Positions 1-32,000 are shown, counted from the first letter of the stretch. The stretch: 32,000 bases of DNA from Coprobacillaceae bacterium (GCA_963675515.1 OY776328.1:2160001-2192000); one strand, 5' to 3'. A program made the numbers and translations. The notes: generated by a model not told the origin, from the letters alone.

Positions 1-2
1 CT

Positions 3-296
3 TACAACCTGGAAATAAGCGAAGTCGACGCATCGCTGATCCCTTCCCTGCTCGCTGACGTGGCAATCGGGGTGATCAACAACAACTATGCCTACGACAA
101 CAACCTTTCACTTGATGGCGCCCTTTATGTCGAGCAGGCGACTGCAGGAAATCCATACATCAACATCATCGCCGCAAGAAGCGAAGACAAGGACAACGAA
201 ACCTATCTCAAGATTGTCGAACTTTACCAGAGCGACGCGGTGAAACAGGTCATCCTGGACACGTACGAAGGTTACCAGATACCGGCCTGGAATTAA
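3..296 (+). CDS. metQ: Methionine ABC transporter substrate-binding lipoprotein (MetQ/NlpA family), C-terminal fragment; the 5' end lies outside the window
   Basis: The frame is open from nt 3 to TAA at 294-296. The C-terminal sequence NIIAARSEDKDNETYLKIVELYQSDAVKQV...IPAW matches my recollection of NlpA/MetQ C-termini. Confidence 0.75.
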   Translation, partial: YNLEISEVDASLIPSLLADVAIGVINNNYAYDNNLSLDGALYVEQATAGNPYINIIAARSEDKDNETYLKIVELYQSDAVKQVILDTYEGYQIPAWN

Positions 297-299
297 CCC

Positions 300-328
300 T
301 TGCTTATTGGCCGGATTCATTTTAAGAT
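300..328 (+). promoter_or_regulatory. Candidate sigma70/SigA promoter for the LysR gene
   Basis: TTGCTT (300-305), 17 nt spacer, TAAGAT (323-328). It sits about 20 nt upstream of RBS AGAGGTGG and the ATG at 348. Confidence 0.35.
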
Positions 329-347
329 AAGAATAGAGGTGGCAAAC

Positions 348-1244
348 ATGACAATTATCCAATTAGAATACCTGATTACCGTAGCTTCTTCCAATTCGAT
401 CAATGAAGCGGCCAACAAGCTTTTCATTTCCCAGCCGACCCTTTCGGCGGCGATCAAGGAAATCGAAAACACCGTGGGCTTTTCAATCTTCAACCGCTCC
501 AACCGCGGAGTCAAGCTGACCTTAAAAGGCGAGGAGTTTGTGACCTACGCCAAGCAGGTGCTCGACCAGTACAATCTCCTTGAAGAGAAGTTTGTGCGCA
601 AGAACGACAAGCAGTACTTCTCGGTTTCCCTGCAGCATTACACCTTCGCGGTCAAGGCCTTTGTCGAGACGCTCCAGTCGCATTCATTCGACCAGTACGA
701 GTTCTCCATTTTCGAGACCCGGACCCGGGATGTGATCGACAATGTCAAGAACTTCAAGTCGGACCTGGGGGTCATCTACACCACCGCCAACAACCAGCGG
801 ATCATAAACAAGATCCTGAGTGAAGCCAATCTCGAGTTCGTCCCCCTGGTGGAGTGCGCCCTTCATGTCTATCTCCATGAGAACCATCCCCTGGCTAGCC
901 TTGAGAAGATTTCCCTGGACATGCTTGACGAATATCCCTGCTGTGTCTTCGACCAGGGCGACAACTCCCTCTTTCTTTCCGAAGAGGTCATCTCCATCGA
1001 CGACATCAAGCGGGTCATCAAGGTTTCCGACCGGGCCACGATCTTGAACCTGATGGTCGGCCTCAACGGCTACACGATCTGCTCGGGGATAATCTCCCAG
1101 GAGCTCAACGGCAGCGAGTATCTTTCGATTCCCCTCGTGGTCGACGAAACGATGACCATCGGCTACATCAAGCACAGGAATCTCTATCTCAACGACATTT
1201 CCCAGGAATATATCGAACATCTCAAAGCTTACCTGAACCAGTGA
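348..1244 (+). CDS. LysR-family transcriptional regulator
   Basis: N-terminal HTH MTIIQLEYLITVASSNSINEAANKLFISQPTLSAAIKEIE... is typical of LysR. The length (298 aa) fits an HTH plus substrate-binding domain. The start is moved to ATG 348, which follows RBS GAGGTGG; the ORF-track start at 300 has no RBS. Confidence 0.85.
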   Translation: MTIIQLEYLITVASSNSINEAANKLFISQPTLSAAIKEIENTVGFSIFNRSNRGVKLTLKGEEFVTYAKQVLDQYNLLEEKFVRKNDKQYFSVSLQHYTFAVKAFVETLQSHSFDQYEFSIFETRTRDVIDNVKNFKSDLGVIYTTANNQRIINKILSEANLEFVPLVECALHVYLHENHPLASLEKISLDMLDEYPCCVFDQGDNSLFLSEEVISIDDIKRVIKVSDRATILNLMVGLNGYTICSGIISQELNGSEYLSIPLVVDETMTIGYIKHRNLYLNDISQEYIEHLKAYLNQ

Positions 1245-1268
1245 GTCAGCCCCCGGCTGACTTTTTTC
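1245..1268 (+). terminator. Rho-independent terminator after the LysR gene
   Basis: Stem GTCAGCC (1245-1251), CCC loop, GGCTGAC (1255-1261), followed by TTTTTT. Confidence 0.7.
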
Positions 1269-1269
1269 T

Positions 1270-1298
1270 TTGCATTAGTCACTGAGCTGGATTAAAAT
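1270..1298 (+). promoter_or_regulatory. Candidate promoter for the membrane kinase-like gene
   Basis: TTGCAT (1270-1275), 17 nt spacer, TAAAAT (1293-1298). Confidence 0.45.
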
Positions 1299-1331
1299 GA
1301 AAGTAGAAAAGGAACAATCAAAATAACAGGG

Positions 1332-2078
1332 ATGGGAGGGAAGAAATTGGAAAACATTACCGCGCTGCTGGCATCGGTGATCTATGTTTTTGCTTCATTG
1401 GTCATCGTTGTCGTCTTCGACCACTTTTCGACGCGCTCCAAAGAAGTGTCGCGCAAGATGCTCCATATCCTCACGGGCAACTGGATTTTGATCTCCCTGC
1501 TTTTCACGAACCTGTTTGCCCTGTTGCTTTTGCCGGCCGGACTGCTGGTCTTGAATCTGTTGTCGCTTCGATTCAATCTGGTCAAGGCGATGGAACGCGA
1601 CGATGACAGCTGGGGCACCGTCTTCTATCCCTTGAGCATCATGATTTTAAGCGCCATCGGCTTCGTGATTGAGATGCCGGTCATTCCCGTCACGGGAATT
1701 ATGATCCTTGGCTACGGTGACGGGCTGGCGGCGATAACCGGAGGCAAATGGGGCCATTGGCGCCCGTTCAAGATCGCACCGAAGAAAAGTTTTGTCGGCA
1801 GTCTCACCGTTGTCCTGATTGGCTTTGCGATAACCTTCGGGGCGCTTTTACTGTTCGAACCGGACACATCGATGATCATGACCATTGGAATTGCCATCAA
1901 CACCGCCCTTCTTGCTTCCCTGCTTGAGCTGGTCGGCAAAAAAGGCAGCGACAACCTGACCCTGCCCATTGGCACCGGCATGTTCGTCGCGGCCAGTCTC
2001 ATATTCCCCTATTGGCAACTCCTGGTCGCTTCCCTCTTGATCCTGGCAGGCCTGTGGGTCATGGCCTTCAGGAAATGA
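1332..2078 (+). CDS. Polytopic membrane protein of the CTP-transferase-1 superfamily (diacylglycerol/polyprenol/phytol kinase-like)
   Basis: Multiple hydrophobic helices and the motif GYGDGLAAITGGKWG, typical of the CdsA/dolichol-kinase/phytol-kinase family. An alternative TTG start at 1347 sits 7 nt after GGAGG (1335-1339). Confidence 0.6.
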   Translation: MGGKKLENITALLASVIYVFASLVIVVVFDHFSTRSKEVSRKMLHILTGNWILISLLFTNLFALLLLPAGLLVLNLLSLRFNLVKAMERDDDSWGTVFYPLSIMILSAIGFVIEMPVIPVTGIMILGYGDGLAAITGGKWGHWRPFKIAPKKSFVGSLTVVLIGFAITFGALLLFEPDTSMIMTIGIAINTALLASLLELVGKKGSDNLTLPIGTGMFVAASLIFPYWQLLVASLLILAGLWVMAFRK

Positions 2079-2100
2079 TAACGTTTTAGAATCAAAGCAT

Positions 2101-2132
2101 AAAAAAAACGCTGGAATACAACCGGCGTTTTT
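2101..2132. terminator. Bidirectional rho-independent terminator between convergent genes
   Basis: A-run, stem ACGCTGG (2108-2114), 7-nt loop, CCGGCGT (2122-2128, one G-U pair), T-run. It overlaps the stop codon of the minus-strand gene (2131-2133). Confidence 0.6.
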
Positions 2133-3138
2133 ACTTTACCTTGATTTCTTCGATGTTTTTAAGGATGAGTTCGGTCTTGCCGTCGCTTCCCATCTGGGTG
2201 TTGAAGTCGACCAGGTTGAGATACTCGTCCAGGGGCAGTTCGATGGTCCTGCGGTCATCGAGGATCAGCTTGCAGCGGGCCATCTTGTCGATCGAGGTGG
2301 GAATGTTGACAATCTCATCATCCACAGTGAAACCAAGATCAAGAAGGAGTGTCTCCACTTCGCTTTGGGCCTGATAGTCGCTGCCCATGACCTTCTTGGC
2401 TATTTCCATCGGCTTGACCTTTTCGAAGTTTTCCACGGCGTTGATCAGCTCCTGTTTGACCATGACCCCGGGATCACCCGGAAAGACATTGAGCTGGCTG
2501 TCGACTTTCTTGACTGCCTTGTTGAGCAATGACAGCTTCTCGCGATCGGACAGCTTAGGTTCCCCTTTGACATACTGGTCGTTCAAATAGAAATCGGCCT
2601 TGCCGTCGATCTCGAACTTCTTCTCGATCAGATAGAGCCGTCCCTGTTCCACATTGACGATGATGGCTTCCTCCACCGCTCCACCTTGGGGTGGCAGGCT
2701 TTGGACATTGACGACCTTGAGGCTGGTCTTGCCGTCGATCTCATCGATCTTGATGGTCGGAGTGACCTTGTAGTTGAGCTTGATCATCACGACATGCTTA
2801 TCACCGTCGAACTTGCATTCGATAAAAAGGAGATTGCTGCTAGGCATCTGCGCAATGTGGGTACACAAACCATAGATGTCATCGGCCATCTTGGAAGAAA
2901 CAGTGATGAAGCTTTCCTCATCAAGAATCATGTCGCTTGCCATGGTCAGCACATGATGTTGACTTCCGACCACAATTTCTTTAATATTACTGTTGGCGAA
3001 TACTTTTTCAAGCTTCTTGCGATAGTATTCAATCAACGCTTCATCGATTGCAACCAGCTGGCTGGAATATGTAATTTTTGAATGTTCCATATCGAGCATA
3101 TGGAGAATAATCTTGTCTATTATTATCGTATTGTTCAT
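2131..3138 (-). CDS. Nucleoid-associated protein, NA37/YejK (NdpA)-like
   Basis: About 335 aa. The N-terminus NTIIIDKIILHMLD and the overall pattern resemble the NA37 family from memory; no search was run. The start is moved to ATG 3138 (RBS GGTGA), because the ORF-track start at 3147 is GTG. Confidence 0.5.
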   Translation of the reverse strand: MNNTIIIDKIILHMLDMEHSKITYSSQLVAIDEALIEYYRKKLEKVFANSNIKEIVVGSQHHVLTMASDMILDEESFITVSSKMADDIYGLCTHIAQMPSSNLLFIECKFDGDKHVVMIKLNYKVTPTIKIDEIDGKTSLKVVNVQSLPPQGGAVEEAIIVNVEQGRLYLIEKKFEIDGKADFYLNDQYVKGEPKLSDREKLSLLNKAVKKVDSQLNVFPGDPGVMVKQELINAVENFEKVKPMEIAKKVMGSDYQAQSEVETLLLDLGFTVDDEIVNIPTSIDKMARCKLILDDRRTIELPLDEYLNLVDFNTQMGSDGKTELILKNIEEIKVK

Positions 3139-3155
3139 TTTTATCACCGCTTAAG

Positions 3156-3164
3156 ATTATAACA
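3156..3164 (-). promoter_or_regulatory. Candidate extended -10 promoter for the NA37-like gene
   Basis: The minus strand reads TGTTATAAT (TGn + TATAAT) only about 18 nt upstream of ATG 3138, implying a very short leader. There is no good -35 element. Confidence 0.3.
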
Positions 3165-3183
3165 CAACAAAGGAGAAAATCCC

Positions 3184-3927
3184 ATGAAAATTATCGTCGG
3201 CGATGCCAAAACCCAGAAAATCCAAAAACCGCTTCTAGAAAAACCAATCGAGACAACAATCCCCCACTTTTTAGAGGGTGCGACAATCCTGCGCAACCGG
3301 CTTAAAGCTTTGGATCCCCAAGAGCTTGAAAGGATTTTCAAGGTGTCTTCCAAGATCGCCGCCAGCCTGTTTGACCGCTACAAAAAGGACCACAATGTCC
3401 CGGCGATAACCATGTATGACGGCATGGTTTTCAGGCAGTTCAACCGCAATCTTGATAGCGAAAAGCTTGACTACTACAAAAAGCACCTCAGGATAATCTC
3501 CCCGCTCTATGGCCTGCTGCTTCCAAGTGACGGCATCTCCTTCTACCGCCTGTCGATGGGCGACCTCCCGGATATCAACCTGTATGATTACCATCAGCCA
3601 GTCAATGCCCTGCTTGAAAACGAGGATTTTTTGCTTCTGCTTTGTTCCCAGGAATTCGCCCGGCTGATCGACCATCCCCGGGCGTACTTCGTCGACTTTG
3701 TCGAATTCGACGGCGATAAGACAAAACGCCCCTCGGCCCATATCAAACAGGCGCGGGGGACGATGGTGTCATTGTTGGCCAGAAACAGGATCACTTCCCT
3801 GTCCGGTCTAAAGAAGCTCGATGTAGATGGTTTTGTCTTCAACCCGGAACTTTCAGACGGATTGAATCTTGTTTTCTCAAAGAAGTTCGCCACTAAAAAA
3901 ACGCAATCCCCAGCAAGCCGGCCATAA
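3184..3927 (+). CDS. yaaA: YaaA-family (UPF0246/DUF328) peroxide-stress protein
   Basis: 247 aa. The N-terminus MKIIVGDAKTQ resembles the YaaA ...SPAKT... motif, the C-terminal part has KQARGTMVSLLARNRI, and RBS AAAGGAG lies upstream. The 3' end overlaps the convergent chrA-like gene by 35 nt. Confidence 0.75.
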   Translation: MKIIVGDAKTQKIQKPLLEKPIETTIPHFLEGATILRNRLKALDPQELERIFKVSSKIAASLFDRYKKDHNVPAITMYDGMVFRQFNRNLDSEKLDYYKKHLRIISPLYGLLLPSDGISFYRLSMGDLPDINLYDYHQPVNALLENEDFLLLLCSQEFARLIDHPRAYFVDFVEFDGDKTKRPSAHIKQARGTMVSLLARNRITSLSGLKKLDVDGFVFNPELSDGLNLVFSKKFATKKTQSPASRP

Positions 3928-4438
3928 GCAGGTAGATGCTTGGATGGAGCTTTAACCTTCTGGAAAGGATGAACAGAAAAACAAACAGGATGACCGCCTT
4001 GAAATCGACCATGGCCAGGCCGCTTTTTTCAAAATCGAAGAAGGAAAGCCTGGCGATGGAATAGACCGCCGCTAGGATGATTCCGATGACAACCGGACGC
4101 AATCCGGTGAAAAACAGCTGGACCCACTTGTTGTCCTTGAAGTTTTCCAGACCCCGGGCGATAAGCATGATGATCACCCACGAAGGCGTGACCATTCCCA
4201 AGGTCGCGATCAGACTGCCGGCAATCCCCAGCTGGCTATAGCCGATATAGGTGGCCATATTGATCCCCAGCGGTCCGGGGGTCGCCTGGGATATGGCAAT
4301 CATATTGGCGAACTGGTCGAGGGTCAGCCAGCCCTGTTTCAACACGAAATCCTGAAGCAAAGGCAAGGCCGCAAGTCCGCCACCGATGGTGAACAGGCCG
4401 ATCTTGCAAAAGTTCAGATAGATGAACAGATATTCCAT
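3893..4438 (-). CDS. Chromate transporter family protein (short CHR, second half of pair)
   Basis: 181 aa and hydrophobic. FTIGGGLAALPLLQ and ISQATPGPLGIN motifs are typical of ChrA-family half-size proteins. Confidence 0.8.
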   Translation of the reverse strand: MEYLFIYLNFCKIGLFTIGGGLAALPLLQDFVLKQGWLTLDQFANMIAISQATPGPLGINMATYIGYSQLGIAGSLIATLGMVTPSWVIIMLIARGLENFKDNKWVQLFFTGLRPVVIGIILAAVYSIARLSFFDFEKSGLAMVDFKAVILFVFLFILSRRLKLHPSIYLLMAGLLGIAFF

Positions 4439-4446
4439 AAGACCTC

Positions 4447-4989
4447 CTAGTCCCTTAGTCCCAGCGCGAAAAGCGGCGCCATGACGATTGGGATGATCGG
4501 ATTGAGACCGCCAAAAGCGATGGCACCAAAGACCCCAAACAAGAGTGCGACCGCCAGCGGTTTTTTTATCGTTGCCTTGGCCATCTTGGCCAGCGAATTG
4601 ATGATCAGTACAACCACCATCACCCGGATTCCCGCAAACGCCCTGATGACCAGGATATTGTCGGCGAACCGGCCAAAAAAGGCGGCGATGACCAGGATGA
4701 TGATTGTGGGCACGACAATCATCGCCCCCGTGGCTACAATGCTTCCCAGGATGCCCGCCTGGGTGTAGCCAACCAAAGTTGCGGTGTTGATGGCGATGAT
4801 CCCCGGAGTCGACTGTCCGATCGCGAAATAGTCAAGCAAAGTAGTTTCGTCGAGCCAGCCCCGCTTGTCGATCAGCTCCTTTTCAAGCAGCGGCAGCATC
4901 GCATAACCGCCTCCGACACTGAAGGTGCCGATCGCAAAAAATGCCAGGGCCAGCTCTTTTAAGGTATTGATTTTGTTTTTTGTTTCCAT
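4447..4989 (-). CDS. Chromate transporter family protein (short CHR, first half of pair)
   Basis: 180 aa with FSVGGGYAMLPLLEKE and GQSTPGIIAIN motifs. RBS GGAGGGAAATC precedes the ATG. It pairs with the adjacent paralog, as in the ywrA/ywrB-type arrangement. Confidence 0.8.
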   Translation of the reverse strand: METKNKINTLKELALAFFAIGTFSVGGGYAMLPLLEKELIDKRGWLDETTLLDYFAIGQSTPGIIAINTATLVGYTQAGILGSIVATGAMIVVPTIIILVIAAFFGRFADNILVIRAFAGIRVMVVVLIINSLAKMAKATIKKPLAVALLFGVFGAIAFGGLNPIIPIVMAPLFALGLRD

Positions 4990-5022
4990 GATTTCCCTCC
5001 TCTAAAAAAAAAAAAGAAGCCA

Positions 5023-6087
5023 TCAGACCTCTTTTTTCTTGCAATAATCGCTCACGAATTCGATGAATCTGGCCATCTGGTCGTCAGTGCCGATCGTGAT
5101 CCGCAGGAAGTTATCGATGCGAGGCGCCTTGAAATGGCGGACGATTATTCCAACTTCCCGCAACGCAAGAAACAGTTCCCCAGCCGGGATCCTCTCATGC
5201 GATGCGAAGATGAAGTTCGCCTTTGAATCGAGCACCCTGAAGCCAAGAAGGCGCAGGCTGGCAACCGTGTTGTCACGGGTCTTGATGACTTTCTGGCATT
5301 TTTCCTTCATGTCATCGCTGTTTTTGACCGAAGCCACTCCGATTTCCTTGGCAATTGTGTCGATTGGATAGGAGTTGAACGAATTCTTGATATCGTAAAG
5401 CTGTTTTATCACAACCGGACTTCCGATCGCCACTCCCAGCCGGATTCCCGCAAGCGAGCGGGATTTGGAAAATGTCTGGGTTATAAGAAGGTTTTCATAT
5501 TTGTCAAGCAGGCCAAGCGCGCTTGTCCCGCCAAAGTCGATATAGGCCTCATCGACCACAACAATCGAATCCGGGTTGTTTTTTAACACCTGCTCGACCT
5601 GGTCCAGCCCGGCGAATATCCCCGTCGGGGCATTCGGGTTCGGGAAGATGATCCCGCTGTTTTTCTGGTTGAACCCCTCGAAGGGGATGGTGAAATCTCC
5701 GTTCAAAGGGATTGTCTTGTAGTCCATCTTGTACAGGTCGCAGTAAACCGGATAGAACGAATAAGTTATGTCCGGGAAAAGAATCGGGTCAGTTCCGTTG
5801 AAAAGACCCAGGAAGATCAAAGCCAGCACCTCGTCGGAACCGTTGCCCAGAAATACCTGCTCCTCCTTGACCTGGTAGTAGTCAGCCAGGGCGACCTGAA
5901 GCTCGTACCCGTCGCTGTTTGGATATTTGAGCAGCACTTCATAGTCGAAGTTTTTCAGCACCTCTTCCACCTGTGGACACGGCGGATAAGGATTTTCATT
6001 GGTGTTCAGTTTTATCATGTTAGCCATTTTTGGCTGTTCGCCCGCCACATAAGGAACTACCGGGCGGAATTTGTCTTGGAATCCCAT
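5023..6087 (-). CDS. hisC: Histidinol-phosphate aminotransferase-like class II PLP aminotransferase
   Basis: 354 aa. Motifs seen: LNTNENPYPP, GNGSDE, VVVDEAYIDF, and TFSKSRSLAGIRLG carrying the PLP lysine. Confidence 0.8.
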   Translation of the reverse strand: MGFQDKFRPVVPYVAGEQPKMANMIKLNTNENPYPPCPQVEEVLKNFDYEVLLKYPNSDGYELQVALADYYQVKEEQVFLGNGSDEVLALIFLGLFNGTDPILFPDITYSFYPVYCDLYKMDYKTIPLNGDFTIPFEGFNQKNSGIIFPNPNAPTGIFAGLDQVEQVLKNNPDSIVVVDEAYIDFGGTSALGLLDKYENLLITQTFSKSRSLAGIRLGVAIGSPVVIKQLYDIKNSFNSYPIDTIAKEIGVASVKNSDDMKEKCQKVIKTRDNTVASLRLLGFRVLDSKANFIFASHERIPAGELFLALREVGIIVRHFKAPRIDNFLRITIGTDDQMARFIEFVSDYCKKKEV

Positions 6088-6088
6088 A

Positions 6089-6856
6089 TCAATACTCTAC
6101 TTTCTTTAATAATTCACTGACAGTCGCAACCAGATACTCGGCCTTTTCCTTGATCGAATCGAGGCAGTGGTGGAAGGTTGCGGGATGGTCGACAATCTCG
6201 AACATCGAAAGGTCATTGTAGGAATCACCGATGCCATAACTGATGCCTTTGAAATCAAGCAGCTCCATCAATGTCCTGGCTCCGTTTCCCTTGGTTGCCC
6301 CTTTAGAGGAGATATCGAGATAGATATCGTTAAGGTTCGGACTGACCTCGAACTGTTCAAGTTTGGAAATGACTTCATAAACGGTTTCCAGATTGCGGTC
6401 GTATTGGTTGCAGTTGATGATGTCGAAGCTTTTAGCACCTTTCGCAGTCTCCAGGAAATCGGCGTCGATTGCGATGAATTCACCGTCTTTCAAAACGTGT
6501 GTTACCCCATGTTTCAAGGTATAGGTGCCTTCACCGTTGTTGAAGGTGGCCTCGAGATTGTCGTAGCCAAGGATCATTTCAATCACCGCCAGACCGGTCT
6601 TTTTGTCGATCACGTTTTTCATCAGGTCAAAGCAATTGCCATCGATTATATGGGCCCCGTTGTTGAGGATCATGAAATCGAAGGGAATCCCGACCTTTTC
6701 AATCAACATGGAAGCCTCATCGAAGTTCCGGCCGGTGTTGATCACGAAGATGTTTTCCTTCTGGAATTCCTGGATCTGCTTGATGATATCTTTTTCTATG
6801 AGTTCGTTTTTCTCGACAAGGGTACCGTCGAGATCGCAGAATACTATCTTTTTCAT
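6089..6856 (-). CDS. Cof-type HAD-IIB family hydrolase (sugar-phosphate phosphatase-like)
   Basis: MKKIVFCDLDGTL (the DxD nucleophile motif), NTGR, and a C-terminal GDSYNDLSMF motif. Confidence 0.8.
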   Translation of the reverse strand: MKKIVFCDLDGTLVEKNELIEKDIIKQIQEFQKENIFVINTGRNFDEASMLIEKVGIPFDFMILNNGAHIIDGNCFDLMKNVIDKKTGLAVIEMILGYDNLEATFNNGEGTYTLKHGVTHVLKDGEFIAIDADFLETAKGAKSFDIINCNQYDRNLETVYEVISKLEQFEVSPNLNDIYLDISSKGATKGNGARTLMELLDFKGISYGIGDSYNDLSMFEIVDHPATFHHCLDSIKEKAEYLVATVSELLKKVEY

Positions 6857-7716
6857 CTCAGTGTGCCAAGAATCCCTTCACTGATGGCTCCGGTGAACTT
6901 CAAGTCAAGGACATAGCCGGGAGTCTCCCCGGGGCTGACCAGGTCGCTGGCATAGTACACGTTAAGCGATGAACCGTTGTTGTGCACGGTGACACCCAAG
7001 CCGTAGCGACCGACCATGTCGCCTTCAATGCCCTCATCAAGGATGGCGTTGAACTCCCCGGTTGCCTCAGCGTATAGGGGTTCGCTTTGAAGACCCAGGT
7101 AGCCGGTGAGCTTTTGGAAAGCTTCATTGTTGCCTTCGCTAAGGCGCAGGTAATCAAGATTTGAAAGATTGTAGCTGCTCGTACTTACAAGCAGCGAACT
7201 GTCTTCGCTGGCGCTGTTGTAATTGAGTTCGACCTTGAATGATGTTCCGTCAATGTCAAGATCATAGCTTGCCAGCACATAGGCGGCTGAAGTATTCGTG
7301 ATGGTCACCTGGTGGTTCACACCGGTGATTTCTCCTGAAAGGGAGCTCAGGTAGGATTGGAATTCATCTTCGAATCCGGTTAGCCTCGAGACAATGGCGC
7401 TTTGAGGAAAATCCGCCTGATATGTCTCTAGACTCGTATAGATGTAAAGGGGCATCTCGTTTGATGCGACATCCTGGTCGGCCACATTGTTGTAAGAAGA
7501 AGACCTGTTGTACATATTGAAATATGACGGACCGAATACAAAGCCGGCAATCAGGGAGTAGAATATCATCCGCTGGACAAAAGTCGTCCGTCTGGGGGTT
7601 CTTTGGTTCTGGTCTGGCTGATTGTTATCATTATGGTACCCCAATCGGTAGCCGCAGTGCGGGCATTTTGAATCGGTATCGTTAATGTCTTTTTTGCATC
7701 GAGGACATTTTTTCAT
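6853..7716 (-). CDS. Hypothetical membrane protein: N-terminal Zn-ribbon, one TM helix, extracytoplasmic domain of about 210 aa
   Basis: MKKCPRCKK...CPHCGY (CxxC...CxxC), then the TM helix MIFYSLIAGFVFGPSYF, then a Ser/Asn/Tyr-rich domain. The start is moved to ATG 7716, which follows RBS AGGTGA. There is a 4-nt overlap with the downstream HAD gene. Confidence 0.6.
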   Translation of the reverse strand: MKKCPRCKKDINDTDSKCPHCGYRLGYHNDNNQPDQNQRTPRRTTFVQRMIFYSLIAGFVFGPSYFNMYNRSSSYNNVADQDVASNEMPLYIYTSLETYQADFPQSAIVSRLTGFEDEFQSYLSSLSGEITGVNHQVTITNTSAAYVLASYDLDIDGTSFKVELNYNSASEDSSLLVSTSSYNLSNLDYLRLSEGNNEAFQKLTGYLGLQSEPLYAEATGEFNAILDEGIEGDMVGRYGLGVTVHNNGSSLNVYYASDLVSPGETPGYVLDLKFTGAISEGILGTLR

Positions 7717-7724
7717 TTCTTCAC

Positions 7725-8201
7725 CTACTTGTATATCTTCTCCATCCATTCATGGAATTCCTGGATGTATTCTTCTTTTGCTTTCTTTCTTTCATCGCTG
7801 TCATCGAGCTGATAGAACTCCTTTGACAGATACATGTAATTGTCGACAATCTCGTCGCCCTTGATCAGGACCAGTGTCGGCACCCAGGAGAAATCGAGTT
7901 CGGCCTTGAGGATGTCGTAATCCTTCTGGTCCTGTTCGCCCTGGCTGGCCTTGTCATGGTATTCCTGGATATTGAAATAATAAATATAGACCCCGGGATT
8001 GGCTTGAAGGTATTCCTCCACTATGGGGTAGAATTCGCGGCAGTCCTGGCAGCTTGGCCGGCCGATAAGCAGGACAAAAGGTTCGTTGGCGTCTTTGAGT
8101 TCCTGGATTCCTTGATAATCAACTTCGCTGATGTCTGGAAGCTGGTCGTTCTTTTCGATAACAATAGTGGATGTCTTTTGACATCCACTCAATATCACCA
8201 T
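7725..8201 (-). CDS. Thioredoxin-fold lipoprotein (CxxC: SCQDC); the true start is probably upstream of the first ATG, up to about 8237
   Basis: Lipobox ILSGC, the motif GRPSCQDCREF, and WVPTLVLIK typical of the thioredoxin fold. In-frame codons upstream of ATG 8201 encode IIKIKLLVALAI, completing a classic signal peptide, but contain no ATG, GTG or TTG. Confidence 0.65.
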   Translation of the reverse strand: MVILSGCQKTSTIVIEKNDQLPDISEVDYQGIQELKDANEPFVLLIGRPSCQDCREFYPIVEEYLQANPGVYIYYFNIQEYHDKASQGEQDQKDYDILKAELDFSWVPTLVLIKGDEIVDNYMYLSKEFYQLDDSDERKKAKEEYIQEFHEWMEKIYK

Positions 8202-8224
8202 GATTGCCAGGGCAACCAGAAGTT

Positions 8225-9742
8225 TTATTTTAATAATGATTCGCCATCCATTTCTTCAGGGATCTCAACCCCTAAAAGTTTCAGGATTGTCGGCGCCAAA
8301 TCACCTAATTTACCTTCATCTTTGAGTTCGAGATGAGTGTTGGTCACAATCAATGGAACCGGGTTGGTAGTATGAGCGGTAAACGGATTGTTGTCTTCAT
8401 CAAGCAACATTTCCGCATTACCATGGTCGGCAGTGATAAGCATTGTACCATGGAGTGACGCGACTTTGTCGTACACTTTTCCGACGCATTCATCGACAAC
8501 GCTCACGGCCTTGATCGCAGCTGATACGCCACCGGTATGTCCTACCATGTCGCAGTTTGCGAAGTTGACGATGACAACATCATGGATGTCCTTGTCAAGT
8601 TCTTCAAGCAGTTTTTCAGTCACTTCATAAGCCGACATTTCGGGTTGCAGATCGTATGTCGCAACTTTAGGCGAGTTCACCAGGACCCGGGTAGAACCTT
8701 CGATTTCCTTGTCAACCCCACCGTCAAAGAAGAATGTAACGTGGGCGTATTTTTCAGTTTCCGCGATCCGCAATTGCTTTAATCCTTTTTTCGCCAGGTA
8801 ATCACCCAAAGTGTTGTTAAGCACTGGAAGAGCGAAAGCGACTTCACCTTTTACGGTGTCCGCATATTTCATCATGCAAACGAAAGTCAGGTCCGCCGGC
8901 ACGTTTTTGTATTCGTAATCGTAAGCCCCATCGTTAGTCAGGACTGTCGCGATCTGGATGGCGCGGTCAGGTCTGAAGTTGGCGAAGATCACCGAATCGT
9001 TGGCTTTGATCTGCCCGGCAACCGAAGAGTTGTATCCTGGAATGACAAATTCATCCAAGACATCTTTCGCATAAGAATCCTGAACGAAGGCGACTGGGTC
9101 TGTGAATGATGCACCTTCATGGTTTACCATCGCATTGAAAGCCAGTTCCACGCGGTCGAAACGTTTGTCACGGTCCATCGCATAGTAACGTCCTGAAATC
9201 GAAGCCACTTGCCCGATTCCGATTTCTTCCATCTTGGCAACAAGCTGTTCAACGAACATCGCCCCTGAATCAGGAGCAACGTCACGTCCGTCAAGGAAGG
9301 CATGGACGAAAACATCTTTCACTCCCGCATCTTTGGCAGCCTGAAGCAATGCGTAGATATGTTCGTTAGAAGAGTGGACCCCACCGTCAGAAAGCAATCC
9401 CATGATATGCAATGCCGCATTGTTGGCTTTGGCGTTGTCGAATGCCGCCACGAACTTTTCGTTTTGAGCGAATTCTCCGTCCTTGATTTTCTTGTTGATC
9501 AAAGTCAGTGATTGATAAACAACCCGTCCGGCTCCAAGATTGAGATGGCCAACTTCCGAGTTACCCATTTGGCCTTCAGGCAATCCCACTTCCTCACCGC
9601 TGGCATGCAGGGTAACTGTCGGGTATATTGTCATCAAATCATCTAAGTTAGGTGTATTTGCCAGTTTGACTGCATTGCCATCAATGCGGGTAGCCAAACC
9701 GTATCCATCCATAATACATAATACTATCGGTCTTTTTTTCAT
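8225..9742 (-). CDS. gpmI: 2,3-bisphosphoglycerate-independent phosphoglycerate mutase
   Basis: 505 aa. Motifs seen: VLCIMDGYG, GNSEVGHLNLGAGR, and ADHGNAE near the C-terminus. RBS GGAGG lies upstream. Confidence 0.95.
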   Translation of the reverse strand: MKKRPIVLCIMDGYGLATRIDGNAVKLANTPNLDDLMTIYPTVTLHASGEEVGLPEGQMGNSEVGHLNLGAGRVVYQSLTLINKKIKDGEFAQNEKFVAAFDNAKANNAALHIMGLLSDGGVHSSNEHIYALLQAAKDAGVKDVFVHAFLDGRDVAPDSGAMFVEQLVAKMEEIGIGQVASISGRYYAMDRDKRFDRVELAFNAMVNHEGASFTDPVAFVQDSYAKDVLDEFVIPGYNSSVAGQIKANDSVIFANFRPDRAIQIATVLTNDGAYDYEYKNVPADLTFVCMMKYADTVKGEVAFALPVLNNTLGDYLAKKGLKQLRIAETEKYAHVTFFFDGGVDKEIEGSTRVLVNSPKVATYDLQPEMSAYEVTEKLLEELDKDIHDVVIVNFANCDMVGHTGGVSAAIKAVSVVDECVGKVYDKVASLHGTMLITADHGNAEMLLDEDNNPFTAHTTNPVPLIVTNTHLELKDEGKLGDLAPTILKLLGVEIPEEMDGESLLK

Positions 9743-9770
9743 TTACTGATCCTCCAAATTTTTCTAGTAA

Positions 9771-9799
9771 ATGATACCATTAAATCTCCCTATTTTCAA
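9771..9799 (-). promoter_or_regulatory. Candidate promoter for gpmI
   Basis: The minus strand reads TTGAAA (9799-9794), 17 nt spacer, TGgTATCAT (extended -10, 9779-9771). Confidence 0.4.
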
Positions 9800-9889
9800 A
9801 CTTTTTATCCAAATATTCAAAAAATGTCGCACCCTGTTTGGCCATTTCCAAATTATCCACAATAGTTTCCAAATCAATACAATCTTGAC

Positions 9890-9918
9890 TTGACTTTTGG
9901 GCTTAACCAATATACTAT
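9890..9918 (+). promoter_or_regulatory. Candidate promoter of the que operon
   Basis: TTGACT occurs twice (9885-9890 and 9890-9895). The -10 is TATACT (9911-9916) or TACTAT (9913-9918, 17 nt spacing). The predicted transcription start falls just before the riboswitch stem. Confidence 0.45.
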
Positions 9919-9925
9919 AGCAGTA

Positions 9926-9963
9926 GACAGTTCGTTTGCACCATCCTGTCGTAAAACAAAACT
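9926..9963 (+). promoter_or_regulatory. preQ1-I riboswitch aptamer
   Basis: P1 stem is GACAG (9926-9930) pairing with CUGUC (9946-9950). The loop begins UUCG and contains ACCAUC. The A-rich tail is GUAAAACAAAAC. Loop GUUU can pair with tail AAAC to form the P2 pseudoknot. It lies directly upstream of queD, and the layout matches the B. subtilis and Fusobacterium preQ1-I examples as I remember them. Confidence 0.7.
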
Positions 9964-9993
9964 CGGGCTTGTTTTTTCGTCATGGAAAAACTT

Positions 9994-10017
9994 GCGGCCC
10001 GGAATGGCTGCTTTTTT
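9994..10017 (+). terminator. Riboswitch expression-platform terminator
   Basis: GCGGCC (9994-9999), loop CGGAAT, GGCTGC (10006-10011, one G-U pair), TTTTTT (10012-10017), 18 nt before the queD ATG. CGGGC (9964-9968) can alternatively pair with GCCCG (9997-10001), which would act as a possible antiterminator. Confidence 0.55.
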
Positions 10018-10034
10018 CATGTAAAGGAGAATAT

Positions 10035-10451
10035 ATGTACTATCTAACAGTAGAAACAACACTTGATGCCGCCCATTTTTTAAGCGGCTACCAAGGCAAA
10101 TGTCAGAATATCCATGGCCACCAATGGAAAATCATCGTGACCATAAAATCGGAAGAATTGATCGAGGAAGGACCCTGTACCGACATGGTCATCGATTTCA
10201 AGGCGCTCAAGGCCATCGTCAATGAGGAAGTCGATTATTTCGACCACAGCCTGATTATCAAAAAAGGCAGCCTCGACGAAAACGCGCTTAAGAGCCTGTC
10301 AAACTTCCTGATCCGCGAGCTTGACTTCCAGCCGACCGCGGAACGGCTGGCTTACTACTTCTTTAAGAAGATCAAAAGCCACGGCCTCGATGTCGACCAG
10401 GTGGCGATTTACGAGACACCGGTCAACCAGGCCATCTACAGGGAGGCCTGA
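10035..10451 (+). CDS. queD: 6-carboxy-5,6,7,8-tetrahydropterin synthase
   Basis: Motifs AAHFL, CQNIHGHQW and ETP near the C-terminus. RBS AAAGGAG precedes ATG 10035. The ORF-track 5' extension (9936-10034) covers the riboswitch leader. Confidence 0.9.
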   Translation: MYYLTVETTLDAAHFLSGYQGKCQNIHGHQWKIIVTIKSEELIEEGPCTDMVIDFKALKAIVNEEVDYFDHSLIIKKGSLDENALKSLSNFLIRELDFQPTAERLAYYFFKKIKSHGLDVDQVAIYETPVNQAIYREA

Positions 10452-10453
10452 TT

Positions 10454-11134
10454 ATGGCGATCACCTATCCGGTAGTTGAAAAATTCATATCGATCAACGG
10501 CGAAGGGTTATTTCAGGGTTATCCGGCGGTGTTCATCCGTTTTGCCGGATGCAACCTTGCCTGCAGTTACTGCGACACCCTCTACGCCAACAAGTTGGAG
10601 TGCGCCACCGAGCAAATCACGGCAGAGCAATTGAAAGACTACGTGGCAAATTCGAAAGTGGACCATGTGACCCTGACCGGGGGCGAACCCCTGCTCCAGG
10701 ACAACCTCGAACACCTGTTCGACCAGTTCAAGGATACCGGATGCACGATTGAAATCGAGACAAACGGCTCGATGGCGATCGATGATCTGGCTGCTTACCG
10801 CCAAAAAAACAATGTTCCCATCATCTTCACGCTCGATTACAAGCTGCCAGGCAGCCTGATGGAACAGCACAACCGGACTGAAAACTACAGACATCTGACC
10901 AAGGCTGATGCCGTGAAATTCGTGATCGGCAGTTTCGAGGATTTCCTTAAAGCCTGTGAGATCGTGAACACGCATGATCTTCCAACGAAGACCAACGTGA
11001 TCTTCTCGCCGGTCTACGGCCAGGTGGAAACATCGAACCTGGTGGAGTGGCTGCTTGAAAGAGGAATGATGAAAATTAAAGTCCAGCTGCAGATCCACAA
11101 ATATATATGGAATCCCCAATCAAAAGGAGTATGA
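10454..11134 (+). CDS. queE: 7-carboxy-7-deazaguanine synthase (radical SAM)
   Basis: [16 protein letters not shown] carries the CxxxCxxC cluster, with LTGGEPLLQ also present. It is positioned between queD and folE. Confidence 0.9.
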
Positions 11135-11136
11135 CA

Positions 11137-11724
11137 ATGGCAATCGACCAGGAAAAAATAGAATACCACATCAAAGGCCTGCTTGAAGCGATCGGTGAAG
11201 ACCCCGAGCGCGAAGGTCTCAAGGAGACCCCGCAGCGGGTGGCCAAAATGTACAGCGAAGTCTTCGAGGGCATCAACTACACCAACGAACAGATCGCAGA
11301 CATGTTCAACAAGACGTTCAGTGATGACCTTGACCTGACAACAGCCCAGGACATGGTCATCGTCAAGGACATCTCGGCGTTCAGTTACTGCGAGCATCAT
11401 CTTGCGCTGATGTATGACATGCAGATCGCCGTTGGCTATATTCCTTGCGGCAAGGTCATCGGGCTATCCAAAATCGCCCGGATCGTCGACATGGCCTGCA
11501 AGAGGCTCCAGCTTCAAGAGCGCATCGGATCGGACATCGCTTCGATCATCACGATGGTCACCGGAAGCGAAGACGTGGCTGTGGCCATCAAGGGCAGCCA
11601 CAGCTGCATGACCGCCCGGGGCATCGGCAATGTCACCAGCACAACAATAACCAACACCTGGCGGGGCGTTTTCCAGGATGACTCCAACAGCCAGTTAAAA
11701 TTCTTGATGGAAATCCAGAGGTGA
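11137..11724 (+). CDS. folE: GTP cyclohydrolase I
   Basis: Motifs [21 protein letters not shown] and [11 protein letters not shown]. Start chosen at ATG 11137, 7 nt after AGGAG (11125-11129). Confidence 0.9.
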
Positions 11725-11729
11725 TCAAT

Positions 11730-12434
11730 ATGACAAAAGTAATGGTACTTTCCAGCGGCGGCATCGATTCGACAACGTGCATCGCCCTGGCAATCGACAA
11801 ATACGACAAAGACAACGTGGTCTCGCTTAGCATCTGGTATGGCCAGAAGCACGACCGCGAGATCGAGGCAGCTAAAAAAGTTGCGGCATACTATGGGATC
11901 GAACATCGTCAGCTAGATCTCACCTTGATCTTCAAAAACAGCGACTGTTCCCTGCTCAAGGGTTCATCACAGGATATCCCCGAGGAATCTTATGCCAGCC
12001 AGCTGGCCAAGGCTGATGGCAAACCGGTTTCGACCTACGTGCCTTTTCGCAACGGGCTGTTCCTTTCATCGGCCGCTTCACTCGCACTTATCGACGGGTG
12101 CTCGATCATCTACTATGGAGCCCACCAGGACGATGCCAGCGGCGACGCCTATCCCGACTGTTCCGACGCCTTCAACCAGGCCATGAATCAGGCGATCTGG
12201 ATTGGCAGTGGCAAACAGGTTGCCATCGAGGCGCCATTTGTGGCCAACACCAAAGAGGAAGTTGTCAAGCTGGGACTGGAGCTCAAGGCTCCATACCATC
12301 TGACTTACAGCTGCTACCAGGGCGGGGCCATCCCTTGTGGGAAATGTGGCACCTGCATCCAGCGAGCGGAGGCCTTCGCCGCAAACAACACCGCAGACCC
12401 TGCGCTTACAGGAGAATATAATGAATCAATCTAA
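11730..12434 (+). CDS. queC: 7-cyano-7-deazaguanine synthase
   Basis: [12 protein letters not shown] is the PP-loop, and the C-terminal Zn cluster is SCYQG...CGKCGTC. The ATG at 11730 follows RBS AGAGGTG. Confidence 0.9.
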
Positions 12435-12915
12435 CCGCACCGACGCCAACCTCTTTCTTCTTGGCAACCAGAACACATCTTATCCGACCAGCTATGACCC
12501 GGACGTGCTCGAGTCGTTCGACAACAAGCACCCTGGCAATGACTACTTCGTCAAGTTCAACTGTCCCGAGTTCACCAGCCTTTGCCCGATCACGAATCAG
12601 CCAGATTTCGCGACGATCTACATCTCTTATGTGCCAAACATCAAGATGGTGGAAAGCAAATCGCTCAAACTCTATCTATTCTCATTCCGCAACCATGGCG
12701 ACTTCCATGAAGACTGCATCAACATCATCATGAAAGACCTCATCAGCCTGCTCGACCCGAAATACATCGAGGTCTGGGGCAAGTTCACTCCAAGAGGGGG
12801 AATCTCGATCGACCCTTATGTCAACTATGGCAAACCAGGCACGCCTTGGCACCAGGTTGCTTTCAACCGGATGTCCAACCATGACATGTATCCCGAAAAA
12901 ATCGACAACAGATAA
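12421..12915 (+). CDS. queF: NADPH-dependent 7-cyano-7-deazaguanine reductase (type I)
   Basis: 164 aa. Motifs [13 protein letters not shown] (catalytic Cys) and [16 protein letters not shown] (QueF motif). ATG 12421 follows AGGAG and overlaps queC by 14 nt. Confidence 0.9.
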
Positions 12916-12919
12916 TATG

Positions 12920-12948
12920 AAAAAACGTCCATGATCTGGACGTTTTTT
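12920..12948. terminator. Bidirectional rho-independent terminator (que operon / ftsEX operon)
   Basis: AAAAAACGTCCA (12920-12931), loop TGATC, TGGACGTTTTTT (12937-12948). This is a perfect 12-bp arm pair including the A and T tracts. Confidence 0.8.
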
Positions 12949-13331
12949 CAATTATCGATGAATTTTCGCGCGTATCGAAGCAGCACCGAGACCCGGACTT
13001 CCTCGTAGCCCTGGTGCGAATGGACCTGGATCACATCCTGGTTGACCATTTCGAACCGGTTGGCATGGATGATCGAATTGATATCCTCGCGGATATCCCG
13101 CTCCAGCCGGATAAAGCTGTTTTCATGCATCTTGCGCAGCACAATGCTAAGGCAAGCCAAAGCCAGCTCGAGATCGACCTGGCTGGAGATCAGGTCTTTT
13201 TTGAGATACTCCTGGTCGATATTCTCATAGGTCGGCAGCTTCATGATCTTGTTCAAGACTGTCTGGACCGAGATTATTTCATGTTCGAGCTGCTCCTGGT
13301 AGCAGCGTCGCTTGATGGTACGCTTGCTCAT
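12948..13331 (-). CDS. Hypothetical 127-aa soluble protein, translationally coupled to ftsX
   Basis: Its ATG shares one nucleotide with the ftsX stop (TAATG at 13329-13333). It has no TM segment or signal peptide and its composition looks helical. It ends at the operon terminator. I recognise no family. Confidence 0.6.
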   Translation of the reverse strand: MSKRTIKRRCYQEQLEHEIISVQTVLNKIMKLPTYENIDQEYLKKDLISSQVDLELALACLSIVLRKMHENSFIRLERDIREDINSIIHANRFEMVNQDVIQVHSHQGYEEVRVSVLLRYARKFIDN

Positions 13332-14242
13332 TAGAACTTCAAATAGCGACGGATCGAGATGAACGATCCGATCAGTCCGACCCCGGCTCCAAGGCCAACC
13401 AGGGCCTCAACGAGCTGGGCGATCACTGCGCTTGGAGGCACAAGTGAAAGCATCTGGGTCACGACCATTCCGTTGGTCACATTGTAGATGTAGTCATAGC
13501 CATAGAAAAGCATGATACAAGGCAGCAGCGCCCCGACCAGTCCGATAATCATTCCTTCAAGCATGAACGGAACCCGGATATACCAGTTGCTTGCCCCGAC
13601 CATCCTCATGATTGAAATTTCGGTCTTGCGGGTGTCGATTGTTATCTTGACCGTGTTGGCAATCATGAAAAGGGCGATAACTCCCAAGGCTACAACGAAG
13701 ATGGTTCCTCCGTTGCGCACGGTATTGAGCGTCTTGATCAGGTCGGTAGTCGAGTTGCCGCCGAAATCGACAGTGTTGACATTTTCGATAGCGGTGATTT
13801 CTTCAGCCGTAGCCTGGATCAAAGCCGGATTGGTTACCGTAACGGTATAGGCCGCTCCCAGCGGGTTGTCTTCACGGTAGCTTTCAAAAAGAGCCGCTCC
13901 AGCTTCCCCTTGGGATTCGATCAGCCGGTCAAGCTCGTCGCTTTTAGATGAGTATTCGACATTGGCGATATTGTCAAGCTCCTGGATCGCCACACCGACC
14001 TGCTCGGCCTGAGCGTCGTCGATGGTCCGGTCAAGTTTGACGTAGATGCTTATTTCCTCCTCGATCGAGGTGGAAATATCCTGGACATTGAATGCCACCA
14101 GTCCGACGATTCCGATCATCGCCAAGGTGATGGTCACCGCGAAGATCGATGAAAACGACATCACGTTGTTCCTGATTATGTTCTGGACCGCAGTTTTCAT
14201 GTGCCGCGGCAGATTTCTGATTGTACTTATTAATTCACGCAT
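13331..14242 (-). CDS. ftsX: Cell-division ABC transporter permease-like protein FtsX
   Basis: 303 aa. Topology is TM1, an extracellular loop of about 110 aa, then three C-terminal TM helices. It lies immediately downstream of ftsE with a TAATG overlap. Confidence 0.85.
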   Translation of the reverse strand: MRELISTIRNLPRHMKTAVQNIIRNNVMSFSSIFAVTITLAMIGIVGLVAFNVQDISTSIEEEISIYVKLDRTIDDAQAEQVGVAIQELDNIANVEYSSKSDELDRLIESQGEAGAALFESYREDNPLGAAYTVTVTNPALIQATAEEITAIENVNTVDFGGNSTTDLIKTLNTVRNGGTIFVVALGVIALFMIANTVKITIDTRKTEISIMRMVGASNWYIRVPFMLEGMIIGLVGALLPCIMLFYGYDYIYNVTNGMVVTQMLSLVPPSAVIAQLVEALVGLGAGVGLIGSFISIRRYLKF

Positions 14243-14922
14243 TATATTCCATAACCCCCTGTGGTTGTATCGCTGTCAATATATCCATTGTCGATGACGA
14301 TTGTCCTTTTCTTGTTCGATTGGACAATCTCGCGGTCGTGAGTGACAACCAGGACAGTCGTCCCTGTTTCGTTGATCTTCTCGAGCAACTGGATGATCTC
14401 GACCGAAGTGTCCGGATCAAGATTTCCCGTCGGTTCATCCGCGATAAGCAGTTTGGGATGGTTGACAATCGCCCTGGCGATGGCCACCCGCTGCTGCTGT
14501 CCGCCTGAAAGTTCATTCGGGAAGGCATTGATTTTCTCCGACAAGCCGACAAGGTCCAAAGTCTCGCGGACTTTCTTGCGGATTTCATTACGGGGTGTGT
14601 CGATCACTTCAAGGGCGTAAGCCACGTTTTCAAAGATTGTCTTGTTTGGCAACAGCCTGAAATCCTGGAAAACAATGCCGATATTGCGGCGGAAGTAAGG
14701 CACTTTGCGGTTTGGGATCTTCGATACGTCAAGACCGACCACTTCGACCAGGCCGCTGGACGCCTTGATTTCCCGGTACAAAAGCTTGATGAATGTCGAT
14801 TTTCCCGAACCGGTTGTCCCGATTACATATACGAACTCACCAGAGTCGATTGTGAGCGAAATATTATTTAAAGCCCGGATGCCCCGGTGATATGTTTTTG
14901 ATACATTTTCTAATCTGATCAT
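14242..14922 (-). CDS. ftsE: Cell-division ATP-binding protein FtsE
   Basis: Walker A GTTGSGKST, signature LSGGQQQRVAIARA, Walker B LLIADEPTGNLD. 226 aa. Confidence 0.9.
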   Translation of the reverse strand: MIRLENVSKTYHRGIRALNNISLTIDSGEFVYVIGTTGSGKSTFIKLLYREIKASSGLVEVVGLDVSKIPNRKVPYFRRNIGIVFQDFRLLPNKTIFENVAYALEVIDTPRNEIRKKVRETLDLVGLSEKINAFPNELSGGQQQRVAIARAIVNHPKLLIADEPTGNLDPDTSVEIIQLLEKINETGTTVLVVTHDREIVQSNKKRTIVIDNGYIDSDTTTGGYGI

Positions 14923-14949
14923 TGATTGGCTCCTTTTTGTTTCTACACT

Positions 14950-14977
14950 ATTATAACAAATTAATTTTTTCAGACAA
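14950..14977 (-). promoter_or_regulatory. Candidate promoter of the ftsEX operon
   Basis: The minus strand reads TTGTCT (14977-14972), 16 nt spacer, TGTTATAAT (extended -10, 14958-14950). Confidence 0.5.
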
Positions 14978-15034
14978 CAATTTCATCGAGATTTCTTAAT
15001 TTAACACATTTGGACTTAAACCCGGTACTCATTG

Positions 15035-15043
15035 TGATATAAT
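15035..15043 (+). promoter_or_regulatory. Candidate extended -10 promoter of the small Zn-ribbon gene
   Basis: TGATATAAT (TGn + TATAAT) lies 8 nt upstream of RBS AGGAGG (15051-15056). The only -35-like hexamer, TTGGAC at 15010-15015, is badly spaced at 22 nt. Confidence 0.4.
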
Positions 15044-15064
15044 CAAATAAAGGAGGATGCCACC

Positions 15065-15331
15065 ATGGAAAGAAAATGCATCCGCTGCCAGTCTGTCATG
15101 CTAGAAAACTGCCATCTCAAGTTAAACCAGGGGCCATTGCTTCTAAGCCATGAGCTGGTCATCGATCAAAGCGACTACACCAAAACGGTCCATCAGCTAA
15201 AGTGCGCCTATTGCCCAAGCTGCGGCTATGTCGAGACCTACTTCGAACCGGATCAGGTAAAACAGATTGCCCCCCGCAAGGTATCGAACAGCTACAAAGA
15301 ACAGGTGATCGCCAAAAAAAAGCTGAGATAA
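15065..15331 (+). CDS. Hypothetical 88-aa Zn-ribbon protein
   Basis: CIRC...(about 40 aa)...CAYCPSCGY, with a Lys-rich tail. It has a strong RBS, its own promoter-like element and its own terminator. Confidence 0.55.
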   Translation: MERKCIRCQSVMLENCHLKLNQGPLLLSHELVIDQSDYTKTVHQLKCAYCPSCGYVETYFEPDQVKQIAPRKVSNSYKEQVIAKKKLR

Positions 15332-15345
15332 GTCCTCAGCTTTTT
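15314..15345. terminator. Bidirectional rho-independent terminator shared by convergent genes
   Basis: A8, stem AGCTGAG (15321-15327), 7-nt loop, CTCAGCT (15335-15341), T-run. The stop codons of both convergent ORFs (15329-15331 and 15336-15338) lie inside the hairpin. Confidence 0.75.
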
Positions 15346-15596
15346 CGTTGGTGTTCCATGATATTGTTGAATTCCTGTTGCCCTTGAAAGATCCCATAGC
15401 CAACCACCAGGCTGGCAACCAGGAACACTCCCGCCACGATTCCTAGAATTACGACAAGGCTAGAGTTATCGATAAAAGCAAGCAAGGCCAAGACGGCTAT
15501 AAACAAGCCGATCAGACAATCAAGGAGCCACTTTTGCAACCTTGCGATCATGACCCGATGGTAAGTGAGCTTCGCATATGCGCTTAAATGATCCAT
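15336..15596 (-). CDS. Hypothetical 86-aa two-TM membrane protein, last gene of the PTS operon
   Basis: It starts 3 nt after the IID stop codon. It has two hydrophobic helices (LIGLFIAVLALLAFI and VVILGIVAGVFLVASLVVGYGIF). The operon terminator follows it, and there is no obvious RBS. Confidence 0.5.
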   Translation of the reverse strand: MDHLSAYAKLTYHRVMIARLQKWLLDCLIGLFIAVLALLAFIDNSSLVVILGIVAGVFLVASLVVGYGIFQGQQEFNNIMEHQRKS

Positions 15597-15599
15597 ACT

Positions 15600-16433
15600 C
15601 TAGTATTGCAGTCCCGGATTGAAAAAGCCGATCAGCACCCCGACAAAAGCCACGACAACCAGGATTCCCATCACCTTGGTTGGCGAGATCTTGCGTTTTG
15701 ACATCAGCCACCAGCAGATCACTACAGTCACCGCTGTGAGCAGTTTGGGATAGACGGAATTCAATGAATTGTTCAGATCGACAATGACTTCACCGTTGGC
15801 ATCAAGCATCCTGAAGGCTGTCGACACATTGATCCATGAAGCTGCCACCGCACCGATGACCATGGCACCGACAATCTGGATCGACTCGCGGATGGCCTGG
15901 GCTTTTTCCCCGACCAGGATTTCCACCGCTTTTCCCCCAAGCTGGTAACCTTTGAAATAGATGAAGCGCATCCCCAGAAGGGCAAACAGGTTCCAGGTAA
16001 CGACATAGAACAATGGCCCGATGATCGAACCGCCACTGGCAAGACCTAGGGCGATCCCCAAAAGGATAGGAATGACCGTACCGACGATCAGGGAATCCCC
16101 GATTCCGGCCAGGGGCCCCATCAATCCGGCTCTTAGACCATTGATTGTCTCGTCATCAACCGGTTCACCGTTGGCTCTGGCCTGTTCAAGTCCGGCAGTG
16201 ACCCCGACCACCACAGCCCCGATCTGCGGTTCCGTGTTGAAAAAGGCGGTGTATGTCTTCATCGAGCGCGCCAGTTTGTCGGGCTCACCCGCATACAGTT
16301 CCTGGCAGATTGGAAGCATCGCGCTTAGATAACCGAATGTCTGCATGTGTTCTTGAGAGAAGCAGGTCAGATTGCCATAGAACCATAGCCAGAATGATTT
16401 GTTCAAAGTCTTCTTGCTTAATTGTTTTTCCAT
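15600..16433 (-). CDS. PTS mannose/fructose/sorbose-family EIID component
   Basis: 277 aa. N-terminus LNKSFWLWFYGNLTCFSQEHMQTFGY and the overall pattern are typical of ManZ-like IID proteins. Confidence 0.9.
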   Translation of the reverse strand: MEKQLSKKTLNKSFWLWFYGNLTCFSQEHMQTFGYLSAMLPICQELYAGEPDKLARSMKTYTAFFNTEPQIGAVVVGVTAGLEQARANGEPVDDETINGLRAGLMGPLAGIGDSLIVGTVIPILLGIALGLASGGSIIGPLFYVVTWNLFALLGMRFIYFKGYQLGGKAVEILVGEKAQAIRESIQIVGAMVIGAVAASWINVSTAFRMLDANGEVIVDLNNSLNSVYPKLLTAVTVVICWWLMSKRKISPTKVMGILVVVAFVGVLIGFFNPGLQY

Positions 16434-16434
16434 T

Positions 16435-17274
16435 CTAGATATCCTCCTCTTCGTCCAGGGTCGCTCCAGTAGCGGATCTGGTTGCCAGTTTGGCTGTCTT
16501 GATCTCGTATTTGATAAAAGCGAACATTGCCGCTATGACAGTGGCGCTCACCAGGTTCAATCCCATCGAAGCCGCCAAAGTGAAGCCAAAGAAAAACGGA
16601 ATGAAGTCGGTAGCTTTCAGGCAGATCTGTTTTAGCAGGATGGCTACCCCGACCGCAGGCAGGAGTGAACCGACCGTGAAGATCGTTTTCATCGCCAGAC
16701 CGTCCATTGGCAGATACATCTTGATGGCGTCGACCGCCGGCGCCCCAAGACGGCACATGATCAAAGCCGGAATGAATGAACAGATAATATGCGAAACCCA
16801 AGGATAAAGCATGTTCACCCGGTAGATCTGCTTGTAGTTCCCCTTGTCGATCGCGTTCCATCCGATCCCTTGCCAGATCAGGTTCATGGTCGCGGTCAGA
16901 TAGAACAGCACGGTTCCCACCGTCCCGACCAGAACCCCGAATCCGGTTGCCAGTGACACCCCGTCAGTGGCGGCAGGATCCAATCCGTAAGCCTTCAAGG
17001 CAACCATCGCCAATGGGATCCCGATATAAGACACGGCCCGGACATCGGCACTGACCGTTCCTCCAGGTGTGACCAGGGCGATATAGACCAGCTGCATCGC
17101 CGCTCCGACCATGATTCCGGTGCGAAGATCGCCAAGAATCGCTCCCACGACCATTCCGGCCACCAAAGGCCTTCCCAAAGTGTAATTCCCAAATGTAGTC
17201 CCGCCAAGACCAGGCATCGATGAAAGGCAGGCGAACAATCCCAGCAATGCTGCTTGTAACCAACTTATTTCCAT
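16435..17274 (-). CDS. PTS mannose/fructose/sorbose-family EIIC component
   Basis: 279 aa and polytopic, with an acidic C-terminal tail. It is positioned between IIB and IID. Confidence 0.85.
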   Translation of the reverse strand: MEISWLQAALLGLFACLSSMPGLGGTTFGNYTLGRPLVAGMVVGAILGDLRTGIMVGAAMQLVYIALVTPGGTVSADVRAVSYIGIPLAMVALKAYGLDPAATDGVSLATGFGVLVGTVGTVLFYLTATMNLIWQGIGWNAIDKGNYKQIYRVNMLYPWVSHIICSFIPALIMCRLGAPAVDAIKMYLPMDGLAMKTIFTVGSLLPAVGVAILLKQICLKATDFIPFFFGFTLAASMGLNLVSATVIAAMFAFIKYEIKTAKLATRSATGATLDEEEDI

Positions 17275-17289
17275 AATCTCTCTCCTTTT

Positions 17290-17781
17290 CTAGTAACCGA
17301 ATTTTCCTCTGAATTTGCGCCAGTTGCCGATTGCGGCTTCCTTGATCAGCGCGAATTCGATATTGTAGCCCGCGGCCATGATGCTTTCCAAAGCCGCAGC
17401 CTCCTGGGGTGTGACCGACTGGTTGTTGCCAAGCTTGATCGCCCCTTCGCGGTCGTTGCACGGCCCCACGATCACATCCTTGATTCCCGGATCGAATCCC
17501 TGTTCGACCAGGATCTTTTCCAGGTCGATGGGATTCTTGGTGATCAGAAAGTACCGTGAATCGCTGTCCAAAACTTTTTGAGCCTTCTGTTTGAATTCAT
17601 CCAGAGTCCATATGAAAGTTTTCTTGTCGCTGGCCGACTTGTACGCCGCCTTTAACACCGGATTGCTTGCCGCATTGTCATTGACCGCGATCAGCCCGTC
17701 ACATGGATACTCCAGTGACCAGCGGGTCACCGTCTGACCATGGATCATCCTATCGTCAATCCGAATAAATGAAATCGCCAT
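17290..17781 (-). CDS. PTS mannose-family EIIB component
   Basis: MAISFIRIDDRMIHGQ carries the phospho-His motif of Man-class IIB. 163 aa. Confidence 0.9.
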   Translation of the reverse strand: MAISFIRIDDRMIHGQTVTRWSLEYPCDGLIAVNDNAASNPVLKAAYKSASDKKTFIWTLDEFKQKAQKVLDSDSRYFLITKNPIDLEKILVEQGFDPGIKDVIVGPCNDREGAIKLGNNQSVTPQEAAALESIMAAGYNIEFALIKEAAIGNWRKFRGKFGY

Positions 17782-17795
17782 TTTCTCTCTCTCCT

Positions 17796-18218
17796 TTAAA
17801 TGTCTTCGTCTTCGCCGCTTTCCAGCACGAACTCCTTGATGGAACCGGTGGCTTCTTTGATAATTGCCGATACCAGCTGGTCTGTGGCCATTGTGTCCTT
17901 CATCAATACACAGCTTAACACCAGCGGCAGGTTCATTCCCCCGATGATCACTGCCTGACCAAGAAGCTTGGCTTCATCAAGGTAGCTTAAAGTCGTCGAT
18001 AGCGGCGAACCGCCGATGATATCCCCTAGTATTATCAACTCGTCATCTTTTGACACACTTTCAAGCAGAACTTTTAGATTCTCCTTGAACCCGTCGACTC
18101 CCTGTCCCTCAAGAAGCCCCAGGCAAAGCACTTCCTCGCGCTTGCCTGCAAGCATCTCCAGGCTGTCCTTGATTCCCGCAGCCATTTTGCCATGGCTGAC
18201 CATCACTACATATTTCAT
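17796..18218 (-). CDS. PTS mannose-family EIIA component
   Basis: MKYVVMVSHGKMAAG is the Man-class IIA His motif. ATG 18218 lies 7 nt after AGGAGG (18231-18226), and ATG 18221 is also possible. The ORF-track start at 18239 is TTG without an RBS. Confidence 0.85.
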   Translation of the reverse strand: MKYVVMVSHGKMAAGIKDSLEMLAGKREEVLCLGLLEGQGVDGFKENLKVLLESVSKDDELIILGDIIGGSPLSTTLSYLDEAKLLGQAVIIGGMNLPLVLSCVLMKDTMATDQLVSAIIKEATGSIKEFVLESGEDEDI

Positions 18219-18292
18219 CATCTTCCCTCCTGACAACAACCATTGTATAATAGCGCTTACTTTTTTCCCATTGGGATATGTAACATGTTTTG

Positions 18293-18313
18293 TTTACGTT
18301 TATCACCCGTAAA
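18293..18313 (-). promoter_or_regulatory. Inverted repeat TTTACG-N9-CGTAAA upstream of the PTS promoter (candidate response-regulator site)
   Basis: Perfect 6-bp arms at 18293-18298 and 18308-18313, centred about 50-55 nt upstream of the -10-like TATTAT (18252-18247). The hexamer at the -35 position is poor (CCCAAT). Confidence 0.3.
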
Positions 18314-18328
18314 AATGACAAAAGTCAC

Positions 18329-18352
18329 AAAAAAAACAGCCGGATAGGCTGT
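18329..18352 (-). terminator. Rho-independent terminator ending the sensory operon
   Basis: The minus strand reads ACAGCC, loop TATCC, GGCTGT, then T8 (plus-strand stem arms 18336-18341 and 18347-18352, preceded by an A-run at 18329-18336). It overlaps the stop codon of the binding-protein gene. Confidence 0.8.
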
Positions 18353-19638
18353 CATTTGGTTGCCTGGATCATCAGCTGTTCCATCTGTTTCTGAACATCG
18401 ATAAGATAAAGGTCGATATCCTGGTCGGTGGTAAGGGCACCGCTTAATTTCAAGAGCGCCTGGTCATAAAGATCATTGTAGCCTGAAATGTTTTGGGACG
18501 TCGCAGCTTCTTCCATGCCCCGGTCGATGACCGCCAAATCGAAATCCACGTCGAGCGACTGTCCGCTTAGCAGGTCCTTGGTCGCCTTTGAGTTGACCAC
18601 ACTCACCAGGGGCGATATGCCCTGCGAGGTGGCGAAGTAGTCCTGCTGGAAACAGGAATCATAGCTCAACATCCTGACAAACTTGAAGGCGGCCAGCTTG
18701 TCCTGGCACCTGGATGAGATCCCCATCAGCAGCGCGCTACAGCCCCCGGAATCGACCCCGTTAGCCGGGAGGTTGATGCAATCCCATTTGAAAGTCGAGT
18801 ATCGGGTGAGATTGTAGGGATAGAAGCGATAAGTCCGAAACTGGGAAAACGGCAGCTTCGCAAACGCCACCTTGCCTAGATCGAAGTCATCAAGACTCAG
18901 AGTGGTCCGGCCGTTGAGGGCGGTAAGCTTTTTGTAGTACTCGATTGCCGCTTTGGTCGAAGCATGGTCGATGGTAAAGCAACCCTGAGCGAAAAAATCG
19001 ATGCCATAGGCGTCAAACACATCACCCAGGTCATAGTTGCAACAGCCAAACTGGTCAACAGTCCCATCGCCGTTGGTATCCCTGGTAGCCTGCTGGCAGA
19101 CCTGGTAGAACTCCTCAAGATCAAGCCGGCCTTCGATTGTGATTCCTTCTTTTTCAAGCAATGTCTCGTTGACAAAAAGCAAATCGAGATCGCAGTCGAC
19201 TGGCAAACCATACCTGTTATTCTTGTATTCGCCGGCTTTCAAAGGGGCCTGGTAGTAGCTTTCCAGGTCGAAACTTTGATCCTGGGCGATCATGTCATCA
19301 AGGGGGCAAAGCGCATTGATTGATGCCAGTGAGGCGAAATCCTCCTCGAAAACAAGATAGATGTCAGGTTCCTTGCCCGCAACAATCAGTGAGTTGAGAT
19401 AATTGGAATAATCCTCCTTCAAGATGCCGCTGACATATTCGACTTCGATATCGTACTTGTCCTGATAGGTAGCTTTAAGCTTATCAATGACGTCATAGAT
19501 GTTGAAGTTGGCATCCGACCAGGGATTGCCCGCAAAAAGGCCGATAGTCAGCTTGTCGGGCCGCTGGAGATGGTTGTAGTAATAGCTCGACAGGGCAATG
19601 ATCACCACCAGCGGGATTATGATGATTTTACGTTTCAC
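18352..19638 (-). CDS. Extracellular solute-binding protein (family 1, MalE-like), membrane-anchored, with no cognate ABC permease nearby
   Basis: 428 aa. GTG start with N-terminus (M)KRKIIIIPLVVIIALSSYYY, a K/R-rich stretch plus TM helix with no lipobox Cys. The body resembles sugar-type family-1 SBPs. It overlaps the response-regulator gene by 11 nt. Confidence 0.75.
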   Translation of the reverse strand: MKRKIIIIPLVVIIALSSYYYNHLQRPDKLTIGLFAGNPWSDANFNIYDVIDKLKATYQDKYDIEVEYVSGILKEDYSNYLNSLIVAGKEPDIYLVFEEDFASLASINALCPLDDMIAQDQSFDLESYYQAPLKAGEYKNNRYGLPVDCDLDLLFVNETLLEKEGITIEGRLDLEEFYQVCQQATRDTNGDGTVDQFGCCNYDLGDVFDAYGIDFFAQGCFTIDHASTKAAIEYYKKLTALNGRTTLSLDDFDLGKVAFAKLPFSQFRTYRFYPYNLTRYSTFKWDCINLPANGVDSGGCSALLMGISSRCQDKLAAFKFVRMLSYDSCFQQDYFATSQGISPLVSVVNSKATKDLLSGQSLDVDFDLAVIDRGMEEAATSQNISGYNDLYDQALLKLSGALTTDQDIDLYLIDVQKQMEQLMIQATK

Positions 19639-20302
19639 TGGAAAAATCCTCGTTGATAAGATTCGTCTGGACCGCCCAGATCGCCACCTGGGTCCGATCC
19701 CGCAGCTGGAGCTTGTTCAAGATGATCGAGATGTAGTTGCGAACGGTCCCCGGGGAAAAATGGAGCTTGTCGGCGATCTCCTTGTTGGAAAGGCCAAAGC
19801 CGATCTGCTGGGCCACCAGCTTCTCCTTTACGCTAAGACTCTGGCAATCCTCGTCTGAAACACTGATCGTGTTGGGATTCCCCTCGCTTGAAAAGCGTTG
19901 GAGGATCTTCATCGCGATGTCCGGATTGATCATTGCGCCCCCTTCGTACACTTCCCTGATCGAATCATAGAGCTTGTCCATCGAGATCCCCTTAAGCAGG
20001 TAGCCGCATGCCCCGTTTTTCAAGGCGGAAAAGACATACTCGTCGTCGTCAAAGGTCGTCAGCACGATGATCTTCGTTCCGGGATAGAGCTCCTTGACTT
20101 CCCTGGTAGCCAGGACCCCATCCATGTTGGGCATCCGGATATCCATCAATATCACATCCGCCTGGTTGAGTTTCATATAGTCGAGCACTTCAAGACCGTC
20201 CCTGGCCGTAGCGACAATCTGGATGTCCTCCCGGGCACCCAGCACGATTTTAAGCGATTCCCGGATAAGCTCCTGGTCGTCTGCTATAATTACCTTTATC
20301 AT
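19628..20302 (-). CDS. NarL/LuxR-family response regulator
   Basis: Receiver domain motifs IIADDQ...ILMDIRMP...LTTFDDDEY. C-terminal GerE/LuxR HTH LSNKEIADKLHFSPGTVRNYISIILNKL. RBS GAGGGGG lies upstream. Confidence 0.9.
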   Translation of the reverse strand: MIKVIIADDQELIRESLKIVLGAREDIQIVATARDGLEVLDYMKLNQADVILMDIRMPNMDGVLATREVKELYPGTKIIVLTTFDDDEYVFSALKNGACGYLLKGISMDKLYDSIREVYEGGAMINPDIAMKILQRFSSEGNPNTISVSDEDCQSLSVKEKLVAQQIGFGLSNKEIADKLHFSPGTVRNYISIILNKLQLRDRTQVAIWAVQTNLINEDFSSET

Positions 20303-20306
20303 TGTT

Positions 20307-21602
20307 TTACCCCCTCTGCATTTTCAATGTCACAATAAGTTTGAATCCTTGCGAAACGTCGATGTCCACCGTGCCGTTCAGGGCCTGGATGCGCTCCTTC
20401 ATCTGCTTGATGCCATAACCTTCGACTAGCTCACCGCAGCCTTTCCCGTCGTCTTCGATGATTATCACGATGCTTTGTCCGATCAGACTAAGCGATATGG
20501 AAACCTGGCTGGCTTGGCCGTGGCGTTTGGCATTGGTAATACCTTCCTGGATGGTCCTGAAGATGGCATCTTCGCGCAGGTTGTCAAGGTCCAGATCGGG
20601 CAGGTTGTAGTCGAGGGCTATTGCGACCTGGCTGGCGGCCCCGAAATTTTCGCACACCTTGGTCAGCGCCTCTTTCAGGTTGCTTTGTAAAAGCGCATCG
20701 GGACGGAGCTTTTGCAGGGAATTGCGGACATCGCCGATGCCCTCCCGCACCACCTTTGACAATGTGTCCAGCTGCCTTTTGGTGGCATCGATGTCGACAT
20801 CGATCAAAGTGACACAGGCATCGATTCCCGCCGCAATCCCGGTAAGGGCATGGCCCAGCGTGTCATGAAGCTCCCGGGCGAGCCGCTTGCGTTCATTGTT
20901 TTCCCCGATCTTCTCGGTCAGGGTCGCATAGACCTTCAGCTTCTCGTTGACCGAATTGATCATGACCAGCTCACTGGCGATCCTCTCGTTTTCCCGGATC
21001 TGGTGAGCGATGAAGGCCAGGAGATAGATGATGAAAAGCAGGAAGTTGATCCCGTCGAAAACGCTCATAAGCAGATTGATCGAATTGACGCTCGCTGCGG
21101 GATTGAACTCGACATAGCTGGTGAAACTCGGGATTTTCACGAATGTCGAAATCACATTGTACCGGGAAAAAGTCGAGATAATGAACATGACCACAAGGAT
21201 GCTGGGAATCGAGTGGTTCTTGTTTATCTTGGAAATGAAATCGACGAAGATCACCAGGATCAATCCCGTGTAGCCAAAATAGACAAGGTAACCGATCAGA
21301 AAATAGATGACCAGCTCGCATACGATCGTGATAATCGCCTGGTTGAGATTCATCTTCTGGTTTTCAAAGTAGATGATGATGCTAAAAAGGGCAAGATACA
21401 GGATCGTTGTGCCAAAGTAGACCACCTCGGGCCGGTGGGGCAGGGATTCGATGTTTTTTAGAAATATCGTCGATAGCGAATTGTTCACCACATAGTTGGT
21501 CGTCGAAAGAATGATCCAGGCCATATAGGTTATGACGATGAAATTGACGATAAGCATCAGGTATTTGATGTTGCGCAGGTTGACGTATCTGATCAGCTTC
21601 AT
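20307..21602 (-). CDS. Sensor histidine kinase, HisKA_3 (NarL-partner) class, about 6 TM helices and no extracytoplasmic domain
   Basis: H-box RLARELHDTLGHALTG, N-box ITNAKRHG, G-boxes DDGKG and GYGIKQMKERI. The N-terminal 200 aa are almost entirely TM helices with loops of 25 aa or less. The likely start is ATG 21602, overlapping the upstream stop as TGATG; the ORF-track start at 21611 is GTG. Confidence 0.85.
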   Translation of the reverse strand: MKLIRYVNLRNIKYLMLIVNFIVITYMAWIILSTTNYVVNNSLSTIFLKNIESLPHRPEVVYFGTTILYLALFSIIIYFENQKMNLNQAIITIVCELVIYFLIGYLVYFGYTGLILVIFVDFISKINKNHSIPSILVVMFIISTFSRYNVISTFVKIPSFTSYVEFNPAASVNSINLLMSVFDGINFLLFIIYLLAFIAHQIRENERIASELVMINSVNEKLKVYATLTEKIGENNERKRLARELHDTLGHALTGIAAGIDACVTLIDVDIDATKRQLDTLSKVVREGIGDVRNSLQKLRPDALLQSNLKEALTKVCENFGAASQVAIALDYNLPDLDLDNLREDAIFRTIQEGITNAKRHGQASQVSISLSLIGQSIVIIIEDDGKGCGELVEGYGIKQMKERIQALNGTVDIDVSQGFKLIVTLKMQRG

Positions 21603-22546
21603 CACTGCCACCCGAGCATATTGGAATATGCCACATTTTCCTTGGTGATCAAAGTGGTGTCAAGGCTGATGGTCTTCTCCACGCTTTCATGGCCGATCAG
21701 CCTGTAGCCGTTGGTTATCGCCTGACCTCCCAGCTGTCGGGGCGACTGGCTGGCGGTCGCCATGATATTGGGATTGGAAACAAGCAACTTCTTGATTTCC
21801 GGGGACCCGTCGACCCCATAGACCTGGATATCCTTGCCAAGCAGCTCCACTGCCGCCAGGGCTCCCAGGGCACTCGTGTCATTGAGCGCCATGATCACAT
21901 CGACTTCAGGGTTGACTCCTAGATATTCGGCCACTTGATTGTAGGCCAGGTCGGTCTGGCCCAGACAATCGAGCTCTGCGACGATCCGGTAGTCTGGATC
22001 GCCTTCAATAACGTCCCTGAAGCCGTCAATCCGCGCTTTGGCCGCCATCACCTGATTGTGCTCGAGGATCAGGATATTGGCCTGGTCGCGCAAAGATTTC
22101 ATATATCTGGCGCAGTCCCCTCCGGCATCGTAGTTGTTCGAAATGACCAGGCAATCATAGAGGTCCGGATTGGAAATGGTCGAATCGACCAGGACGACCG
22201 GAATGCCCGCATCCTTGGCCTCCTGGAGGGCCGGTTCGATCTGTTTGACGTCTACCGGATTGACGATAAGCAGGTCGATGTACTGAGCAATCAGGTATCT
22301 TATCTCCTCTGACTGGCGCTGGCTGTCCTGGCAGCCATCAAGGGTGATTATCGTGTCGCCGTTGGCCTTTACAGCCTTGGTGATCTCATTGTTTATTACC
22401 TGGAAGAACGATTTGTCGAGCTCCATATAGGTCGCCCCGATCAAAAAGTGCTGCTGGTTCAGCCGGGATGAATCGGTATACGACAGGAAGATCAGACCGG
22501 AAAATGTGAGACTCACAACCACCATTATCTTGATCAATGACTTCAT
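21602..22546 (-). CDS. Type-I periplasmic binding protein (RbsB/LacI-fold sugar-binding), membrane-anchored, with no cognate ABC permease nearby
   Basis: 314 aa. The N-terminal anchor MKSLIKIMVVVSLTFSGLIFL has no lipobox Cys. The motif LLIVNPVDVKQIEPALQEAKDAGIPVVLVDS is typical of the Peripla_BP fold. Confidence 0.8.
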   Translation of the reverse strand: MKSLIKIMVVVSLTFSGLIFLSYTDSSRLNQQHFLIGATYMELDKSFFQVINNEITKAVKANGDTIITLDGCQDSQRQSEEIRYLIAQYIDLLIVNPVDVKQIEPALQEAKDAGIPVVLVDSTISNPDLYDCLVISNNYDAGGDCARYMKSLRDQANILILEHNQVMAAKARIDGFRDVIEGDPDYRIVAELDCLGQTDLAYNQVAEYLGVNPEVDVIMALNDTSALGALAAVELLGKDIQVYGVDGSPEIKKLLVSNPNIMATASQSPRQLGGQAITNGYRLIGHESVEKTISLDTTLITKENVAYSNMLGWQ

Positions 22547-22572
22547 TGGACATGCCCCCTTTCCTGTTTTCC

Positions 22573-22612
22573 ATTATATATGACATTTATAACTGCAACA
22601 ATTGATAATTGT
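22573..22612 (-). promoter_or_regulatory. Candidate promoter of the sensory operon with an overlapping palindrome
   Basis: The minus strand reads TTGTTG (22601-22596), 17 nt spacer, TATAAT (22578-22573). The palindrome ACAATT-gat-AATTGT (22598-22612) overlaps the -35. Confidence 0.45.
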
Positions 22613-22663
22613 CACTATTTTTTGGAATCGGAACCATTATAATTTAACTGAGGAGTTGATTCA

Positions 22664-23452
22664 ATGAATTACAAGATAGTTTTTTGCGATCTGGACGGGA
22701 CCTTGCTTGGAGATGACCATCAATTGTCCATAACAAACGCCAATGCCATCAAAAATCTTCCAGTGCCATTTGTCGCCGTGTCCGCCAGGATGCCTAAAGG
22801 GATAACCTGTTTTACCGATCAGCTGGAGATCGACTATCCAATCTGCGCCTACAACGGCGCCTATATTATCCATCAAGACCAAATCATCAACAATAAGACC
22901 ATACCGGCTGACATTGTCAAAGAAGTAACAGCCATGCTCAAACAGACGTCAAGCCATCTTTCAATCTACCAGGAAGACGAGTGGTACATCGAAAAACATG
23001 ATTGTCCAAGCCAAAACGAGTCAAGGATCACAAATATCTTTCCTACCGTCGTGGATTTTGATCGAATCGACCTGTCCAATGTCAACAAGCTTCTTGTAAT
23101 TTCCTCTTTGGATGATATCGATGATATCCTGGCTTCACTTTCCATCTACCAAGACCAGGTCGATATTGCCAGATCCAAGATAGACTATATCGAGATAACG
23201 CCAAAAGGCGCTTCCAAAAAGGAAGCGGTTGGCCTGATTTTGAAATATTACGGTTTGAAACCAGAACAAGCCATCGCCATTGGTGACAACTACAATGACG
23301 AAGGGATGATAGAAGCGGTTGGCAAAGGCATTCTGCTGGCCAACGCGCCTTGTGTTCTCAAATCACGATACGAAACAAGCGAATACACCAACGACCAGGA
23401 TGGCGTGAGCAGGATCCTGGAACAGCTGATAAGCAGAAAACGAGCCCGATAA
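22664..23452 (+). CDS. Cof-type HAD-IIB family hydrolase (second copy in the window)
   Basis: Motifs YKIVFCDLDGTL, SARMP and GDNYNDEGMIEAVG. RBS GAGGAG lies upstream. Confidence 0.85.
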   Translation: MNYKIVFCDLDGTLLGDDHQLSITNANAIKNLPVPFVAVSARMPKGITCFTDQLEIDYPICAYNGAYIIHQDQIINNKTIPADIVKEVTAMLKQTSSHLSIYQEDEWYIEKHDCPSQNESRITNIFPTVVDFDRIDLSNVNKLLVISSLDDIDDILASLSIYQDQVDIARSKIDYIEITPKGASKKEAVGLILKYYGLKPEQAIAIGDNYNDEGMIEAVGKGILLANAPCVLKSRYETSEYTNDQDGVSRILEQLISRKRAR

Positions 23453-23465
23453 AGGACTCGTTTTT
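23439..23465 (+). terminator. Weak candidate terminator after the HAD gene
   Basis: AACGAG (23439-23444), 12-nt loop, CTCGTT (23457-23462), T-run. The long loop and short stem make it weak. Confidence 0.3.
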
Positions 23466-24325
23466 CATTTTTTTTCGGCTATGATGTCAGGCAGGGTGAA
23501 TCCCCGGCCGTTGACGCTGTGGGTCTCGTTGGAAATCATGAAAGCTTCCGAGTCGATGGCCAGCACGACCTCGTGGAGACTGTGGATCTGGCGATAGGTT
23601 ACCACCGACATCACCGCATATGAACTCTCCTGCTTGTACCCCGTGGTGATCTTGTAAAGGGTGCAGCCCCGGTCGATGTTTTTATAGATGGCATCGCGGA
23701 TCTCCAGGTATCTGGGGGAGATGATCTGGACCTGGATCTTGGATTTGCCTAGAAGCATGACCTTGTCGATGATGTAGAAATTCAAAATCACGATGAAAAG
23801 GCCATAGAGAATCTGTTCGCTGTTGGAAAAGGCGAACTGGAAAAGCAGGATCCCGATGTCGATCGAATTGATCACAACCGAAAGGTTGAGCTTCGTCTTT
23901 CTGGCGATAATGATGGCCGGAATGTCGGTCCCCCCGGTGCTTGCGCCCAGGCGGATGACCAGGCCGACCCCGCCCCCGATGCAGATCGCCCCGAAAAACG
24001 CAACCAGGAGACGGTCGTCAGACAGGCTGGTTATTCCCGGAATCTTTTCAAGCAGGGTCAAAAAAGTCGGGAACAGCACTGTGGACAATGCCGTTCCCAT
24101 GGCGAACTTCCTGCCAAGGACAAAATACCCGGCAATGAAGACAATAATATTGAATGCGTAGACGTAGACATAATAAGGCAAGTGGGTATAGTAGCTAAGA
24201 ATCAGGCCGATTCCCGTACCCCCGCCCAGAATGAAGCCATAGGGCTTGACAAAGGCAACGACCCCCAAAGCCAGCAGGGCATTGCCCACAACCATCAGCA
24301 TCAGGTTGGCCAAGCGGTTAGTCAT
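23465..24325 (-). CDS. YitT-family membrane protein (DUF161 repeats plus a C-terminal DUF2179-like domain)
   Basis: Polytopic N-terminus with GGGTGIGL and GASTGGTDI motifs, and a soluble C-terminal domain. ATG 24325 follows GGTGGA; the ORF-track start at 24334 is GTG. Confidence 0.75.
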   Translation of the reverse strand: MTNRLANLMLMVVGNALLALGVVAFVKPYGFILGGGTGIGLILSYYTHLPYYVYVYAFNIIVFIAGYFVLGRKFAMGTALSTVLFPTFLTLLEKIPGITSLSDDRLLVAFFGAICIGGGVGLVIRLGASTGGTDIPAIIIARKTKLNLSVVINSIDIGILLFQFAFSNSEQILYGLFIVILNFYIIDKVMLLGKSKIQVQIISPRYLEIRDAIYKNIDRGCTLYKITTGYKQESSYAVMSVVTYRQIHSLHEVVLAIDSEAFMISNETHSVNGRGFTLPDIIAEKK

Positions 24326-25432
24326 CGCTTCCACCGTTTACCATATGCCTCAAGTAGGCATATGCGAAACTGTCCAGATCGCCATCGAGCACCTTCTCCA
24401 CCTGGGCAGTCTCTTCAAGCGAGCGGTGGTCCTTGACCATAGAATACGGGTGGAGGACATACGAGCGGATCTGCGATCCCCAGGCGATTTCCTTCTGTTC
24501 GCCCCGGAGCTTGTCAATCTGGTCAGCTTGCTGCTCGAGCATCGCCTCATAGAGCTTGCTTTTCAACATCATCATCGCGGTTTCCCGGTTCTTGATCTGG
24601 GAACGCTGGGCCTGTGATGATACGACGATATTGGTCGGAATGTGGGTGATCCGCACCGCCGAATCGGTCGTGTTGACATGTTGCCCCCCCGCCCCTGAAG
24701 AGCGGAAAGTATCGATTCGCAGGTCGGCCGGATTGATGTCGATCTGGATATCCTGGGAAATCTCAGGCATCACGTCGACCGAAGCGAACGAAGTATGGCG
24801 CCGTTTCGCCGAATCGAATGGCGAGATGCGCACCAGCCGGTGCACCCCTTTTTCGCCCTTTAGAAGGCCATAGGCATTGTAGCCGGCAACCTTCAAGGTG
24901 ACCGATTTGACCCCGGCCACGTCGCCAGGCAGGTAGTCAAGAATCTCGACCTTGAAGTCCTTCTTGTCGGCGTATCTCTGGTACATGCGAAGAAGCATGC
25001 TGGCCCAGTCCTGGCTCTCGGTTCCCCCGGCCCCGGGATGGATCTCGATGATCGCATCGCTGGAGTCATGTTCGCCCGAAAGCAGAAGCTCGTTTTCAAA
25101 GTCATGGAGCTTCTTGGAAAAATCAAGATAATCATGCTCCAGGGCATCCTTGAAATCGGGATCGTCTTCGATTGTAAGCAGTTCATAGACATCCTCAAGC
25201 GACTGTAAAGTCGTCGTCAGATCGACGTAAGACTGGTATTTTTTCTGCATCGCTCTTAACTTGGTTTCGATCTTCTGCGCCTTGGTGGGATCCGCCCAGA
25301 AATCTCCAGCCATGGTTTGGACCTCGAGACCCTCAATCTCCCGAGACAGACCATCGATATCAAGCGAATCCTTGAGCTTGTCGCACAGGATTTTGGCCTG
25401 GTCAAGCCCGTTTCTTATTTCAAACAGTTCCA

Positions 25433-25433
<1 letters not shown>
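24318..25433 (-). CDS. prfB: Peptide chain release factor 2, encoded in a single frame with no programmed +1 frameshift
   Basis: SPF tripeptide (RISPFDS), the GGQ motif (SGAGGQHVNTTDSAV), and N-terminus MELFEIRN... continuous with the body. Its ATG overlaps the secA stop as TGATG. Confidence 0.9.
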
Positions 25434-28021
<2,588 letters not shown>

Positions 28022-28051
28022 ATTTTACTCCTTTAAGCTGATAACAGCCTT

Positions 28052-28080
28052 ATTATAACAATTTACAGCTATAAATTCAA
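28052..28080 (-). promoter_or_regulatory. Candidate promoter of secA-prfB
   Basis: The minus strand reads TTGAAT (28080-28075), 17 nt spacer, TGTTATAAT (extended -10, 28060-28052). Confidence 0.55.
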
Positions 28081-28138
28081 AGGTATTTGTGTACAATCGC
28101 CGTTAAAACCTTTACCTGAATTTAATATTCCTGACAGG

Positions 28139-28162
28139 AAAAAACCCGACAGGTGCCGGGTT
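28139..28162 (-). terminator. Rho-independent terminator after metY
   Basis: The minus strand reads AACCCG, 8-nt loop, CGGGTT, then T6 (plus-strand stem arms 28143-28148 and 28157-28162). It starts 2 nt after the metY stop. Confidence 0.75.
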
Positions 28163-28163
28163 G

Positions 28164-29441
28164 TCAGATTGTTTGAAGGGCCTGGTCGAGATCGGCGATG
28201 ATGTCGGTAACATCCTCGATGCCAACCGAGAGGCGGATCAGATCCGGAGCGACTCCGGCTTCTTCAAGCTGTTCCTTGGTCATCTGGCGGTGGGTGTGGC
28301 TGGCCGGATGGAGCAGGCAGGTCTTCGCATCGGCCACATGGGTCACGATTGAGACAAGTTCGAGCTTGTCGACGAATCTGGTTGTCGTAATGTCGTAGTC
28401 CTTGAGACCAAAGGCCAATACGCCACAGCTTCCTTCAGGCAGGTATTTTTTTGCCAGGTCATAATATTTGTCATCCTCGAGGCTCGGGAAATTCACCCAG
28501 GCAACCTTGGGGTGGTTTTTCAGGAATCTGGCAACTGCCAGGGCATTTTCATTGTGGCAAGGCATCCGCAGGTGCAATGTCTCAAGTCCCAGGTTCAACA
28601 AGAAGGCGTTCATCGGAGCCATAGTCGATCCCAGATCGCGCATCAGCTGGACTGTCGCCTTGGTTATGAAGGCGCCCTTGCCGAATTTCTTGGTGTAGAT
28701 AAGACCGTGGTAGGAATCATCAGGAGTCGTCAGTCCCGGGAACTTGTCATTCTGTTCCCAGTCGAAATTGCCGCTGTCGACGATGCATCCTCCCAGGGAT
28801 ACCGCGTGGCCGTCCATGTATTTGCTTGTCGAATGGGTGACGATATCCGCCCCGAATTCGAACGGCCGGCAGAACATCGGCGTCGCGAAGGTGTTGTCGA
28901 CAAGCAACGGGACTCCGTTGCTATGGGCCAGGGTTGCGAATTTTTCAATATCAAGCACCTTTACTGTCGGGTTGGCGATCGTTTCCCCGAAGACCAGCTT
29001 GGTGTTGGGCCTGATTTCCTTCTGGAGCTCTTCGAGACCGAGATCCTGGTCGACGAAGGTGCAATCGATGCCCAGTTTTTTCAAAGTCACGCCAAAAAGG
29101 TTGTAAGTCCCACCGTAGATGCTGCTTGAAGCCAGGACATGGTCACCGGCACTGGCGATATTGATTACTGCCAGGAAGTTGGCCGCCTGACCCGAGCTGG
29201 TCATCATTGCCGCAACCCCGCCTTCGAGGTCGGCGATTTTCGCCGCCACACTGTCGGTGGTCGGATTTTGCAGCCGGGTGTAGAAATAGCCGCTTGCTTC
29301 CAGATCGAACAACTCCGCCATCTGTTGGGAATTGTCATATTTGAAAGTGGTGCTTTGGATTATCGGTAAAGCCTGGGGTTCCCCCTTTTTGGGTACATAG
29401 CCCGAGCGAATGCATTTGGTTCCTAATTTTCTGTTTGCCAT
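28164..29441 (-). CDS. metY: O-acetylhomoserine aminocarboxypropyltransferase / sulfhydrylase (Cys/Met-metabolism PLP enzyme)
   Basis: 425 aa. Motifs seen: YTRLQNPT, VDNTFATP, and HSTSKYMDGH carrying the PLP lysine. Confidence 0.85.
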   Translation of the reverse strand: MANRKLGTKCIRSGYVPKKGEPQALPIIQSTTFKYDNSQQMAELFDLEASGYFYTRLQNPTTDSVAAKIADLEGGVAAMMTSSGQAANFLAVINIASAGDHVLASSSIYGGTYNLFGVTLKKLGIDCTFVDQDLGLEELQKEIRPNTKLVFGETIANPTVKVLDIEKFATLAHSNGVPLLVDNTFATPMFCRPFEFGADIVTHSTSKYMDGHAVSLGGCIVDSGNFDWEQNDKFPGLTTPDDSYHGLIYTKKFGKGAFITKATVQLMRDLGSTMAPMNAFLLNLGLETLHLRMPCHNENALAVARFLKNHPKVAWVNFPSLEDDKYYDLAKKYLPEGSCGVLAFGLKDYDITTTRFVDKLELVSIVTHVADAKTCLLHPASHTHRQMTKEQLEEAGVAPDLIRLSVGIEDVTDIIADLDQALQTI

Positions 29442-29468
29442 ATTGGAAGCTCCTTTCGATTGTAATAT

Positions 29469-29497
29469 ATTATAAGATTATTTTTATCCAAAATCAA
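29469..29497 (-). promoter_or_regulatory. Candidate promoter of metY
   Basis: The minus strand reads TTGATT (29497-29492), 17 nt spacer, TATAAT (29474-29469), then a leader of about 20 nt with AGGAG. Confidence 0.6.
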
Positions 29498-29509
29498 GAA
29501 AGGCCATAC

Positions 29510-30106
29510 CTAAAATTCCCTTTTGACAAAAAGGACCCGGCCGATGATCTCCATTTTCCTGTTCTCGACCTCTTCTCTTGTGTAATAGCGGTTTTCATAA
29601 GCCGGGTTGGCCGACTCGAGAATCACCACATCGCCCTTTTTGATGACCCGCTTGATGGTCGCTTCCTCCTGGTCGATCAGCACGACCGCGATCTGGGATG
29701 ATTCGACATCGCTTTGCTTCCGGATATACACCTGGTCGCCCGGATAGATGTGCAAGCCCGTCATCGAGTCCCCGACCACCTCGAGGAAATAGTCGCCCTG
29801 GTAATACTCCCGCTGGCTCACCGGAATCTCCTTGATATGGTTCTCGTCGCAAAAAAGGTCATAGCCGGCCTTGACAAGACCAAGCAAGGGCCGCGTGAAA
29901 GCCGGGGTGACAGCCTCATCGAGATACCGGTCGACATCCATATTGAGATATTTGGCGATGGCCACCATCTTGTCCTTGGGAATGGAAGCGATGGCCCCGG
30001 ATTCATAGCGCATTATGGTCGTTTTCGAACACGACACAACGCCCCCTAGCTGTTCGAGCGATATCTTCATTTTCTTGCGGGCCTGTCTCATCTCATCTTT
30101 AAACAT
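29510..30106 (-). CDS. XRE-HTH / S24 peptidase self-cleaving repressor (LexA/HdiR/CI-like)
   Basis: N-terminal HTH ISLEQLGGVVSCSKTTIMRYESG. A candidate Ala-Gly cleavage site (VKAGYD). Ser nucleophile GDSM and Lys in TIKRVIKKG. ATG 30106 follows GGAGG. Confidence 0.8.
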   Translation of the reverse strand: MFKDEMRQARKKMKISLEQLGGVVSCSKTTIMRYESGAIASIPKDKMVAIAKYLNMDVDRYLDEAVTPAFTRPLLGLVKAGYDLFCDENHIKEIPVSQREYYQGDYFLEVVGDSMTGLHIYPGDQVYIRKQSDVESSQIAVVLIDQEEATIKRVIKKGDVVILESANPAYENRYYTREEVENRKMEIIGRVLFVKREF

Positions 30107-30154
30107 AAATCCTCCATATTCATCCGTTATCAAAGCCGGAATATCGATAGGAAA

Positions 30155-30182
30155 ATTATATCATCTTTCGTCTTTAAAGCAA
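30155..30182 (-). promoter_or_regulatory. Candidate promoter of the S24 repressor gene
   Basis: The minus strand reads TTGCTT (30182-30177), 16 nt spacer, TATAAT (30160-30155). The -35 overlaps one copy of the GCAACTT motif. Confidence 0.5.
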
Positions 30183-30240
30183 CTTTTTTGCACTCTAAAA
30201 CGATAAAAAGCACCTGGATATTGAAATATGCAACTTCCGG

Positions 30241-30275
30241 TGTTAATATAATTGCGTAAATAAGTTTATACGCAA
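30241..30275 (+). promoter_or_regulatory. Candidate promoter and operator of the Y-family polymerase operon
   Basis: TGtTAATAT/TATAAT (30241-30252) is immediately followed by the palindrome TTGCGTA-N10-TACGCAA (30252-30258 and 30269-30275), which covers the predicted transcription start. Confidence 0.45.
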
Positions 30276-30292
30276 CTTTTGGAGGAATATTT

Positions 30293-31534
30293 ATGGACAA
30301 ATGGATTTTACATATTGATATCAACCATTGTTACGCCCAGATTGAAGAGATGAAAAATCCGGCCTTGAAGAAGATTCCCATGGCCGTTGGAGGCAAAGAG
30401 TCGAACCGCCATGGCATCATCCTGGCCAAGAATCTTGTGGCTAGAAAATACAAGATCAAGACCGGGGAGCCGATCCGCGATGCCCTGAAAAAATGTCCGG
30501 GACTCAAGATCATCCATCCCGAATTTGGCGACTACCAGTACTACACAACCAAGGTCAAGGACATCTATCACGAATACACCGACCAGGTCGAGTCGTATGG
30601 CCTCGATGAAGCCTGGCTCGACATAACCGATTCCCTGAAGCTTTTTGGCGACCCGATTGACATCGCGAAGCAGATCCAGCGGCGCATCAAAATGGAGATC
30701 GGGCTTACGGTTTCCGTAGGTATCAGCTTCAACAAGATTTTCGCGAAGATGGGCAGCGACATGTTCAAGCCTTATGGCCTGGTCCATATTTCCAAAGACA
30801 ACTTCAAGGAGATAGTCTGGCCCCTGGACATCGGCGAGCTGTTCTACGTCGGCCAGGCGACCAAAGCCAAGCTAAACCAGGTATACATAACCAAAATCGG
30901 CCAGCTGGCGCGCTGTTCGAAAGACTACATCAAATCGCTTTTGGGCAAGATGGGTGAAGTCCTCTGGCTGTTTGCCAACGGCTTCGACATGTCCGACGTC
31001 ATGCTTGCCACAAGCAAGACTATCGTCAAGTCGGTCGGCAATGGGGTGACCGCCATCAAGGATCTTTCCACCCTCGACCAGCTGCGCAGCGTCCTGCTTG
31101 TCCTTTGCGACAGCGTCGCCTCAAGGCTCAAGGACCAGAACCTCAAGGGCTTTGTGGTGACCCTTTCGCTGCGCGACAAGGAGCTCCACAGCTTCACCCG
31201 CCAGAAAAAGCGGGAGCAGGCTACCAACCTGTGCCAGGAAATAATGGCCACCATCGATGACCTGCTTGCAAAAAACCGCGATGAGTCCGCCAGCTACCGG
31301 TCCGTTGGCGTCCGGGTCAGCGACCTGATCGATGATAACCGGCGATACCAGCTATCCCTTTTCGAGGATGTAAACAGCCAGATTGACATGTACAATCTGG
31401 AAACGGCCATCGATTCCCTGCGGGCCAAGTACGGCTACTACAGCATATCCCGAGGTCTGGTCAAGGCCCAAAGCTTCTTGACCGATTTCAATCCCAAGGG
31501 CGACCACACCATCGCACCCAAAGGTTATTTCTAG
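30293..31534 (+). CDS. Y-family DNA polymerase, UmuC-like
   Basis: ILHIDINHCYAQIE (a DxN motif as in UmuC), GLDEAWLDIT (catalytic DE) and SVGISFNKIFAKMGS. 413 aa, with RBS GGAGG upstream. Confidence 0.85.
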   Translation: MDKWILHIDINHCYAQIEEMKNPALKKIPMAVGGKESNRHGIILAKNLVARKYKIKTGEPIRDALKKCPGLKIIHPEFGDYQYYTTKVKDIYHEYTDQVESYGLDEAWLDITDSLKLFGDPIDIAKQIQRRIKMEIGLTVSVGISFNKIFAKMGSDMFKPYGLVHISKDNFKEIVWPLDIGELFYVGQATKAKLNQVYITKIGQLARCSKDYIKSLLGKMGEVLWLFANGFDMSDVMLATSKTIVKSVGNGVTAIKDLSTLDQLRSVLLVLCDSVASRLKDQNLKGFVVTLSLRDKELHSFTRQKKREQATNLCQEIMATIDDLLAKNRDESASYRSVGVRVSDLIDDNRRYQLSLFEDVNSQIDMYNLETAIDSLRAKYGYYSISRGLVKAQSFLTDFNPKGDHTIAPKGYF

Positions 31535-31536
31535 TT

Positions 31537-31806
31537 ATGGAACAGGTATTCAAGCACTATGTCGGAGTCATCGCCTACATCAACATGACCGGCCAGCTCC
31601 GCCCGCTCTACATTGTCTGGAACGAGGGTGTCAAATATAAAATAGACCTGATCTACCGCACATCCCCGGCTGCGAGCCTGGCCGGAGGCGGGGGCATCCT
31701 GTACGAGTGCAAGGTGGCCCACAAGAGAATCAAGCTATATCAGGAAAAGAACCGCTGGTTCATCGAAACCAACCAGGCCCCCTTCGATTATTGGTGCGAA
31801 AGCTAA
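31537..31806 (+). CDS. Hypothetical 89-aa protein coupled to the Y-family polymerase gene
   Basis: It starts 2 nt after the polymerase TAG stop, and the operon terminator follows it. The sequence ...RPLYIVWNEGVKYKIDLI...PAASLAGGGGILYECKV...KLYQEKNRWFIE looks like a small all-beta protein. I cannot name a family. Confidence 0.6.
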   Translation: MEQVFKHYVGVIAYINMTGQLRPLYIVWNEGVKYKIDLIYRTSPAASLAGGGGILYECKVAHKRIKLYQEKNRWFIETNQAPFDYWCES

Positions 31807-31809
31807 AAA

Positions 31810-31833
31810 CCAGTCATTTCCGACTGGCTTTTT
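31810..31833 (+). terminator. Rho-independent terminator of the polymerase operon
   Basis: CCAGTC (31810-31815), loop ATTTCC, GACTGG (31822-31827), then CTTTTT. Confidence 0.75.
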
Positions 31834-31955
31834 GGCTTTTATTTGGATGAAACCGCATCAGTGCCACGTCGTGACAATCAAACCCGCAGGCAGTTGATTT
31901 AGATTTACATGGTGCCCCGCATCATCAAACCGACACGGATGCAACGTCGGCATAG

Positions 31956-32000
31956 TTAAAAAATGTCGACCGTCTCCCCGTTGAGGATCTTGTTTGTCGT
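31956..32000 (-). CDS. Possible 3' end of a minus-strand gene that continues beyond the window
   Basis: 15 sense codons (...TTNKILNGETVDIF) ending in TAA at 31956-31958. This is too short to identify or to be sure it is coding. Confidence 0.2.
   Translation of the reverse strand, partial: TTNKILNGETVDIF

Follow-up and report, generated by a model that had tools for sequence, protein, structure and literature searches.

A homologue of the Streptococcus mutans LevQRST sensor adjoins a Man-family PTS operon in a probable Erysipelotrichales bacterium

The four-component system LevQRST of Streptococcus mutans, encoded by the operon levTSRQ, is said to have been described together with levDEFGX by Zeng, Wen & Burne in 2006. 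In S. mutans, levTSRQ is followed by levDEFG; LevQ and LevT are anchored in the membrane, and LevS has multiple transmembrane segments with little extracellular exposure (PMC3043104). Genetic analysis shows that LevQ and LevT act in signalling only, no ABC transporter lies near the lev genes, and homologous operons occur in other Firmicutes (PMC3043104). LevS belongs to the HPK7 family and LevR to the NarL family, and mutans streptococci have no regulators of the AraC type (PMC3353171).

The locus described here lies in a 32-kb window (the whole stretch of DNA that was analysed, 32,000 nucleotides) and is clearly a relative of the characterised S. mutans LevQRST sensor with its fructose/mannose transporter LevDEFGX; it adds a further case to a known and widespread system rather than a new kind of sensor. 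For comparison, the S. mutans lev locus (L002) was retrieved via a published UA159 primer, and its identity was verified with two exact primers and with 11 positions for which LevT, LevS and LevQ residues have been published. All nine window proteins match S. mutans LevT, S, R, Q, D, E, F, G and X one-to-one, collinearly and over their full length, with identities of 36% (T), 39% (S), 59% (R), 33% (Q), 39% (D), 67% (E), 70% (F), 66% (G) and 29% (X). The Pfam architectures are identical in the two loci, the S. mutans proteins comprising HisKA_3 and REC plus GerE. The earlier note had read the locus as a binding-protein-dependent four-component sensor beside a Man-family PTS that it presumably controls; this functional reading is right, and the likeness to Lev is one of homology, not of analogy only. 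The host is most likely an Erysipelotrichales bacterium, with Erysipelotrichaceae and Coprobacillaceae MAGs as the closest relatives.

A LevQ-type protein is encoded in ~513 species genomes. Among the best 80 loci from these genomes, the T-S-R-Q order is invariant and a Man-PTS adjoins the sensor block in 60; all nine genes recur as one block in relatives that are 68% and 56% identical. As a minor observation, target genes vary elsewhere in the LevQRST family, where the sensor cassette adjoins GH32, GH3, EIIA_2 or ABC importer genes. The rule that the block never occurs with ABC permeases, put forward with the earlier reading, fails at the family level.

Four translationally coupled minus-strand genes encode an RbsB-like binding protein, a polytopic HisKA_3 kinase, a NarL-type regulator and a family-1 binding protein. 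The kinase ATG at 21602 forms a TGATG overlap with the stop codon of the upstream gene, a 4-nt gap (20303–20306) separates the kinase and regulator genes, and the gene of the second binding protein (18352–19638) overlaps that of the regulator (19628–20302) by 11 nt, GTGAAACGTAA. On the 3′ side lie a terminator and then a Man-family PTS IIA-IIB-IIC-IID operon with an 86-aa membrane ORF; the two operons are kept apart by the terminator and an intergenic region of ~110 nt (18222–18334). A promoter-like element, TTGAAT-17-TATAAT (22636–22664, minus strand; 10/12 consensus matches), is the putative promoter of the sensor operon. The intrinsic terminator at its end (18327–18353, minus strand) has a 7-bp stem, a 5-nt loop and U8 (dG −11.3 kcal/mol, z −3.74), with the stem spanning 18353–18335 ahead of the U-run. 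The four-gene layout and its junctions reproduce those given in the earlier note, as do the promoter-like element, which came from a consensus scan, and the strong terminator.

The LevT-like type-I sugar-binding protein (21602–22546, minus strand; 314 aa; Peripla_BP_4, 1.9e-47) is 36% identical to S. mutans LevT over its full length (E 2e-67). It has a single hydrophobic helix (residues 3–21), its predicted N-terminal membrane anchor. The LevQ-like protein (18352–19638, minus strand; 428 aa), likewise with a predicted N-terminal anchor, is assigned by homology to LevQ (32.6% identity, E 1.6e-79). A Pfam search of the protein itself gave no match, and its placement among family-1 solute-binding proteins is made because its homologues bear SBP_bac_1 and SBP_bac_8, and S. 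mutans LevQ is SBP_bac_1 (2.9e-28). The two binding proteins have different folds, as had been noticed from the sequence. A family alignment of 10 members, the window protein among them, shows no variation at E170 and F292, two LevQ positions at which mutation alters signalling in S. mutans. Neither binding protein has a Cys in its first 50 residues, and hence neither has a lipobox; each has one N-terminal hydrophobic helix. Both are predicted to be tethered by a single transmembrane helix and not by a lipid anchor, which agrees with the membrane-tethered appearance reported earlier.

The LevS-like HisKA_3 kinase (20307–21602, minus strand; HisKA_3, 2.7e-17, plus HATPase_c) comprises 431 aa if translation starts at an ATG (21602) or 434 aa if it starts at a GTG (21611); the ATG of the TGATG overlap is the sole start compatible with the published LevS residue numbering. 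It is 38.6% identical to S. mutans LevS (residues 1–434 versus 1–441, E 2.5e-104) and retains the H-box ELHDTLGH. Some six hydrophobic segments occupy residues 14–206, and the longest loops measure 23 and 26 aa, bearing out the description of a kinase with about six transmembrane helices and no extracytoplasmic sensor domain. The best NCBIfam match of its C-terminal half is UhpB (1.3e-31, far below the family cut-off). The LevR-like NarL/GerE response regulator (19628–20302, minus strand; 224 aa; Response_reg, 1e-27, and GerE, 1.5e-14) is 59% identical to S. mutans LevR (E 1.7e-93) and retains the phospho-acceptor Asp54.

The PTS operon, also on the minus strand, begins with a LevD-like EIIA-Man (17796–18221; EIIA-man, 7.5e-23; 39% identity to LevD) of ~141 aa, whose ATG at 18221 and preceding AGGAGGG were read off the sequence. 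It is followed by a LevE-like EIIB of the sorbose family (17290–17781; PTSIIB_sorb, 1e-33; 67% identity to LevE), a LevF-like EIIC (16435–17274; EII-Sor, 4.6e-58; 70% identity to LevF) and a LevG-like EIID (15600–16433; EIID-AGA, 8.6e-86; 66% identity to LevG). The last gene (15336–15596) encodes a LevX-like small membrane protein of 86 aa and unknown function, which matched no Pfam or NCBIfam family; it shares 29% identity with LevX of S. mutans, the nine-protein comparison giving E 8e-5. A hydrophobic ORF of 60–130 aa lies 3′ of IID in 48/58 loci. Between convergent ORFs at the end of the operon, a hairpin flanked by A- and T-runs (15317–15345; 11-bp stem AAAAAGCTGAG...CTCAGCTTTTT) is likely to be a bidirectional terminator.

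No ORF of the window has a sigma-54 activator or PRD domain, in line with the earlier statement that the PTS is unaccompanied by a LevR-, ManR- or PRD-type regulator of that kind. The accompanying claim that the window holds no ABC permease or ATPase fails as worded, the cell-division pair FtsX (13331–14242) and FtsE (14242–14922; ABC_tran, 8.5e-36) being present, and holds in substance, there being no sugar ABC importer among the ORFs of the 32-kb window. Divergent from the sensor operon is a gene for a Cof-type HAD hydrolase, a probable sugar phosphatase (22664–23452, plus strand; Hydrolase_3, 2.2e-52). Its recurrence as a neighbour is a side observation: a homologue adjoins the lev block in 41/80 loci and is possibly an accessory gene of the system.

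The region ahead of the PTS operon contains the palindrome TGACTTTTGTCA (18316–18327), an exact match to TGACW4GTCA with a single departure from the TGACA-N2-TGTCA consensus of the family (TGACT instead of TGACA). TGAC-N4-GTCA occurs 5′ of IIA in 45/62 loci, at a density of 2.4 per kb versus ~0.02 per kb elsewhere (>100-fold enriched), and in 60/62 with one mismatch allowed. It also precedes non-PTS target genes, travelling with the sensor cassette. S. mutans PlevD carries two exact copies 21 bp apart, and LevR binds the S. mutans levD promoter region in vitro (PMC3043104); a literature search found no publication defining a LevR operator. The palindrome is a candidate operator of the LevR-like regulator. 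A weak, degenerate sequence 22 bp downstream, TGATAAACGTAA (18294–18305), may be a second site; a comparable TGATA...GTAA element is in the same place in one of the two closest relatives (L004), and similar ones are in the other (L005). Candidate −10 elements of the PTS promoter (TATTAT/TACAAT; 18242–18252, minus strand) were read off the sequence, which has no good −35 to the eye, and the block GTAAGCGCTATTATA of this region is kept in L004.

A motif scan found a one-mismatch copy of the palindrome, TGATAATTGTCA (22603–22614), in the 117 bp that separate the divergent LevT-like and HAD phosphatase genes, the chance expectation at this stringency being 0.87 matches per window. L004 and L005 have a copy at the same position (−67/−68 from the T start), and 14/71 loci, mostly Erysipelotrichales, have one 5′ of T when up to one mismatch is allowed; none is found upstream of S. 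mutans levT. These positions do no more than suggest an extra operator in the sensor promoter.

The locus is very probably an orthologue-level homologue of S. mutans LevTSRQ and its target operon levDEFGX, working by LevQRST-type signalling. The evidence comprises the homology, the gene order, the catalytic and functionally mapped residues, and the conservation and position of the palindrome. By analogy with S. mutans genetics, which guides the assignment of signal flow, ligand and activation, the membrane-tethered extracellular LevT-like (type I) and LevQ-like (family-1) proteins would detect an extracellular hexose, with fructose and/or mannose the likeliest ligands by homology. The signal would pass through membrane-helix contacts to the polytopic HisKA_3 kinase, which lacks an extracellular domain of its own, and the kinase would phosphorylate Asp54 of the NarL-type regulator. 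The phosphorylated regulator would then bind TGACTTTTGTCA, which sits ~70–75 bp ahead of a weak −10 element, and activate the Man-family PTS operon (IIA-IIB-IIC-IID and the LevX-like protein).

A wider proposal, which we put forward tentatively and would not expect to hold in every part, is that TGACA-N2-TGTCA serves the LevR family as its operator, hitherto undefined, and that T-S-R-Q is a portable cassette wired by lineage to Man-PTS, GH32 fructanases or CUT2-type ABC importers. A second operator in the divergent promoter of this Erysipelotrichales lineage would add autoregulation and/or co-regulation of the Cof-type sugar phosphatase. Somewhat less likely still, the same Lev-type machinery could be tuned not to fructose or mannose but to another hexose or an oligosaccharide, or command a wider regulon including, for example, a glycoside hydrolase or the HAD phosphatase. 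The sugar may differ from that of S. mutans because the binding proteins are only 33–36% identical to LevT and LevQ; the GH32, GH3, EIIA_2 or ABC importer neighbours of related cassettes and the near-palindrome in the T/HAD promoter point the same way. Against this stand the 66–70% identity of PTS IIB, IIC and IID to LevEFG and the retention of specificity-related residues of LevQ.

It is very improbable that the binding proteins are transport receptors of an ABC importer encoded elsewhere, with a two-component pair that has nothing to do with either these proteins or the PTS. Both do belong to ABC substrate-binding families, and the window is only part of the genome. However, each of the four genes starts within or only a few nucleotides from the end of the one before it, their order is invariant in the best 80 loci, and the S. 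mutans counterparts act only in signalling (PMC3043104). Moreover, the lipobox is absent from 66/71 sensor-type T proteins and 70/80 Q proteins, whereas the extra binding proteins that accompany ABC importers (L081, L045 and L035) bear classic lipoprotein signals.

The least credible reading, an independently assembled and undescribed NarL-class variant that resembles LevQRST in architecture only, as the earlier note had inferred, was rejected: nothing spoke for it after testing, LevS is HPK7/HisKA_3 and LevR is NarL/GerE, the four sensor and five PTS-operon proteins are homologous to and collinear with those of S. mutans, and the family spans ~513 species genomes. The inference fails because it depended on LevRS being YesM/YesN-like with AraC output; the published assignments (PMC3353171) and the Pfam matches are otherwise, and direct alignment with LevQ, R, S and T reveals homologues in the same HisKA_3/NarL families.

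Lev seems to have been merged there with the class of XylFII-LytS-YesN (Clostridium beijerinckii) and CuaDSR (Ruminiclostridium cellulolyticum), which truly is of the YesN/AraC type, as in CuaR (PMC10384115). Common to that class and the window is a dedicated, non-transporting sugar-binding protein that feeds a kinase controlling sugar uptake genes (PMC10384115). However, these systems have one binding protein (CuaD, a lipoprotein) rather than two, a kinase with an extracellular domain docking it rather than a HisKA_3 kinase without one, and a YesN/AraC regulator of an ABC transporter rather than a NarL/GerE regulator of a PTS (PMC10384115). Membership of this class was rejected: the output domain is GerE with no AraC HTH match, and the kinase, whose dimerisation domain is HisKA_3, has no extramembrane loops longer than the two of 23 and 26 aa.

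Escherichia coli UhpABC combines a polytopic HisKA_3 kinase and a NarL-type regulator, senses an extracellular sugar derivative with the help of an accessory protein in the membrane and switches on a transporter gene. The kinase–regulator pairing is shared with the window, whereas Uhp has UhpC, an MFS protein resembling a transporter, as its partner and an MFS antiporter as its target, in place of binding proteins and a PTS; UhpB aligns only with the kinase core (residues 220–430), the membrane half not being common. Membership was rejected, the partners here being Peripla_BP_4 and SBP_bac_1 proteins and the operon having no MFS gene. In Bacillus subtilis, levDEFG-sacC is governed by LevR, an activator that contains PRD and depends on sigma-54. 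A Man-family levDEFG-type PTS under dedicated regulation is common to both, but this LevR is unrelated to S. mutans LevR despite its name; control by such a LevR or by ManR was rejected, no window ORF having the corresponding domains.

The S. mutans system differs from the window in host lineage. A GH32 gene like fruA, which encodes the fructan hydrolase that is the other S. mutans LevR target, is not seen within the 32-kb window, a part of the genome. S. mutans has two exact palindromes rather than one and a degenerate second site, and ssb on the upstream side of the sensor operon rather than a divergent HAD phosphatase gene with a possible extra operator. The two loci share the same nine genes, order and Pfam architectures, with full-length homology at 29–70% identity, and in both the T gene is coupled to the S gene through TGATG. 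They also share binding proteins that are anchored and lack a lipobox, a polytopic kinase devoid of an extracellular domain, and LevQ residues E170 and F292. Between the sensor and PTS operons both have a terminator plus a separate promoter, and the palindrome of the PTS promoter region is common to the two.

Judged by its sequence, the window locus is an uncharacterised member of the known LevQRST–LevDEFGX family. It comprises nine consecutive minus-strand open reading frames spanning 22546 to 15336. Profile searches suggested by the earlier note find Pfam domains in three of the four sensor proteins: Peripla_BP_4 (1.9e-47) in the LevT-like binding protein (21602–22546, 314 aa), HisKA_3 (2.7e-17) and HATPase_c in the LevS-like kinase (20307–21611, 434 aa), and Response_reg and GerE in the LevR-like regulator (19628–20302, 224 aa). 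The LevQ-like protein (18352–19638, 428 aa) has no Pfam match. The coupling claimed for these genes is borne out at every junction. A TGATG stop/start overlap at 21602 joins the binding protein gene to the kinase gene, given an ATG start for the latter, a 4-nt gap (20303–20306) separates kinase and regulator, and the regulator and LevQ-like genes share an 11-nt overlap (GTGAAACGTAA, 19628–19638). The ATG start is supported because the published LevS numbering fits it. The apparently conserved kinase N-terminus ‘MAVM’ that results from a GTG start, seen at 21600–21611 of the window and at 8116–8127 of the Streptococcus mutans lev contig, is a by-product of overlapping the conserved GWQ-stop end of the upstream gene.

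The promoter-like element and terminator attributed to the sensor operon were both located: TTGAAT-17-TATAAT precedes the operon (22664–22636, minus strand), and a stem at 18353–18335 (minus strand) with a U8 run (dG −11.3 kcal/mol, z −3.7) follows the fourth gene. Downstream lies the expected PTS operon, with fitting Pfam families for all four minus-strand genes: IIA (17796–18239, 147 aa; EIIA-man), IIB (17290–17781, 163 aa; PTSIIB_sorb), IIC (16435–17274, 279 aa; EII-Sor) and IID (15600–16433, 277 aa; EIID-AGA). A hydrophobic, LevX-like ORF of 86 aa (15336–15596, minus strand), assigned to no Pfam or NCBIfam family, completes the series. Elsewhere in the window, a plus-strand queuosine-precursor cluster (9936–12915) encodes PTPS/QueD, radical-SAM QueE, GTP cyclohydrolase I, QueC and QueF, and the remaining genes are housekeeping (FtsEX, PrfB, SecA, iPGM, LexA-like, DinB-like); these surroundings are consistent with a chromosomal location, not a mobile element.

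At the N-terminus, each binding protein combines a basic stretch with a single hydrophobic helix, and no cysteine occurs among the first 50 residues, as expected of anchored proteins lacking a lipobox. The proposal that the two have different folds is supported directly for the LevT-like protein through Peripla_BP_4, and through homologues for the LevQ-like protein, which has no Pfam match of its own and just a faint NCBIfam match to GanS (0.0077), and which is assigned to family 1 because its homologues carry SBP_bac_1 and SBP_bac_8. The kinase contains approximately six hydrophobic segments within residues 14–206 (15-residue hydropathy window), with longest loops of 23 and 26 aa, close to the topology previously described. 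A 19-residue window was discarded, as it missed helices and wrongly marked part of the ATPase domain as a segment. The statement that the window holds no ABC permease or ATPase is literally incorrect, given the cell-division pair FtsX (13331–14242) and FtsE (14242–14922), but it stands in substance, as no sugar ABC importer is present in the window.

The S. mutans lev locus was used for comparison. The levT-2 primer (29-mer), searched as an exact pattern, had no match among the genome contigs searched; a 1.3-Mb contig was retrieved from metagenome contigs by the UA159 primer upstream of levT (PMC3043104). Its identity as the published locus was confirmed by exact matches to the levT-2 and ssbA-1 primers, by the ssb gene upstream, and by residue numbering: C12, C149 and D72 of LevT are at their published positions, L202 and I253 of LevS agree with numbering from the ATG, and C161, C188, C296, C336, E170, F292 and D202 of LevQ agree if the start is Met11 of the ORF. 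The Pfam architecture of the S. mutans proteins is identical to that of the window proteins, with SBP_bac_1 in LevQ (2.9e-28). In BLASTP, each of the nine window proteins pairs with exactly one Lev protein, collinearly and over its full length: LevT (36% identity, E 2e-67), LevS (38.6%, membrane half included, E 2.5e-104), LevR (59%, E 1.7e-93), LevQ (32.6%, E 1.6e-79), LevD (39%, E 3.3e-36), LevE (67%, E 7.1e-86), LevF (70%, E 2.6e-135), LevG (66%, E 1.9e-141) and LevX (29%, E 8e-5). The kinase H-box, Asp54 of the regulator, and E170 and F292 of LevQ are conserved.

The earlier note had proposed a novel variant on the premise that LevRS is YesM/YesN-like with AraC-type output. This is contradicted by the classification of the S. 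mutans proteins, in which LevS (SMU.1965c) is an HPK7 kinase and LevR (SMU.1964c) belongs to the NarL family, AraC-type regulators being wholly missing in the mutans streptococci studied (PMC3353171). Together with the full-length collinear homology, this rules out an independent assembly of the sensor, and the nine homologues remove the claim of novelty, an outcome that the earlier note had itself set as decisive against it. The published description of the S. mutans system has the order levTSRQ followed by levDEFG, LevQ and LevT as ABC-type binding proteins anchored by transmembrane segments, LevS with at most five transmembrane segments and scant extracellular exposure, and no ABC transporter in the neighbourhood; related operons were noted in S. 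gordonii, S. sanguinis, two lactobacilli, Clostridium acetobutylicum and Dorea longicatena (PMC3043104).

A search that took a single genome for each species gave 513 genomes with a LevQ relative. Among the best 80 are Erysipelotrichales, Anaerostipes and other Lachnospiraceae, Clostridium, several Streptococcus species, Enterococcus pseudoavium and Negativicutes. The two nearest come from an Erysipelotrichaceae MAG (68%) and a Coprobacillaceae MAG (56%), which points to Erysipelotrichales as the likely source of the window. The T-S-R-Q order is unchanged in all 80 loci. A Man-family PTS adjoins the sensor in 60 of the 80 (50 downstream, 10 upstream) and is absent from eight with complete flanks; 12 further loci have incomplete flanks. 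Of 58 loci, 48 have a small hydrophobic LevX-like ORF after IID, and the 86-aa product is thus a conserved PTS-linked protein.

Among the PTS-less loci, the neighbour is a GH32 fructanase in L032 and L054, a GH3 enzyme in L067 and an EIIA_2 gene in L052. In L032 (9777–12488) and L054 (9655–13386), from two Clostridium genomes, a palindrome and then the large GH32 fructan hydrolase gene directly follow the cassette, an arrangement that parallels S. mutans, in which LevR targets fruA. In L081 and L045 the neighbour is a full ABC importer that has a binding protein, an ATPase and a BPD_transp_2 permease of its own. In these two loci (L081, 9503–15085, Clostridiales MAG; L045, 9475–15116, Sporanaerobium hydrogeniformans), a palindrome after T-S-R-Q precedes genes for a lipoprotein RbsB-like binding protein, a double ABC_tran ATPase, the permease, a class-II FBP aldolase and a PfkB kinase, and the cassette appears to have been rewired to the importer. 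The expected co-occurrence with Man-family PTS operons therefore holds for most of the best loci, but the expectation that ABC permeases never accompany the cassette does not. The extra binding proteins linked to importers carry classic lipoprotein signals, whereas a lipobox is absent from most sensor proteins (66 of 71 LevT-like, 70 of 80 LevQ-like); on these grounds, together with the gene coupling, the invariant T-S-R-Q order and S. mutans genetics, the possibility that the sensor binding proteins serve an ABC importer encoded elsewhere was rejected.

The palindrome TGACTTTTGTCA lies upstream of the window IIA gene (18316–18327). A degenerate site follows 22 bp further on (18294–18305), then a weak −10 element without a good −35. 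TGAC-N4-GTCA occurs upstream of IIA in 45 of 62 loci (60 of 62 with one mismatch allowed), at 2.4 per kb compared with approximately 0.02 per kb elsewhere; S. mutans PlevD contains two exact copies at a spacing of 21 bp. With one mismatch allowed, TGACA-N2-TGTCA is positioned approximately 100–140 nt ahead of the IIA start in 60 of 62 loci, drawn from the window, S. mutans and the relatives (L004–L082). Where the PTS is missing, the palindrome lies between the LevQ gene and the GH32, ABC or EIIA_2 gene; because it is also found ahead of these non-PTS genes, it follows the sensor cassette, in keeping with an operator bound by the cassette's regulator. TGACA-N2-TGTCA is thus a candidate LevR-family operator; no definition of the LevR operator was found in the accessible literature, which did not cover the founding 2006 study.

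A one-mismatch copy (22603–22614) lies in the 117-bp region between the LevT-like gene and a divergent gene (22664–23452, plus strand) for a Cof-type HAD hydrolase (Hydrolase_3), a probable sugar phosphatase. The two closest loci have a copy at the same position (−67/−68); in all, 14 of 71 loci, most of them from Erysipelotrichales, carry one upstream of the LevT-like gene, with none upstream of S. mutans levT. The copy may point to autoregulation, or to regulation of the HAD gene, peculiar to this lineage. An HAD homologue directly adjoins the lev block in 41 of the 80 best loci, upstream of the LevT-like gene or after levX; this recurring neighbour could be an accessory gene, possibly one that eases sugar-phosphate stress.

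By inference from S. mutans genetics (PMC3043104), and backed here by conservation, the tethered binding proteins would sense extracellular fructose or mannose and pass the signal on to the kinase by way of membrane helices; the kinase would then phosphorylate the regulator, which would activate the PTS promoter. Roughly 500 gut and oral Firmicutes species have the cassette, mostly with a fructose/mannose-type PTS, and the palindrome offers a handle for predicting the regulon in fructose- or fructan-using commensals.

Lev-type four-component systems have been known since 2006, and the discovery value of the locus is small, the system type being long known and homologous Firmicutes operons already on record. 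What is gained is a correction: four-component sensors of the Lev type belong to the HisKA_3/NarL systems and are separate from the three-component class with YesN/AraC regulators. In XylFII-LytS-YesN and CuaDSR, the output is of AraC type and the kinase has an extracellular domain for docking (PMC10384115); the window locus has neither. It also lacks the MFS transporter-like partner of UhpABC and the defining features of sigma-54/PRD LevR control of Man-family PTS operons, whereas, apart from a GH32 gene, which does not occur in the 32-kb window, it shares every sequence-testable defining feature of the S. mutans Lev system.
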